Below the pieces are notes generated by a model. That model did not search any database. It was not told the origin of the DNA and saw nothing but the letters and a program-made list of their open reading frames with translations. Shown here piece by piece: positions 1 through 64,000 of a stretch of DNA of 64,000 nt. How positions within the stretch are numbered: position 1 is the stretch's first letter; each line of letters opens with the position of its first letter. The position numbers were made by a program, and so were the translations under genes. Source of the DNA: Leidyana gryllorum EB-2025a (taxonomy: Eukaryota > Protista > Apicomplexa); the NCBI GenBank assembly GCA_048772705.1, contig JBLWGC010000051.1, forward strand, positions 186,001-250,000, written 5' to 3'.

Positions 1-8
1 AGGCTGCT

Positions 9-332
9 ATGGAAAGACAAAGAGTGACTGAGCTTAGTCAAAGATTATTGAACGAAGCTGCTCAAAACCAGAGCATTCTGGATGAAGTACTTAAGGCTCG
101 GGTTTCGGTGGTGGAGCACATGTCCCGACTCTTCCAAGAGCTGGACGCTGCTCAGCAAGGAGCTCAGGCTGAAGCTGCTGCTTTGGAGAAGAGCCTCGAA
201 GCAAACAAAGCAACCAGGAAGTCCAATCCAGGCATGGACGAAGCTCAGAAGAAGCTCAACAAGATCAAACATGACCGATGCATTTTCTTCGGATGCATTG
301 ATGTCCATCCTCCAGATCTGTTTGAACTCTAA
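9..332 (+). CDS. Hypothetical coiled-coil protein, possibly the 3' part of a gene starting before the window
   Basis: 107-aa ORF with heptad-like E/Q/L/K-rich composition; no recognisable motif. Confidence 0.4.
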   Translation: MERQRVTELSQRLLNEAAQNQSILDEVLKARVSVVEHMSRLFQELDAAQQGAQAEAAALEKSLEANKATRKSNPGMDEAQKKLNKIKHDRCIFFGCIDVHPPDLFEL

Positions 333-381
333 ATGCCCTTGTTCATTAACTGGAGATACCACAACCTAAATACTATATTCA

Positions 382-1470
382 TCAATCTTCCGCATCCCAA
401 GATGCAACCGATGCGTCACTGTCGACCTCGTCACTGCTCTCAAACCAGTTTGCTGGATCGGTAGACAACTGAGCCGGTCTATGCTTAGCCGACCCCCGGA
501 AGGCTGCCTTGATGATCTCGCAGCTTGCCTCGCTGTCGCTATCAGACTTCCCGTAATCTATGCCCTCTTCTTCTGTACGAGTAGTGATTGTATGAGTAAA
601 GCTGGCTGAAAACGGGTGTTGTCTCTTACCAGAGTAGGTGTCGCCGCGAGCTGCGGCGGGGCTATCTGGATCGTCGACGAACGATCCAGAACGAACAGGG
701 CCAATACCGTCCTTGGGACCAGTTGTGGCTGGGGGAGGTGGTGGTGATCGGCTTTGCCCAAAAGCAATGGCTGGAAGGTCCAGGTGCGCATATAAGCTGA
801 TTGGTGGCATTTCACCACTCAGTCTGAGTGCCTCATTTTCGAGGATTATTGGCTGCAGTTCGCGTAGAATAAGATCACGGCTCGACTCAACGTCCAGAGT
901 CGCGTCAGATTTGACGAGACTTGGATCTGGGCAATACAAAAAGTGCCTGTTATTTGATATATCATCAGCCATCGGATGATCCTCGGACGCCGTTGGTAAG
1001 GGGTCACGAAGCCTTCTCTTAACCCCAGTAAGTGATTGTGTTCTCACGAACTCGAAGTTGACCAGAGACGGGGGCAGCGATTGGCATTGTAGCATTAGAA
1101 CGTCTTGACGCCCATTCAGGTTGGGTCGATACGAGCGGGTCAGATATAGCCGTGGAATCTCTTTGATGGCCATATCAAAGTTTGCTCGTCTACTGGCAGC
1201 CTCAAAGGGGTCTTCAGACTTGAATATGACGGGAGCGACGTTGCAAGGGCGTGTGTTCATCCCTAGAGCGGTATCAAGCTCTTCTTCGGTCTCTCCAAGG
1301 AGGTCGTACTTCACAGGAACGCGATTCGCATAGCTGACGAATTCATTGGACGCCTCTTCCTGCCGCAATCTGGAAGCGGTGCGATAGTATTGTGCAAAAG
1401 TGGCAATTATATGACGAGGAGGCGGTGTTTCCTGAGACCAGCAAAGCTCAAGCAGCTTAACAGTAGTCAT
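382..1470 (-). CDS. Hypothetical protein (362 aa, acidic C-terminus)
   Basis: Long uninterrupted ORF; its ATG lies 12 bp downstream of the TRAPPC6 stop. Confidence 0.6.
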   Translation of the reverse strand: MTTVKLLELCWSQETPPPRHIIATFAQYYRTASRLRQEEASNEFVSYANRVPVKYDLLGETEEELDTALGMNTRPCNVAPVIFKSEDPFEAASRRANFDMAIKEIPRLYLTRSYRPNLNGRQDVLMLQCQSLPPSLVNFEFVRTQSLTGVKRRLRDPLPTASEDHPMADDISNNRHFLYCPDPSLVKSDATLDVESSRDLILRELQPIILENEALRLSGEMPPISLYAHLDLPAIAFGQSRSPPPPPATTGPKDGIGPVRSGSFVDDPDSPAAARGDTYSGKRQHPFSASFTHTITTRTEEEGIDYGKSDSDSEASCEIIKAAFRGSAKHRPAQLSTDPANWFESSDEVDSDASVASWDAED

Positions 1471-1482
1471 GTCAAAAAAAAG

Positions 1483-2204
1483 CTAAACCAGTACTGACAC
1501 GTGGAATGTACCTACAGCAGCATATGGTGGGCGTACAGAGCAGGCATTCTTACAGGCAGGGGGAACTTTGAGCTCTTGACTGACCACACATCGCAGTCCC
1601 AGGCCACCTAAAGCGCCTCTTACAATTCCACAGATAACAGCCGCTTGCGCGTCAGCACTTATCCGATAATTGGCTGTTCTGCCTGAGCTGAGATCTTCAA
1701 TGACCGAAGCATTGCCATCCAAGAGGGTTGGATCATATACAGGGTGTTTCTCGAGCCACGGAAGCTTCTCATCTAGTATGATGAAGCCGCCTCGTTTGTT
1801 GGTCTGTAGTCTTCCAGCCTGTTTACGGAAGAAGAACCCCCAAACCTCGCGGCATACAAACTTGAGAATATCTCGATGCTCTCGGATGCGTGGGCGATCA
1901 AGTACGAGCCTAATCGTTTGTGTGGTCTCTGAGGAAGTGACTTTAGTTACCGGTCTACAATTCGCGAACCCATATAGTAACCGCGCAGCTCGAGTTCCGC
2001 TTGAGCCTCGGCGATGTCCACCAGGGGGAGGGGTATGGAGGTTGGCTTGTGTGTTGTGGCAGCCGTCTCCTGTTGAGTGGATTCATCGTTGCTCCTGGGC
2101 AAGGTGGAGGCACGGCAGACTACCTCTACCAAAAGAGTGCGTAGATGGTGTACAACAGAGTAGGCGCATTGCTGTTGTTGAAGCGGAGCGTTTTCGGCCG
2201 CCAT
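1483..2204 (-). CDS. TRAPPC6: TRAPP complex subunit Trs33/TRAPPC6 (Bet3 family), 2 introns
   Basis: Spliced reading LELRGYYMGSRIVDR|LVLDRPRIREHRDILKFVCREVWGFFFRKQAGRLQTNKRGGFIILD...ICGIVRGALGGLG...PPAC|TFHV matches the Trs33 consensus; GT-AG introns near 1910-1950 and 1511-1552. Confidence 0.85.
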
Positions 2205-2304
2205 TTTGGGTATTTGGGTGTGAAAGAATCGTCATGTGACTGGCGAGTGGCACACGCAAAGCGTGCAATCACACATTTGAAGCTATTTACCGAAGTTACA
2301 GAAA

Positions 2305-2881
2305 ATGCTGTCACCATCACCGTCTCCTAGAAGCCAGCTGGGCGGTGCCGCGCTGAAGTTCTCACCCAAGGCTATTGCTGAACGTCAGCACCACAAGGCT
2401 AGAAAGAATAGAGAAATTGCCAGAGGGGCGAAAGCTCCTGAAATGAGCAAGTCACGACAGCGTGAACTGCACAAAAGTAAGACGGTGTCAGTGTCGGGCT
2501 ATTGTTCCATGGCGACGGTTCAGACTTTCACGACGGAAGACCACAGACTCAACGGATTACAGATGACGGCGACGCGCTCTGCGTGTGTGCCACGTTTCAC
2601 GATTGCGAGAAAGTCGTAAGTAACCTGGAGCCACGAGAGCGGTTGTATGGCTTTGTCAGGCAACGCTGCATCCAAAGAATACCTGTGACTATTGTTGGGG
2701 TATCCAGAGCAAGGTGCATCCGGACGGTGCCATCTACCGGTATTACCCAGCAGACCGTGGTTGGGAAGAGATACGCAACATCGTGAGTCATATGCGATTG
2801 TGGCCTCTTTATTTCTCTTTTTAGGCTGTGCAACTTCGAAGAGAGACGGATCTGCCCGATGAATTTGGTTTAAGCAAATAG
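2305..2881 (+). CDS. Small hypothetical Cys-containing protein, 3 introns
   Basis: In-frame splicing across gtaaga..cag, gtaagt..cag and gtgagt..tag gives ...LCVCATFHDCEKVATLHPKNTCDYCWGIQ...DEFGLSK*. Confidence 0.5.
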
Positions 2882-3009
2882 AGAGGGGTCGAATTGACCT
2901 CTGTCTGCTGAATTAATCTCCATTGAACCTAGTAGTAGCCATACAAAAATAAGTCTCCTTGAGCATTGAGCCAGTAATTTTTCCCTAACCCGTGGATTAT
3001 CCAACAAGT

Positions 3010-4787
3010 ATGCCCGAGCTTCCTTTCTCAACATTGACTTCATTCAATCGTCCGGTCGGTGCCATTAATCATAGCCGATCTGTTGTCACGGAGAGTAACA
3101 ATTTGTCTGCCACTCTGCTGGGTCGCTCGTCCAACAGCTTCGCAATGGGTACTCCTCACCCCTCTCCCATCATGGCCACAATAGGTGATCACCTCAGTTC
3201 GTGTGCTAGTAGTTGCGACGGTACTGAAGATATCACCTCCCCAACCCCCCAAAATAACGGGGTCGAAGCAGCCCCCCACTCTGAGCATGACGTGACTGAC
3301 CTGAAGGACATCGTGGAGTCAGGGCGGACCTTTTCCGACCTGTCGAACCCGGCGACCATTAGGAAAGTTTGCATGACGAAAATCCCAACTTGGGCATTGG
3401 CCGTTAAAGATGAAGATGTAAAGGTGTCTCAGATCATGGCGGGTCTGACCAACCAGCTGTTCAGAGTCCACCTCAAGAAAGAGTCTTGTCCAGGGATCAT
3501 TCCCCGTCAAGTCCTCTTTCGTGTGTACGGTTCCACTGTTGGCGATTTGTATGATTCCGCATTTGAACTTGAAGTGTTTAAAGTGCTCTCGAAGAACGAA
3601 TCAGCACCTAAATTAATTGCCGAGTTTCCGGTAAGTATCCAAGCCATCGCTGCAAGCCAATTTGATGCCTTTCTCAGGGTGGCCGGATTGAGGAGTACAT
3701 ATTGGGCCCTGCTCTATTGGTCAAGGATGCACGCAACCCGGCTGTTGCGTGCGCTGTAGCCACGATAGTGAGTATTACGCAGTGCATGATGGATAGATCA
3801 ATGCTTTTATACAGCTGGGGAAATTCCACAAGCTACAAGACCATGTGCCAGAGATCCAGAACTGGCGCTCGGAGGAAGCTTCCGTTTGGAAGAGCTTGCG
3901 TCGGTGGTCTGAGAAAGCTCTTGCTTTGTATCAAGTAGCTACGCGAACCTTAGATCAGGCCCATGAAACTGAAAGGCAGCAAAGTTGCGAGTCGGTGACT
4001 TCAACTGAGTCACTTGTGAAAGAGAAAGCCAGACGTATGAGTCAGGCTGCCAAACTAAACCTCGTCAAGAAGCTGGAACAGACGGGAATCGTTGAGATGT
4101 TTGAGGAGGCGCAGAGGTTGAAAAACCTCGTGCTTTCTCAGGACTCGCTCGACAATCCCATCACGAAAATTGCTTTCTGTCACAACGATGTTCAGGAAAA
4201 TAACATCCTTGTGGTAAGTTCAAGCTGTCCAATCAATTGCCATTATTACATAACTGCAGACGGGCACTCGTTTAAGGTTGATCGATTTTGAGTACTCTGA
4301 CTTCAACCACCCAGCTTTCGACATTGCTAACTTTCTGTGTGAAACTACCATTGACTACTGTGTCAACGGTAAGCGCACCCAAGCTACATCATCATTCTTC
4401 ACACCTATGCCGGCAGAGTTCCCCTTTTTCGCTCATGACACATCGATTGCCGCCTTCCCGAGCGAGGAGTTGATCAGACTCTTTGGATCGGTCTATCTGT
4501 CGGAGTTGCTCCAAACGTGTGTGATGCCGTCGGACAAGCGATTGGAGGCATTCGTTGCGTCCGTGTACCGCTTTGTCTTGACTAGCCACGCTGTGTGGGG
4601 TTTCTGGTCAATTATCAGGTAAGAAGAAGAAGCAAACAAGCGCAAAAGATGTGAACAAAATATGTGCAGGGCCCCTCAAGCAGCCACATCATCCGATTTC
4701 GACTTCTTGTTGTACGCTCAGAGTAGGTTCGAGGCGTACAGAACTTGGAAGTCCTTTTTGCTGACCAAAGGGTTGATCAAAGAATGA
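3010..4787 (+). CDS. Choline/ethanolamine kinase, multi-exon
   Basis: GLTNQLF, VLFRVYG, Brenner motif CHNDVQENNIL, IDFEYSDFNHPAFDIANF, SHAVWGFWSII. Confidence 0.93.
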
Positions 4788-4878
4788 GTTTTGGTTGATT
4801 TTGCCTTCGTGGAAGAATGAGTGGTGTATATCTTTAGGTGGTGTTATAAGAAACACTTGGGGGGATTATAGCACATGA

Positions 4879-6323
4879 TCATGCTAATGTTGTAGGTGAT
4901 GACGATGGCTGCTCGTCCGCTTCCTTTGTGGTTGAATCATCAGTCCCGCCACCCGGTGGCCGTGTTAATGGACCCATGAATTCAGGATAGTTAACATACA
5001 GCATTTGAGACTGCATCCAACTTGGATCACACGGCCAAAATGAGGTCAGTGAGGCCAAAGATGCAGGAAGGGATATACCGTCGTCAGCCTCGGTGGCTGT
5101 TCCGGGAGACTCCGCACTGCTCATCAACCTTGAACAACTTTCTGCAATTGTTTGACTTGTACGTTCGGTAAGTTCGGAGGGGCTGCATTGCTGCTGGCCG
5201 CCAGCCCACATGTTGTCGTCGCCTGTCCGATTGAACATGCGGTATCTTGAGGAGAGCGAAACCGGCTGTTGGTAAGGATCTGGTCCTTCCAAAGACTCTG
5301 CTTTCATTAATAGTGGATCACCTCCCGTCTTACAGCCCATGTTATCGGGCTTCATGACCAATCGACCTGGTGGTGGAGTCATGTTCGGGTACCCAAGTGG
5401 TGGTGTCCGCCAGCGTTGCCTCTCTGCCCAGTCTGAGCTGGGGAGAGGCCAGTCACTGGACCTTAACGACGAGTTCGGATACCCTCCGTGATTCATTGCT
5501 TGAAGCATTGTCATCATGTCAGGAGAATTGGGATCTAATCCCAGAGAAGAGATGTCGGGCGAACCAATTCCTCTCAGCTCACCTTGTCCCATCATCGCTC
5601 CCCCGTACATCATGGGGAAGGAAGCACCCGGTGGTAATTGGAAACGAGGTTGCATATACCCCCATGGCGTACACGCCTGACATGCGTTGCACGACTCACA
5701 AAGCACCCTTCGCTTACCATGTCCATCCCCCAGGTATGCGTGGGTGGTACTCTCCGTCGTATTTTACGATTTACCTCCCCCAGCGCTTTGCAGGTCATTG
5801 CAGGCTTGTACTTCCGCCGATTGTGTGGCGACGCGCCATTGGCATCTGCACGACCAATGCAGTCCCGTGAATCCCACGCAGGCACGTACCTCCACGCTTC
5901 CGTTGCACGCCGCCTAGCCTTTCGATTTCGGCTTGCTTCTTCACCTTGAATAGGTAAGCCTCGTGCCTCGCGACCTGCACCTCCAGTCTCTCAACAAGCC
6001 CCTTTCGGATGGGTGTGCTGACTCACGATTTCATTGCGATAAAACTTGGGATTGAAGTATTTGGTGTGACGTTGACCTTTCTCGTCTGTCCACTGAGCGG
6101 CCCATATCCCTCGACAGTTCTTATATACTCCCTTAATTTCGTTGTAGTTGAGCTCCTGGGGAGGTTGAACCAGGGACGTGGCCATCAACGGTGCATGTAC
6201 TCGCCCATCTTTGTTTAAAGCCCCATGAGTCCCCAGCTTGGGATCGAGGGAGCTAGGCATTGACGATCCAGATACTGATACTTCTTCCCACGTAGCGAGG
6301 TGCACGCGACTTAGGGGGTGCAT
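4879..6323 (-). CDS. ApiAP2 transcription factor (one AP2 domain, low-complexity C-terminus)
   Basis: IKGVYKNCRGIWAAQWTDEKGQRHTKYFNPKFY followed after an intron by the helix ARHEAYLFK; start codon uncertain (6323 or 6260). Confidence 0.8.
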
Positions 6324-7122
6324 GTCTCCTTTCAACACCCTCCAATCAATCTCTCGTTCTCGATTTACCGAAGGCCTCAGGGCCGTCTCGCTTCACATGA
6401 CAGTACTCCAACCTCTGTAAGGAGTACTTCGATCATTAGTTCGCATATTTACACACTTCTGCGTAAAAGAGAGCTCGGAAAGTGGCAGCCAAAGTATATG
6501 GAAATGCACTGCACAGCTTATGACGCGCTCGTCAAATCAGTATGCAGCGTTCGGCTTGTTGTTGAGGCCACTCCCATCGAGATACGGCCTCCTGTCACCC
6601 TATGAGCAGGTTGCATGTAGATCGACATGCCAGCGAGCGCTCGAACACGTGTCTTACAGAGACGTTCGAGATCCACTGCCGTGTCTCAGAGACTGAATGA
6701 ACTGAAAAAGACGCTGCAGTGTGCACCAAACCATCTGCGTACGCAGCCCACTTGAGTGATGCAAAGCCTCTACACAACAGTTTCGCCTTCCCTCATTCAG
6801 TACCCAGAAACACCACTCTGCTTGTCCGCAATAACCATCACGGTCACATTGATGACCTCAACACTGCTTCACAAGAGGGTGGGTGGATCGATCAAGCGAC
6901 TGCACCACGATTAGGGGGGAGCATCTCGACGTAGCTATCTGTCGCCAAGTAACGATGAGAGTTTTTCCACAAAGTGTGGTCTGCGTATCTATGTAATGCT
7001 GGTGACGTATCTATGTCATGCTGGTGACTGAGAGGTTTCATATGAGACCTTAATGAGCAGCTCACATTCCCCGTTGTCTGAGTGACTGCCAGAAATATAA
7101 AGTACAAATTTTGTGACAGAGA

Positions 7123-7535
7123 ATGAGTGAACACGCGTCAGAGGCGGCTCGCAGGACTCTGAGTGCCAATGTCCAGAAGGTAAGAGAATACTTCAAGTGC
7201 AACGGGAAATGTGATGCAGCTGCGCTTCATGCAAATGACGGCCAACACGGCGAAGAAGGCAGAGTTGGGTGGGACACCCCAACGTCCAGACTGGGTACAG
7301 GATGCCACTGAGTTTGACAAGATCCGCAAGTAAGTATAGTATTAAGATGGAACTTTTAGCATCAGTTTGTAGTGATGATCTACCACGACTCTATCTGGAA
7401 GAGTGCTCATCGGAGCGGATAGGGCTCCAAATACAACATCGTCGGAGTTTCAAAAATTTCAATCCCACGGTTGACCGTTTCCAGAAACTCATCCATTCAC
7501 GAGCGAGTCGAGCTCGAAAAGAGAGCGATATATGA
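7123..7535 (+). CDS. MPP6: M-phase phosphoprotein 6-like nuclear exosome cofactor, 2 introns (7180-7219, 7330-7372)
   Basis: Spliced LSANVQK|LRFMQ and RRSFKNFNPTVDRF match the two MPP6 blocks (LSxxLxxMKFMQ, GRxSFxGFNPxVE). Confidence 0.75.
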
Positions 7536-8544
7536 ATCGCCGAGCACCAGGCGGGCCATTTCCCGAAGGCTGGGAGTACTTCAAGCCCGCATATAGATGT
7601 GGCGTCTTCATAGATGAGGTGCCGGCACCGCAGGGCGAGAGCAAGTCTCGAATGAAGTGCTTTAGGGCTTTGAAACTGCTCCCTTGCAAGGTTCCGTTAG
7701 ATCGAAGGTTCGACAGCAGACGTGAGGAGTTACGACAAGTACGAGAAATGATAGTGGACGACCAATCTGTGTCGACGATATCGAGCCCACGGAGCCAGCG
7801 ACAAATGGAGCGAGATCGGAGCTCCACCTGTCGATACTTTGACAGTTGGGGTATGGATGAGTTGTATGCTAAAGTAGCACAAGTTGCTCCATCTGCTCGT
7901 TTGGCAGCCGTGATCAACCTATGTGGGACTGAAAGGTACTACTCGACTTTATACAAACAGCATACCCAATCAGATACTATGAGGGGGACAGATATAGGAA
8001 CCGGGGCACTGAATACGTCTGGTGCAAAACCAGTGGAGGAGGGTGAGTGATTCGTTCATCCAGAAATTGCTACCTATATATCATTGGCTTGTGTAGTTCT
8101 CTCCCCAGGTATTCAGATATAGACCGCTTTTTCGACATCTGGTGCTGGTTGCTGGAAAGGTTCGGACGAGTCTACGAAGCGGTGGACCGAGAAGCTGCCT
8201 TGCAGAACGCTCCAGATGATATTCCAGTGGTCGCGCTACACTGCACCCACGGCGTCAATCGCACTGGATACTTTTTCGCGACGCTAGCCCTACTCTATCG
8301 GCCTTGTATGCGGGCGGAGGAAGCTATGCGCTTCTTCGGAGACGCTCGCGGCCACGAAATCAATAGAGGTAGGATTCATGGTTGAAATGACATGCATTGT
8401 TTTGCAGAGGAACTGCGCACTGCCCTTCGCGATCTCTATGACGAGGGCGACGGAGACGTTCCACACGAATTGAAAAGTCGTGTGGGGCGGTTGAGGTGTG
8501 TACTGGCTGGAGTACCATTGATAGTTGATGGGCATCAACAGTGA
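7532..8544 (+). CDS. DUSP11/PIR1-like cysteine RNA 5'-triphosphatase, multi-exon
   Basis: PEGWEY, LPCKVPL, VINLCGTERYY, P-loop HCTHGVNRTG, FGDARGHEI; no guanylyltransferase domain follows. Confidence 0.85.
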
Positions 8545-8607
8545 TGTTGTGTCTTTCTTTTTCCCCTTTTTTTCACCCTAAAAAACTCTGACGGCTCAGT
8601 TGCTGCA

Positions 8608-9057
8608 ATGGTCCAGAGGCTCACCTACCGCACGCGGTGCACTTACAACACCGCTTCTAACAAGCAGCGGATTGTTAAGACCCCCGGTAACAAGCTCATC
8701 TACCAGCGGATCACTAAGGCCGGTTCCAAGGTCAAATGTGCTGACTGCAAGAAAGGACTCAACGGCGTCCCTGCCCTTCGTCCCCACGAGTACAAGCGCA
8801 TCAACAGATGTGAGCGCAGTGTCAGTCGTGCCTATGGCGGCAACCGCTGCCACTCTTGCGTGCGCAACCGGTAAGAAAGATGGCGTGTTGATCCTTTCAT
8901 GTTTGCTTCCGATAGTATTTTGAGGGCTTTCCTCTTCGAGGAGAAGCGCTGCGTGCAAGCCGTCCTTATGGAGAAGAAGCGTCAAAAGAAGCTCGAGACT
9001 TCCAAGGCCTCAGGCAAGACCAAGAAGTCCGCTTCCAAGAAGACCTCTAAGAAGTGA
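8608..9057 (+). CDS. RPL34: 60S ribosomal protein L34 (eL34), 1 intron
   Basis: MVQRLTYR...YNTASN..RIVKTPG...SVSRAYGGNRCHSCVRNR|ILRAFLFEE. Confidence 0.97.
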
Positions 9058-9084
9058 ATGTGAATTCTTTTTCTTAGTCCCCCC

Positions 9085-12000
9085 ATGCAGCCACAGAGAC
9101 CGACTAAAGCCGTTGAGGATATTTGGAATGTACGGGATGTCAGCAGTGTAATCGATCAGGGTGATCGGCTGCTTGCGTATCTCTTGACAGTAGACGAAAC
9201 CACCATTGTTGATGGACAGGCAACCAACGTGGCGGGTGGAGGGGGCCGTTATTCCGGCTTCAACCTGTACTTTGTGGACCAGAGTGGTCGCACCTTGCGT
9301 CTGCAGAAAAAGGCGCAACCCTATCTGCTCGTGTCGGTGACGGACACCTATGCTTCTGTGAAATGTGGCGATCTTGACTCAATTCTGTGAGAGAGTATTG
9401 TGAGATGATACACATGCTGATCACAGGTTTCATGTCCAGTCAGTCCTCAGTGGGATCATCACTGATCAATTCCCCAATGCCGTGGTAGACACCCTCATCA
9501 CCTCGCGGATAGTCACAAAAGGCTCCAGCTATTTACAAAGTGCGTGAGCTACAAAGTCCCGGTGATATAGCCTTGGCCTCCACTAACACAACAGAGGGTG
9601 CTCAGCCTCACAAGAAGTCACTGTTCCTCCAGTTCAATTTTACCACCGAAGAGACTTTGCGATCGACTCGTTTCGAACTGCTGAAACTGCTGCGTCGGAA
9701 TGCTGCGTCGGAAGAGAAACTGAGAGTGCAGCTGTTGCAGTCGGGTGCCCACACGGAACAACTCATCCTGGCCACCACCCGGAAAGATCCAACATATCTC
9801 ATCAAAGACGTTCTGGAAGCCGATATTGATGCGCCAGCACGAATGTTTATCACCACCTCTCATCGGTGCGCCCGATGGTATCATTTGGTGAAACCGAAAG
9901 AGAGTGACGAAGTACTTGTGAGCATCTGGTCATTCTTCTTTCTGTCTGTATCGAAGCTTCAGATGGTGTTGGCCCCGGAGGCACTCCAGACTAATGTACC
10001 TCGACTGACCGTCTTGGCGTGGGATATCGAGACTTACAAGGACGCTCTCAAGTTTCCAGATTCGTCCAAAGATCCAATTATGTGTATTTCATATATGACA
10101 GCGCAGTCGGGCTGGCTGCTGGTCAACAGGGAACATTTCGGGCGCGACATTCACGATTTCCGGTATCAACCCACTCCAGAATATGGAGGCGAATTCCGTG
10201 TGAGTACGGATCTACTGTGATTCATTACCGCCAGCTCCATCACTATAGATCTACAACTTTGACGACGAAAAGTCGTTGCTGGAATTCTTCCTATACCACG
10301 TGGCATGTGTAGTCCGACCGCATATAGTAGTTTCTTACAACGGCGACATGTTCGATTTCCCCTACACCCAGGAGCGTATGGCGGTGAGTCCGACTGATCA
10401 GAAGACGAGGGGGATATCTTTCCTCTCGGCAGCGACACGGTCTGAGTATGAAAGAAATATGGGGATTCGCGGCCCGTGAAGTCCGTCAGGGACAGAAACC
10501 CGAGTATCTCAGTCCTTTTGTGGTTCACATGGATTGCCTGAAATGGGTCGAACGTGACTCCTATTTACCTTGTGGCAGTCGGGTGAGTCCCGCGATCGAT
10601 CAGTTGAGATCCCGCACGTGACTGAACCCAGGGTTTGAAAGCCGTCACGCGGGCGAAACTGCATTACGAGCCTCGAGAAGTTGATCCAGAGCTCATGACA
10701 CCGTTCGCCCGTGATAAGCCACAAACAATGGCAGAGTACTCGGTGTCTGATGCGGTGGCGACCTACTTTCTGTACCGCAAATATGTGCATCAGTTCATTT
10801 TAGCACTGTCGTCTATCATCCCGCTCAGTGTACGTATCATCGCTCTCAGTGTGATCGGTTTCTATCTCAGCCTGATGACGTCTTACGGAAAGGCAGTGGT
10901 ACATTGTGTGAACACTTATTGATGGCCCAAGCGTACTCTCGGGAGGTGTGTATACCCAACAAGAGTACCCAGGAACTGGAGAAATGGCACGATAACCTCC
11001 TGCTGCACTCTGAAACGTACGTCGGAGGACAAGTGGAGCAGCTTAGATCAGGAATCTTCCGCACTGATATTCCTGAGACGTTCAACTTTGACCACAAAAT
11101 GGTGGACCATTTGATTGAGCACATAGATGAGACATTTGGTGAGCAGCGAGAGACTGATCGATCATTCGCGGAATGCTTTGAAAGATGTTTGGTGGCGACG
11201 AGAGATCAATTGGGACTCCAAGATGCATTTGGATCGTAGCAACTGGGATGAAGTTAAGGAGAAGATCATTCGTCGACTCCAATTCTACAAGTGAGACCGG
11301 CGTGTGATCGAGAGTCGTCTTGATTGATCACCCCATCTTATCTGTCAGGGACTCAAAGTCTCTGGTGATCGAACCACTCATCTATCATATGGATGTGGGA
11401 GCGATGTATCCGAACATTATTCTCTCACAACGCTTACAGCCGTATGCTGTTGTTGAAGAGGCGGATTGTGAGTCGTGTGTATATCGCGAAGACTGCGATG
11501 CGTGTCGTCGACCGCTCAATTGGAGATGGAAGGCTGAACACTTCCCCATCAAGAGGGGGGAGATTCAGACTATCAAGGATCAATTGGCAGTCGAGACGCA
11601 CAAAGTGGGAAATGAACGACAGCCCAGAAAATGGGCAGATTTGACTGCGAATCAACGACATGAGACCTTTATGGAAAGGGTCAAACAGCTGAGTCGGCAC
11701 ACCACTGGAGGCAAATTCAAGATACCCCTCGAGAACACGCGAGTATCGCTGGTGTGCGAACGAGCATCGGCCTTTTATGTCGACACTATCCGGTATGGTG
11801 GGACGAGCTGTCATGTCTGATGCGCGCTTGCAGTGATTTTCGTGATCGTCGGTTGGTCTATAAAAGTATGAAGAAGAAAGCGGAGAAGGAGCTCGAGTCT
11901 TGCTCGGTCGAGGACAGAGAGACTGCTCACAATAAGGTGGTTTTGTGGGACTCTCTGCAGTTGGCTCACAAGTGTATTCTGAATTCTTTCTACGGCTACG

Positions 12001-15000
12001 TGATGCGCAAAGGCGCCCGGTGGTACAGTCTGGAAATGGCTGCCATCACAACACACACAGGAGCAGAGATCATTAAACGGGCCAAGTGAGAGTCCTTTCG
12101 ATATGCAGGTTTTCGCAATCTTTGAGATCAGGCAGATTTGCGATGGTATCGGCAGTGCGCTGGAACTCGATACTGACGGTGTCTGGACTCTTTTACCTCA
12201 GGGGTTCCCCGACAAGTACGATATCGACTTATGGGTTGATGGACAAGACGCTCCAATCAAGAAACGCTTCTCTTATCCCTGCTGGATGCTTAATGCAGAG
12301 GTTGAGAGGGTTTGGCTAAATCAGCAATATCATCGATTCGACGCGACCCGAGGCGAATACGCCGTCACTGCGGAGAACTCTATCTTTTTCGAGATCGATG
12401 GCCCCTACAAAGCCATGTTCTTGCCGGCTTCGGAAAAAGAAGATCAACAGCTCAAGAAGCGGTAGGTATTGCTGCTTTGCTCCCGGCCATCCGAGGTGTC
12501 ATCGGCCTCAGATATGCTGTCTTTGACTTTGACGACCACCTGGTGGAGCTTAAGGGGTTCGAGCTGAAACGACGTGGCGAATTACAGATCATCAAAATGT
12601 TCCAAGAAGAAGTATTCCCCGCATTTCTCCGCGGCAAATCTCGGCAAGAAATCTATGCCGCCGTGGGGGCTGTTGCCAAGTTGTGGCTTACCTTTCTCTC
12701 CACCAAAGGGAAGGCAATGACTGACTGGCACGACACGGTGGAGTTGCTGAGTGAGAGCAAAACCCTCAGCAAACCCGCTGTCTCGCAAGGCGCGTACAAA
12801 TCCACTGGAATTACGGCTGCCCACCGTCTGACCCAACTGTTGGACGATGAGACGTACATCAAAGACGCTGGTGTCAAGGCTGAATTCGTCTTGAGCGTTA
12901 TGCCGAGCGGGGCAGAGAAGACCAGTCGGGCCGTACCCGTGCTGGTCTTCGACAGCAAACCCGACATACGGGCAGCGTTCTTATCAAAGTGGACTTCCAG
13001 TCATTCTCAGGGAGAGTCGGAGGTGAAACAAGGACTCTTGAAAGCCACAGACCACATGTCCGGCAGCAATGAAAATCTGTGGCAGAAACACCCCCGAGAG
13101 TTCCTCCCTCCCCTTCTGGACTGGGAGTACTACAAGGAGAGATTGAGTGTTGCAATTCAGAAGATTGTGATCATTCCAGCGATAGCACAGTTGCTGAGTA
13201 ACCCCGTTCCAGAGATCCAGCTACCTGAATGGCTGCGGCGGCGGGTCGATGCGAGCCGAGGCCGTCAGCAAAAACTACAATTCGCTCGCATAGGCCGTCC
13301 CGACAAAGCAATCACCACCAAAGAGACCGACACGTCGGACACTGAGCACAGTTCTGCCTCTACCCGTGCTGAGAGCACAGGACCAGCTGCCAAGACTGTC
13401 GCGCTCAAAAGCTCCGACCGTAGGCTACCAAAGGTCGGACCGGATGACCATCAAAGTTTGGCTGCATTCGTCAAAGCAATGCGCCCCCTCTGGGAAACCT
13501 ATAGAAGAGTGAGTTGCCAAATGTCTCAAACTCCCTCTCTCTCACTCACTCGCCTCTATCAAAGGGTCTCAAGCTGGAAGATCGTTTTTGTGTGCGAGGG
13601 CAGAATGATCACGTGTCGTCGCAGAAGGACACTTTGTTGTTATTGGACCTGAATCCGAGGTCTCTGCTGGCTGCCGATGGGACTCTGTGGGCCACGGTGA
13701 AACCACTCGATAGCCATCGGACGTATAGGACGCTTGTGCATCACCCACGTACACTCTACGTTGTGGGTGACATAGATCAAGCTCGACTAAGAGAGAAGAT
13801 TGAGTGTCTGGACGAGAAAGGGAAGGGCCATGTGGCATTTGGGTCCCAAATCGTCACGATCTTCGGAACCTCAAATCCTGTGACTCTCACCACTCTAACA
13901 TTGCCCACCCCCACATTGGCTCAACTGCATCATCTGTTTCTGGATGGCACTTTGATGAAAGGAGGCGAGGGACAGATTCTGAATATTCCGTTTCGTACAT
14001 CATTCATGTCTCTGGTAGAGCTCGGTGAGCCCCGGACTGGAGGTCCTCAATCACACAGACGTCTGATTGTAGGCTCCTACGTGCGACTGGCCGAGACGCC
14101 GTGGGGGAGTCCCTGTCTTCAGCGTCAAGACGCCTTGTTTCGATCGAAAATAGGAGACGCTTCATTCGCAATGGACGTCGTCGTTGACACTCTTCAACCA
14201 CAGGGCAGGTATGACTTGACGGTAATGTGTTGAATACTAACTGTATCGCCTGCGCGCGGGGATCAGGTACACATGTGTTCATGTCGCGGTCGATAGCTTG
14301 GTCAACACCTCACGCATAGCTCTGGGAGCTACCGTAACACACGAGACGAGGCGCGTACCGACTGCGGCTAGTCTCAAGACTCTATCGCGTACATTGTTGC
14401 GATTCCTGGCGGACACAAACGACTCTGCGGACACCAGCAACATCAATATCCATATTAGTCCGCCGCTGATTGTCAGAGGAGTGGAGGGGATCATCAATGA
14501 GATTTCTCGCCTAAGTCGGTTCGAAGCCATGCAGTGTCGACCGCCCATGGCCCACTTGATCGGCTATCCCGAACAACTCGCATCGGTGAGTCTCCTATTT
14601 ATCAGCTTCCCGACGACACTATGTGCTGCAGCAAATCGACTACGCTTTGGAGGACTCAAGTATTCGTGTTGGTGATCTCAAGCCAGGCAGTGTTCGCGTG
14701 CTGTTCGAAGTTGAACCTGTTGCAGTGAGTGGTCAGGTTGTGGACCGTGAAGGGTGAGACAGCAAAAATGGACTGACATTGATGTGACGAATCACTCTTG
14801 ACAGCGCCTCTCTGAGTCGGGTGGTGGAAGCATTCAAGTGGACGTACACACGTGGCAAGCGCAGTTGTCTGTACCAAACTGACCTTCCAATGGCAGTTGC
14901 CTGGCGTACAGCGCTTCAAAAGACTGACGATACCAATCTCATGTTCGACATCAACATTGCGAAGCGACTGATGGAACGAGACGAGATTTTCAGGTCCCCA

Positions 15001-16804
15001 TGTGATGAAGGCCCGTACAAAACCGCTGTGGACATCTTGGAGAGAGACACTTTGACACCACTCCTGGGGGGCCCAGTACATGACGGAACACAGATGAAGG
15101 AAATGAGTCGTATTCTCCCAGACATTGCTTCATATGTACCTCGCATTATGACTTCTGGGGTGCATCGGGATCAAATAGTGCACTTCCGCTTCACCCGTCC
15201 CGTAAGCAACGTCGATGGAATTTCTCCCAAGTTGTGATGTGCCAGGCTGCACTCCACGCTTTGTTGCGTCTGCCCCAACTTGCTCGGATGTATCATATAC
15301 CAGTGTCCGATGCCAGGATACTGACACAAGATCGCGCGTACTTTGTGGACAAGAAGCGGTCTGACACGGACCAAAAGGTTAAGACACTACAGGCGGACCC
15401 AACAGTGATCCAACTGATGTTCATTAGAGACACATTGCTCAAGAGCCATCTCATACACGTAAGTGGCCGAGTCACCCGCGGATTCATTTGGTTGAAAAAC
15501 GTACAGTCGCACACCCAGTGTCTCTCCTGGCTGTTGGATCAGACCGCCACCATCCATGACGATGTCTGGGCGCTCGAACTTTTCTTCAAATGGACTCCGT
15601 TGCTCCTGCGAGCCCTCGTTCTGCAATGTGCCGCAATATCGAAGAAGGTCGGACAACCCATATCCCCTGTGGCTATATGGCCTGACGGTGCTCTCGTGAA
15701 GTTCCCTACGAGTGCCCCCAATAGAGCTCGACAAGCGGCAGAGGTCTTGAGGGCAAAGTTGGAGGGCGACAGCGTGTTGGCAGGCTTGGTCGATCCAGAT
15801 CACTTGGCACAGTATCGACATGGGGTGCAACTGGACTACAGAAACTGTTTATACATCGATAACGCTGGAGAGATTGGACATTTGACTCTTCCAGCCCTCA
15901 ACAGCCTCCCAGACGCTCTGGCTGGACGCATTGAGGAGTGAGCAATCAATTAGATGGGCTCTGAGTGATTTATTTCGTATAGGTTGGTAGTCCAATTCCT
16001 AGAGGAGCCCTTGAGGCTTGCGGCAACTAGGACTGAGAAGCGCACACCAAGTCGCGCAGAGATTCAAGGTGCTGCGCGGGACTACATATTCGGAGAATGG
16101 ACAGAGAAGGTACAGATCTCACCAGCGGACTTGGACACAGACGATCTTATGGCCTTCCAAGAGTGTATCGGTTCGCTGTCAATTGCTCGCTCCAAGATAG
16201 CTCCACTGAGCTGCGCTAACAATCTTCTACTCAGACTTACAAGTTTGGATCCCGCCTTCTCAGAGTGTGAAGAGGAAGCCAAAAAAGCGTGGTGTGGTGA
16301 GGCCAACCTCCAAGAGGATGATTTTGCCTTCGAGCAACCTTACTCCGCTACCATCCCCATCGTCCTGAGTCATCTGGTCTGCGATAACTGCCACCATGTT
16401 GAGAGCATTGACCTGTCTGAGGGCGCTCCGTCCTGCCTGTAAGTCACACAACTCCGCCATTGATGGGGATTCGATCAGGAAATGTGGGACGAGTCATCGC
16501 GAAGAAGCCATAGAAGCCCGGCTGGTCACCATTGTCGAGAGCGCGATAATGGCCTGGCAAGCTCGTGACGTTATCTGCGGAAAGTGCAAACAGCTGCGGC
16601 ATCTCAGAACCGCTATATCGTGCAACTGCGGAGGGCGTTTTGAGTATCAGACAACAGAAATTGATCTTCGGTACGGGCATAGGAGAATGAATACCTGTCA
16701 ATATCTATTTCAGCCTGCTGTTCGCCTCTTTGCGTCCGATCTGCGACGAAAATGGATTCCAATGGCTCCAATCAGTCCTCCTCTGGGGCGAAGATATGCT
16801 CTAA
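9085..16804 (+). CDS. POL2: DNA polymerase epsilon catalytic subunit A, many short introns
   Basis: Exo[83 protein letters not shown]-terminal Cys zinc/Fe-S motifs (CDNC; CGKC..CNC). Confidence 0.96.
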
Positions 16805-17101
16805 CCAGTCTGTTGAACTCCAGAACCACCAAATAGCAACACTCATTCCAGCAAAAGGCCTTATCGCAAGGCACTGCCACATGGTGTTCCGCCCCTCTCC
16901 TCAGTCTAGCTATGACACTACCGCAAACCGCAAAGCCCCAACCCTGCAGAAAAAGGTAGTCGGAGTGCAGCAAAATCTACATTTCTAATTATAAAGTTGA
17001 CCGCCTGGCAGGTTGAATGCATGAGAATGATGTACAGCTTTACAGTTGTTGTAGGAATACTCACAGTTGAGCGGCGCTCGGCCAACTTAAGCAGTAAGGC
17101 A

Positions 17102-17983
17102 GTCAGAGTGGTAGTGCATGATGTATCCTCGTCACGGATGTCGGAGGAAATGGGTGAAATCAAATCATCATTGTGAGACATGAATATCTTAGCCAAGATG
17201 GTCAGAGTGGTAGTGCATGATGTATCCTCGTCACGGACGTCGGAGGAAATGGGTGATATCAAATCATCATTTCTGGCATGAATGTATTAGTCGATAGTCA
17301 GAGTGGTAGTGCATGATGTATCCTCGTCACGGACGTCGGAGGAAATGGGTGATATCAAATCATCATTTCTGGCATGAACGAATCGGTCAAGATAGTCAGA
17401 GTGGTAGTGCATGATGTATCCTCGTCACGGACGTCGGAGGAAATGGGTGATATCAAATCATCATTTCTGGCATGAATTAATTAGTCGAGATAGTCAGAGT
17501 GGTAGTGCATGATGTATCCTCGTCACGGACGTCGGAGGAAATGGGTGATATCAAATCATCATTTCTGGCATGAATTAATTAGTCGAGATAGTCAGAGTGG
17601 TAGTGCATGATGTATCCTCGTCACGGACGTCGGAGGAAATGGGTGATATCAAATCATCATTTCTGGCATGAATTAATTAGTCGAGATAGTCAGAGTGGTA
17701 GTGCATGATGTATCCTCGTCACGGACGTCGGAGGAAATTGGTGATATCAAATCATCACATTAGTCGAACCACACACAGCACACACGGTACTTAGCAGCTA
17801 TGATTTGTCGTCGAAATCAGAGTGGTAGTGCATGATATATCCTCTTCACAGACGTCGGACAAGATTGGGTGATATCAAAACATCATCTTACATGAATGCA
17901 TTAGTCAAGATAGTCAGAGTGGTAGTGCATGATGTATCCTCGTCACAGACGTCGGAGGAAATTGGGTGATATCAAATCATCAT
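17102..17983 (-). ncRNA. Tandem array of 9 box C/D snoRNA genes, U33/snR55-like
   Basis: Units start on + at about 17102, 17201, 17297, 17395, 17493, 17591, 17689, 17816, 17913 (period 96-99 bp, one longer spacer). Minus-strand unit: ATGATGA (C) tttgatatcacccatttcct CCGA (D') cgtcc GTGACGA (C') ggatacat CATGCACTACCACT CTGA (D); the guide pairs with conserved SSU GGUGGUGGUGCAUG. Confidence 0.85.
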
Positions 17984-18027
17984 CCGAAGGGGATTACGGC
18001 ATAGCAGAAGAACATTAGATAGGCACC

Positions 18028-18058
18028 TTGCATGGCACGTGCACGTTGTGAAAAATTT
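18028..18058. promoter_or_regulatory. Putative bidirectional promoter core between the snoRNA array and mscL
   Basis: TTGCATGGCACGTGCACG packs TGCATG, CACGTG and GTGCAC, followed by AAAAATTT, inside a 91-bp divergent spacer. Confidence 0.4.
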
Positions 18059-18074
18059 GAATAGGTTTGTGGAA

Positions 18075-18689
18075 ATGGGGTGCGGCTGTTGTGCAGGTTT
18101 TCGAGATTTTATTTTCCGAGGAAATGTTGTAGACATCGCTGTTGGCCTGGTGGTTGGTGCAGCATTCAAGGATGTCGTGGACGCTTTAGTTGCCGATTTG
18201 CTGACTCCCTTAATCGGCATATTCGGAGACATACCCGACTTCTCGAAAGAAACCTTCTCTATCAGAGGTAGCACCTTTACTTATGGGCACTTCGTGAATG
18301 TGGTCATTTCTTTCCTTATTCTGGCTCTCGTCATCTATTGCTGTGTCATCATGCCGATGAACAAGATCAATCATATGAGAGGGCTCGACAAGCCGACGAC
18401 TGAACCATGTCCCTTCTGCTGTAGCGACATTGGTCTTGAGGCGAAAGTCTGTCCTAATTGTACTCGTGATTTGCCAGTGAAACCCCCAGTAGAAGAGTCA
18501 GTGGATGTGAAAAAGAAATCGGGCAGTTTGGGGGACAGATTGATGAGTCTGACGGGGCGAAAGTCCGCTGAGAAGGCACCTGAGCCAGCCGCAAAGCAAG
18601 AAGGGAATCCGATTGCGGACGGAATGGCGGCGAAGGCAGATCAACAAGCAGCCTCTTCTGGGGTCAAAACTCAACCTCCACCGAAGTGA
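18075..18689 (+). CDS. mscL: Large-conductance mechanosensitive channel MscL with C-terminal zinc ribbon, intronless
   Basis: FRDFIFRGNVVDIAVGLVVGAAFKDVVDALVADLLTPLIG (S1/TM1), YGHFVNVVISFLILALVIY (TM2), CPFC..CPNCT. Confidence 0.93.
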   Translation: MGCGCCAGFRDFIFRGNVVDIAVGLVVGAAFKDVVDALVADLLTPLIGIFGDIPDFSKETFSIRGSTFTYGHFVNVVISFLILALVIYCCVIMPMNKINHMRGLDKPTTEPCPFCCSDIGLEAKVCPNCTRDLPVKPPVEESVDVKKKSGSLGDRLMSLTGRKSAEKAPEPAAKQEGNPIADGMAAKADQQAASSGVKTQPPPK

Positions 18690-18720
18690 TCATTTTCCTT
18701 TTTGACAAACTGTCCGATGC

Positions 18721-20235
18721 ATGGGGTATGAGCTCCTGGAGTTTTCAAGCGGCGTAGTGCTGCTGTTGGCACTTGTCTTGGTAGCGGGGCGTAAAGGCGC
18801 AAATCAGATTGGTCCACCAGCTTGCTTGGCACTGTTGATCTATGTGTACGCGGCACCATCCACTTATCTGGCTGACCCTCCGATGGTCACCATCAAGATG
18901 GCTTTGGCGTCGGGTTTTGCCGTGGCCGCTTTGGAGAGAAGTGGAGGGATGGACTACTGTCAGTATTGGCAATTAAAACTACTACAACGATGGCCCAGAC
19001 TAACGGGCTGTATTGCCCCTTGTCTGGCTTTCCTAAATGGTCTGCTGGGCGACAACCTACAGCTCACAAACCGTATACTTGTTGATGTGGCACACACATA
19101 TCGCGCGCGATCTCAGCCTTGTGGCCACGTGGTGGCCACTGGAATAGTCGCGGGTTTTCTAGCGAATACCTGTCTGCCTCTAGGTGCTCCACTACTCTAC
19201 ATGGCTGACACGCTCCCTCTTTTGAGCCGGGGGCACCGCAGCTATCGAGATATGTGTTTCCGCCTGCTTTGCGGGAACTTGCTGGGCATTCTGACAACCA
19301 TATTACTGCTGGAGGGCGTGACACGAATGTGTATCTGGATGAAGCTCAAGCAAGGCAAGCTTACAGAGCATTCGCAGGCTGCACAGGACGGTGATCAATA
19401 CTCGACTGACCTGGAGGGTGTCGTATTGGGGCACACTCTTGAAGCTTGCGCCGCCGTTGTCCAGAGCGCCCCCCCCGCCGTTGGAGACGTCAGTCCCGAG
19501 TCGACCACAACCAGAGAGCTGCGCAGCGAGCCTGTTCTGACTACAGTCCGAATAGAGGAACGAGATGTTGTTGTCACCGACTCGTCTCTCAACAGGGATG
19601 AAAAGCGTGGTAACGGGATGGCTGCAATTACCTTCGTCGGGCTCTGGACAACCCTATTGTTATTTCAGTTGATCGTTCCAGTGGAACGTATGACTGCTGT
19701 AAGGACGTCAAGATACGATGCTGCGCTCTGCTGGATGATGGTGATGACGGTGGGAGTGTGTTGGGTTGGACGCACCCCGGTTGCCACCGTTTTTGCCAGC
19801 CCAGTCGCGGGCGGGATAGGTGTCGGTGTGCTGACGGTTATGGGCATGGCGTGGCTTACGGGGACTGTTTATGGTATACTCCTGCGGCAGGTCACGTTCC
19901 AACATAATGCTTCCCCTAATCAACTACCGCCTGTGCTGTACATGTTGGTGATCGGATCAGCGGGAGCATTGTTCTTCTCTCCTGCATCGGCGGCTGTGTT
20001 GGCAACAGAACTGTACGGCCGCAGCTCGTTCTCGGACAAATGGCTTCTGACTTCATTTCCTCTATTCGCCTTGTTCTTGGTATGGGGATTGACTCCGCCA
20101 ATGGAGGGCGTTGCGGCTGCTGTCGGGCCCCAGGAGATCTCATTGCACCGACCCGGGGGTTACCACTCGTTCCTCGTCCCCTCCGTCCTCTCGATCGCCT
20201 TCACGTGTCAGTTTGTGTATATATTGGCTTGCTAA
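18721..20235 (+). CDS. Divergent anaerobic C4-dicarboxylate transporter (DcuA/DcuB family), intronless
   Basis: Multi-TM protein; LLLALVLVAGRKG, ALERSGGMDY..KLLQRWPRLTGCIAP, GVLTVMGMAWL and C-terminal HSFLVPSVLSI align with recalled DcuA/B blocks. Confidence 0.72.
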   Translation: MGYELLEFSSGVVLLLALVLVAGRKGANQIGPPACLALLIYVYAAPSTYLADPPMVTIKMALASGFAVAALERSGGMDYCQYWQLKLLQRWPRLTGCIAPCLAFLNGLLGDNLQLTNRILVDVAHTYRARSQPCGHVVATGIVAGFLANTCLPLGAPLLYMADTLPLLSRGHRSYRDMCFRLLCGNLLGILTTILLLEGVTRMCIWMKLKQGKLTEHSQAAQDGDQYSTDLEGVVLGHTLEACAAVVQSAPPAVGDVSPESTTTRELRSEPVLTTVRIEERDVVVTDSSLNRDEKRGNGMAAITFVGLWTTLLLFQLIVPVERMTAVRTSRYDAALCWMMVMTVGVCWVGRTPVATVFASPVAGGIGVGVLTVMGMAWLTGTVYGILLRQVTFQHNASPNQLPPVLYMLVIGSAGALFFSPASAAVLATELYGRSSFSDKWLLTSFPLFALFLVWGLTPPMEGVAAAVGPQEISLHRPGGYHSFLVPSVLSIAFTCQFVYILAC

Positions 20236-22070
20236 CGGCGCATTGTTAATGGCTTCCTTGGTCAAGCCAATATCGTGAGTCCTGATCAAAATCAAGGATT
20301 CAGCAGACAATTTCTGTGCCACTGGAATCAACAAAAGGCCCAAGTAGTCGCGACGTGTCTGCCACGTCATATCCTTCCAATGATCTTCAACGCGCTTTTT
20401 CCACCCTTTGAAGTGGTCTTGCGATACAAACTGACGACAATCGTCCGTTGCTTCCAATTGATGATTGACCAACCGGTCAAGAAATCTACTCCAGGATGGA
20501 ATGGGAACAACAACACCGATCAGATCTCACTGTTTTCGCGACCACCCGAGACAAATAACGGGGATTCTTCGGGGCCACAACTCAATCCATTTCCCTTCCA
20601 GTATTTCGAGATTCTGTGCACCCCCCTTCGCGAAGCCTATGCCGGGGTCCATGATGACGCGCCATCTTCGCACTCCAAGTCGTACAGCTTTATTAACTTT
20701 CGCCTTTAGTTCAGACATCACTTCTTCCGACAAATTGCCATATTCTGCTGATTGAACAATGCCATCAACATTCTGGTCAGACTGCGGCTCACTTTTCAAC
20801 CCAGTCATAGTCTGCGGATCTCCCCGACAGTGACTGACAATGACGGTGCACTGGTGTCGCGCTGCCACGCGGATCAATGGTTCCCATGTAGGTAGAGTCG
20901 GATCAGAGACGTCATTCAACTTGAAAACAAGTCTCACACACTGACTAGGGAGCGGTGGGTGGACTCACATTAGTACGAGGAAACATGGAACAGATTGTGT
21001 CCAGCACTTCCGCGTGACGAGTATCCACGAATAGGGGTACCATTTGGGCACGAAGCCCCCACGCTGCCAGAACGGGAATCAATCGCTCCTTTTCCTCTTG
21101 AGAAGATATTGGTTGTGCACCAGGACGGGTGGATTCGGCCCCCACATCGATGGCATCTGCTCCGGCTTGTATGAAGCGGGCCATTTCGTTGACTGCTTTC
21201 GATGCTTCTGAAGAAAGGGCTACATACGCCGTGCGAAGAGGAGCCTACGTTCGGCAGTGGGAGACCTACTGCCATCACTGATGAAGCGGCCACCATCACT
21301 GAAGCTATCGGGGGTGACATTTAGGACTCCCATCGTCTTTATCCGGCCTTTACATTGCCATAAACGTGGACCAACAGCCACGACACTACAGGGCCACACT
21401 AGTTAGCGAATGTCTAGCACAATACTTACGTGTGTGTAGCAATGTTTCCAGGACCGTCCTTACGTGCACGCAGATTCGCGAGAAGAGACTTGAACAACCA
21501 AGTTAGAGAGCAGAACCCGCTTAGCAAAACCCTTACTATGGCTGGTCGATGAAGTTCAAGATCGACCAAGACCTCAGGATTTAGGTCACACAATGGTTCC
21601 AACACAAAAGTTCGCTCAGAGGCGCGAATATGGGGGAGGCGGAGAGCCCACTTGAGGCGGATATGTTCTCCAGAACACATTTGACCACAGCGGCTGTCCA
21701 GCAAAATCATGTTGCCTGAGATTTTATCACGAGCGCAGACAATATCGAGATCGATTGTTCGATCTGCTGCAAAGACTCGTCCGAGAGTAGCAGGAGGACG
21801 ACCTAACTGTTCCTCGATCGACTGGAGTTTTGAGAGCAATTTATTGAGATGACAATCAACACATTCCATAGTCGAATGCGGCCCACATTCAAGCCGTATG
21901 ACAGCATTGAGGTACTTAGGGGCTGTCTGGGAGGTATAAGCGGCTTCTGTCTCGTACAGACATGAGGAGTCAGCGATACGATAACCATTTGCCTCTATAA
22001 GCCCACATGCTTGCTCGATGTTGGCCAGACGACTGCCCAAGTTGGAGCCTGCTGCAACCCACACCTCCAT
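20140..22070 (-). CDS. Bifunctional HPPK-DHPS (folate synthesis), multi-exon
   Basis: HPPK: AAGSNLG, LYETEA, YLNAV, RTIDLDI, LPH..ERTFVLEPL. DHPS: GVLNVTPDSFSDGG, IDVGAESTRPGA, NDVS, DPGIGFAK, SRK, RTHD. Confidence 0.95.
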
Positions 22071-22106
22071 AGATCAAAAAAATTTGTGCACCCTGCAAGG
22101 AGCAGG

Positions 22107-23900
22107 ATGAAGCCTTTATCACTTGATGCGCCGCTGACTGTTGTGGTAGCTAGACTAGCAGCCCCCGACAGGGCCGTCAGGGACAAGACCCTCAGGTTCC
22201 TTCAAGGGTGGATGCAACGGCGCAAGACAGAGCTCACCTTCTCTGAGTACCTTCAGATATGGAAGGGTCTCAGCTTCAGTAAGAGCGCTTCCACCTAATG
22301 GCTGTTGAGCAAATATCGTCTGCAGCGGTGTGGCTCGCTGACAGGCTTCCGGTTATTCGGGAGGCCTCGGTATCTGTAGTGAAGCTAACCTCACCAACCG
22401 TCTCGGTTGTACCTGAGTGGCGAAACGCTGAGTTCTTAGCTGGGCTTCTGATAACTCTTCAAAATGATTGGGATGGTCTCGATAAATGGCGGATTGAGAA
22501 ATACCAAACGTTGGTGCGAATCCTTACTGCCGAACTTGTTGAACAAATGCGGCGGTGCGACTGGAAATACGAGGTAACTGTCGATGATCAATGTCTGTCT
22601 TTTTCACTCAGTTTCTTCTCTTCTTCGGCAGTTGGTTCGGTCCATATTCACAGCCCTGGTTGCCACCTCCCCTTGCTTAACGATCAAGACTGATGAGGCA
22701 CCGCGGTGGTTTGCGGAATGCAAACAAATGCATAAACGAATGGGTTCAAGAGGACTAACTATGCAATTCATTGAGAGTTTGGTTGAGGAATGGCGGAAAC
22801 AATTAGACGGAAGAACTGTAAAGCTCGGCAGCGGGCCTGGCGAGATGCCAGTAGCCTCGCTGGCCGTCATGTTGTCTTTCTTTGGGAAGGTAGGCTACCC
22901 TCTTAAGATTATTGGGATCTCAAAGCAATATGGTTTTATTGCAGCTAATCGCCTCTTCTCACTCGGATACATTGACGGTCAATTGTGTATTCGCCAAATA
23001 TCTCAGACCGTTGGTGGCAGAAGGCTTCTTCCATTCCGATTCGAGGCCCGAGCTCATGCGACTTGTTGCCACGTTGCTGTTCCGGATCGCGGCTAGAAAG
23101 TAAGGATTGGCACATTCAAGCTCTACCCATCTCCTCATGTGCTCTTTTCAGAGGGTTGGCACGTTTCACTCAGGAACACGCTGTAGAACTAATACAACAG
23201 ATTGACGAAGGTAAGATTGAATGGAGTGACAGACATCGATCGCTTTAAATACAGAACTGGAAGAGATGGGCGAAGTATTGGTGGACTACAGCTCGCTCAA
23301 ACAACCGCTTTTGAGTACCTTCAGCACCGATTTCTCTGTGTTGAGTTCAGATATGCAAATGCTTATTGCCTTCAAAGAAAGCAATCTTCCTCTGCGAGGG
23401 GAGTCCAAAGAGTCGTCCACCACCGGAGAGGAGGCTGACTCTTCGGGAGCAGCAGGAGGGTCGGCCTCTTCATCCAGTTGTGAGGGAAGCGAGGCCGTCA
23501 TGGAGGACAGCAGCGAAGACGAGGCGGCGAGCAGCCCGGTCAAGTCTCCGTCAAAGCGGAAAGCGAGTCCGGTCGCGGCCGAGAGCCCCAGCAAGCGGCG
23601 GAAGCAGCAGGAGAAGTCCCAGACCGACACTTCCGCCTCCACAGCGCAGTCCCCCAGCTCCGATTCGTCGGTAAGGAACAGGAAGGGGGCGTCGAGCAAA
23701 AAGGCGAGCGCACCCAAGTCCATCAGGTTTTTATCCGAAAGCCCAAACGAAGTTATATGTGAGCGAAAGCAGAAGAGAAGTGCTGTATCATGTTGAGCAG
23801 GTGTTCCGAGCTTTTTCCCAATCTCGACCATCTCTGGATTACCCCCTCCTTCCCTTACAATGGAGCCGCTTCGGTCAGCGATCAAGTCAGCAAATACTGA
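22107..23900 (+). CDS. RRP1: Nucleolar rRNA processing protein RRP1/Nop52, multi-exon; 3' end approximate
   Basis: LAAPDRAVRDK, YLQIWKGL, WLADR, DWDGLDKWRIEKYQTLVR; S/K-rich tail. Confidence 0.85.
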
Positions 23901-24034
23901 TGGGTTGATAGTGTAATTAGTCGCAATGAAAGAGTTATTTTTAGACCACTTTTGGGGCGTCTGGTGGGTGGATGCAAAATCTCTGGTAGAACACCCTCGC
24001 CTTCAATTACCTCGGGCTGGCTGCTGTTGGCAAG

Positions 24035-25224
24035 ATGGGCAAAAGTGCTACAGTTGACGACTATCTGAGCCGGCTCGAGATTGACCGCCTCGATGAGCAG
24101 ATTGAACGCCTAATGTCGTCCAAGCCATTATCGGAAGCAGAGATTAACGATTTATGCGAGAAGGCCAAGGAGATCCTCGTGAATGAAGGGAATGTTCATC
24201 CAGTCAGAGTTCCGGTCACCGTAGTTGGTGACATACACGGCCAGTTTGGCGACCTGAAGGAAATGCTGGCAATTGCTGGGAGTGAGAATTGCCTATAACA
24301 AACTCAGTGACAACATATGTGTCTTCCTACGTAGAGTGTCCAGAGACAAACTTCCTGTTTCTGGGCGACTATGTCGACCGAGGCTATTACTCGGTGGAGT
24401 CAGTTACCCTTGTAGTGGCGCTGAAGGTGCGGTGGCGGCATCGCGGTAGGTGTAATGAGCGATCGTTTCCTCTCTAAGCTACATTATACTGTAGTTACTA
24501 TCATTCGCGGGAACCATGAGTCACGGCAGGTAACGCAGGTGTACGGCTTTTATGACGAGTGCCTCCGTAAGTATGGAGGCGCAAATGTTTGGAAGTACTT
24601 CACCGGTGAGTAACGGGAGAGCGAGTGTGGCTCTACGTCGTCCACTGCAGCACTTTTTGACTACTTGCCGTTATCCGCGCTGATAGAAAACTTGATTTTC
24701 TGTCCCCACGCTGGACTGTCGCCCTCAGTTGAAACATTGGACCACGTTCGGCAAATCAATAGAAGTCAGGAAGTCCCTCATGACGGCCCAATGTGTGACT
24801 TGTTATGGAGTGACCCAGATGATCGCGCGGGATGGGGGATATCGCCCCGCGGGGCTGGTTATACCTTCGGTCAAGACGTCAGTGAGCAGTTCAACTGCAG
24901 AAATGGGCTCAACTTGATTGCTCGTGCCCACCAGCTTGTGATGGAGGTATTTGTACATGATGTCAGTTCATGTTTGAAACGGCTGATAGGGCTATCAATG
25001 GGCTCAAGACCATCAAGTGGTGACGATATTTTCCGCACCCAACTACTGCTACAGATGCGGAAATCAAGCTGCCATAATGGAGATCGACCAAAATCTTGAA
25101 TATACATTGTAAGCAGCTGCCTAAAATCGTCTGTCACTTTGGTCGCAGCCTTCAGTTTGACCCTTCACCAGAGAAAGTGGTTCCGCCTGACGAGGATAAA
25201 AGACTGCCGGACTATTTCCTCTGA
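24035..25224 (+). CDS. PP2A-C: Ser/Thr protein phosphatase 2A catalytic subunit, multi-exon
   Basis: [60 protein letters not shown]-terminal PDYFL*. Confidence 0.95.
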
Positions 25225-25324
25225 GTGCTCACTTTTTACCTACCCATTTTTGAGCGCGTTGCCTCGTCACCCGCCTTTTGAATCCTCCTGTTATAAACAA
25301 CGCAACCGCAGGTGGAGTTCTTCT

Positions 25325-26248
25325 CACATCGGACCGCACCGCGGAAAAGCACCAGATGCTGACTGGTGCGGTCTACCCCTTTTGGCGCCATTGTTGAATC
25401 GGCTCAAGAACTCGTTCATCTCCATGGCGATGCTCGCTCTGGGAATTCGGCCCGATGAGTAGATGACACTAGCGTCCCTTGATGATCGAGAAAGATTGTT
25501 AAAGACGCAAGCCGGGCGAGTATAGCTTCATCACCTGATGAGTCTGTTGGCCGCGGGCGTCGAGTGGGAGCGCCGCTGTCGCACACTGTTCAAGTAGGGA
25601 TTAGAAGGAGCACGGCAATGTGAATCAGTCGACGCATACTTTGCTCTGATACGAGCGTGGTCGTCAGCTGTTAATTTTGTAGATACCCTTGTGACCATGT
25701 CTACAGAATCAACAAAACACACAGTGGTATTCCTTATGGTGGAACCCACTGAACATGGCTTGGGCTGCCAGGCGCTGCCCACGAGACAACTCTGTGTTCT
25801 GGTGGTGGTCCCTCGAAGACAGAGAGCCAGCACCCGAGTCGTCGTAGTAGTAGTTATCTTCGGATGAGTCGACCGCGGACGAGGCGGAGGAGGAGCGGTC
25901 GTCGTCATCCGAACTGTTGTTAGAGCTCGCATTTTGGGTACGAAGCCGCGACGCCTCCAGTAACGCCAAGCGAGCCACTATGTGTGCCAACGCAGTGGCC
26001 AGTTGCAGTACACCAGGAGGATCACAGATATCGGACCCATGCGTTGTCGGCGGGGCAGCAGTGGTGGCACTTATGGACGATATAGAGCATTGTTTCTCAT
26101 CATGTCGTACAGTAGTCGGCACTGACGAATCGGTGCTTGGCTCTACCCGTAATTCAAGTTGCTGTTGGGCATCCGAGGTTGTTTCACACGCGGATGAACC
26201 ACATAATCCTAGTAGACCGAACCAAGGCCGGAGGCCGCCTGTCTTCAT
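25325..26248 (-). CDS. Hypothetical protein, probably spliced; 3' end uncertain
   Basis: About 180-aa open exon from ATG 26248 with S/D-rich tract, plus candidate downstream exons. Confidence 0.4.
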
Positions 26249-26281
26249 TCTACATCTAAGCGCCTCCTTTTGCCCCGTCAC

Positions 26282-27530
26282 TCAAAAAACACGTTTCAAT
26301 GTCATGTCAAAGACTAGGTCCGAATTGGGGGGGATGCCTCCTACTCGTTGCTTCCCGTAGCCTAGGGCGGCTGGGATGAGTATTCTCCGTCTCTCTCCTG
26401 TCATCATGCCTGGAGGGGAAAAAGGTGGTATGTGGGGCCTGTTAAGGTGAAATTCTTACCCTCAACTCCGAGGTCGAAGCCTGGGACCACCTCCTTAGCA
26501 CCGATGGTGAAAGAGAAGGAGCCCTTGTCGAACTGTTTGCCATTCTTGGCCAATGAACCCGCATACTGAACTTCAACTTTCTTTCCTTTCAGGGCCACCT
26601 TCTTCTGGTCGCCAACTTTCAGGATCTCAAAGGATACGCCTCCTTTGTTACCCTTGAGAACGGGCTTGGCAGCCGGAGTTGCCTCGGGTTTCTTGTCGTT
26701 TCCGGCTTTCTGTCCCTCGGCGGCCGACTTGACGGCGCCCTTCACAGCTTCTTTAACGGCTTCGGCTTTCTGCTTCTTCTCCTGCTTGAGGTCGGGCTTC
26801 TTCACAGCCACGTCCTTCTTGTTGGCAGCTGCAGTCTCTTTCTTCTTCATGATGGTTCCCAGAGCGGGCTCCTTGACCGCCACACTCAAAGCAGCGGGCG
26901 TCTTGCCTCCTTTGGCGGGAGATTTCTCTTTCACCTTCTCTGTCTCATCGTCCTTAATTTCGGTAATTTCGATGGGGGGGAGCTTCTCCTCCATATTGTC
27001 CTCGGCAGAAGCAGAAGAGGAGTCTGAGTCACCATCAGTGTCACTGCCTTCATCCAAGTCGGAGTCACCTTCCAGAACCAATGCGGGGGGCATGTCGGAG
27101 TCCGATTCGTCCTCAGTACTGATATCGTCTTCGTCCATTCCCATGGTGTCATCATCGTCCATGTCCAGCCTGTCAACAGATCATCGCCGTCGCCCCAAAG
27201 CAACTTTTCGTGTACTTACGCATGTTCCATGCCTGTGATGGACACTTTGGCTACTTTTGCGCCGGAACCACCGATCGACAACTTGATGGGAGAGGTCGGG
27301 GTCTCTAAGTCAATGGAAAGGATAGTGTGCGGGTTGCGGGAGCTCAAAGCTGCTATGGCGAGCTTCAGCCCATCTTTTTCGAGGTAGATGGTCACAAAGG
27401 GAGTCTGTTTGTTGTTCGCGGTAAGCGACTCGACATTGCTAATGCAGGCATTGTTCAAGCTCAATACACGCTCAGGATTGCACCATTCGACGCTGTCTTT
27501 GCCACTAAGCTCACAACCCCAGAACTCCAT
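26282..27530 (-). CDS. Nucleoplasmin-like FKBP (Fpr3/Fpr4/FKBP39/FKBP53 type), 2 introns
   Basis: N-terminal MEFWG nucleoplasmin-like domain, acidic then basic tracts, FKBP domain VEVQYAGSL..GKQFD..EVVPGFDLGVEG|MMTGERRRILIPAALGYG..IPPNSDLVFD. Confidence 0.92.
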
Positions 27531-27549
27531 CTTCAGCTCAAAATAAATT

Positions 27550-28788
27550 TCAACGACTGAGATCCGCTCCTCGTGTACGACTCTTCATTGCATACCAGAA
27601 GCCCATCACAATACCCCAAATCTTATCCCAAAGAGTACCATCGGCCCAACTAAATCTGGCATAACGCCCCTCTATCTCAGCCAACTCTTCAGCATTCTTC
27701 TTGTCTGCCACCAGCTTCTTCAGCCTCATCTTCTCATTCCAGTTAGCCACTTCCTTAGGATTGTGCTTCTGCAGCTCCTCCTCCAGATACTCACGCGCAA
27801 CCTGATTCAGCCGCTTCATCCGCTCGTGGCGATAAAACGCCCTGTTGATGTCATTCACACGGTTACCCAAGAAATATGAAATGAAGTCTCGTGCAAACCG
27901 ATTCTCCACCACCTCTTTGGCAGGATCGCGGAATAATAGCTTCCGTCGCCTATGTCCGCGCAGAAGACTCTTGATGACATTCCCTTTGACGGGCGGTAAC
28001 CCAACACTCGCATTCTCTCCTATCAGCTCCAGCTCCTCATCAGTGGCATCCAATACACAGTCAGCATTCACACGTAAACGTCGCTCAGGATAGCTTAGCC
28101 GGCCCCAAGGAGCATCCGTGTATTGCTGAAGCGGCAGCAGCCGCCAAACAATTCTCTCCTGCTCCGGCGTCTCAGCCTGGTAGTACGCGGGCTCCTCCTC
28201 TACCACCTCTTCTCCACTGAGGAGCGGTGATGCCACTGATACCTCCACAATTGGGCTCTCGGACGGGCTCATTACACCCGCAGCCAATGGAGCCGCGCCG
28301 CCATCTTCCAACTGGGCTTCCCCAACTGGGACTGTCCCATCACCCTCAATAGTCCCGACTCCGCCAAGGGACCCATCATTCAACGACTCCTCCGACTCTC
28401 CTGGACGCTTTTCACCCCGGCTCTCGTGGTCTCCTTGTTGAAGGACAACACTTGACACATCTCGTTTGTGCGCACCTTCATGGAGGAGGCTACCTGCCTT
28501 TTCACTCTCGACTTCAATTACAGAAGACTCAATCACTCCATTTACACACGGGCTAGACCTCAATACTTGAGGGTCAACTTCAATTACTGAGGCCCAGGCT
28601 GCACTCTGTGGGCCAGGTTCTCGGTTTTCGAGTACCTCCCCCACAAACACATCAGAATGCTGTACTTCTTCGCACACGCCCGAGAGAGAAGTCCCACTGG
28701 GGCCGGTGGACAGCACTCTTGCACACAACGGCACCCATCTCACCCGTTTGTGGCTCCTAGCATCACGGATTCGCCTGGTTGGTATCAT
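27550..28788 (-). CDS. Hypothetical protein, intronless, acidic centre and hydrophobic C-terminal segment
   Basis: Long ORF; first ATG at 28788. Confidence 0.6.
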   Translation of the reverse strand: MIPTRRIRDARSHKRVRWVPLCARVLSTGPSGTSLSGVCEEVQHSDVFVGEVLENREPGPQSAAWASVIEVDPQVLRSSPCVNGVIESSVIEVESEKAGSLLHEGAHKRDVSSVVLQQGDHESRGEKRPGESEESLNDGSLGGVGTIEGDGTVPVGEAQLEDGGAAPLAAGVMSPSESPIVEVSVASPLLSGEEVVEEEPAYYQAETPEQERIVWRLLPLQQYTDAPWGRLSYPERRLRVNADCVLDATDEELELIGENASVGLPPVKGNVIKSLLRGHRRRKLLFRDPAKEVVENRFARDFISYFLGNRVNDINRAFYRHERMKRLNQVAREYLEEELQKHNPKEVANWNEKMRLKKLVADKKNAEELAEIEGRYARFSWADGTLWDKIWGIVMGFWYAMKSRTRGADLSR

Positions 28789-28872
28789 CAAATTTTCGTC
28801 AAGAACAATTGACAGCCGGTGATCATTGTTTGACACATTTGATACTGGCGCAGCACGCGTGTTTGTACATCG

Positions 28873-29921
28873 ATGGCAAGTGTGTGGAAGGTCGCTTTGT
28901 GCCATTGCTTGTGCCTCTTCGCACGTGCCATACCCCAGGACGAACCGGAGCTACGCAATGTAGTCCTTGACATAAGTCACGTGCTGAACAAAACGTCGTT
29001 TGACGTTGAAGGCATCAGACAGGCCATAGACGAACTACAAAGACATCACCCTCCAGATAGCTCGCTCAACATCGAATATGGGGCCATCGGCGATGGTGCA
29101 CTCGAGGCATACCTCATCACACCTCCGGACATCACTCTCGAGGATGCCATTGTCTTGTGGTTCCACGGAGGAGGATATGTAGCCGGCAGCGCCCGCCATA
29201 CGAGTCTCTCTGGCGGCGTTGCCCGCCACTTCGGCCTCCGCGTATTGACTGTTGACTATCGTTTAGCACCAGAACACCCATTTCCCGCCGCGATCGAAGA
29301 TGTTGTCCAATCTTGGGAATGGGTGACCGAAACGTACAATGCGAGCAGGTAGCCTGTCAACATTCAGATTCGCTTCCAATACCCATCATCTTCTCTCAGA
29401 ATCGTCATAGGGGGTGACTCAGCAGGAGGCGGTCTGTGCTTGTCATTGTTACAGGAGATCCGCCAACGCGGGTGGCAGATGCCGGCTGCGAGCTACCTCA
29501 TATCGCCATGGGTCAACATGAATGTGCCTCGTGAAACAGGACGCCGCAATCTACCTGGCCTGAAAAGCGAGGCAGACTGGTATCTGGGCGATCATGACCC
29601 GTACGATCCCCTAGTATCGGCGGTCTTTGCTGACATGGAGGGCTTCCCACCAATGCTTCTTCAAGTTGGTTCACAGGAGGTAAGTAGTGCGGGCTAGGTG
29701 CTTATATGTCAAACCCCATGTAGCACATGCTAAGGGAAGACCTGGAACTTGTTCGGCGGGCTTCCATGGCCGATGTGTGGGTTCGCTTCGAGTCGTGGCC
29801 TGGATATTTTCACGTGTTCCAAGAGTGGCATCACCGGTTGACGGGAGCCGCAAAAGCCTTACAGAATGCAGCCCAATTTGTCCGAGATGTGCTAATGGAC
29901 GATTTGAACAAGGACGCCTGA
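28873..29921 (+). CDS. Secreted HSL-family alpha/beta hydrolase (esterase/lipase), 2 introns
   Basis: Signal-peptide-like N-terminus, HGGG, VDYRLAPEHPFPAA, GDSAGG, PPMLLQVG, GYFHVFQ. Confidence 0.92.
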
Positions 29922-29934
29922 GCATTATTTTGGC

Positions 29935-32900
29935 ATGGAGTGGCGGGCTGTAGACTCAAGTGCATACAGGAAAATCCAAGTGGGTGGGAGTAGGGTCTTT
30001 GAAGATGAAGTGAAGCATTTACGACCCATTCCGGTGGATCCCCAAGGGCCTATTGATGTGACAAAGTTGGCAGGCGACAGCTATGTGATACCTTGTCCAG
30101 CCGGCGGCCCCACGGGTGAGCAAGAGTGACTGACGTTAATTTTCAATCTGAAGCAGCTGTAATACATCTCCAACCAAGTGGCACCGCGAGTCAAGCAATC
30201 ATGCGTATCTATGTTTCGTCCGGAACCCCTATCGCTACTGTCCCATGGCCTCATTATGGTTTCGTCACGGCTAGATGGGCTGATTTGGACGTAAGATGTC
30301 GGCTACATCGTTACTACCACTTGGCTCTAGACCCTAGTTGCTGTGTTCCGAGATGGTACAATTCGAGTCTTCAACGCGTTGGGAGAGAAGAAATCGTTCT
30401 TCAGCGTGTTGACAGCTCTATCGAAACAGAATGGATCTCTATCAGAACGGCAAGTAGTGATGGCTGACATTGGACGGCGAGGCGTGCTCCTTGCAACTGA
30501 CAAAGGAGAGATTTGGTACAACAACAGCCTGACCGAGCCCCGTGCATGTGCTCTGCAATTTAATGTTGTGCGTAAAGATCCAGGTACAAAGCTACCTCTC
30601 TTTGTGACTACGTTTGTTAAACAGACGCCCCTCGTCCTCTGTTGCGCATTATTGGGTTGGCGTTACTCACTGTAAGTCTGTTTATGAATGTCATCATTTA
30701 TGGGGTTGGTGACAGCGTAATGGTGAGGCATCTCCAGCAGCGGTGGTGGTCACCTCTGATGGCGTTATTCATCAAGTGGCCAAGACCGCTAGCCGTATCA
30801 TCAGGTGCGCGCCTACAGATTTACCATCAATCACACATCTCACAGCTTTGCAACGGGAGAGCACATTGGGAAGAACGAGTTTAAGCCCTCCCGAGTAGCG
30901 CTGTCGGCTTCCGGACGGTTCATTGCCCTAATTTCCGAAGATGGATTTGTGGGGATTCTGAATGCGGTGGTTATTGATCCGGCCGACGGCTTTAAGCATC
31001 GATCTACCCTGACTGCCCATATTACTGTAATAACTTCACCCGCCAAAGTGATAGAAGAGTGTTGTTGGCTGGCGGATCACTGCTTGGGTCTTGTGGTTCG
31101 ATCTCCTGTTCCAACGAACCCCAACCAGGTAAGACACTCGAGCAGCCCGATTGACTGTAATCTCCAGCATTGTCTGTTGATTGGAGGTCCCAGGCAGAAG
31201 TGGCTGGACTACATATTCCCCTCGTGGGTCTGCATACGAACCGAGCTGGATGGTTTGAGATGGTGGCACCCGCAAGGGACGGGCTTGTTACAGTTCGTGT
31301 CACCAGCTGTGGAAGCGGTTTTCGGACCCGGGAGTTGCGATACGGCTGCGATGTTGTGGTTTTCACAGCAGCAATCATCCGTAGAAGACGTGAATGTCGA
31401 GAAGCAACCTTGGACGGATGGGATGCAATCTGCTGCCGAAAAAGCCCAAGGCTACTATGAGAAGGGACTGCCGAATGAGAAACTGGGGCACACTCGAGTG
31501 CCCTTTCTCTACTATCAGAAGAAATGGGCGCTATCCGATACAACGGAGAAACTCTGTTCCTCACGAAACGGAAATGACCATTTGATGGATTACTTATCCA
31601 CACTTGACAAGACAGAAAAGTGTGAGAGCCCCTTCCTTTCAATTTGACTCCGCATCGGCCTTCAGATAAAGCCGTAGAGACACTGCTCACTGCCGTACAA
31701 GAAGAATGGCATCAGGAGTCCTGCAAAGCCCTTCTACGGTAGGTCGACTGATCTCCAGCCGTTTGATGACATCCTGCTTTGCTCTCTATCTCAGTGCAAT
31801 CCACAGCACACTGGCTGTCTCGGAGGTCGACTCCGTGGCACTCTTAAGAGCTCGTTACATGGGTCTCTGCCGCGATTTGAGGTGAGCCAGACTCATGAGA
31901 CTCACTCTTCTCAACAAGTAATTGCCAGGGCGGTCGCAATGTTGAGGGCTCCACCAGCAGAGATGCTGATGACATATACTCAGTATCGATCGTTGGGACT
32001 GGTTGCGACAGTGGAAGCGTTACTCAAGTGAGTGTGTGGACCGCTTGGCCTCCGTGAATTTGTGGCTCGTCAATCTCAGACGGCAAGTTTACGACGCTGC
32101 CATGGGACTACTGGACTTGTATCGGCTTCCTAAACTATTTGTGTCAGAAGAAATCTTTGTTCCTATGAGTCCGATGACGCATCAACGTCGAAAGATCCGC
32201 GAAAGTCTGGCATCTACTGGGAAGATGATTGCTTTGGTGTGTGTGAACGACACCGTTTCGAAGGACAGCGGTTCCACTTGTCTGAAAGATGAGGATTTAT
32301 TGGAAGCCATTGTCTCAAAAGTGGGAGACATATTCCGGCAAGATGGATCTATCGCACGTCAAGCCGCTTGGGCAGGCCTCAAGTGTAATCGCACTCATTT
32401 CGCCCGATCTTTGATGACGAATGAGCCAAACGTCAAGATTCAGATATTCTTTTATCAAATGCTGAAAGACCAAACGAGCATGTTGCGGAAGGCTGCTGAT
32501 TCGTTGGATCCCAACGTGTTGGACTACTGTTTTTCGATCATCTTACCAGGTGCTGCTTGCTGCCCAGCGAACGTCGAACGGGCCAACAAGAAGGTCGAAG
32601 TCGAATCCAGACTCCACGACCTCCAGGAGGCCTACCGGGTGCTGGTCTCGGAGGCTGGATCTGTCAACGCGACCCTCGATCTTGACACACGGCGAGAACC
32701 GTTGGAAGACCTGTCCTTGATGATCGAGAGAGGATGGCTTTTACGACACATTCTGTCAATTCTGCGATTGCTACCGCCATACAAACAGAGTGCTTTGCTG
32801 AACTCGGTGAGATCGATTGACTGATTGATTGGTGGGAGACAAAAATGTGATCTTTCAGCCATTCTTGTCGTTCGCGAGATCGATGCATCTCACTTGGGAC

Positions 32901-34289
32901 TATAGCTGGGCCGTCTTGAAGCACTCGTGGCGAGGGTGAGTACAAAAGTGCGTGATGGACGGAGGCTTACCGGAATCGCAGGGCGGACATGGAGCAGAGT
33001 GCCTCCTCCGAGAATCTGAACAATGTGGCGTCGGCGTCCGTAGGCGGCCTCGGTAATGAGAGTGCGAGCGAAGGGTCATCGTTCTTCACCCACATTCTCA
33101 CCTCCTTGAACCCAGCACAAACCACTTCCGCTGATCGAAGTACCCGGAAGGCACGGAAAGAGACTTTGCTCGAATTGATGTCGCAAATGCGCAACCTGCA
33201 CAGTGTTGCCCGAGGAGGGAGGACATCGGAGAAGACCGATCAAATGACTTATGACATGGAGGAATTGCTCAGCGAGCAGTCTGCTCTGTTGAATTACCAA
33301 TTATCCCTAAACGAAAGGTGTCGAAGGGAAGCCAGTGGCTTTTCAGGTCTGTTTGGGAGGACAGTGCAGCGTAATAAGACACAGAGTCTCACAAGTATCC
33401 GTTGGGAGACGATGTCTCTGCACGCCACAGGCTATATGTTAGTGATGAGGAGCCCCGATTTCAATGAAGGAGAGAAACTCTTCGATGAATTCAGACAAAA
33501 GTTCAATATCGCTCGACAACAAGCGCTTCTGTGGAAACTCAGAGCGCTGGCTGAAAGGTGAGAGTGAACAGTGTAAGCTTCGGGGTCTCATTCTCGACTT
33601 GCAGAGGGTTCTGGGCTGACTTTTTGGCTGCTGCCCGGGAGTGTGTGAGAACTATTGGTCCGCCTCCTTCACATCAGAAAGGCAACGCTCTCAGTCAATT
33701 TAGCAGTGCGTTCGCTCGCAGTTCGGCTGGAGCGGTGGACGTCCCGTTCAGCCCGTACCTCGAAGAACGCTTTGGAGCAAAGAGTGTTGCCTCGATTACT
33801 GGAACTTTGAGCACACTGTTCACAAGTCTCCCTGGTTTGGGGAGCGGATCAATCTTCCAGCCCCTCCTTCCCGACGCAGGAACCTCCAGCGAGGGGCACG
33901 AAGCAATTCTGCCCAATCTGATCCCACCCCAATCCTATGCCAAATTTCACATTCTAGATTTTCTATCCCTGGCGGACCGGCATCGACGGCCGGACATTGC
34001 TCGTGCACTGGTACCATATGTTACTCCGAGAGCATTGAGAGATCGTTGGGGTGCCAGGCTGGGGCTGGGGACCGCTGTGGAGGTGGCAGAGTTTTGTCAG
34101 GCGGCGGTTGAGGCCGCCATTGCAAGATCAGCTCCAAGTCGGTCCACAGAGTTACCACCCACACTAGTGATGCGCCTGATTGCGGGGACGCGGGGACGGA
34201 CAGATAGCCCCAACATACCATCGCCCCAGCCGTCTTATGATCCCAATCCCAGCGACCTCACGGGCGTTGCAACTCGAAAAGTCCGATAG
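29935..34289 (+). CDS. VPS16: VPS16-like HOPS/CORVET subunit, many introns
   Basis: N-terminal W...YRK, PAGGP, RIYVSSG, W...LVAVFRDGTIRVF, ALSASGRFIAL, ELDGLR, AVFGPGS and helical C-half with WKLRALAE resemble Vps16. Confidence 0.7.
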
Positions 34290-34342
34290 CTAGACCAGTC
34301 CTGCGAGAAGCAACCCCACGCATGCGAGGTGAACACTGATCA

Positions 34343-35764
34343 ATGCCCCCACAACCGTCTGTTATGCGAAGCAAGGTGCCCTTTGGGCCCCGGCAGTCGA
34401 TGATGATGATGAAGGCAAGCCGATTTGGAACCGGGGGCGGCCCGCGGCCTTCACCAGCTGTACCACCTGCAGTCTTGGAGCGCAGACGATCCGGGGTTCC
34501 TCCAACAATGAGTCGTCGGCAATCAGCTTATATGGGACCAGCGGCGGCAATGACGCCCAAGGCGAGACCCTCAGTAGGCCCCCGCGGAGTCCCCCCCAGC
34601 CAACTGAGTCAAACAAAGGCTGACTCCCAAGTACCCGTAGAGGCATTTCAAAAAGCTACAAGATCGTTATCTCAAGTTGGTCAAGAATTGCGAAAGTCCG
34701 CCGCAGCTCTCAAGGAGGCGGCTCACGCGGTCAGAGCTGCCGCTGACTCTTCGGAAATGTCGTCAGCAACGGCATCTCCCCCGTCGGCTCGACACTCGGA
34801 GCACCCCAAACCTGCTCTGTCACGACGGAGCTCGCATGGGACCATTGCTCCTGCCCGGTCCCACGCCAGTCGGAAGCAGAGTATAGAAACTCAGCCGAGT
34901 AGACGCCCCAGTGCCGCAGTTGACACTAAACGGTCCAATTTAGTGGACGCGAGACGGTCTCGTGTCAGTATGATGCCCAAGGAGGAAACGGACGATAGTG
35001 AAGAGTCAGACTCCTCTCGCGTATCCTCCAGCGACGCGGAAAGTGAAGAGGTGAACCTGAGGAGAATCCAATCGTCACAGGGTGACGACTTGGACAACGA
35101 AGACGCAAAAATGAGACGCGATGACACATCTCGTTCGCACCGCAGACTAGACACAATGAGGTCAGCCCGCAAGTCCGGAGTCTCAGGTCGCAGTGGAAGT
35201 CTCAGAAGCCCTTCAGTTCGACAGCACAGCCGCAGATCAATGGAGGTTGAAAAGAAACCCACGTCCTCCAGCTTGGGGAGAGGCGATAGCAGCCGTGTCA
35301 AGCGACGCCCCAGCGGGGCGTCTGTCGCATCAACGACAAGGGGGGGAGGAATAGAGAAAGTTAGATCATCAAAGCAGGAGCAGCGACAATCACAGGGAGG
35401 GACAGAAAAAGACGTGACTACACAAAAAGTGGCGGACGGATCAGTCGAAGATACTGATAGGATCCGCAGTACAACTGTGCAACCGTCATGTTGGAAAGGG
35501 GGCTCCCATTGGCTCTTTGGAGTCGATACACCCACTGACAGACCCATGCAGCTATCCAACAACCGCCGGGGGAGGGACTGTGACTGCCCGATTGAGGTGC
35601 GGCCTGCATTGCGTATGTGTCATAAGGAAACGTGTAAGCCATACAGCTGTTCCAACAAGGATTTCATGGCCTCAAACGGCGGTGTTGAGCGATGGCGGCG
35701 CTCCTGGATGTGTTTGGAAGGCCATTTGCACCGCCCGTGCCCGCCAGTGTGGAGGAATGTGTAG
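34343..35764 (+). CDS. Hypothetical Ser/Arg-rich disordered protein with Cys-rich C-terminus
   Basis: 473-aa intronless ORF. Confidence 0.6.
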   Translation: MPPQPSVMRSKVPFGPRQSMMMMKASRFGTGGGPRPSPAVPPAVLERRRSGVPPTMSRRQSAYMGPAAAMTPKARPSVGPRGVPPSQLSQTKADSQVPVEAFQKATRSLSQVGQELRKSAAALKEAAHAVRAAADSSEMSSATASPPSARHSEHPKPALSRRSSHGTIAPARSHASRKQSIETQPSRRPSAAVDTKRSNLVDARRSRVSMMPKEETDDSEESDSSRVSSSDAESEEVNLRRIQSSQGDDLDNEDAKMRRDDTSRSHRRLDTMRSARKSGVSGRSGSLRSPSVRQHSRRSMEVEKKPTSSSLGRGDSSRVKRRPSGASVASTTRGGGIEKVRSSKQEQRQSQGGTEKDVTTQKVADGSVEDTDRIRSTTVQPSCWKGGSHWLFGVDTPTDRPMQLSNNRRGRDCDCPIEVRPALRMCHKETCKPYSCSNKDFMASNGGVERWRRSWMCLEGHLHRPCPPVWRNV

Positions 35765-35765
35765 C

Positions 35766-36995
35766 TCACTCGAACATGCTTAGTGTGACGCGATCAAACC
35801 ATTGGAAGCGATCAGCGGATAGATCTGCGCCGTTGTGATCGACATCAGAGGAAGTGGCAGCATCAAAATATCTGGTTTCGGCCACAGAAGATAGCCTGGC
35901 TCGAGTCAATTGACGTTTTCTGCGTTTTCGACACACCAAGCAGATGGTCATCGCGCACACAACAACAGAACCCACGGAGACGCCCACAAGACTGATGAGC
36001 CATCTTCTTCGATGTTTGCAGTGCCCATAAGCGTAGCCGACTGCTTGGACATATTGCTGAAGAGTATATGATGCATCGCTGAGGTGATTATCCTTTGTGT
36101 CCTTCAAAAAGAGGACTTGAACGTCGTCCAATGAGTCTAGTAGTTCTTTGCTCGGATACGCAGACACCTGGCAGGACCGTTCGAGAGAGAAGGAGTCAAC
36201 CTTAGGGAATATCTTTGGCCCTAATTGATGCTCAACTTGGCTTAACACATCTTTGATCACATTGATTGTGTCGGACTGAGTAACATTTTGCTGCTCCACG
36301 AGTCGTAGTTGTTTCACATATTTGATATATTCCAGCAAGTAGCACACACTGTTCTGAATCATATCGCGGTTGATTCCGGGTGCAGTGGAGTGGAGTACAC
36401 CAGCAATAGCCTCTTCAGCTGTTTGGCATGAGATCATAATATCTGCCAGATCATCATGGTCGGATAGATCTTCGAACAAATTGGGTATTTTAGGCAATAA
36501 TCCGTGAGATACTTCGAGGAGCTCCCAGCGCGCGAACTCTGAGGCGCCGAAACCGCCTTGACTTTCTCCATCTTCTGGATAACGTAGCGGAGTGTTCCAG
36601 TGTTCTATTCCTGCAGAGATGGTATTCGGATCTCCGAGGGGCCGGTCAAGGACAACCACGGCGAATCGTTTGCCAGGGTCGGCGGAGAATGGGTAGATGG
36701 GTGATGTTGCATTACTTGTCAGCCTCAGCAGAGCCTCAAGGCCTGCAGAGAAGGGCGTTCGCAGGGCCTGGATGTTTGGTCCTACAATGCGGAAGCAGGA
36801 GTCATCGCATAGATTGGGGGGCAGAGGATAGCCCTGTCCGTCGGGTAGCGGTTTGTCGCAGTAGTGATATGTTGTTACGTCTGGAACGACAGCGGGGGGG
36901 TCGACGGATAAGTCAGGAGGAAGCAGCCAGACAGTCTGAGTGTGATCTTGGCAGAGTTGCGAGGTGGCGAAAGCAGCTAGAGTGGCGAAGTTCAT
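35766..36995 (-). CDS. Type I membrane protein, degenerate paralog of the integrin-beta-like gene at 39237
   Basis: Short hydrophobic N-terminus; shared blocks LEALLRL, RFAVVVLD, WNTPLRYP..GGFGAS, LGP..FP, C...AYPS; TM helix, basic stop-transfer, tail VTLSMFE*. Confidence 0.75.
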   Translation of the reverse strand: MNFATLAAFATSQLCQDHTQTVWLLPPDLSVDPPAVVPDVTTYHYCDKPLPDGQGYPLPPNLCDDSCFRIVGPNIQALRTPFSAGLEALLRLTSNATSPIYPFSADPGKRFAVVVLDRPLGDPNTISAGIEHWNTPLRYPEDGESQGGFGASEFARWELLEVSHGLLPKIPNLFEDLSDHDDLADIMISCQTAEEAIAGVLHSTAPGINRDMIQNSVCYLLEYIKYVKQLRLVEQQNVTQSDTINVIKDVLSQVEHQLGPKIFPKVDSFSLERSCQVSAYPSKELLDSLDDVQVLFLKDTKDNHLSDASYTLQQYVQAVGYAYGHCKHRRRWLISLVGVSVGSVVVCAMTICLVCRKRRKRQLTRARLSSVAETRYFDAATSSDVDHNGADLSADRFQWFDRVTLSMFE

Positions 36996-37024
36996 CGAGT
37001 TGGTGGCATTTGCACATTAAAAGA

Positions 37025-37375
37025 TTACGAGAAGTATGATTCATCCATTGATTCTACAGACTCTCGAGAGAAGGGGCTCTTTTGTACTTCGGGGCTGAGT
37101 TGGATGGTCCATTTCGACCCGTATCGCGCAGGTACCAGAGTGTGTGTGTGAGAGGGCCTACGTATTGAAGCGGTGGAGGGGCGACGCTCGCGATATCTGC
37201 CCGCCAGGCGGCGCCGGAGAGACTCGTAGTGGCGTAGGGCGATCCAGATTAAAGCGGCAGTGAGAAGGACAACAAAGATGACAATGCCCGCGATTAGTAC
37301 GGCCTTGCTGGTTGCAGTGTGAGGGGGGTAGGGGGAAGACTTGTCTGGGGCGTCAGCTGGTATTCCAGGCAGCAT
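37025..37375 (-). CDS. Small single-pass membrane protein
   Basis: TM AVLIAGIVIFVVLLTAALIWIAL, basic juxtamembrane, acidic tail ending ESYFS*. Confidence 0.65.
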   Translation of the reverse strand: MLPGIPADAPDKSSPYPPHTATSKAVLIAGIVIFVVLLTAALIWIALRHYESLRRRLAGRYRERRPSTASIRRPSHTHTLVPARYGSKWTIQLSPEVQKSPFSRESVESMDESYFS

Positions 37376-37384
37376 AGAAAAAGG

Positions 37385-38509
37385 CTATGTGAACATATCG
37401 AAATTCACTCTCTGAATACGTTCACGGTCTGAGGTTTCAGTATAGCGGTCATCGAGTTCAATGCTTTCATCTTCTGAGATGTCTGTTCCACGCAGTGGTT
37501 TCGTGCGTCCGTGGCCTCCACACCAAGAAGCTCCTTTCCAAATCCCCAAACCCAGAATGCTGACTGCAAAGCCGGCTGAGGCCGCTGCGATGGCGATTTT
37601 CCGTCTTTCGTCGAGAGTGGAGTGGTCGTCCAACACTGCTCCATCAGTGGGCCGTGCGCACAGCAGTCTTGCGAGCAAGTCGGCAGAGGAAGAGTCCAGA
37701 TGTCCCACGTGTATCCCCTCGACTGCCAGCGCTCCCTCGTCCAACAACTCAGCAGCCCCATGAGTAACGAGGGCAGCCAGACGGATGCCTGATGAATTCA
37801 ACCATTCAGATACGGTCTGCTTGGAAGGATAGTCAGTGTCCCAACAGGCAGCTTTCACATTAAAAGGAGTCAATGTTGGCCAGGGATGGGGACCCAGCTT
37901 TTGATGCAGGCGAGCCAATAACTCCAATTCTTCTTGGTCCATATGGTCGCGAGCTGTATCATACCGTTTCAGCAGGGCTGCTAATTGCCAATACTCTTGC
38001 AATTCGGCATGTTCAACGCCATCAGTGTGTTTGGCGAAACTAATAGATCCCCACCCCCCTTCGGACAATCCACCCGGTGGGTAGGCTCTCTTAGTATTCC
38101 ACTCCTCCACACCGGAAACAGCCGCGCCTGCCCACCCGGGCGCTCGGTCCAGCACCACTACGGCTGCCCGATTGTTGGACTGCCACTCGTAGGTGTCCAG
38201 TAATCGAATCAAAGCTTCGAAGCCGACAGACAGCGGGCTTCGACGGGGAACTTCTTCGGGAGAGAGCGTCAAAGAGTGCTCAGCAGCCAGGCATCTCTCA
38301 TCACTGTATTTGCGGTGCGGCGCTGGCCATCCCAGCCCTTCATGGGGCACCGTCTTCTCATAATATGTATAGTTGCTAATACTGAAAGGACCTTCCTTGG
38401 CACGCGGTGGGAGTTCACTGAAACCCCATGGTCCGAGCCATACCAATTCCGCAGGCTCTTCGCATCTCTTTGAAGTCAAGGCGACTGAGAACAAAGCCGT
38501 AAGGTTCAT
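37385..38509 (-). CDS. Type I membrane protein, degenerate paralog of the integrin-beta-like gene at 39237
   Basis: MNLTALFSVAL start; FEALIRL, RAAVVVLD, WNTKRAYP..GGWGS, LGPHPWP, CWDTDYPS; TM, tail VNFDMFT*. Confidence 0.78.
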   Translation of the reverse strand: MNLTALFSVALTSKRCEEPAELVWLGPWGFSELPPRAKEGPFSISNYTYYEKTVPHEGLGWPAPHRKYSDERCLAAEHSLTLSPEEVPRRSPLSVGFEALIRLLDTYEWQSNNRAAVVVLDRAPGWAGAAVSGVEEWNTKRAYPPGGLSEGGWGSISFAKHTDGVEHAELQEYWQLAALLKRYDTARDHMDQEELELLARLHQKLGPHPWPTLTPFNVKAACWDTDYPSKQTVSEWLNSSGIRLAALVTHGAAELLDEGALAVEGIHVGHLDSSSADLLARLLCARPTDGAVLDDHSTLDERRKIAIAAASAGFAVSILGLGIWKGASWCGGHGRTKPLRGTDISEDESIELDDRYTETSDRERIQRVNFDMFT

Positions 38510-39236
38510 ATCATTTGCAGTAAAAACCTTTTTTCCCAAACACCGATAACGAACATTGACACTGACATCGCCCCAGGGCCCCACCCGTCATCACCAGATC
38601 GGTGTTGTCACGTCAAGATCTCCTCCGCACTCGCGGACACAATCTACACACACGTTGCCGCGCCAAGACTGCCCCGTCCCAGACGTCCACGGCGGCCAAG
38701 ATGCCTTTGTGATCTATAATCATTCACATGAGATCACTCGCAAGGGAGTTAGGATCGACGATCGACAAGTGTGTGAGGTGGTCGTTTGGCGAAAAGATGT
38801 ATCATTATCATCCCAGCACAACCACTGAGCGTGTCGGACGGAATTGGAAAATGGTGTGACACCAACAATAGCGAACAATAGTGAGAGCACTACACTGGCG
38901 TCTAGTGCGGAAGAACCTCAGACAGACAGAGAACGGACGTCACGTGATGTAGATATAGAATCCTTCCTCTCGGGCACTCGAGACCACGCTACCACGGCTG
39001 CTATGCCGCGTTGTAGATGAGCCGAGCACTCTGTAGACTAAAGCGTTCGAATGTGACACGCACGATAACAGTCCTAGCGAAAAAGCTAATCCTCAGACGA
39101 GAGATACCTTAGACGGTTTGAAAGACCTCGTTCCCCAAGGGGCAGAAAGATGTAACCAGACAGAGCGGTACTCAAATTATATACAATGCAATTCCCATTG
39201 ACGTGTATCCATTGGCATTTATCGAGGTGTGGTTGA

Positions 39237-41189
39237 TCACTGGAACATGTCCATCGTCACCTCCTCCATAGTTTCCCTCTCTATGGGGTTTTCAGGAACC
39301 TCAACTTGTTGGATACCCTCCATACCAGCGGGAGCACTGCCTCCGAACATACCGGCTCCGAACTTGGCATACGCAAGACCGGCCAAAGCGGCAACACCTG
39401 CTACAGCTCCGCCAGCAGCCCCGGCAATAACTCCAATACTCGGACCATCGCCACCCTCCTCACCACCAGACACTGGAGGCTCGACAGGGGGCACCACGAT
39501 TATGAGTTCTTCTTCAGTTGAGGAAGTCTCGGTGACCAAGCTGGAACTCATTGGTGCTTCTTCCTCTTCAGTGGCGGCGCCGTGGACTTCCTCCGTGGAT
39601 GGTCCAGCATTGGAGGACTCGGCTGTACTGGCCTTCTCCTCCACATCTTCGGTCGGGGGGAGGGGGTCGGTAGCAACAGGGGCTTCGGTCTTCTTGTCAC
39701 CTTCAGCCTCGGTGCTCACGTTGCCCTCGCTGTCGCCATCGGTCTCAGAAGTCGCATTGTTATCACTATCGCCGTCTCCGCCATGGTTGGGACGAGTCGT
39801 GGCGGACGGGTCGTGGTGGTTGTCCTCGTCGGTCACGCCATGACCGGGCTGAGTGCTACCGTCACGGTCACTATCGCTGTTGCCGTTGTCGTTCTCCTCA
39901 GCAGTTGCCTCGTCCTTGTCGTCGTCGTCAGTGTCGAGGTCACTGTTTCCGTCGGCCTCGCTGGTCTTGGCGGTCTCGGTCTTAGGCGGAAGAGTGGTGA
40001 CCAACTCGGTGATCGTGCTCAGTGTAGTCGTAGTAGTTGTGGTAGTACTGGTCGTGGTGGTGGAAGGAGTCAAGCACAGGAGGTCGGTCAGGGCGCCCAC
40101 AGCATCGATGATGACATCAAGAGTGTTGTCTCCATCTATAGCGGCCACCACGGCGGGGAGGTTCATCGCAGTCGCATTCTGCTTGTAGTACTCAACCATA
40201 CAGGCGGTCGTCTGGCTGTTAGGGTTGTAACCCAAGGCATTGCAAGCATCACGGAGGGGCTTGGACACAGTATTGGGCTTGGCCACAAGAAAGATCGGCA
40301 GGACGTTCAAAGGACGGAGGAAGTCACCAACTTGTTCAGCGGTGGGATATTCGACTTCAGCACAGTCGAGAGAGAGGTCTCCAGGGTGCTCCGTCTCAAG
40401 AGCTGGCCAAGGATATGGGCCGAACCGGGCAACCAGCTCGTCAAGCCGAGCTTCTTGTTCGGTACTCAAAATCCCCTCATTGTCAAATATACTGAATAGG
40501 TCGGCCATCTCATAATACAGAGCCTCATTCTCTCCGTAAGTGTTGATCTGCCCAGAAGAAAGGAAGTTGTGGGCACCGAAGCCGCCAGTGCTCATTCCAG
40601 CAGGTCCGTGGGGGTAGCTGCGAGGCCAGTTCCATCCATACTGTGTGTTTGAGGTGGCTTCTATCGGCTTGTGGGGGATGTCATCCGTGATAACCATAGC
40701 AATTCTGACAATTGGACGACCACCTTCTGAGTGAGTTTGTTCGGTCGGACTCCATTGAGCTGCGTTGTCAGCGGCAGCATACATTAAGGCTTCAAGAGGG
40801 TTCTCGGGGAAGTCATTGCCCCCGCCCAAGTTACCGCCGAGCTCAGTGAGACCTTGCATAACAGTTAGAGCGTCCTCGGCAAGCGGGGCATGGTGCCGGT
40901 AGCAGTAGTCTTGAACGTAGGTGTTCCAGCCACCGAAGTTCCCGTAGCCCGAGTAAGGGATTGGTTTGTCGACAAACGAGGAAACACCATACTTGAACTC
41001 GCCGTAACGCTCATGCAATGTGTCCACCAACTCCGACATAAACTTGATCATGCTCTCAATATGAGCTTGGAAGGAGGCAGAACCGTCTTGCAGCTGCAAA
41101 AGCTCCACCGCATACGTACATTCACCTCCATCCATCTGACCCCGAACGGCCAGCAGGGCAGAAGCACCAACAAATACAAGATTCTTCAT
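39237..41189 (-). CDS. Integrin beta-I (vWA) domain surface protein with mucin/acidic stalk, TM and short acidic tail
   Basis: Signal peptide, MIDAS DGSAS, GVSSFVDK, GNDFPENPLEAL, VITDDIPH, EYPTAEQV..LNVLPIFLV (beta-integrin I-like hallmarks), poly-Thr stalk, TM GVIAGAAGGAVAGV, tail VTMDMFQ*. Confidence 0.88.
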   Translation of the reverse strand: MKNLVFVGASALLAVRGQMDGGECTYAVELLQLQDGSASFQAHIESMIKFMSELVDTLHERYGEFKYGVSSFVDKPIPYSGYGNFGGWNTYVQDYCYRHHAPLAEDALTVMQGLTELGGNLGGGNDFPENPLEALMYAAADNAAQWSPTEQTHSEGGRPIVRIAMVITDDIPHKPIEATSNTQYGWNWPRSYPHGPAGMSTGGFGAHNFLSSGQINTYGENEALYYEMADLFSIFDNEGILSTEQEARLDELVARFGPYPWPALETEHPGDLSLDCAEVEYPTAEQVGDFLRPLNVLPIFLVAKPNTVSKPLRDACNALGYNPNSQTTACMVEYYKQNATAMNLPAVVAAIDGDNTLDVIIDAVGALTDLLCLTPSTTTTSTTTTTTTTLSTITELVTTLPPKTETAKTSEADGNSDLDTDDDDKDEATAEENDNGNSDSDRDGSTQPGHGVTDEDNHHDPSATTRPNHGGDGDSDNNATSETDGDSEGNVSTEAEGDKKTEAPVATDPLPPTEDVEEKASTAESSNAGPSTEEVHGAATEEEEAPMSSSLVTETSSTEEELIIVVPPVEPPVSGGEEGGDGPSIGVIAGAAGGAVAGVAALAGLAYAKFGAGMFGGSAPAGMEGIQQVEVPENPIERETMEEVTMDMFQ

Positions 41190-41496
41190 TCAGTAGTAGT
41201 TGTAGTAGTTATATGAAGCGATGTTTGGGAAAAAAAGACCCAAGATGTTTTGATCTGATTGGATTGTATGCAATACCGTTCTCATTGTGTGCGCACCTGC
41301 CCCAGACTTGCGGGACTCGACCGCGTTATCTGCCCCCACCACACATGTGGAAGACCCACGCAACATGAGACCGGCAGAAGATCAATACTTATCGACGAAG
41401 GGTTGAGTAGTGAGTGAGGAGACAGAAGAGTGTGCCCAGATCGAAGCTTGACAACGGCCCAGCCCGCACGTCTCCCCCTTAATCCAACCACTCGCT

Positions 41497-43338
41497 ATGG
41501 GTGTATTCGATTTGGAACTCCACTCGGCTCTAACGTCACAGCGTCTTGTCCGTCACCAGATACACATCTACAAATCCTCAGACAAATCGGCCATACAGCA
41601 AAGGCGCGATGCGACCGCGAGCTCTCCCCGCGTGAACGCGCACCTCTTCAGGAGAGATGGGAAAACTATACGGAAATTGTCAGTGAGCTGCTTACGCTCA
41701 AGAAGCACAGCTGCTACCCTAACCACCACATCGACAGCGGCATCTTACGGACAGAAGTCTGACATCGCAAGTCGGCGGTGTACTGATCGCAATATGCAAC
41801 AAGCTACCAAGTGCCAGACAGTGCGGGCAGACAAGTCAGGCCCACAACGTATGGCACTCGGTGAGAGGACGAGTCCAATGACATACCAGTGGCATGCGGT
41901 CGACCCCCGATCGGTCCCGTTCGAAGAAACAACATCTCCAAGAAGTCGGTACCAGTTATTCGCCTCTATGGTACGGAAAGCGGGCCAGGCCATGAAGGCT
42001 CCTGCAAGATCAGCAGGTAACGCCACTGGCTCCAGTGGACAAAAATCGGGAACTCCACCACGGGCCCCGGGGTCCCGACAAGATGATGGCACTAGTCCTT
42101 CATTCGCAGCGCCCGTTCGCAAAATCGCACACGACTCAAAGAAAGGAACCAGCACGTCACCTCCTTCGATCTCCAGGGAAGCCAGAAGCAGACTCCAGCC
42201 CAAAATCTCACCGCAAGTTGAAAGGACGAAGCCACGGGATGCAACAAAGACATCGAGCCCGCCGGTGCAGCGCAACAATGCTTCACCTCCTGTGCAGCGC
42301 AACAATCGTGTTTCACCTCCCGTGCAGCGCAACAATGCTTCACCTCCTGTGCAGCGCAACAATCGTGTTTCACCTCCCGTGCAGCGCAACAATCGTGTTT
42401 CACCACCCGTGCAGCGCAACAATCGTGTTTCACCACCCGTGCAGCGCAACAATCGTGTTTCACCACCCGTGCAGCGCAACGATCGTGCTTCACCACCCGC
42501 GCAGCGCGATCATCATGCTTCACCTCCTGGGCAAGGCACTCCCAGTGGTTCACCTTCCGTGCACCGCCTTTACGACTGGAAGAAGATCCAAGAGATTGGA
42601 GCCAGGAGGAGGAAGGCTGCCGAGGCACTCGCCTCGCAGCTACGACTGCAGAATTCCAAAGATCGCTCACCAATGGTTTCTTCAAGAGGCGCCCTTGGCC
42701 AACCCCCTTTGCAATCCCGATCCCGCAAAGCCGGAGTCCCGAAGACTCCGAACCAATCTCTTCCGTTTGCAACGACCAAAGGGAAGACTTTGGAGCTCCG
42801 ATCCACTGGCGCCGACTCATCACCAGGCCAGTGCCCCCCGCCGCCGAAGCGATTCTTCATCGCCAGTCCCGACGCCGAAGATGAAGCAGAGCTTGCCAAC
42901 TCTGGTGAACCTTCCTCGGCGCCAAACTCTCATGAGACAGCGGAATTGGTGCACAGGTCCCATGCAGCTACTGTTTATCCATTAGATCAGCAAGACTCTT
43001 TCGTCACTGCTACAGAGTCAGGCGGACGGCGGTTCCGTGGCTCACAGTCTATAGATTCTATCGATACTATTGAGATTCCGCAGCATCCCTTCGAAGGCTC
43101 CAGGCCTGACAGCCCCAGTTCACCCGAGTCGTTCGCTTTCCTTTGCACTCTGGTTCGGCCAGAATACCGCCACGCGTCCCATTCGGTCGGAGTGCAAGCC
43201 CAACTGAGCCCCCAATACTCAAAGGCGGCTATCGCACAGTCCAGCTCGACGAGACGAGAAGGACATTCAAGGAAAGTGGGGCTCCAAAGGCATCGATACG
43301 CCGGCTGCTGTGACTCCGACGACTCTGATTGGTATTGA
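41497..43338 (+). CDS. Hypothetical disordered protein with SPPVQRNN repeats
   Basis: 613-aa ORF, S/P/R-rich. Confidence 0.6.
   Translation: MGVFDLELHSALTSQRLVRHQIHIYKSSDKSAIQQRRDATASSPRVNAHLFRRDGKTIRKLSVSCLRSRSTAATLTTTSTAASYGQKSDIASRRCTDRNMQQATKCQTVRADKSGPQRMALGERTSPMTYQWHAVDPRSVPFEETTSPRSRYQLFASMVRKAGQAMKAPARSAGNATGSSGQKSGTPPRAPGSRQDDGTSPSFAAPVRKIAHDSKKGTSTSPPSISREARSRLQPKISPQVERTKPRDATKTSSPPVQRNNASPPVQRNNRVSPPVQRNNASPPVQRNNRVSPPVQRNNRVSPPVQRNNRVSPPVQRNNRVSPPVQRNDRASPPAQRDHHASPPGQGTPSGSPSVHRLYDWKKIQEIGARRRKAAEALASQLRLQNSKDRSPMVSSRGALGQPPLQSRSRKAGVPKTPNQSLPFATTKGKTLELRSTGADSSPGQCPPPPKRFFIASPDAEDEAELANSGEPSSAPNSHETAELVHRSHAATVYPLDQQDSFVTATESGGRRFRGSQSIDSIDTIEIPQHPFEGSRPDSPSSPESFAFLCTLVRPEYRHASHSVGVQAQLSPQYSKAAIAQSSSTRREGHSRKVGLQRHRYAGCCDSDDSDWY
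42256..42528 (+). repeat. Coding minisatellite, 9 units of 27/30 bp (SPPVQRNNA / SPPVQRNNRV)
   Basis: Repeated tcacc(t/a)cc(t/c)gtgcagcgcaacaat(cgtgtt/gct). Confidence 0.95.
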
Positions 43339-45600
43339 CCGATCACCGAAGAATAGATTTCTTTGTCCATTACCAACCATCACACTCACGCGTATTGCGA
43401 TGAATCAATGAAAGTAAGCCTGTCCTGGTGGACTGATCCCGCGTCTATGGAACAATCCTCAGAGGATTGCCCCTACACTACTATGGCGCGGCTTGCAAGT
43501 GCCCAAGAGTCTAAACAACCAACTGCCCTATTGCAGAGGTGGTGCCTCTCTCTCTCTTAAGCCGCCAACTTCAGCCTGGTGGGTGCTGGGACGTACAACA
43601 TCCGAAAGCCGTTTTGGCGTGCTCAACCCTTCAAACCTGCACTAAGGTTTTCGAAGGGCGAATCATCGTTTCCGAATGATTCGATGCGACAACTAACTTT
43701 TTTGACTCTATACAATGTCCCATTGGAACGTGTCAACGAGTAGTGCTCACGTCTGGTACTTATACCGACTCCACTTGATATCCATCTATATTGATCTCCC
43801 GATTGCATAGTGATCAATTGTACAGGTGGTGCTGGGCTGACCCCCAAGAAACTCACTCTATTGGGAAGCGCTCGAGCCGTACTTGGGTCTTCCTGATACC
43901 CTGTACCCAGCCCAGCACCCCGTGTCAGGAAAGCTCTTTCTTTGGTAGATCGCTATAGCCGAGACGGGTCAGTTGTCCTCCGGATGTCCAGCATCCCGGG
44001 TGCCCTCATTGGAACGTCTAAGTCATAGTGTCGAAACAACTGGAATCAAAATTGACCCTTCACATCATAAGAATCTCACTTACCCAGCACCCTCAGTCAT
44101 ATTCTAAGGAGTCTGATTCTAAGGAGTTATGATGAAACATGATGCACCTACTGATAGCGGGAGACGGAGAGGAGAACACACGTGTATGCGCCTGAACCTT
44201 GTTAGTGTACATCACTGACGGAGCCTTCTAGCCTAGCTCTCAGAAATGGTCGCGACCCGATCGACACCCAACAATCTAACGGACACTGCCGCCGGTTCCA
44301 AAAGAAACACACCCCGAGACATAGAGTAGGTGGGGATAAATGATAAGGGTCGTAAGGTATAAAGATCGTCAGCAACAGGCCATGACCGGTCCGCCAGTGT
44401 CTGCGTCTCGGTAGCCGGTTGGAACCGGCAGGAGACGGAGACCCTTACAGACACGCGTGTGCGTGATCCCTTTTTAGTTCAGATCGAACGATAGGTGAGG
44501 TGTAAAATGAAAGGAGTAAATTCCGTAGGACACGAGTGGCAACTCTGCCTAGTGGATCGTTTTACGAAGGAAGATAAGGCCATAGATGTTCGACCCAGTT
44601 GATTACGTGAAGCACGAACTCACTTCTCGCAACCGCTTGTAACCACCTGTCACCACCCTTCTGGCCTGTGTGTGTCTTGGGTCGTAGTCCCGAATCCCAG
44701 TCCTGTTTCCTTCATCCGCACGGTTGAGTTCCGTGGGTACCCAAACCGTAGAACCATTCAATATGGAACACAAGTACGATAGAGAAGCTTAGGACTCGTT
44801 ATCCACCTGCACAACCCTCAGTAGTCTACCGGACCCAACGGCCGGATCGGCTCCACTGTCTGTATTCCCTGGCATCTCTTCTTGTGAGTCAGCCAGCCGC
44901 CGCTTGGACTGCGCCACCCCTAAATCAGGGTCTCGTCGCTTCGTACTCATTTTGGACCGAGTCCATGATTTCATCAGAGAAATCGAGGAGTCTTCCAGAC
45001 AGGATTCTGACAGCGCCCCAGTGCTGTCAGAAATCACAACGGGATTGCAGGGGGGAGTTGTGCGAACGGAAGGTTTCGTGGGCATGGTTCCAGCACTTGT
45101 CGCAATGTTGACAGGTAGAGGAATTAGGACTGTTGATACAGAGTAGTCTAACGTGTATAAAAAGGCGTCAAGAGTAGATGTGTACTGAGAATAGGCAGGG
45201 TGATAAGAAGTGTGGGTGCCCAGATTGTCGGCGACCGGCCAGAAACGGAGACGGTTACATACATTGAACACTGTGCCCTTTGTTGTGGACTTAGATAGAT
45301 CAGACGACAGTACCCAAACCCGAGTCCTGGACAATGGTATACTTATCTCAGACGATTCCTCACCGACGGGCAACGGCCGGCGCTGAAGACCACCCTTCGA
45401 GCACCTTCACCTACCATTACGATTTTGCTTGATCACTGGAATAGTCCCGTAATTAGTTAGATGGATGCACGTCCGCCTCATCCTCGAGGCTTCTCAAAAG
45501 TCACAACATTCCCTAGACGAGACAGAGCTAATCCAGCAGTTGTCGCCATGTTCACCGGATCACGTAGCTCTAGTCCCTTACCTGAAGGAGACATCTAATA

Positions 45601-45905
45601 TTTAACACCTTTTTATACGTTAGACTATGTCTCTCAACAATGCGACTAAAGAGTGTCAACGGTTCTGTCAACTCGGATGTTTGTGTCGGAATGAGGGACA
45701 GAACTAGGAGAATTAGGCCGAAACTAAGGTGGAAGTGTTCGTTGTTACTTTGGGAATGCTGCTCGCTCGTCCTCGGTCGGGAAGTCGTCCTTGAGTGCTC
45801 TGAGGAATGCACTGTTGTCCTGCAATAATAGCTCGGAGATCGTGGCGTGCAGTTGGCACGGAGTGACGTTGTAACTGTTGAAAGTGTATTAAAAAGGGTG
45901 TAACA
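45601..45905 (-). repeat. Putative 3' LTR (about 305 bp) with imperfect terminal inverted repeats
   Basis: Begins TGTTACACCCTTTTTAATAC after the purine tract and ends GTATAAAAAGGTGTTAAA; internal 45679-45750 is duplicated at 46263-46341. Confidence 0.6.
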
Positions 45906-47388
45906 TTCCCCCGTTCGATTAGTCTTGGAGGTCCAGTTGGGTCCGGTGTCGTTTGTGCGGTGGGGTTCTGCGGTTCCTCCCCTTACAGGTGAAGGGTCGG
46001 TCGACCAATTTGTTTGGGTGTTGATGTGGACTTCGGGGTGTAAGTTCCCTCAATTAGTCTTTGTTGGCGCGACGGAGGTGGTTCAAGCGGAGGTAATTGA
46101 GGTTCCTCTGTCGGTGAATTTGGCGGAGGGAGTATGCGGCATTGCGTTATGTCAACTGTTTCTATGTTTCCTCCGTCTGGTATGTATGAAACTCGGTGTG
46201 ATGATTGGTCATATGCTGTGACTGTGACTGTGACTGAGTGGTGTCCAGCAGTTGTCGCCATGATGTTTGTGTCGGAATGAGGGACACAAGAGGAGAGAAC
46301 TAGGAGAGTTAGGCCGGAACTAAGGAGCCAGTGTTCGTTGTGGTGTTTGGGTCGGTTGCTGAGTATAAGAGGGGGGAGCTAAGAGAGTTAGGCCGGAACT
46401 AAAGGTGCAACTGGTTCTTGTGATTGAATCTGTGTGACTAAGTTTCTTCCGATGTAATAGTGCGATGCTCCTGTATCTTGTAAGGCTCTGGTTTTTATGG
46501 AACCGATCTGGACGTCGATGTAGGGTCGATTATCTATCTGTCCTCTTTCAGTGCTGATTAGGGCCACGAAAATATGTGTTTTGCCCTCTGTTGTCTTGGC
46601 CTGTGTGTTTGTTCTGTGGTGGAGTGTCGCAGCCGATTCAGGGGCGCGTTGTTGGTTATTGTATTGTCGTTTCCGACATTCTTCAATTGTATGGCCGTCC
46701 TTTCTGCAGTATCTGCAAGTTTTGAGAGGTCTTTGGGAGAATGGAGGCTTTTGGTCGCTTTGTGATGGGGAGTGGCCTGTTATGATGGCGGTCTCTTGGG
46801 ATTTTTCTTGTGCCGTTTGAAAGAGTTGCTCTAGTGTGAGTTTGTGTATGACGAGGTTGAGACGCTCGCGGATTGATGTCGGTAAGAATGCTAACAAGAT
46901 GGTTTTCGCGAGATCTCTTGCGAGGTTGGCCACCGCTGGGATTTGCTGACGTTGTTCGGCCCGATAGAGTCCTTCAAGGTATTCTAGGGTACGGTAAGTA
47001 GCCATAGATACCGAGAATTTCCCTTTATTTGCCTCCTGTAACGCCGTGTGGAGGTATCCCTCCACGGTACCTTGGCGAGGGTACCACAGCGAGAACAGTT
47101 GTGCCACCACCGCCTGGAAATCCCTCGTAGTGAGGCCAGATCGCTCTTCTTCCACAAGGGGAGGTGATTCCTGAGGTAGGCCTTCTTAGCTCGGCGATGC
47201 CGATGGCGCTCATGTGCTCCTCCAGCTGGGTAAACCAGAGGTCGCAGTCTAGTGGCGTTGACTGCAGGGTCAGTTGGGATAATGGCAGGGTTCCAATGGG
47301 TAACAATCCAGCATTTGTCGCCATGGTGTTTGGGTCGGTTGCGGAGTACAAGAGTTGTCACTTAAAGTGTACTAAAAAGGGTGTAACA
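45601..47388 (-). mobile_element. Degenerate Ty3/gypsy-type LTR retroelement: gag plus aspartic protease only
   Basis: Gag N-terminus DLWFTQLEEHMSAIGI (ATG 47324), frameshift near 47160, zinc knuckle CRYCRKDGHTIEEC, protease RPYIDVQIG..RALQDTGAS; TGTTACACCCTTTTTA starts at both 47388 and 45905; purine tract GAACGGGGGAA just before the 45905 copy; no RT/RNaseH/integrase seen. Confidence 0.8.
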
Positions 47389-47440
47389 GAGTCGTTGCGT
47401 CCGTCTTTTCTGTCTACGGCTGATGATTTTTCCTGTGGAA

Positions 47441-47813
47441 TCAGACATCTAAGGAATCAGCTATGGAGGAGAAAGACGGCGAGTCTATCTCTTCAGCTGC
47501 AACCACTGCGAATATGGGTAAGTTGTGTCATCAGATGAGGCACGATGATGTGACAATGAAACAGAATGAAGCAAAGACTTACAATTATCAGACATCTAAG
47601 GAATCAGCTATGGAAAAGAAGGACGGCGAGTCGATCTTTTCAGCCGTAACCACTGCGAATATGGGTAAGTTGTGTCATCATATGAGAGCACAAAATGTAG
47701 GGGAAACATAGTGTGATAATCAGACATCTAAGGAATCAGCTATGGAAAAGAAGGACGGCGAGTCGATCTTTTCAGCCGTAACCACTGCGAATATGGGTAA
47801 GTTGTGTCATCAT
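47441..47813 (-). ncRNA. U14: Three tandem U14 snoRNA genes (47441-47534, 47588-47681, 47720-47813)
   Basis: Each has box C TGATGA, domain A ATTCGCAG, an internal stem, and domain B plus box D TTCCTTAGATGTCTGA. Confidence 0.93.
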
Positions 47814-47832
47814 ATGAACAAGGGTCTTATAG

Positions 47833-47941
47833 TCAGACCAGGATGAAACTGGATGTATCAGCTTATTAAAGAGTAGTGTCTTCACTGAAGTCCACGCAAG
47901 TGCGGGATTGTCAGTAACACAGACCAAATCTTAATCATCAT
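47833..47941 (-). ncRNA. U18: U18-like box C/D snoRNA
   Basis: ATGATGA...TTGGTCTGTGTTA CTGA (D')...GTGAAGA (C')...CTGA; guide pairs with LSU AACACGGACCAA (one G-U). Confidence 0.85.
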
Positions 47942-47965
47942 AAGAGGGAGGCACGTACATGGATG

Positions 47966-48101
47966 GATTGTAGGGATCGACGGCCCGACTGAATCACTGA
48001 GTAATCATCAGTCGGTTCCTTGTCACCCAAATTAGTATTTGCTAGACACTGGCAGAGCTGCGCACCATTATTTCGATGACAACCCTATGGCAAAGTCAGC
48101 A
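47966..48101 (-). ncRNA. snR34/U65 (SNORA65)-like box H/ACA snoRNA
   Basis: Hairpin 1 pocket TGCCAT/GCCAGT fits LSU ACUGGC-UU-GUGGCA; H box ATACTA; hairpin 2 pocket AGGAA/GCCG fits CGGC-UC-UUCCU; ACA box at 47969-47971. Confidence 0.85.
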
Positions 48102-48264
48102 AGGAATCAGAGGAAAGAAGCCAATGAATGGCTGATGATGTTAAAAAAATTTAATACCGACCAAGGTCGCACACAACACAAATTCTGTGGAGACAAAACA
48201 GGCACTCAAAAAGTTGAAGTCTATCTAAGTCGTGTTGTGAGTCTTCGTTCTCTCCTACATCAAC

Positions 48265-48472
48265 ATGGCTTCTCCTCGCTGCTTCTTCGACATCACCATC
48301 GACGGCACCCCAGCTGGTCGTGTGTGGTTCAACTTGTTCACCAAGGACGTCCCCAAGACTGCCGAGAACTTCCGATGCCTCTGCACTGGCGAGAAGCCCG
48401 GTTTGGGTTACAAGAACTCCAAGTTCCATCGTATCATCCCTAATTTCATGTGCCAAGGTGGTGACTTCACCC

Positions 48473-48503
<31 letters not shown>

Positions 48504-48768
48504 TGGCAGCAAGTTCCAGGACGAAAACTTCATCCACAAGCACAACCGCCCCTACCTTCTCTCCATGGCCAACGCCGGACCCCACACTAACGGTTCTCAG
48601 TTCTTCATCACTACTGTCCCTACTCCTCATCTTGATGGCAAGCACGTTGTCTTCGGCGAGGTTGCTGATGAGGAATCCAAGCGCATCGTCAAGCAAATCG
48701 AAGGCTGCGGTACCCCTTCTGGCAACCCCACCCGCACCGTCTCCATCAGCAACTGTGGCCAAGAGTAG
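48265..48768 (+). CDS. Cyclophilin A-type peptidyl-prolyl isomerase, intronless
   Basis: [60 protein letters not shown]; strong C-ending codon bias. Confidence 0.97.
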
Positions 48769-48899
48769 AGTTTAGGAGGTTTTTGTTTCTATTCTTCTGC
48801 TTTCTCCTCCCTAAATGAGTCATAGGGACTTGTGTGGATGGCAACCAGATTTCTAACTTATTATAGTATTATCAACAAAACCACCTCAATTATCCCCAG

Positions 48900-49827
48900 A
48901 TGACCACAGAGAAAGTAGTTGCGTTGGTGGTAAGGCAGACAGAGGGAGATTGGGACCCCGGCTTCATTGTGCTTGACTTGGCAGTCTTCTCGTGACCTCC
49001 GTGGGTTCGAGGTTCTGTGGGCTACGCTGCAGTCGGACATACTGAAGCTCAAAGATGACGATGAGCGCTGTTTCTGGCACTGGGTGGCGTCAGCCGAGGC
49101 CACCGCTATCCTCGACTTTGCCTGGTCTCGACGTGACCCTGATGTCATGCTGCCCATAGACACCAAGGATGAGGTATTGACACTCGAAGCGATTGACATT
49201 CCCAACTCTCGATTGTAGGCAGGGTGGACAGCTCTACACGTGGCAGCAGCGTGTGCCTCGGAGGGTGCGGCTAAACAATTGATTCAGTACGGTGCGAATC
49301 CCCGAGAGGAACTTCACAACGGAAACACTCCACTGCATCTGGCGGCCAGCAAGAATTCACTCAAAATCTGTCAAGCTCTTGTGGAAGCCGTTACGGACAG
49401 GAAGGCCTATGTGAACCACACCAACCAATATGGGATGGCCGCCATTGCCAGAGCACTCGGGAGCGGGAAAATCCAAGTGGCGTTGTGGCTCAAAGATGAA
49501 GGGGCAAAACTGGACGATCGATCTGTGGCATCTGGAGACACACTGTTGCATCAAGCTGTGGTGAGTGCCACACACTTGTGGAAGCAGGATGGGTTTCAAT
49601 GAATGCTCTGCCCTTTTGTGACTCAGATTGATCGATGTCTTGAATCCATTCGATTTCTGTTGACTTATGCGCCCGAGTTGGCCGTTGTGGAGAACAATGT
49701 AAGACATTTGAGTAAGATTTATCAATTGGATACCTCGCTCCAGGTTGGTCGAGATGCATTGAGTTATGGTGATGGGAGTGTCAAGGCTATATTCACAGAA
49801 TTCTTCGACGAAAACGAGGCTAATTGA
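48900..49827 (+). CDS. Ankyrin repeat protein, gankyrin/PSMD10/Nas6-like, multi-exon
   Basis: DDDERCFWHWVASA, KDE|AGWTALHVAA, GNTPLHLAASKN, GDTLLHQAV in the order seen in gankyrin. Confidence 0.75.
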
Positions 49828-49835
49828 CTAGCTAC

Positions 49836-51461
49836 TCACGTAGGAAGTCTCGTGTAGGGAGCTGAGACGTCCTTATGACGAAGTGCTTCAAGTAATGGAT
49901 CAATACCTTCTCTGAAGGATGCCGGCCATTCATGTTTTGTCTGATCGATGAGCTCCAAACATATTGTGGTCATCAAAGCCTCCAGCCTCTGCAGATCGCC
50001 TTCTAGGAACGTACGATTGACAGTGGCATCAATGGACAGACGCACCCAGGCACCCAGCAGTGGACAGAGCTTGCCGGGGGGATCGTTCATCGCACATGGG
50101 CTGAGCTTGTCTTCATCTCCAGGGCTCATATATGATTTTTTTAGGACATCATATACATCTAACCAGAACTTCTGTGCGATCGTTCTTGGTGGAAGTCCCT
50201 CTTCGGCCGTGGGCTCATCCGCTGGAGAATAATCAGTATTGCAGACAAAGTCAGCGACAAAGTGGCTGGCTATTTCGTCCACTTTAGTACTCTTCGCCTC
50301 CTCCACGGCCGAATCAAATTGTGAAACCACTGCCTCCCACCCCTCAGCGTCATAGAGAGGCCCTAATGGAATCTTCATTCTGTCGCTCAATACCAGGAGG
50401 TCATGCAGTACAAAGTCGTTCGTAGCCACTTCTTCTTTTGGCTCGCTGGTTAGCGACAGTTCGAGACAAGTTCGAGTGGACAGCAGTAACGCCTCGGTCA
50501 ACACTTGCTGCCGTAAGACACCCCGGAGTGCGGGGTCATTGGAATTATAGTATAGCTCACGAAGAGCACAATCCGCGAACCAGTCAGGCGCCTGCGTGGC
50601 AGCAGGACTGGGAGCGTAGTAATGGGGTTTGGTCCGGTCTACTTCACCCAAGGGTGGTGGACGGCCCTCGATCATGCTCTGCCAGCGCTCGCTCTCAAGC
50701 CGCGGCCACAGCCAGTCGGGAATGGCGTTCAGAAATTCGGCACTGCATTTTCGACGGCAGCAACATCGACAAACCGGTCCAACGAAGAAGTCGCAGTGTC
50801 GGAAGCGCAGTAGGAATACTCGATAAAGCAGGCGAAATGCCCGGGGAACCATGTTCTGGAGCACCGCTTCGTATATAATCTCGAAATACAGCGTCGTAAA
50901 GGCTGGTATCAACTCCGCCATCATCTCCGGCGTGAGCCGTGATCGTATTTCTAGAGTCAGAATCTTTTGATTGAAAGCTAGTATTCGCGGATTATGTCGC
51001 ACTAGCAGCCGCCAGTAGGATCGCAAGTCTCCTGCAAAGCGTGCCTCGTCTGCCAGACGAGCATATTCGTCCCAGAAAAACGCGGTGGCTGTAGCGCCGA
51101 GCCCTAAATGTCGTCAAGTGTCAAGTGGTCGGTGTGTGTGTGTGTACTTACTTCCGCTGCCCGCAGCGCCAGCTCGACATTCACGAGCCAGTTTGCACAC
51201 GTAGTTGAAGACGGTCCGGACCACTTGTGGACTCCATCGAGCATCTTTGAAGTGGGGCAGCACACCGACCGGCTGATATGCCTTGGCCACACGGGTTTCA
51301 AGCCCCGTGCTGATTAGCCTGTCGCATTCGTCCAAGGTCGGGTTGCGAGTGAATGAGTCCTGTCTGCGTGGCGATGGACTGTTTAGAGCCCAAAACTCGC
51401 GTATTACACATGCAAGCGCCTTGGTCCGGCCCTCAGCCACCTGATTCACAGGCGACCTCAT
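49836..51461 (-). CDS. Hypothetical protein, at least 1 intron
   Basis: Exon 1 from ATG 51461, gtaagt donor near 51152, long final exon to 49836. Confidence 0.55.
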
Positions 51462-51517
51462 GGCGACAAATTTTTCGCATCATACCATTGTGTACGTCCG
51501 TCGTTACTACTCTATAC

Positions 51518-53618
51518 TCAGAACTTGAACTGCTTCTTCTTCTTCTTCTTCTCTTCGGTTTGTTTCCGACCTGCCAGGAACATTACGATGTGTGAGACCA
51601 CTTCCTCACCTTCCTGTCCACTAATTTCCTGAGCTTTACGATTAGCCTCGTCGTGTACTTTCAACTGCTCCTTGATCCCTTCCGGCGAGAAGTCGGATGG
51701 GGGCACTGATAACAATTGTTTCGGGTAGCTTTACACCAACACACCACTCACCTGCTTGAATCAGAGCGCTGGGCGTCGCCAATCCGCCTGTCAACAGACT
51801 TGCAGACAACACCTCCGAGGGAGGGGCCAATCCTCCAGGCAGCACGGGTAGAGTGCTGGTGATGGGAGTAGGCATTCCAACAAGGAGAGCTTGGGTGGGC
51901 TCGACACTCGGTGTGACAAATCCAGATGTTGTCGGTGGGACACTGCCTATACCACTCTCTAATGCTGTGGGCGGCAGAAGAGGCTCGGCCATTTGGGAAG
52001 AGCTTTCTTGTTCGCCGCCCGAATCGAGATTCTCGGCCTCTTCTTCAATAGGCTCATCCTCTGACTCTTCAGCCAAGCCTTCCAACAGCTCTCCCCAGAA
52101 ACTGGGTGGAGCCGCCTCCTCGGGGGTGGGCTCCTTGACCGGAGGCGTGGGCTCGGCGAAGACTTCTGGATACAGAGGGTTGCCAAACTGATCGCTGGGA
52201 GGTTTACCCCAGCCACCCTGGTGGAAGCCCCATTGAGCACCGAGGGGCAGCGGAGCATTCAGACCCGGTATCCTGAGATTCGGGTAGCTGGGCGGCGGTC
52301 CATATCGCTGCATCGTCAATAGCCATGGTGTCGGCGTGGTTGCCAATACAATGCCCAGGGCTTCTTTCAGCTTAGCAGACAGTTGACCGGGTCGGAACTG
52401 GCGCGTCTTTTCTTCGCGCTCCTTGCCTTCATAGTACAGCTCGCCGAAGGGGGTGAGCTCGGGTTTGGTGGCGTACTTGAAGAAAGCATCGTGTAAGGTT
52501 TGAAAGTCCACGTGCATTCGATTACTCTTTGGCCGACTCTTCTCCCTCTGCTTTTGTTTGAGTGACTTTTGGCTCTCTCGTTCCAGAATCGCTGCTCGAA
52601 TTTCGCCAATCTTAGTTTGCTCAATATATTCTGCGAGTTGCTGATCAAATTGGGCCGAATCGGAAGGTACTCACCGGGTAGTCTAAAGGGTGGTTTTTCG
52701 ATAGCGCGCTTTCCGCTGAGATACTTTCGCTTCTGATTCCAATGTACCGGGACTTTGACCGTATTCCTATATGCTTTGAGCCACACCAGCGTGTAAGGGT
52801 CAGGGGCGGTGACATCCCAGACTTCGACGACATCCGGCCGCGAGCAGTTCAATTTCAGTTCCGACACTGGAGGACGCGTCAACTCTTTCAACTTCTTTTT
52901 GCTCAGCTTAGCCACAGCTCCTCGTTTGGGTTTCGGCACCACCTCTCCCTCGAGCCGAGCCCGTAAAGACTGCTGCTCATCGTCACCCATAGTGACAGCT
53001 TCCTCATCGTCGCCTTGGGCCGCATCCTCGTCCACCTCCTCATTGGTGGTGCGCCGGACTGCCCTCTCCTCCAAAGCTGCATGACGCTTGAAGATCTCGG
53101 CGAACTCGCCCCAACTTGGGTCCTCCATGGGCTCGTCACCACCCTCGTCGGAATCGGATCCCGTGTCACTCTCAGAGACCTTCAATCCGTGCCCATCCAC
53201 CGGAGGCTGAATCAACGAGTACCAGTTGAGCATCTCATTAACAATCCACTCACCGGAACGTCTTCGCCATTGCCCCGCGCCAGTCGCAAGGTTTCCTGCA
53301 ATGCCTTGAGGCGGTGTGAGAGCGCTGAACAAACATTGAAGACAAGCCAGACGTTTTGCTGCTCTCACTTGGAGTTACAAACTCAGCTACGTCTCCCGCC
53401 GAGGGGCCCTCAGCGTTTATATCATCAGCTTCCTGTTTTGTCAGCAGAAGTCGCTCTTTGAGCTCCCGCTTCCGAGCTTTGCTCTGTTTACGCTTCTGAA
53501 AACAACTTTATCCAATGTAACCAGCCACTCAACTCACAAGTGACCTTTTGAGTCTCTCTGCGGCTTTCGGGTCAGTCTTCCTCAAGACCTTCACCTGCCC
53601 CGCAATCCCCTCCGCCAT
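51518..53618 (-). CDS. SF3B2: Splicing factor 3B subunit 2 (SAP145/Cus1), multi-exon
   Basis: ELK..RPDVVEVWDVTAPDP, LKAYRNTVKVPVHWNQKRKYL, DFQTLHDAFFK, MQRYGPPPSYPNLRIPGLNAP, C-terminal KKKQFKF*. Confidence 0.95.
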
Positions 53619-53644
53619 ACCAAAAAAATTTAGCGTATCGTACT

Positions 53645-56600
53645 ATGCCTATCGCAGCCAGTGTACGCGCTGACAAATCAATGGATCTCCAACTTGAGAC
53701 TACCTCCACTGGCGGCGAAGCTACTCTTAAACCGGAGAGCACTGCCAAAATTACACGCCGTGCTAAAGCTGTGTGTGTTATGCCTGCTGCTGGGTCCAAT
53801 GTGAAACGAATCGAAGCAGAACCCGACGCAAAGCTCCTCACCCGCGCCAAGGCCGCCGCTGTCAGAAAAGATAGTGCGTCCGCTGGCAAAAATGCGGTAA
53901 AGGTGCCGAAAGTCGCCAAAACGATCTCAGGCCCGCGCCACAAAGTTAGCAATAATGTAGACACCCGCAAGCTTGCCAATGATGTACACGATACCGAATT
54001 ATCCAATGATCACCAACCCTCGCGCGTCGATCGAAAGGCTGCGCCTAAACATGCAACTAAGCGCTCTGCAAAGTCTGGCCGAGCTCCCAAGTTGAGCTCT
54101 CCCTTACCCACTCAATCGGCGCCTGACGATACCCTCTTGCCCGGCGCGTCAGCCCCCTCCTCTCCCGAACTACCTGCCCAGCCATCCAAGTCCAAAGCAA
54201 AACCAAAGTTGCTCTCCCGAGGCTCCAAAAGAGCCTTAGAGGCTACCAAGAGTACACCGGCCAATTTGCCGGAGGGTGTCACAGATGACGTAGAGTCGCC
54301 ATCTAAGGGCACGAAACGGCGCCGAGTCGTAACGACTCGGAATGCTCCGTCCACACGAGGGATCACCGAAGTGACAGCTTCTTCGGGGGGAGATTCTGCG
54401 GAGATGAAGAAAACGGTCACAAAGTTGCCAAAGGCTTCACAGGGTCGGCGGATCAATGCTGATTCGAATCCGTCTTCCGACACCAAAGCTGAAGCGTCAA
54501 ATGCTGCTCGAGGGGTGAAAGCGCCATTCTCAGCTTCAACTGGCGCTGTCACCCGCAAGAAACGAGCTCAAAATCTCAAAGACCGTACAATGGATAACAA
54601 AGCAGAGCCAGCGGGCGACCCTGGTTCACTGGCTACCGAGACGAGAAATGCCAAACCAGATCTTGACGGCAGAGCAGCCGGAAATGGAATTGTCAAAGTA
54701 GAACCAGGTCCGCCCCCGGAACCCCAACCAGGCGTGGAGCCAAGTTCTCCCAAAATCCCAAGAAGAGGAGGCAGGGATGGCGGAAAAGGTCGGAAAGACC
54801 ATGTACAACCAGAGAAGGAGTTAAAGGGGGATGACGTGAAGAAAAGCCCCAAAGATGTTCAGCAACGCTCGAGTAAAACCCTGAAACGCTCTGGGAAGCT
54901 GCATGGTGCCCCTGCCGGTCGTGCAGCTACTAAAACGGCCCGAGAGAAAGTACACAGCCCCTCCGACTTGACAATCCCGCCTGCCTGCGAGCCCAACGCT
55001 GAACAAGACTCAGTACCGGGTGGTGTGCTCGACCGGACCGAACATGCCGCAAACGACGTAGAAGCGTCAGGCCAGACCCATGCATTGAACAATGCAAGTC
55101 CGGACGAGATTGCATCGACGTCCAAACGATGTGTGCCGCCGAAATCGAAGGCTGAGAGTCTTTGCACCAACAGTCGGCAGCGACCTCCGTCGCCTCACAT
55201 GCAACCCGCCAAAGCCAAGGGACGCGGAGCGATATCTGAGAAAGCAACGTCCGAGGCACTCCCTGCCCCGGCGTCGAACCTCACCACCCCTCCCAAGACG
55301 CGCGCTGAGTTAAAGAAGACCTATATAGCTCGGAAAACTCCGCCTTCTGTACCTCCCAGTCCCGCTGCGGCGGCCACTGAACCTGTTCCGCCTACCACAG
55401 TGGGATCCGGCAAGAGTGGAACCCTCGGTGGAAGACGTACAGGTCGTCCCAAGCGACACCCTGGGGACATTCCCTCCATCGAAGAGATCCCCACACTTGT
55501 CGATTCTGCTCCTCCTCAGTTGGACGGAGAGGATCCCCCCATTGCCACTACCAAAGGCAACGCCGCTCGTGGGTCGAAGAGAGGCGGGGTCAAGAGGACA
55601 CTTGCCAAGACGACACCGTTGGGAGTATCAAACCAATCTCCGTCCTTATCTCTATCTGCCAGCTCGAAAGAAGCCCAGAAAACCAGGAATGTGAAGGAAG
55701 CTTCTCTCAATGCGGGTGCTGCAGAAGAAGATTCCAACCGCTCACCATCCGGGAAAAAAACAGGCTCTCCTGACTCTTCCTCAAGCGCACACGACCCTCA
55801 AAAAGGCTCAGCACCGGGTAAGCTGAAATGAGGTGAGGGCTCCATTTGGCGTCAGACAGAGCCCAAAATTGATCTGCGAATCGTTCCGGACTTGTCTTTC
55901 CCACTTATAGCTCAGGGCAACTCCATAGTTGTACCAATTGCATCTGACGCCTCGGCGTTGCCAGCGCCATCTCGCTCTGGCGGAGTGGTTGGTGTTTGTT
56001 TTCCTGCAAGCGAGGAACTCAATGAAGATGGCCACTTGATCGCAGAGGTTGGGTCACAGAGGGAGTTGCCACTCTTTCCTGATACCGAATATTGCAGTAG
56101 TCCAAACCTTCCTTCACAGCAGCACACGTGTGTGCCTCCTGCAATCAAGTGTTTAACCCCGTCTCCCGGACGCTCGGAGCCGTTTGGACTTCAGCCTACC
56201 ACTCCCTCGGCGGACGCCGACGGAGCCATGACGCGGGTTGCGCGGTCTGCTGGCCGTAGCAAGGCTCGGGCGAGCCCTACCGTGTCCAAGAAACGGACTA
56301 CCCCCACTACTGCGCAAGCAGCGTCCAAAGGCAGGGGTCGCGGTGTGGCCAGGAATCGTCTCGACGTCACCCAGCCAACCAAGGGTCAAGAGAGTGTGGA
56401 ATCTGACAAGCGAGATCCTTCCCCTGCAGTGACTCGGAAACGCAGTCAGATAGGCAGCGAAGCCGATCGTGTTCCACGCAAGAATCGCAATTCCGTCGTA
56501 GATTCCCCGATGCCAGGAGCCAAACGGCCTCTGCCCAATGTGAAGTCATCAGCATCGCCTCCGTCGCGCAAACGGGCCAGGAACAACGGCCCCTGCGGAA

Positions 56601-57340
56601 CAGACGCTTCGCCAGATCATCACATGGAAGAAGGAAGTGGCCCTCGATCCATGGAGGAATTGGCGAGACCCGGGGGAGGCAATGTGGCTGGGCCGAACAC
56701 ACCAGAGTGGAAGAGTGTCGGCCCACGACTGAAAGCGGAATCGAATGAGATAAATTCAGAGGAGGAAAGTGATGAGGAGATTGAGGATCTAAAATTGGCT
56801 GGCAAGGCAGATCTTGGTTTCGGCTCAGATCCGCTTTGTCAATCCTATGAAAGTGTGCTTGTGTCCACTGCGGAGGGTGGCCCATCGGTGCAGACACTGG
56901 GAACGTCCGACGACCATGAGACACTGAATCCCGTTCGGCGCGACAACACCATGCACTTGGAGATGTTGGAGAGCGTGCGGGGGCTTCAAGCAGTGATCAA
57001 ACGTACCGAAGCGCGAATAGCGACATTGGAAGCGCAGTTTGTCGCCACCAGGTGAGAGTGCTGCTTGTGTTGGCTGGAAACGCACACTCTGCTAGTGAGG
57101 GGGAGATCCGACCGCTTCGACCACTCGTGAGGAGTCAAAGCAGGTGTAGTGAACTGGCAACAATGCCCAACGGGGAGTCCACTGGCGACTTAATGCAGAA
57201 CTTCGAGAGTGGTGAAGCCTATCTGTACCGGTAAGCTCGAATCCATATTACGTGAGATACGCACTACTGCAGTCGATGGGCAAGTGCGACGTCGCAGACG
57301 AAAGGACGGAGCCTCGAATTGAAGCGGGTAGAAGATGTGA
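53645..57340 (+). CDS. Large hypothetical disordered K/S/P-rich protein, spliced; 3' end uncertain
   Basis: Consecutive long ORFs 53645-55831 and 55892-57055 joined by a gtaagc..tag intron; short coiled coil near the end. Confidence 0.55.
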
Positions 57341-57470
57341 CACTGGGTGAAAACATGTTCTCATTGACATCCATGACATCCGAAGCGGCCAGCAGAGTTT
57401 TCAAGACTCAAAACACTTTAGGTAGTTAGCCAAAAGCTCTGTCTATTCCGTTTCGCTCCTTGATTTTCCA

Positions 57471-59212
57471 CTATGCTCTTTCGGCCTCAAGCGTTGCTGG
57501 AGTCAACTGGATTCGGGTCATGTCAATGGTCTGCACGGTATTAAGCAGCTCTTGGACTCTCTGATTTTGCTTGATATACTGATTGATGAAGATATCATTT
57601 GGAGGCTGAGTCTGATACGAGCAAAATGTGACATTTTTGATCCTCCTCAGCTTTTCTCACCATGACATGCACACTGTCATCATCGACGATGAAGTCCACG
57701 ACAGGTGCTGAACGAGGATTGTGAGCACCGCCTACGCGTACGGAAAGGAGCTCTGCTCTGACGATCTCCTTGATGTCCTCGCTGTCCCCTTGCAAGTTCA
57801 TGAGGGTGGCCAGTTTCTGCAAGGAAGTCGATTAAGAGCCAACCATATGGACGGATACTTACACTCAGAGAGACGTTATTGTACAACTTGGCAAAGGAGA
57901 GCAACTGCTCGGCTCTGTGTTGCTGGCCCACATCTTTCATGAACACCGAAGCTTGGCGTTGTAGGATGTCTGAGGACTGTTGCATTTGCACCAACTCCAA
58001 CCGCATTTTCTGGTCCCAGCAAGCCGGAGAGACGAACTCAGGACAAACACGTTTGAAGAGCTCAAAGAAAGCTTCCTCGTTATCGCCTTGGAGTCTGCAA
58101 CACGAATTGTGGATTGGTTTCATTGCTTCCAACACTCACTTATACAACCGATCACGATAGGACTCGCGGATCTTGCTCATGATGAACTCGTCAGGTTTCA
58201 CATCGTGACTCATGTGATCACAGATGATGATGAGTGTGTAGAGTTTATCCAAGCAAATCTCCATCGTATCCTTCGCGGACGAGTTGGCATACGCAAAATA
58301 TCCCTTGGACTTGGTGGACAGAGTGAGAATCTGACTGGCGGTCTTGGCTGCTTCCACGTAACGCTTGGACATCATTTGAGCGAAAGCAAGGTTATAGTGG
58401 AGAGTGGTGTGGCAGGCCGGAACCTTCAAGGATGCGCTGTTTGCGCCGAGTTGGAAGTGTTTTACACATTCCAGTGCGCTTCCATAGTCACAAACCATGT
58501 TGTTCAACCTGGCGGGCTATAAGGCAAAGCGTTTTGTTGAAGTAACTTACTTGAGCAAGGCTACTGTAGCGAAGTAACCCATGTAGTCGCCGATGGAGGC
58601 GTTTGCGGGCAGAACGCCTTTGTTTCGTCGGAGGGTTTCCTCAATCTCGGAGGTCTTGACAAATGAGTAGACGATATTCAAAACAGTGCGTGGATCCCAC
58701 AAGGTGGTGAGACTTTCATTTTCTTCTGGCGAGCAGGGTCTAGTGGTCTGGTTGGCGATGGAATGAATAAGCTTCCATTTGCGTCGTTGACTTTCGGCGA
58801 ATTGATTGACGAAGCCGTCAAACATGTCCCAAACCCATTGGAGGGGCAGAGCCACTGGATTCTCAACCACGGCGGCGTATTCGTTGCTGAGGAAGAACTC
58901 GAAGAGGATCAAAAAGTTGGGCCAGGCAACCATACGGTTGCTCCAGGTGATGTTGTCACTACCGCGACTGAAGATGTGCCTCAACGAGAGCCATTGATAC
59001 AAATGGAGCACGAGTTGGTGCTCTTTGCCCATTTCCCGATAGTACTCGCCCGCCTCCTCAGCCGTGGGCCAGACGTGATCCCCAGAATAGTGTTTGTCCG
59101 AAACCGCTTGGAAGTCATGCTCGTACAACCTCTGCAAGCCTTCGACGTCCCTGTGCCATAAATGGTCGTAGAGGTCCCGGAGGAACTTCTGAGTATCCAC
59201 AGGCAAGTTCAT
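57471..59212 (-). CDS. eIF3L: Translation initiation factor 3 subunit L, multi-exon
   Basis: LYE..F...SDKHY..WP, LY..L..RHIFSR, LPLQWVWDMFDGFVNQF, GYFATVALL, DYGSAL, AFAQMMSKRY, CPEFVSP. Confidence 0.9.
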
Positions 59213-59301
59213 GCTCCGTAGCCTCCAAAAAGTTTTTTTGGTCCGGATTTTGTGTTGGTAGGTGACTACCACTCGAAGTGCTCTATTTTTGTATTGGCAA
59301 A

Positions 59302-60711
59302 ATGGGGGATCCTTATTCACCCAAGTTGTTGATCGTGGAAGTGAAGACAGTCAGTAACGTTAAGGGTAGCGTGAGTGCTTGATCACCACTAATTCACACT
59401 CATGTCGTCAGGGATTTTCGGTTGAATTGGAATTATTCGGAAAGCGACACACCGCTACCCCTAAGCAAGATGCTGTTGTGACGGCTGCTCTTTTCTTCAA
59501 GGATCAGCAAGCCACATTCCCATTTACGAATACGGGAACCATTGAGTAAGTCCCTTCGTGTAAAGAAATGCGGCCACGTTTTGATGCCGACAGGTTTACT
59601 ATTCTTAAGGATGGTAGACGATATGCCCAAGGCAGTTTCTTTCTCGGAACGTTGCGCGATAACTTTGATCAAGTGATTACGCGCCAATGCACGGTGAGAG
59701 ATGGTCGATAGGTATTGGTCGAATGTCAGCAGCTGGACTGGGCGAATCCGGATAGCCACAAATATACTGACCCCAAGCCGATGATTAGCTTTTCTATCCA
59801 AGTTGATCCGCCCGCTCCGACCAACTTGCAGGCGTCTGTCTGGAATCAGAATGACATTATGAATGATTTAATGACTTCTCAACCAGACAGGCTTTTGTTA
59901 CGACCCCCGCCTGGAAAGAGCGATCTTGCTGTAAGCACAAATGATCTATTCCCTCCAAATCTTCCTCGCCCAACACAGTGCGACAGTATGTGGACTGGAT
60001 TGGCTGCTGCGTCCATAGCACCGGGGGGGGTTGACTTTGGCAAGCTCAAGGATCAGCAAAAACCGCCGAGGCAGCAAGAGATGGCTCCCCCGCTGTCTCC
60101 CCATGAGCCAATGGGATCTCCTCACCAGCGGCCCCCTCCACAACAAGCGGGTGCATACCCTCCGCAGTACTCTGGTTACCCTCCGCAAACTGGATACCCT
60201 CACACAAGTGGAGGATACCCGCAGCACCCCGGTGGTGGCCTGCCAAGGGGCAAGTACCCTCAACCAGGCCCCAACGGGAGCGGATATGGGGGCTACCCTC
60301 CTCCAGGCGGATTCCCTCCCCAAGGCTACCCCTATCCTTATCCTCCTCCTCATAACAGTTATGGGCAGCCTCCCTATCCCCCAGGCGGGTACTATCCATA
60401 TCCTCGCCCACCGATGGCGCAACCCCATATGATGTATAATGGTCCCCCTATGTCTCCTCATCCGTCTTCCGCTCGTGATCAGTTACAGCATCAATCGAGT
60501 GAAGGTGGAAAGGGCGAGAAGAGTAAGTACACCAAAGGTTTCAAGGGTTTATGGCCTCTCAGAGAGCGGCATGGTGGACAGAGTGAAGAAACTGATAAGC
60601 AGAAGAGACGGCGGTGACAGTGTTCAGGTTGTTGCGGATTCTGCACCGGAGTACCAACAAGAGAACAACGATCCCCGGATTCCCTTCCAGTCATGGCAAC
60701 GCCGACGCTAA
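59302..60711 (+). CDS. Hypothetical protein with beta-rich (possibly C2-like) N-terminal exons and a Pro/Gly/Tyr/Gln-rich region
   Basis: Spliceable exons LLIVEVKTV, FSVELELFG, FTILKDGRRYAQG lead into ORF 59715-60617; gtaagt..cag intron leads to stop 60711. Confidence 0.55.
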
Positions 60712-60735
60712 TAGGGAATTTGTAGACGCTCAGAA

Positions 60736-61302
60736 TTACTCGTTCTCCAAACATGCTGCTCTCTTGCTCTCCAACAGACTCAAAGCGCTTTGTGCTGTTT
60801 TGAACCATTGGAACCATAGGTCACGAGCCATTTCAATGTCTTGGGCGGTGTAAATGACCTCTGTAGAATCTTGATCAGCGTTTTGTGCCAGTATGGTAGC
60901 AATAAAATGATCTTCAAGGGTGAAACCGGGAGGAACTGCTGCTAACTTCTGCTTGTACTCACTCCAAACCACCTCTGCCATTCGTTCAGATGCCTGAAGA
61001 TCGTCTTGTGCTTGTAGAACAGCTGGTAACTCAGTAGAATAAGCAGCGCACGCTACTTCTTCAAGATGTTCACCAATACTTCCGTTGTTCAGAGATCCGA
61101 AAAGCACCACATTTTCACCGCGTACTATCATACAACCCACATACAAGTCTGCAAATGAGTGCAGATCAGTGGGATGGTACAGTCGTTGGACGGCACGGTC
61201 TAGTAGCAGATTTCCAAAATGGTCGAAAGCCTTGAGGATCCCCCGAAAGGTCTTGCCATCCCTCAGCAACACCAATATGAGCTTCTCGTTCTCCTCTTCC
61301 AT
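60736..61302 (-). CDS. LSM1: Sm-like protein LSm1
   Basis: KLILVLLRDGKTFRGILKAFDHFGNLLL..VQRLY..GCMIVRGENVVLFG. Confidence 0.88.
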   Translation of the reverse strand: MEEENEKLILVLLRDGKTFRGILKAFDHFGNLLLDRAVQRLYHPTDLHSFADLYVGCMIVRGENVVLFGSLNNGSIGEHLEEVACAAYSTELPAVLQAQDDLQASERMAEVVWSEYKQKLAAVPPGFTLEDHFIATILAQNADQDSTEVIYTAQDIEMARDLWFQWFKTAQSALSLLESKRAACLENE

Positions 61303-61328
61303 AAGAAAAGTGAGTGCGACACGCACAA

Positions 61329-62306
61329 TCACTTGTCTGCCACATGTGCAGTTCTAGCCAAACAGTCGCACAAGAATGACAGAATGGTATCAAAATGCGT
61401 CATTGACGTCACCATGTGGTGTCTACCCTCCCTCATTTGCATGACTGATTCTACGACCTGGTTGATGAGCTCCTTCCCAGTCCTGAAGTCAGGCAACTTG
61501 TTGGCCATAGTCATGCGTGCGTAATGCCAGCAAGCGATGAACACCGATGTTCGGCCGACCCCTGCACTGCAATGAACAAATGGCTTGGTATATCCGACAG
61601 TAGCTGCAATCAGTTGGTCAAAGACAGTTTTCTGAGGACTTTGATGGTCTGGCCAAGCGGTGAAGTGTAGATGCGGTACAATGCGATTGTCTGCCACCCT
61701 TAGACTGCGCTCAATCAAGTAGTCGCCAAAGAGCGGTTTTGCAGAGCCCTTGACGGCTGCGCGCCCTTCAACCCAGTAGGGATCCATTTTCTCAATGAAG
61801 CCCTCTCGAGCTTGGCCGAGTGTGACTACTACATCGCACTGTTCATCCTCTGCCAAATATTTGAAGAAGCTCTCCCACTGATGGGGGAGAGGGGCCTGTC
61901 CGGCCACGGCAATCGATTCAAATATCTCTTGACGGTTGACATGGGTAGCTAGTCTGATGACGTTGGCATGGAGAAATTCACCCCCGCTTGGCTTGACTTG
62001 GGTTTCCAATTTGCAGGCAATATTGGTATAACGATTCTCGGCGACTGGATATACATCCTTCTTTTTCGAGATTGGTGCCCGCTCAAGGGCCGAGGCTGCT
62101 TCTCTCCAATTGCTGCTGGATGGACAATGGGTACCCCACCACTGTTGCACAAACGCGAATGGTAGAGCATCGGAGCTATATTTGAGAGTACCATTGGCTT
62201 CAGCAGCTAGATAGGCTTTGAAGCCAGGGTAGGTGAGTAGGTGGAAGATTCTATCATTCCGCACACTCATGGGGGGTCCAAAGTCATCCTCAGGACGTCG
62301 ACTCAT
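61329..62306 (-). CDS. Classical-type protein tyrosine phosphatase, intronless
   Basis: NRYTNI, FLHANVI, GQAPLP, YW, HFTAWPDH, VHCSAGVGRT. Confidence 0.9.
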   Translation of the reverse strand: MSRRPEDDFGPPMSVRNDRIFHLLTYPGFKAYLAAEANGTLKYSSDALPFAFVQQWWGTHCPSSSNWREAASALERAPISKKKDVYPVAENRYTNIACKLETQVKPSGGEFLHANVIRLATHVNRQEIFESIAVAGQAPLPHQWESFFKYLAEDEQCDVVVTLGQAREGFIEKMDPYWVEGRAAVKGSAKPLFGDYLIERSLRVADNRIVPHLHFTAWPDHQSPQKTVFDQLIAATVGYTKPFVHCSAGVGRTSVFIACWHYARMTMANKLPDFRTGKELINQVVESVMQMREGRHHMVTSMTHFDTILSFLCDCLARTAHVADK

Positions 62307-63136
62307 TTTGATTTTTTGGTACGATTATAAAGGCAACGGTGGACACGGTTTGGCCTTGCCGCCCGCCGAACGTGAATTTGGGTACTCCAGTGGTCATTGT
62401 AGCTAGATGTTGATACTGTAGAGTGGGGTGGGAGGACCTTTCAAATTTCCGGATCAGCTCTTGAATGGTGAGATTTGAGCTGGTGACCAAGAGGAGTGCT
62501 CCTGGTGTGCCGAAACGGGTAAGGATCGCATCAATAGCGACGCCAGTGCGTTTCTGTAGCACAAATACATCCAAAGTTCCCTTGTCATGGATCAAGTCGA
62601 CTTTAAGATCTTTTTCCCAAGTTGACTGGACTGCCAGGTCGTCGACGATGAATTGAGGTGCTGGAATGTCCTTCGGCCTCTCTTTCTCCCAAAAGAGTTT
62701 GGATACTTCGATTGCACTGGGGACAATGTCAGTCCCAACGAGGCGTCGGAAACCAATGTCTGCACAAGTGTGGCATGCGAGAAAGGAAGCGGCGGGGCGC
62801 GGCTGACCTGAAAGGGCGTGTAGGAAGAGGCCGTTGCCCGTCCCCAAATCGAGAACACACGCTTTGTCTCTGGCAGCGTGGGTGGTGCGGGGGTCGGTTT
62901 GCCAGGTGTCCCAGTTGTCATCTATCCACCGAAGAATGGCGCTCTGATAGTCCGAATACCACTCTTCGCCCAGAGTACCTATTAAAATGAGATTGGTTGG
63001 TCTACTGTGGAGAAAGGCGCGTTAAAGTACCTGTGTCTATATACTCATCGGCTTCCTCTTTATATAGGCCTTCCCAGTAGGCCACTGTGGCATATTGCGA
63101 ATCAGGGTTCTGTTCGCTTCCGTCTGCACTTGACAT
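62290..63136 (-). CDS. EFM4/See1/METTL10-like protein-lysine methyltransferase, multi-exon
   Basis: YWEGLYKEE, GEEWY, DLGTGNG, HDKGTLD, VTSSNLT, FTFGGRQG. Confidence 0.85.
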
Positions 63137-63150
63137 ATTTTTGGACACAA

Positions 63151-63602
63151 ATGGTGGTCATTCGGGTTGGCGGACAGGTTGTCGAAGTGAGTATGGCGGT
63201 GACCGATGAGGGTCCGCTGCCGGACTCTGTCGACTTGGCTCTGGACCTCCACACCGAGAAGCTGAACGCAGTCGGTCACTTATGTAAGCTAACAACAAAG
63301 TCTTGGAATGGTAACATGTCTCTGGTGCGGCAGACCGATCCCAAATCCAATTGCGGGAGGCTGACCCGGTAGGCAAATGGCGAACGTAGACGAATCCGAG
63401 TTCACCATAGGAGAAGAAAGACACCGATATGCAACTTGCTTTGGCTGAGAACAGTGTGGTTATTATAAAGAAGTTGCAATACTTGAAGGCTTTGGAGACG
63501 CACATGATGAAGCTGGAGCCTACTAAAGTTGATCAAATGCGATTGTCTCGTGAAGCTGTTGAAGCTGAATTTGCCACCGTTCCCCAATATGTGGATCTGT
63601 GA
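63151..63602 (+). CDS. Small helical protein, possibly Tma17/Adc17-like, spliced
   Basis: EKLNAVGHL, DMQLALAENSVVIIKK, C-terminal YVDL*; family similarity is weak. Confidence 0.4.
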
Positions 63603-63635
63603 TCTGTACAAAGCGAAAGTTGGCGTTCCATCCGG

Positions 63636-64000
63636 CTACTGCCCAAGCAGCGGGCTCGCAGGCTTGAGGCAGAAGCGGTATATAGTGTATAGATTCTGGA
63701 GAACGCATAGCCAGAAACCGGCGGTGGTACCTTTATTTAACTCACCTCTGGGAACTTGGAACTCCTCTCTCCCAGTATGAGATCAGCCCCAGCAGCGTCG
63801 AAAATTTGCATATATGTGTCGAGGCTGCGCGCTCGACTAGAGTCGACCGAGTCAAACTCATCACCTTCTTCACTCACGTTCTCTTTGAGAACAATGACAC
63901 CCTGCAGTCAAAATACCGGTGCTAAGAATCATTACTGTTGAGCTCACTTCGGCGGTCAGGCATCTCAAAGCTGCCTTCAGTAACATTGTAACCTCGTTGT
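63636..64000 (-). CDS. Alpha-N-terminal protein methyltransferase NTMT1/Tae1-like, C-terminal part
   Basis: Spliced L.AE|GVIVLKENV..FDSVDSSRARS..IFDAAG..KFPE|NLYTIYRFCL; runs off the window. Confidence 0.8.

What the first reader, a model, noticed from the sequence alone, without database searches (positions are those of the whole stretch)
17102..17983. CRISPR-looking array is a nine-copy amplification of one C/D snoRNA
Seen: nine units with a conserved 69-nt core separated by more variable spacers of about 27-30 nt (one about 59 nt). Conservation stops at the box C and box D motifs on the minus strand. Several central copies are identical including spacers; outer copies drift (copy near 17816 has box C ATGATGT). 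Known: C/D snoRNAs have C, D', C', D in this order. Inference: a polycistronic guide-RNA gene amplified by unequal crossover, a high copy number for a genome that has otherwise squeezed out non-coding DNA, suggesting dosage selection or a role beyond simple methylation.
Basis: partly seen in the sequence, partly recalled or inferred. Interest (0 to 1): 0.8.

Follow-up and report, generated by a model that had tools for sequence, protein, structure and literature searches.

The report
Nine-copy tandem C/D snoRNA gene array
The repeat array is most likely nine head-to-tail genes for one small nucleolar guide RNA that directs methylation of a conserved site in 18S ribosomal RNA; the kind of element is ordinary, and only the copy number is unusual for a small protist genome.

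Summary
Window 17103-17983 carries nine units with a 69-70 nt conserved core. Spacers are 27-30 nt, with one of 58 nt.

On the minus strand each core reads box C, a 20-nt guide, D' (CCGA), C' (GUGACGA), a 22-nt guide and box D (CUGA). The D guide pairs over 15 bp with the genome's own 18S rRNA at the site served by U33/snR55, and 0 of 300 shuffled guides score as well. All nine units give sub-threshold Rfam hits to that clan, on the minus strand only.

Cores differ pairwise by 1.6% and their spacers by 21%, so the box-C-to-box-D segment is under constraint. The unit occurs nowhere else in the 15.5-Mb assembly.

The guide has one extra base before box D compared with yeast, human, plant and Plasmodium homologues, so the +5 rule predicts Gm beside the canonical Um. 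The same spacing is in Tetrahymena TtnuCD21 and 11 metagenome contigs.

The D' guide has no significant target and varies between copies.

No reads were available, so expression, polycistronic processing and true copy number are untested. There is no evidence for a role beyond methylation.

This is a new member of a known kind. The scan's first readers noted smaller snoRNA arrays elsewhere in this genome.

The parts
17103..17171 (-). unit 1, the 3'-most in the putative transcript. C/D snoRNA core, box C to box D, with 2 changes from the consensus: one in the D' guide and one in the D'-C' loop.
   Evidence: Rfam snR55 25.5 bits
17202..17270 (-). unit 2, core identical to the consensus
   Evidence: Rfam SNORD33 25.8 bits
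17298..17366 (-). unit 3, core identical to the consensus
   Evidence: Rfam snR55 26.7 bits
17396..17464 (-). unit 4, core identical to the consensus
   Evidence: Rfam snR55 26.7 bits
17494..17562 (-). unit 5, the representative unit. Box C AUGAUGA 17556-17562; D' guide 17536-17555; D' box CCGA 17532-17535; loop 17527-17531; C' box GUGACGA 17520-17526; D guide 17498-17519; box D CUGA 17494-17497.
   Evidence: Rfam snR55 26.7 bits, E 0.0039 when the unit is searched alone
17592..17660 (-). unit 6, core identical to the consensus
17690..17758 (-). unit 7, box C GUGAUGA, one C-to-A change in the D' guide
17759..17816 (.). odd 58-nt spacer holding a (TG)n-like tract. It separates an older pair (units 8-9) from the block of units 1-7.
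17817..17886 (-). unit 8, the most diverged copy, with 8 changes. Box C is AUGAUGU, C' is GUGAAGA and the D' guide is altered. The 15-nt D guide and box D are intact.
   Evidence: Rfam SNORD33 29.1 bits
17914..17983 (-). unit 9, the 5'-most in the putative transcript. One base is inserted in the D' guide and one base is changed in the loop.
   Evidence: Rfam snR55 27.6 bits
17984..18074 (.). 91-bp gap between the first box C and the ATG of the divergent MscL gene. Inferred site of a shared or bidirectional promoter; not shown.
   Evidence: position only
18075..18689 (+). flanking gene: MscL-family channel, divergent from the array
   Evidence: Pfam PF01741, E 4.9e-29
12312..16836 (+). flanking gene: DNA polymerase epsilon catalytic subunit, convergent with the array, read in several frames
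   Evidence: Pfam PF22634, E 8.2e-53 on the first ORF; ORF list

Best explanation
[quoted passage not shown] It is the only source in this genome of the U33/snR55-type guide for 18S rRNA.

Shown from sequence:
- The boxes, their order and their spacing.
- A 15-bp guide-target duplex with the genome's own SSU rRNA, positions 1240-1254.
- Constraint on exactly the box-C-to-box-D segment.
- A single locus in the assembly.
- A fibrillarin gene in the genome.

Inferred:
- RNA polymerase starts in the 91-bp gap shared with the divergent MscL gene and makes a precursor of about 0.9-1 kb.
- Snu13, Nop56, Nop58 and fibrillarin assemble on each C/D and C'/D' motif.
- Exonucleases, possibly with an endonuclease, remove the 27-58 nt spacers up to the snoRNP boundaries.
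- Each mature RNA pairs with the 5' strand of 18S helix 34 (helix assignment from memory) and directs 2'-O-methylation. The strict +5 rule puts the methyl group on G1244, one nucleotide 5' of the U methylated in yeast, human, Arabidopsis and Plasmodium.
- The D' guide is probably a decayed or orphan element.
- The array grew by unequal crossing-over of a 98-nt unit. Units 8-9 are older and units 4-7 are very recent.
- Several copies have been kept intact by selection, which fits a need for dose.
For: - Boxes: alignment of the nine units shows invariant UGAUG, CCGA, GUGA, the D guide and CUGA.
- D'/C' stem: the 4 nt before D' and the 3 nt after C', together with the adjoining box bases, form a 5-bp Watson-Crick stem (UCCUC/GAGGA), as expected for a C'/D' K-loop (read directly).
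- Rfam: all nine units hit the SNORD33/snR55 clan CL00054 over the full model length on the minus strand, at 25.5-29.1 bits. No snoRNA family hits the plus strand of the array.
- Guide: the D guide pairs with SSU 1240-1254 over 15 bp (12 Watson-Crick, 3 G-U), starting at position 1 from box D. 0 of 300 shuffled guides reach this score.
- Constraint: pairwise divergence is 1.6% in cores and 21% in spacers. Units 2-4 have identical 69-nt cores, while their spacers differ at 4-12 of about 29 positions. The D guide plus box D show 1 difference in 234 cells; the D' guide shows 7 in 189.
- Single locus: a DNA search and a guide-plus-box-D pattern search of the whole assembly find only these nine copies.
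- Machinery: fibrillarin is encoded in the genome.
- Relatives: the same guide and box-D spacing occur in the Rfam TtnuCD21 consensus and in 11 metagenome contigs that each carry a complete C/D unit.
Against: - There is no RNA evidence. No sequencing run was listed, so strand, size, processing and expression are inferred.
- Rfam scores are below the gathering cut-offs of 44 and 50 bits, and the whole-window gathering search gave nothing.
- No canonical 4-6 bp terminal stem abuts boxes C and D. At best there are 3 offset base pairs, and the fold has z = 0.51.
- The copies are too alike to give covariation.
- The predicted methylated base (G) differs from the canonical U and is not mapped in any organism I could check.
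- Copy number rests on one assembly with three perfect 98-nt repeats.
Confidence: 0.85

Rival explanations
1. It is a real snoRNA gene, but the high copy number is a neutral by-product of unequal crossing-over. One or a few copies suffice, and the rest are redundant and will decay. There is no dosage selection and no extra function.
For: Units 4-7 share identical spacers, so part of the array is very young. Unit 8 already carries 8 changes, including changes in box C and C'. Tandem duplication of small-RNA genes looks like a general habit of this genome.
Against: Units 2, 3 and 4 keep identical 69-nt cores although their spacers have diverged by 14-40%. That is hard to get without selection, or very precise conversion, on each copy. 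Even unit 8 keeps the 15-nt D guide and box D intact.
Confidence: 0.3
2. The array is real, but nine is not the true copy number. Perfect 98-nt repeats were collapsed or expanded in assembly.
For: Three consecutive units are 100% identical over 294 bp. Other parts of the assembly look imperfect: a fold-back rDNA contig, an SSU copy that breaks at position 1235, and a polymerase gene split over frames.
Against: Six of the eight spacers are distinguishable from their neighbours, which anchors at least six or seven units. No read data could be consulted.
Confidence: 0.2
3. It is a non-functional minisatellite or an array of snoRNA pseudogenes that makes no stable RNA.
For: No expression data. No terminal stem. 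Rfam scores are below threshold.
Against: Divergence is 13-fold lower in exactly the box-C-to-box-D segment. The guide to a universally methylated 18S region is invariant. This is the only locus in the genome that carries this guide, and homologues of this snoRNA are retained in yeast, human, Arabidopsis and Plasmodium (PMC2656528, PMC8583080).
Confidence: 0.06
4. It is a CRISPR-like or plus-strand element, meaning a repeat-spacer array or a plus-strand small RNA.
For: Only the look of it: conserved 69-nt repeats alternate with spacers of about 29 nt.
Against: The 'spacers' are homologous to each other, and three are identical. The genome is eukaryotic, with 18S, 5.8S and 28S rRNA and U2 and U6 snRNAs. 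No RNA family hits the plus strand of the array. The period of 98 is not a multiple of 3, and the only ORF over it is a 114-aa mechanical one.
Confidence: 0.01

Closest known systems
SNORD33 (U33) / snR55 / Z10, Rfam clan CL00054; Arabidopsis AtU33 / AtsnoR34
   Same: Box C/D architecture and the 3' guide core CAUGCA..ACCA next to box D. It pairs with the GGUGGUGCAUGG stretch of 18S. These RNAs guide yeast Um1269, human Um1326 and Arabidopsis Um1273 (PMC8583080).
   Different: There is one extra base (ACCAC-U-CUGA against ACCA-U-CUGA), so position +5 faces the G just 5' of that U. Scores are 25-29 bits against gathering cut-offs of 44 and 50. The D' guide does not match the LSU site that AtU33 (Gm3292) and PFS1 (Gm3308) are assigned to. 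There are nine tandem copies instead of one or two.
Plasmodium falciparum PFS1 (PMC2656528)
   Same: Apicomplexan homologue of snR55/U33, intergenic and of similar length. By eye its D' guide matches ours at 12 of 19 positions in register with D', including ACCCA, and its C' reads UGAAGA as in unit 8 here.
   Different: PFS1 has the canonical spacing (+5 = U, Tm1370) and is single copy. That paper states that most malaria-parasite snoRNAs are single copy.
Tetrahymena thermophila TtnuCD21 (Rfam RF02297; PMC3273799)
   Same: Its 3' end is identical: CACCACUCUGA.
   Different: The D' guide is different; in Tetrahymena it guides U6 Um23, which was verified experimentally. The score is only 19.7 bits against a cut-off of 70. 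It is not reported as a tandem array.
Reiterated snoRNA clusters of trypanosomatids and Euglena; polycistronic multi-isoform clusters of plants and Chlamydomonas
   Same: Independent, intron-free clusters of closely spaced snoRNA genes, repeated in tandem and processed from polycistronic precursors (as summarised in PMC2656528, PMC2784804 and PMC7671301).
   Different: Those repeat units usually hold several different snoRNAs. Here one snoRNA species is repeated nine times with very short spacers, in a genome of only 15.5 Mb.
Mammalian SNORD115 / SNORD116 tandem arrays (PMC2766290)
   Same: Many tandem copies of one C/D snoRNA species.
   Different: Those are intronic in a long imprinted host transcript and lack an rRNA target. 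This one has a clear rRNA guide and no sign of a host gene.
Ostreococcus tauri snoRNA complement (PMC7671301)
   Same: A compact genome of similar size, with independent polycistronic C/D clusters.
   Different: In O. tauri all but three snoRNAs are single copy, and the authors attribute this to genome compaction. The array here goes against that trend.

Membership tests
box C/D snoRNA | Box C (RUGAUGA) near the 5' end | tested here: met
   AUGAUGA or GUGAUGA in 8 of 9 units, AUGAUGU in unit 8
box C/D snoRNA | Box D (CUGA) near the 3' end | tested here: met
   CUGA invariant in 9 of 9 units
box C/D snoRNA | Internal D' and C' boxes in the order C, D', C', D with workable spacing | tested here: met
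   CCGA and GUGACGA, both degenerate forms, are 5 nt apart. The guides are 20 and 22 nt. A 5-bp stem flanks D'/C'. CCGA is also used as D' in P. falciparum PFS9 (PMC2656528).
box C/D snoRNA | Guide of at least 10 bp complementary to rRNA or snRNA, ending next to box D or D', with the target at +5 | tested here: met
   The D guide forms 15 bp with the genome's own SSU 1240-1254 from position 1; 0 of 300 shuffles match it. The D' guide forms only 12 bp with LSU 284-295; 17 of 300 shuffles do as well, and units 7-9 lose it.
box C/D snoRNA | Short terminal stem bringing boxes C and D together | tested here: not met
   No 4-6 bp stem abuts the boxes in any unit. The MFE fold shows none, z = 0.51. 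Many protist, yeast and plant snoRNAs rely on external or weak stems, so this lowers the claim only a little.
box C/D snoRNA | Stable RNA of about 60-100 nt bound by fibrillarin, Nop56, Nop58 and Snu13 | not testable with these tools
   No sequencing run was listed. A fibrillarin gene is present in the genome.
SNORD33 / snR55 (Rfam RF00133, RF00472) | Score at or above the curated gathering threshold | tested here: not met
   25.5-29.1 bits against 44 and 50
SNORD33 / snR55 (Rfam RF00133, RF00472) | Guide places the canonical 18S U (yeast U1269) at +5 from box D | tested here: not met
   One extra base puts G1244 at +5 and the canonical U1245 at +6. It works on the same helix but is predicted to mark the neighbouring base.
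polycistronic tandem snoRNA cluster | Several snoRNA genes on the same strand, closely spaced, without individual terminators | tested here: met
   Nine units on one strand with spacers of 27-58 nt. No T-run follows box D in any unit.
polycistronic tandem snoRNA cluster | A common precursor transcript | not testable with these tools
   No reads available
CRISPR array | Identical repeats separated by unrelated spacers, in a prokaryote, usually with cas genes | tested here: not met
   The spacers are homologous to each other and the genome is eukaryotic.

The most novel reading that the evidence does not exclude
The one-base-longer guide defines a second, widespread class of the U33/snR55 snoRNA. 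It is seen in this organism, in Tetrahymena and in several uncultured eukaryotes. This class would methylate the G next to the canonical U in 18S helix 34. In this parasite-like compact genome the RNA has no terminal stem and no back-up locus, so it is kept at nine copies because ribosome assembly needs it in high dose, either for methylation or as a folding chaperone of helix 34.
Probability: 0.12. Interest if true: 0.55.

Novelty: new member of a known kind. Interest (0 to 1): 0.3.

Why it matters
- It gives a confident annotation for 0.9 kb that would otherwise be scored as a minisatellite or mistaken for a CRISPR array.
- It adds a clear case of tandem amplification of a single modification guide in a small, gene-dense protist genome. 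Published work on Plasmodium and Ostreococcus reports almost only single-copy snoRNAs (PMC2656528, PMC7671301).
- The core-versus-spacer contrast is a simple internal test of function that can be reused on the other arrays noted in this genome.
- The shifted guide makes a concrete prediction that can be checked: Gm at SSU 1244 rather than Um at 1245.

Tried and rejected
- Rfam at gathering thresholds on the whole window gave no match.
- Sequencing runs: none was listed for 16600-18700. Read laying was therefore not run, and strand, ends and copy number could not be checked.
- A search of the genome with RF01960 failed twice with tool errors. I located the rRNA with a 16-nt pattern instead.
- The look-up of encoding contigs with the MscL product found nothing on record, so the organism was not identified.
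- D' guide target:
  - The best hit is LSU 284-295 (12 bp). It is not significant (17 of 300 shuffles) and is lost in units 7-9.
  - The canonical U33 D' site in the LSU (GAGCUGGGU at 2818) would pair with two mismatches and a wobble at +5. I judged this by eye.
  - U6 and U2 gave no duplex of 8 bp or more covering +5 for the standard D' guide. The only U2 row came from a mis-parsed unit 1.
- Single-strand folding of either strand was uninformative.
- The Tetrahymena paper's supplement listing the box D target of TtnuCD21 is not held.
- A 7-mer (ACGTGCC) is shared upstream of this array and of the U14/U18 cluster. I judged it compatible with chance.
- I considered whether Ostreococcus Ot-CDsno53 (18S U1231, its most abundant snoRNA) is the homologous guide. 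I could not check this.
- The big protein searches, structure prediction and complex prediction were not needed.

Full report
**Observation**

- Tandem Repeats Finder gives a 98-nt period over 17101-17757.
- The repeat finder lists nine copies spaced 96-99 nt apart, with one gap of 127-128 nt.
- Taking box C and box D on the minus strand as boundaries, the nine cores are 69 nt, or 70 nt in the two at the high-coordinate end. Spacers are 30, 27, 29, 29, 29, 29, 58 and 27 nt.
- Three 98-nt units (17391-17684) are identical including spacers.

**Anatomy**

On the minus strand every unit reads, in order:
- box C (A/G)UGAUGA
- a 20-nt stretch (the D' guide)
- CCGA (D')
- five bases (loop)
- GUGACGA (C')
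- a 22-nt stretch (the D guide)
- CUGA (box D)

The four bases before D' and the three after C', together with the adjoining box bases, can form a 5-bp Watson-Crick stem (UCCUC/GAGGA). That is what a C'/D' K-loop needs; I read it directly from the alignment.

No canonical terminal stem abuts boxes C and D, and single-strand folding is uninformative.

The period is not a multiple of three, and only a mechanical 114-aa ORF crosses the array.

**Family evidence**

- At gathering thresholds Rfam finds nothing in the window.
- With permissive thresholds, all nine units hit the SNORD33/snR55 clan over the full model length, on the minus strand, at 25.5-29.1 bits. The cut-offs are 44 and 50.
- No snoRNA family hits the plus strand of the array.
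- The matches are carried by box C, box D and the guide CAUGCACUACCA next to box D.

**Target**

- I located the genome's rRNA genes with a 16-nt pattern and confirmed them with Rfam.
- The D guide pairs without gaps over 15 bp (12 Watson-Crick, 3 G-U) with SSU 1240-1254 (GGUGGUGGUGCAUGG), beginning at the base next to box D.
- None of 300 shuffled guides scores as well against SSU plus LSU.
- This is the stretch whose U is methylated under U33/snR55 guidance in yeast (U1269), human (U1326) and Arabidopsis (U1273) (PMC8583080), and by PFS1 in P. falciparum (PMC2656528).

**The one-base shift**

- Compared with the Rfam consensus of SNORD33 and snR55, and with PFS1, the guide here has one extra base before box D (ACCAC-U-CUGA).
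- Position +5 therefore faces G1244, and the canonical U1245 sits at +6.
- It is not peculiar to this genome. The Rfam consensus of Tetrahymena TtnuCD21 ends in the same CACCACUCUGA.
- A metagenome scan for a C/D unit with that exact ending returned 11 contigs with about eight distinct sequences, of 31-61% GC. Each carries a complete C/D unit in single copy.
- So there seems to be a second, widespread spacing class of this guide. Which base it methylates is not known to me: the Tetrahymena supplement is not held, and Arabidopsis shows no Gm at that position.

**The D' guide**

- Its best rRNA match is 12 bp with LSU 284-295. This is not significant (17 of 300 shuffles).
- That match exists only in units 1-6. 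Units 7, 8 and 9 each carry a different change in the middle of it.
- By eye it resembles the D' guide of PFS1 in register with D' (12 of 19 positions, including ACCCA). PFS1's D' guide is assigned to a conserved LSU G.
- Against this genome's copy of that site (LSU 2818) it would have two mismatches and a wobble at +5.
- I read it as a decayed or orphan guide.
- One AT-rich metagenome homologue (L021) shares CACCCAUUU, but in a different register relative to its D' box.

**Constraint**

This is the strongest internal evidence for function.
- Pairwise divergence is 23/1455 (1.6%) in cores and 131/615 (21%) in the spacers next to them.
- Units 2, 3 and 4 have identical 69-nt cores, while their spacers differ at 4-12 of about 29 positions.
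- Within the core, the D guide plus box D show one difference in 234 cells, against 7 in 189 for the D' guide.
- Even unit 8, with eight changes, keeps the 15-nt D guide and box D.
- Conversion tracts would not be expected to stop at the boxes, so purifying selection on each of several copies is the simplest reading. That gives indirect support to a dosage requirement.

**Distribution and context**

- The 98-nt unit and the guide-plus-box-D pattern, with any spacing of 0-3 bases, occur only at this locus in the 15.5-Mb, 237-contig assembly. It is therefore not a dispersed satellite, and there is no second, canonical U33 gene.
- The array lies in a 1.24-kb gap between the 3' end of the DNA polymerase epsilon gene (plus strand, convergent) and an MscL-family gene (plus strand, divergent, ATG at 18075).
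- Only 91 bp separate the first box C from that ATG, so a shared promoter region is the likeliest start. This is inferred.
- Fibrillarin is encoded in the genome.
- Multi-copy small-RNA genes are common here: 8 U6 genes, 7-11 U2 genes, and a cluster of three U14-like units plus a U18-like unit at 47437-47946 of this window.
- Other first-reader notes list 3-4-copy snoRNA arrays on other contigs. I did not check those. Nine is the largest number noted so far.

**Mechanism proposed**

1. A minus-strand precursor of about 1 kb is made from the gap next to MscL.
2. Core snoRNP proteins bind each C/D and C'/D' motif.
3. The spacers are trimmed away.
4. The nine near-identical RNAs pair with 18S and direct fibrillarin to G1244, or to U1245 if the rule is relaxed.

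The sequence features and the constraint are shown. Transcription, processing, protein binding and methylation are inferred from what is established for box C/D snoRNPs.

**Comparison and novelty**

- Tandemly reiterated snoRNA genes and polycistronic clusters are well known in trypanosomatids, Euglena, plants and Chlamydomonas. Long arrays of one C/D species are known in mammals (PMC2656528, PMC2784804, PMC7671301, PMC2766290).
- What is less usual is the setting. Plasmodium snoRNAs are mostly single copy (PMC2656528). In the compact Ostreococcus genome all but three snoRNAs are single copy, which the authors ascribe to compaction (PMC7671301).
- The finding is therefore a new member of a known kind, of modest interest.
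- Nothing supports a role beyond methylation.

**Limits**

- No sequencing run was listed.
- The organism was not identified.
- Copy number depends on one assembly that shows oddities elsewhere.

Noticed in passing
window 47437-47946 (-): Second snoRNA cluster: three tandem U14-like units (21.7-28.3 bits) and one U18-like unit (25.3 bits), all below the Rfam cut-offs.
   Followed up: partly
L013 (G000:C157) 1-5031: About 20 tRNA genes and a 5S rRNA gene are packed into 5 kb directly beside the 3' end of the LSU rRNA gene.
   Followed up: no
L012 / L013 (G000:C157), SSU region: The SSU copy on C157 matches the complete SSU of C73 only from SSU position 1235 onward (99.6%). The upstream part is only weakly SSU-like. 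It could be a second rRNA type, a truncated copy or a mis-join. The break lies a few bases from the snoRNA target.
   Followed up: partly
L010 / L011 / L014 (G000:C73, 7459 bp): SSU, 5.8S and the first ~80 nt of LSU are followed by the same elements in reverse orientation. This is either a palindromic rDNA unit or a fold-back assembly artefact.
   Followed up: no
G000, several contigs: Eight U6 genes and 7-11 U2 genes in a 15.5-Mb genome. Small-RNA genes are generally multi-copy here.
   Followed up: no
window 12312-16836 (+): The DNA polymerase epsilon gene is read in at least six successive, partly overlapping frames. This points to many short introns or to frameshift errors in the assembly.
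   Followed up: no
L021 4378-4442 (+) and about 70 nt downstream: An AT-rich metagenome contig carries a single-copy homologue with the same D guide spacing and a shared CACCCAUUU in its D' guide. A different C/D snoRNA follows it.
   Followed up: partly
window 18075-18689 and 18721-20235 (+): An MscL-family channel with an MGCGCC N-terminus, followed by a DcuA/DcuB-family transporter. Both families are confirmed by Pfam. These are unusual genes for a eukaryote.
   Followed up: partly

What the first reader, a model, noticed from the sequence alone, without database searches (positions are those of the whole stretch)
18075..18689. Bacterial-type MscL in a protist, with an apparent eukaryotic acylation leader
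Seen: a complete intronless MscL (S1, TM1, TM2, CxxC..CxxC zinc ribbon) starting MGCGCCAG. Known: MscL is the bacterial osmotic release valve and is only sporadic in eukaryotes; Gly2 with nearby Cys is the typical N-myristoylation/palmitoylation pattern that targets apicomplexan proteins to the pellicle or plasma membrane. Inference: a horizontally acquired channel refitted with a lipid anchor on the tension-sensing N-terminal helix.
Basis: partly seen in the sequence, partly recalled or inferred. Interest (0 to 1): 0.8.

Follow-up and report, generated by a model that had tools for sequence, protein, structure and literature searches.

The report
Gregarine MscL channel with cysteine leader
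A gut-parasite (gregarine) genome really encodes a bacterial-type pressure-release channel, but it was inherited within gregarines and shares a branch with algal versions, and this whole eukaryotic branch has gained a cysteine-rich start that probably carries lipid anchors.

Summary
Observation confirmed. Window 18075-18689 (+) is an intact, intronless, single-copy 204-aa MscL: Pfam 101.6 bits, TIGR00220 above its cut-off, and the fold matches 2OAR. It has S1, TM1, TM2, a CxxC..CxxC zinc ribbon and a disordered tail, and it starts MGCGCCAG.

It lies in a eukaryotic contig between DNA polymerase epsilon and HPPK-DHPS, with host-like GC3. It is not a contaminant.

Interpretation partly supported.
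- The zinc ribbon is not new. It marks the closest bacterial MscL subfamily (Chloroflexota, Actinomycetota, Acidobacteriota, Patescibacteria).
- The gene is not a private bacterial acquisition. Its nearest relatives are gregarines (Gregarina sp. Poly1, Blabericola migrator, three unnamed contigs, one with a GT-AG intron); clade support is 100/99.
- This clade groups with glaucophyte and trebouxiophyte algal MscLs apart from bacteria (97/93 in one tree, 67/82 in another).
- Cysteines just before S1 occur in 6/6 gregarines and 19/24 eukaryote-clade members, against 13/429 other sequences. This fits S-acylation.
- Gly2 occurs in only 2/6 gregarines, so myristoylation is at best lineage-specific.
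- NMT and at least ten DHHC loci are present in the genome.

No sequencing runs were listed, so transcript start and read coverage are untested. The scan had not noted an MscL on other DNA.

The parts
18075..18689 (+). Complete intronless MscL coding sequence (204 codons plus TGA stop)
   Evidence: ORF and sequence. Pfam MscL 101.6 bits. TIGR00220 89.8 against cut-off 71. Only MscL match in the genome.
18075..18098 (+). N-terminal leader MGCGCCAG: Gly2 plus Cys3, Cys5 and Cys6, a putative acylation site on the cytoplasmic side just before S1
   Evidence: Sequence. C3 and C6 are invariant among the 4 gregarine rows of A4. Cys within 10 aa before S1 occurs in 19/24 of the eukaryotic clade against 13/429 other sequences. 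Gly2 occurs in only 2/6 gregarines. ATG context is gaaATGg.
18099..18119 (+). S1 amphipathic helix core (F9-R15), carrying the conserved Phe9 and Phe12
   Evidence: F9, F12, R15 are invariant in A1. Helix 6-15 in the AF2 model. Aligns to E. coli MscL residues 6 onward.
18126..18227 (+). TM1, the pore-lining helix with the conserved N17, V18, V19, D20, A22, G28, A30, F31 and near-invariant G24
   Evidence: Invariant and nearly invariant columns in A1. Helix 18-51. HMMER alignment to solved E. coli MscL.
18228..18281 (+). Extracytoplasmic loop with a short beta hairpin
   Evidence: Strands 60-63 and 66-69 in the AF2 model. Conserved P54, D55, F56, S57 and the following G-S-x-F-x-Y-G stretch in A1 and A4.
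18282..18377 (+). TM2, containing a Cys pair (C89, C90) toward its cytoplasmic half
   Evidence: Helix 70-101. The Cys at the C90 column is present in 3 of the 4 gregarine rows of A4 and in P0410. Bacterial relatives have Phe there.
18399..18467 (+). C-terminal zinc ribbon (C112-x2-C115 ... C126-x2-C129), replacing the helical bundle of E. coli and M. tuberculosis MscL
   Evidence: All four Cys invariant in A1. pLDDT about 90. Local Foldseek matches to RanBP2/NZF zinc fingers at rmsd 1.0-1.4 A, with non-significant E-values. The motif is present in 24/24 of the eukaryotic clade and 396/429 other sequences.
18478..18686 (+). Lys/Glu/Ala/Pro-rich, probably disordered cytoplasmic tail (residues 135-204)
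   Evidence: pLDDT falls to about 45-55 from about residue 141 on, with no secondary structure. Not alignable outside close relatives. The relative on L002 carries a similar K/E/P-rich tail on a second exon.

Best explanation
This is a working nuclear gene of an insect-type gregarine (Apicomplexa). It encodes a tension-gated large-conductance channel of the MscL family, belonging to the subfamily whose cytoplasmic C-terminus is a zinc ribbon.

The subfamily is bacterial in origin, but this copy was not taken up by this organism. It was inherited within gregarines and belongs to a wider eukaryotic branch that also holds glaucophyte and trebouxiophyte green-algal MscLs.

Inferred mechanism, from family knowledge: five subunits form a pore lined by TM1. 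Membrane stretch acts through the S1 helix, which lies on the inner leaflet, and pulls the hydrophobic gate open so that solutes escape on osmotic downshock. For a gregarine this could matter in the gut lumen and in cysts shed into the environment.

The eukaryotic branch gained one to four cysteines directly before S1. The most likely reading is S-acylation by DHHC enzymes, which would pin the N-terminal end of S1 to the cytoplasmic leaflet and help membrane sorting. In this species, and in Blabericola, a Gly2 additionally gives an N-myristoylation consensus, so dual acylation is possible.

Shown: family membership, conserved gate and S1 residues, eukaryotic location, gregarine clade, clade-specific cysteine leader, and presence of NMT and DHHC genes.

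Inferred: pentamer, gating, lipidation, membrane of residence, physiological role.
For: Family: Pfam and NCBIfam scores above their cut-offs, PDB sequence hits at 1e-16, MscL as the best fold hit, and invariant F9, F12, R15, G16, N17, D20, G28, F31.

Host gene, not contaminant:
- The contig is at least 250 kb.
- Neighbours include a Pol epsilon thumb domain, HPPK and an integrin-beta-like gene.
- GC is a uniform 48-57%.
- GC3 is 0.51, inside the host range of 0.46-0.59.
- No sigma-70 promoter or terminator excess.

Gregarine inheritance:
- The best relatives are EukProt Gregarina sp. Poly1 and Blabericola migrator, plus three Logan contigs.
- Clade support is 100/99.
- The L002 copy has a 122-nt GTGAGT...CAG intron with both exons in frame. 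It lies among GH47 and proteasome genes, and its proteasome subunit is 75-79% identical to this genome's.
- L002 and L090 share a neighbouring gene.

Eukaryotic branch:
- Named members are Gloeochaete, Micractinium, Chlorella ohadii, Nannochloris and Coccomyxa.
- P0304 lies on a contig with cullin and eIF5 genes.
- The eukaryote/bacteria split has support 97/93.

Leader:
- Cys before S1 occurs in 6/6 gregarines and 19/24 of the clade, against 13/429 others.
- The start position is fixed by in-frame stops 3 and 10 codons upstream in L090 and L002.
- NMT is present at 242.9 bits, and 13 DHHC matches score over the cut-off at about 11 loci.
Against: - No RNA or DNA reads could be examined. An upstream exon that would bury Gly2 cannot be excluded for this copy.
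- Gly2 is absent in four of six gregarines, so myristoylation is not a conserved requirement.
- No lipidation predictor or experiment was available. Cysteines could instead serve redox or metal binding.
- The eukaryote/bacteria split drops to 67/82 support in the smaller tree. The alignment has only about 140 columns.
- Many 'eukaryote-like' rows are unnamed short contigs.
- Red algae, chromerids, dinoflagellates and other apicomplexans were not sampled by name, so the route into gregarines is open.
- Only the monomer was modelled, at mean pLDDT 67.
Confidence: 0.7

Rival explanations
1. Independent, gregarine-specific horizontal transfer. An ancestor of insect gregarines took the zinc-ribbon mscL directly from a bacterium, for example a gut or soil actinobacterium. 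The grouping with algal MscLs would then be an artefact of a short alignment and of convergent eukaryotic changes such as the cysteine leader.
For: - Identity to the best bacterial proteins (50-58%) is as high as to other gregarines (46-61%).
- Eukaryote monophyly has only 67/82 support in the 49-row tree.
- The gene is reported absent from Plasmodium, Toxoplasma, Cryptosporidium and other parasites (PMC3681921).
- Actinocatenispora and Kitasatospora sequences sit nearest the eukaryotes in two trees, with weak support.
Against: - The 81-row careful tree separates all 20 eukaryote-type rows from 60 bacterial rows at 97/93.
- The pre-S1 cysteine motif (C-[AS]-G-F-[RK]-D-F) is shared position for position by gregarines, Gloeochaete, Micractinium and Nannochloris. 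This is more simply explained by one origin.
- No specific bacterial sister was recovered.
Confidence: 0.2
2. The cysteine leader is not a lipid anchor. It would instead be a redox or metal switch: cysteines at the start of S1, perhaps with the TM2 cysteines, would form disulfides between or within subunits, or bind a metal, and so lock or tune the gate.
For: - The cysteines come in clusters of 2-4.
- They are accompanied in four of six gregarines by a new Cys in TM2 (C90 column).
- From general knowledge of MscL, engineered S1 cysteine cross-links are known to hold the channel closed.
- The protein already carries a four-Cys metal site on the same cytoplasmic side.
Against: - The cytoplasm is reducing.
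- Cysteines next to a membrane-embedded segment near an N-terminus, sometimes after Gly2, are the usual S-acylation context.
- The number and spacing of the cysteines vary (CC, CxxxC, CxCC), which suits acylation better than a fixed metal site.
- The acylation enzymes are encoded in the genome.
Confidence: 0.2
3. Assembly chimera or bacterial contamination. The mscL, and the Dcu-like gene behind it, would be bacterial DNA wrongly joined to a gregarine contig.
For: - Two bacterial-type membrane genes lie in tandem, 31 bp apart, both without introns.
- Read coverage could not be checked.
Against: - Orthologues exist in five other gregarine data sets, including two transcriptomes and one intron-bearing genomic copy.
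- GC3 and codon use match the host's.
- Flanking genes on both sides are eukaryotic.
- The closest bacterial protein is only 58% identical.
- No bacterial promoter or terminator signals.
Confidence: 0.02

Closest known systems
Bacterial MscL (E. coli MscL; M. tuberculosis MscL, PDB 2OAR)
   Same: - S1 helix with two conserved Phe.
- The R-G-N-V-V-D motif and the Gly-rich TM1 gate.
- Loop, TM2, and both termini cytoplasmic.
- Sequence match at E 1e-16 and best fold match.
- N-terminal length within 2 residues of E. coli MscL.
   Different: - The C-terminal helical bundle is replaced by a four-Cys zinc ribbon plus a tail of about 70 residues.
- The first residues are replaced by a Gly/Cys leader.
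- The gene is encoded in a eukaryotic nucleus.
Bacterial zinc-ribbon MscL subfamily (annotated MscL, some with PF10571; Chloroflexota, Actinomycetota, Acidobacteriota, Patescibacteria, Gloeobacterales)
   Same: - Same architecture, including CxxC..CxxC right after TM2.
- 50-58% identity over the core.
   Different: - Bacterial members start directly with M-L-x-G-F-K and have almost no cysteine before S1 (13/429, mostly one cluster).
- Most lack the long tail.
- They fall on the other side of the eukaryote/bacteria split.
Algal MscL-like proteins, mostly 'hypothetical protein' (Coccomyxa subellipsoidea KAK9918657.1, Nannochloris KAL4542103.1, Micractinium KAL4442516.1, Chlorella ohadii, Gloeochaete MMETSP0308)
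   Same: - Same eukaryotic branch, with the zinc ribbon and a low-complexity tail.
- In most, Cys residues directly before S1.
   Different: - Algal proteins carry 10-45 extra N-terminal residues before the cysteines, so these are not near the N-terminus.
- Many end in -K-V or -x-V, which the gregarine proteins do not.
- No experimental work on them turned up in the paper searches run here.
Dual-acylated apicomplexan pellicle and membrane proteins (ISP, GAP45, CDPK type; named from general knowledge, not tested here)
   Same: Met-Gly followed by nearby cysteines at the extreme N-terminus. NMT and DHHC enzymes are present in the genome.
   Different: Those are peripheral proteins whose only membrane hold is the lipid. 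Here the leader sits on an integral two-pass channel, and Gly2 is not conserved among orthologues.

Membership tests
MscL (Pfam PF01741 / TIGR00220) | Profile score above the curated cut-off | tested here: met
   PF01741 scores 101.6 against 27.4. TIGR00220 scores 89.8 against 71; the narrower NF00xxxx equivalogs fall below their cut-offs.
MscL (Pfam PF01741 / TIGR00220) | Architecture S1 helix - TM1 - loop - TM2, about 100-residue core, no other domains in the core | tested here: met
   AF2 elements are H6-15, H18-51, hairpin 60-69 and H70-101. The best Foldseek hit is 2OAR, probability 1.00.
MscL (Pfam PF01741 / TIGR00220) | Conserved S1 phenylalanines and the TM1 gate motif (F..F..RGNVVD.A.G...GAAF) | tested here: met
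   F9, F12, R15, G16, N17, V18, V19, D20, A22, G28, A30 and F31 are invariant, and G24 is nearly invariant, in A1. Residue-by-residue alignment to E. coli MscL.
MscL (Pfam PF01741 / TIGR00220) | Homopentamer gated by membrane tension with nS conductance | not testable with these tools
   Needs patch clamp or downshock rescue.
Zinc-ribbon MscL subfamily | CxxC-(6-16 residues)-CxxC directly after TM2 | tested here: met
   C112, C115, C126 and C129 are invariant in A1. The motif occurs in 24/24 eukaryotic and 396/429 other relatives. pLDDT is about 90.
Zinc-ribbon MscL subfamily | Pfam PF10571 (UPF0547 zinc ribbon) hit | tested here: inconclusive
   Some relatives carry PF10571. The window protein gave no such hit at E <= 0.01. 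Foldseek matches to RanBP2/NZF fingers have rmsd near 1 A but non-significant E-values.
N-myristoylated proteins | Gly at position 2 with a permissive following sequence (G-{EDRKHPFYW}-x-x-[STAGCN]-{P}, pattern recalled from PROSITE PS00008) | tested here: met
   G2-C3-G4-C5-C6-A7 fits by inspection. The pattern is weak and was recalled from memory.
N-myristoylated proteins | NMT enzyme present in the organism | tested here: met
   PF01233 match at 242.9 bits on contig C230.
N-myristoylated proteins | Gly2 conserved among orthologues | tested here: not met
   Only the window and Blabericola (MGSCCTG) have Gly2. The other four gregarines start MVCC, MICGKTC, MVVCGKTC and MVCCGKTC.
N-myristoylated proteins | M1 is the true translation start on the mature mRNA | tested here: inconclusive
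   M1 is the first in-frame ATG, in a purine -3 / G +4 context, and the next Met is inside TM2. Orthologues start at the same place, with in-frame stops 3 and 10 codons upstream. No RNA reads exist for this genome.
S-acylated (palmitoylated) membrane proteins | Cytoplasmic cysteines next to a membrane-associated segment, conserved in orthologues | tested here: met
   C3 and C6 are invariant among the 4 gregarine rows of A4. Cys before S1 occurs in 19/24 of the clade against 13/429 others.
S-acylated (palmitoylated) membrane proteins | DHHC acyltransferases present | tested here: met
   13 matches over the PF01529 cut-off, at about 11 loci.
S-acylated (palmitoylated) membrane proteins | Thioester-linked fatty acid demonstrated | not testable with these tools
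   Needs acyl-biotin exchange, click-chemistry labelling or mass spectrometry.
Lineage-specific bacterium-to-protist HGT | Nearest relatives are bacterial, not eukaryotic | tested here: not met
   The nearest rows are five gregarine sequences (100/99), then an all-eukaryote side of the tree at 97/93 or 67/82.
Lineage-specific bacterium-to-protist HGT | Absent from sister lineages of the host | tested here: inconclusive
   PMC3681921 reports no MscL in Plasmodium, Toxoplasma, Cryptosporidium and other parasites. No such named protein ranked above the bacterial plateau in the 1.84-billion-protein search. Chromerids, dinoflagellates, red algae and marine gregarines were not checked by name.

The most novel reading that the evidence does not exclude
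A eukaryotic branch of MscL (gregarines, glaucophytes, trebouxiophyte algae) has turned the tension-sensing S1 helix into a lipid-anchored element. Reversible S-acylation of the pre-S1 cysteines, plus myristate in some gregarines, would set the channel's tension threshold or its membrane address. That would make it a lipid-modified, regulatable 'force-from-lipid' channel, retained in gregarines and lost in the other studied apicomplexans.
Probability: 0.3. Interest if true: 0.75.

Novelty: new variant of a known kind. Interest (0 to 1): 0.5.

Why it matters
MscL is the textbook channel gated directly by membrane tension. Its S1 helix is thought to couple the lipid leaflet to the gate. A natural lineage in which S1 is covalently tied to lipid would be a ready-made test of that model.

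For parasitology, this shows that gregarines keep a mechanosensitive channel that a 2013 survey did not find in Plasmodium, Toxoplasma, Cryptosporidium or the other pathogenic protozoa it examined. It also corrects the idea of a recent bacterial gift: the gene belongs to an older eukaryotic MscL branch shared with algae. That bears on how much algal-type or early-acquired bacterial material early apicomplexans carried and later lost.

If the cysteines turn out not to be acylated, the finding reduces to a new taxonomic occurrence of a known channel.

Tried and rejected
- **Read-level checks.** The look-up of sequencing runs listed no run for 17800-20400. Read laying was therefore not used, and coverage continuity and the transcript start remain untested.
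- **Synteny.** No gene other than mscL is shared between the window and L002 or L090. L002 and L090 do share a neighbour with each other.
- **Co-transfer with the Dcu-like gene.** The adjacency is not seen in L002 or L090. By language-model features the Dcu-like protein looks Pseudomonadota-like and the MscL Actinomycetota-like. This is weak evidence and gives no support for one shared island.
- **Bacterial expression signals.** One promoter-like site (2.3 expected) and no terminator.
- **Compositional signs of recent transfer.** None found.
- **Rfam.** No match at gathering thresholds in the window.
- **Word-indexed protein searches.** The single-protein search missed the gregarine relatives. 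The exhaustive representative search was needed, and the gregarine profile then found Blabericola.
- **Donor phylum.** No supported bacterial sister. Actinocatenispora and Kitasatospora are nearest, but only weakly.
- **SRR11177099.** It appears in no held paper, so the organisms of L002 and L090 are unnamed.
- **Spliced model.** The spliced L002 protein was never joined for a search. Its exons were translated separately by reference. Alignments used P0001:1-152, whose last four residues are intron read-through.

Full report
**1.

Window 18075-18689 (+) is an open frame of 204 codons beginning M-G-C-G-C-C-A-G.
- It scores 101.6 bits on Pfam MscL (cut-off 27.4) and 89.8 on the NCBIfam equivalog TIGR00220 (cut-off 71).
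- It matches solved E. coli MscL chains at E 1.4e-16.
- An AlphaFold2 model built on 20 relatives has mean pLDDT 67. It gives S1 (6-15), TM1 (18-51), a short hairpin (60-69), TM2 (70-101) and a confident small domain at 109-130. The tail from about residue 141 on is low-confidence.
- Foldseek's best PDB hit is M. tuberculosis MscL 2OAR, probability 1.00. The small domain superposes on RanBP2/NZF zinc fingers at about 1 A, although those E-values are not significant.
- The S1 and gate hallmarks F9, F12, R15, G16, N17, D20, G28, F31 and the four ribbon cysteines are invariant in an alignment with 19 relatives.
- The gene is the only MscL match in the 15.5-Mb assembly.

**2. It is a gene of the eukaryotic host**

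- The window is part of a contig of at least 250 kb.
- Upstream lies a DNA polymerase epsilon thumb domain. Downstream, on the other strand, lies HPPK, and farther on an integrin-beta-like gene.
- GC is even across the window at 48-57%.
- The gene's GC3 (0.51) and codon use fall inside the range of 13 other ORFs.
- There is no excess of bacterial promoter or terminator motifs.
- Sequencing runs could not be found, so read-level proof of continuity is missing.

**3. What its relatives are**

A word-indexed search returned mostly bacterial MscLs of 130-150 aa that share the CxxC..CxxC ribbon, at 50-58% identity. In GTDB genomes these belong to Chloroflexota, Acidobacteriota, Patescibacteria, Actinomycetota and Gloeobacterales. 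The zinc ribbon is therefore a trait of the source subfamily, not an addition made in the protist.

The single best hit, P0001, lies on a 20.5-kb contig with GH47 and proteasome genes.
- Its proteasome subunit is 75-79% identical to this genome's orthologue, which is itself split by an intron.
- Its mscL has a 122-nt GTGAGT...CAG intron in the tail.
- I translated the two exons separately by reference and they are in frame.

An exhaustive profile search of 1.84 billion representatives then lifted a handful of proteins above the bacterial plateau. Exact look-ups and a gregarine-profile search named them:
- Gregarina sp. Poly1 and Blabericola migrator (EukProt transcriptomes);
- the glaucophyte Gloeochaete;
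- the trebouxiophytes Micractinium, Chlorella ohadii, Nannochloris and Coccomyxa.

Another member, P0304, sits on a contig with cullin, eIF5 and RING genes. P0121 (L090) shares a neighbouring gene with L002.

**4. Trees**

- *81 rows, 140 columns, IQ-TREE LG+C20 PMSF.* The window groups with Gregarina sp. Poly1 (100/92) inside a gregarine clade (100/99). All 20 eukaryote-type rows are separated from 60 bacterial rows plus one unnamed row at 97/93.
- *49 rows, adding Blabericola and P0411.* The gregarine clade is again 100/99. The bacteria form one side of a branch at only 67/82, in 72% of bootstrap trees.
- No bacterial phylum is a supported sister. Two actinobacterial sequences come nearest, weakly.

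My reading is vertical descent within gregarines (strong) and a single eukaryotic branch shared with algae (moderate). I show vertical distribution across gregarines and kinship to Archaeplastida algae, not presence across alveolates. A 2013 survey found no MscL in Plasmodium, Toxoplasma, Cryptosporidium and other parasites (PMC3681921). How the gene reached gregarines is open: early eukaryotic acquisition with losses, an algal or endosymbiotic route, or eukaryote-to-eukaryote transfer.

**5. The leader**

The N-terminus is only two residues longer than E. coli's. The 'leader' is therefore a rewrite of the first residues, not an extension.

The six gregarine proteins begin:
- MGCGCCAG (window)
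- MGSCCTG (Blabericola)
- MVCCSG (Gregarina sp. Poly1)
- MVCCGKTCGG
- MVVCGKTCAG
- MICGKTCSG

All are followed directly by F-R-D-F.

- Two cysteine columns are invariant in the four-gregarine alignment A4.
- In the wider eukaryotic branch, 19 of 24 sequences have cysteine within ten residues before S1, often at exactly the -3 position (C-[AS]-G-F). Among the other sequences in hand the figure is 13 of 429, and most of those belong to one cluster or are an algal duplicate. These counts are not phylogenetically independent; they describe a clade trait.
- Gly2 is present in only two of six gregarines.
- The start is well defined in relatives, with in-frame stops 3 and 10 codons upstream of the homologous Met in L090 and L002. 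In the window M1 is the first in-frame ATG, and the next Met lies in TM2.
- The genome encodes NMT, and 13 DHHC matches score over the cut-off at about 11 loci.
- Both MscL termini are cytoplasmic (family knowledge), so the topology permits both modifications.

I therefore favour S-acylation of the pre-S1 cysteines as the conserved function. Myristoylation would be a species-level addition. Both are inferred.

**6. Mechanism**

By homology the protein should form a pentameric pore that opens under membrane stretch. The conserved gate and S1 residues argue that it is functional. A lipid tether at the outer end of S1 would strengthen coupling to the inner leaflet or direct sorting to a particular membrane. 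There is no N-terminal extension that could serve as an organelle presequence.

One other mechanosensitive candidate, a weak MscS-type match, exists in the genome.

A role as an osmotic safety valve for extracellular gut stages or for shed cysts is plausible but speculative.

**7. Rivals**

- Direct gregarine-specific HGT remains possible at about 0.2, because the alignment is short.
- A redox or metal role for the cysteines is about 0.2.
- Contamination or chimera is very unlikely, given orthologues in five other gregarine data sets.

**8. Novelty**

My searches found no paper linking MscL with gregarines, and none describing a cysteine or lipid leader on MscL. The algal members are mostly deposited as hypothetical proteins. 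This is a new variant of a known channel family, of moderate interest, and of higher interest if lipidation of S1 is real.

Earlier notes of this scan call the genome a gregarine and describe extreme gene packing. That agrees with my tree and with the 31-bp spacer to the next gene. The scan had not recorded an MscL elsewhere.

Noticed in passing
window 18721-20235 (+): A 504-aa DcuA/DcuB-type C4-dicarboxylate transporter ORF (Pfam 63.5 bits, N-terminal half only) starts 31 bp after the mscL stop. The adjacency is absent from the relatives L002 and L090. By language-model features the protein looks Pseudomonadota-like.
   Followed up: partly
window 17101-17757 (array), continuing to about 17983: A 98-bp tandem array (6.7 copies, 95% matches) ends about 90 bp upstream of the mscL start codon. 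The in-frame stop before the mscL ORF (17967) lies in its last degenerate copy.
   Followed up: no
window 18032-18064; L002 6375-6398: Short upstream ORFs precede the mscL start in two species. The window has a 10-codon uORF whose ATG lies 43 nt upstream. L002 has a 7-codon uORF whose stop overlaps the main ATG. L090 has none within 150 nt, so this may be chance.
   Followed up: partly
P0123, P0303, P0302, P0304, P0155, P0125, P0428, P0482, P0313 (algal-type relatives): Many algal members of the eukaryotic MscL branch end in -K-V, -R-V, -T-V or -H-V (for example CDKV, CDRV). This is a C-terminal valine motif of the kind known as an ER-export signal. The gregarine proteins lack it.
   Followed up: no
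window 18339-18344 (C89-C90): A Phe-to-Cys change in the cytoplasmic half of TM2 is shared by four of six gregarine MscLs, and the window has two adjacent Cys there. It could be a further acylation site or a partner for the leader cysteines.
   Followed up: no
L002 6837-6958: The orthologue in a related gregarine-like contig has a 122-nt GT-AG intron in the tail region, whereas the window's copy and L090's have none. This is intron gain or loss within the clade.
   Followed up: partly
G000:C104:153223-153369: The only MscS-type (PF00924) match in the genome is a weak single-exon hit of 29.9 bits. The gregarine's mechanosensitive channel set therefore appears very small.
   Followed up: no
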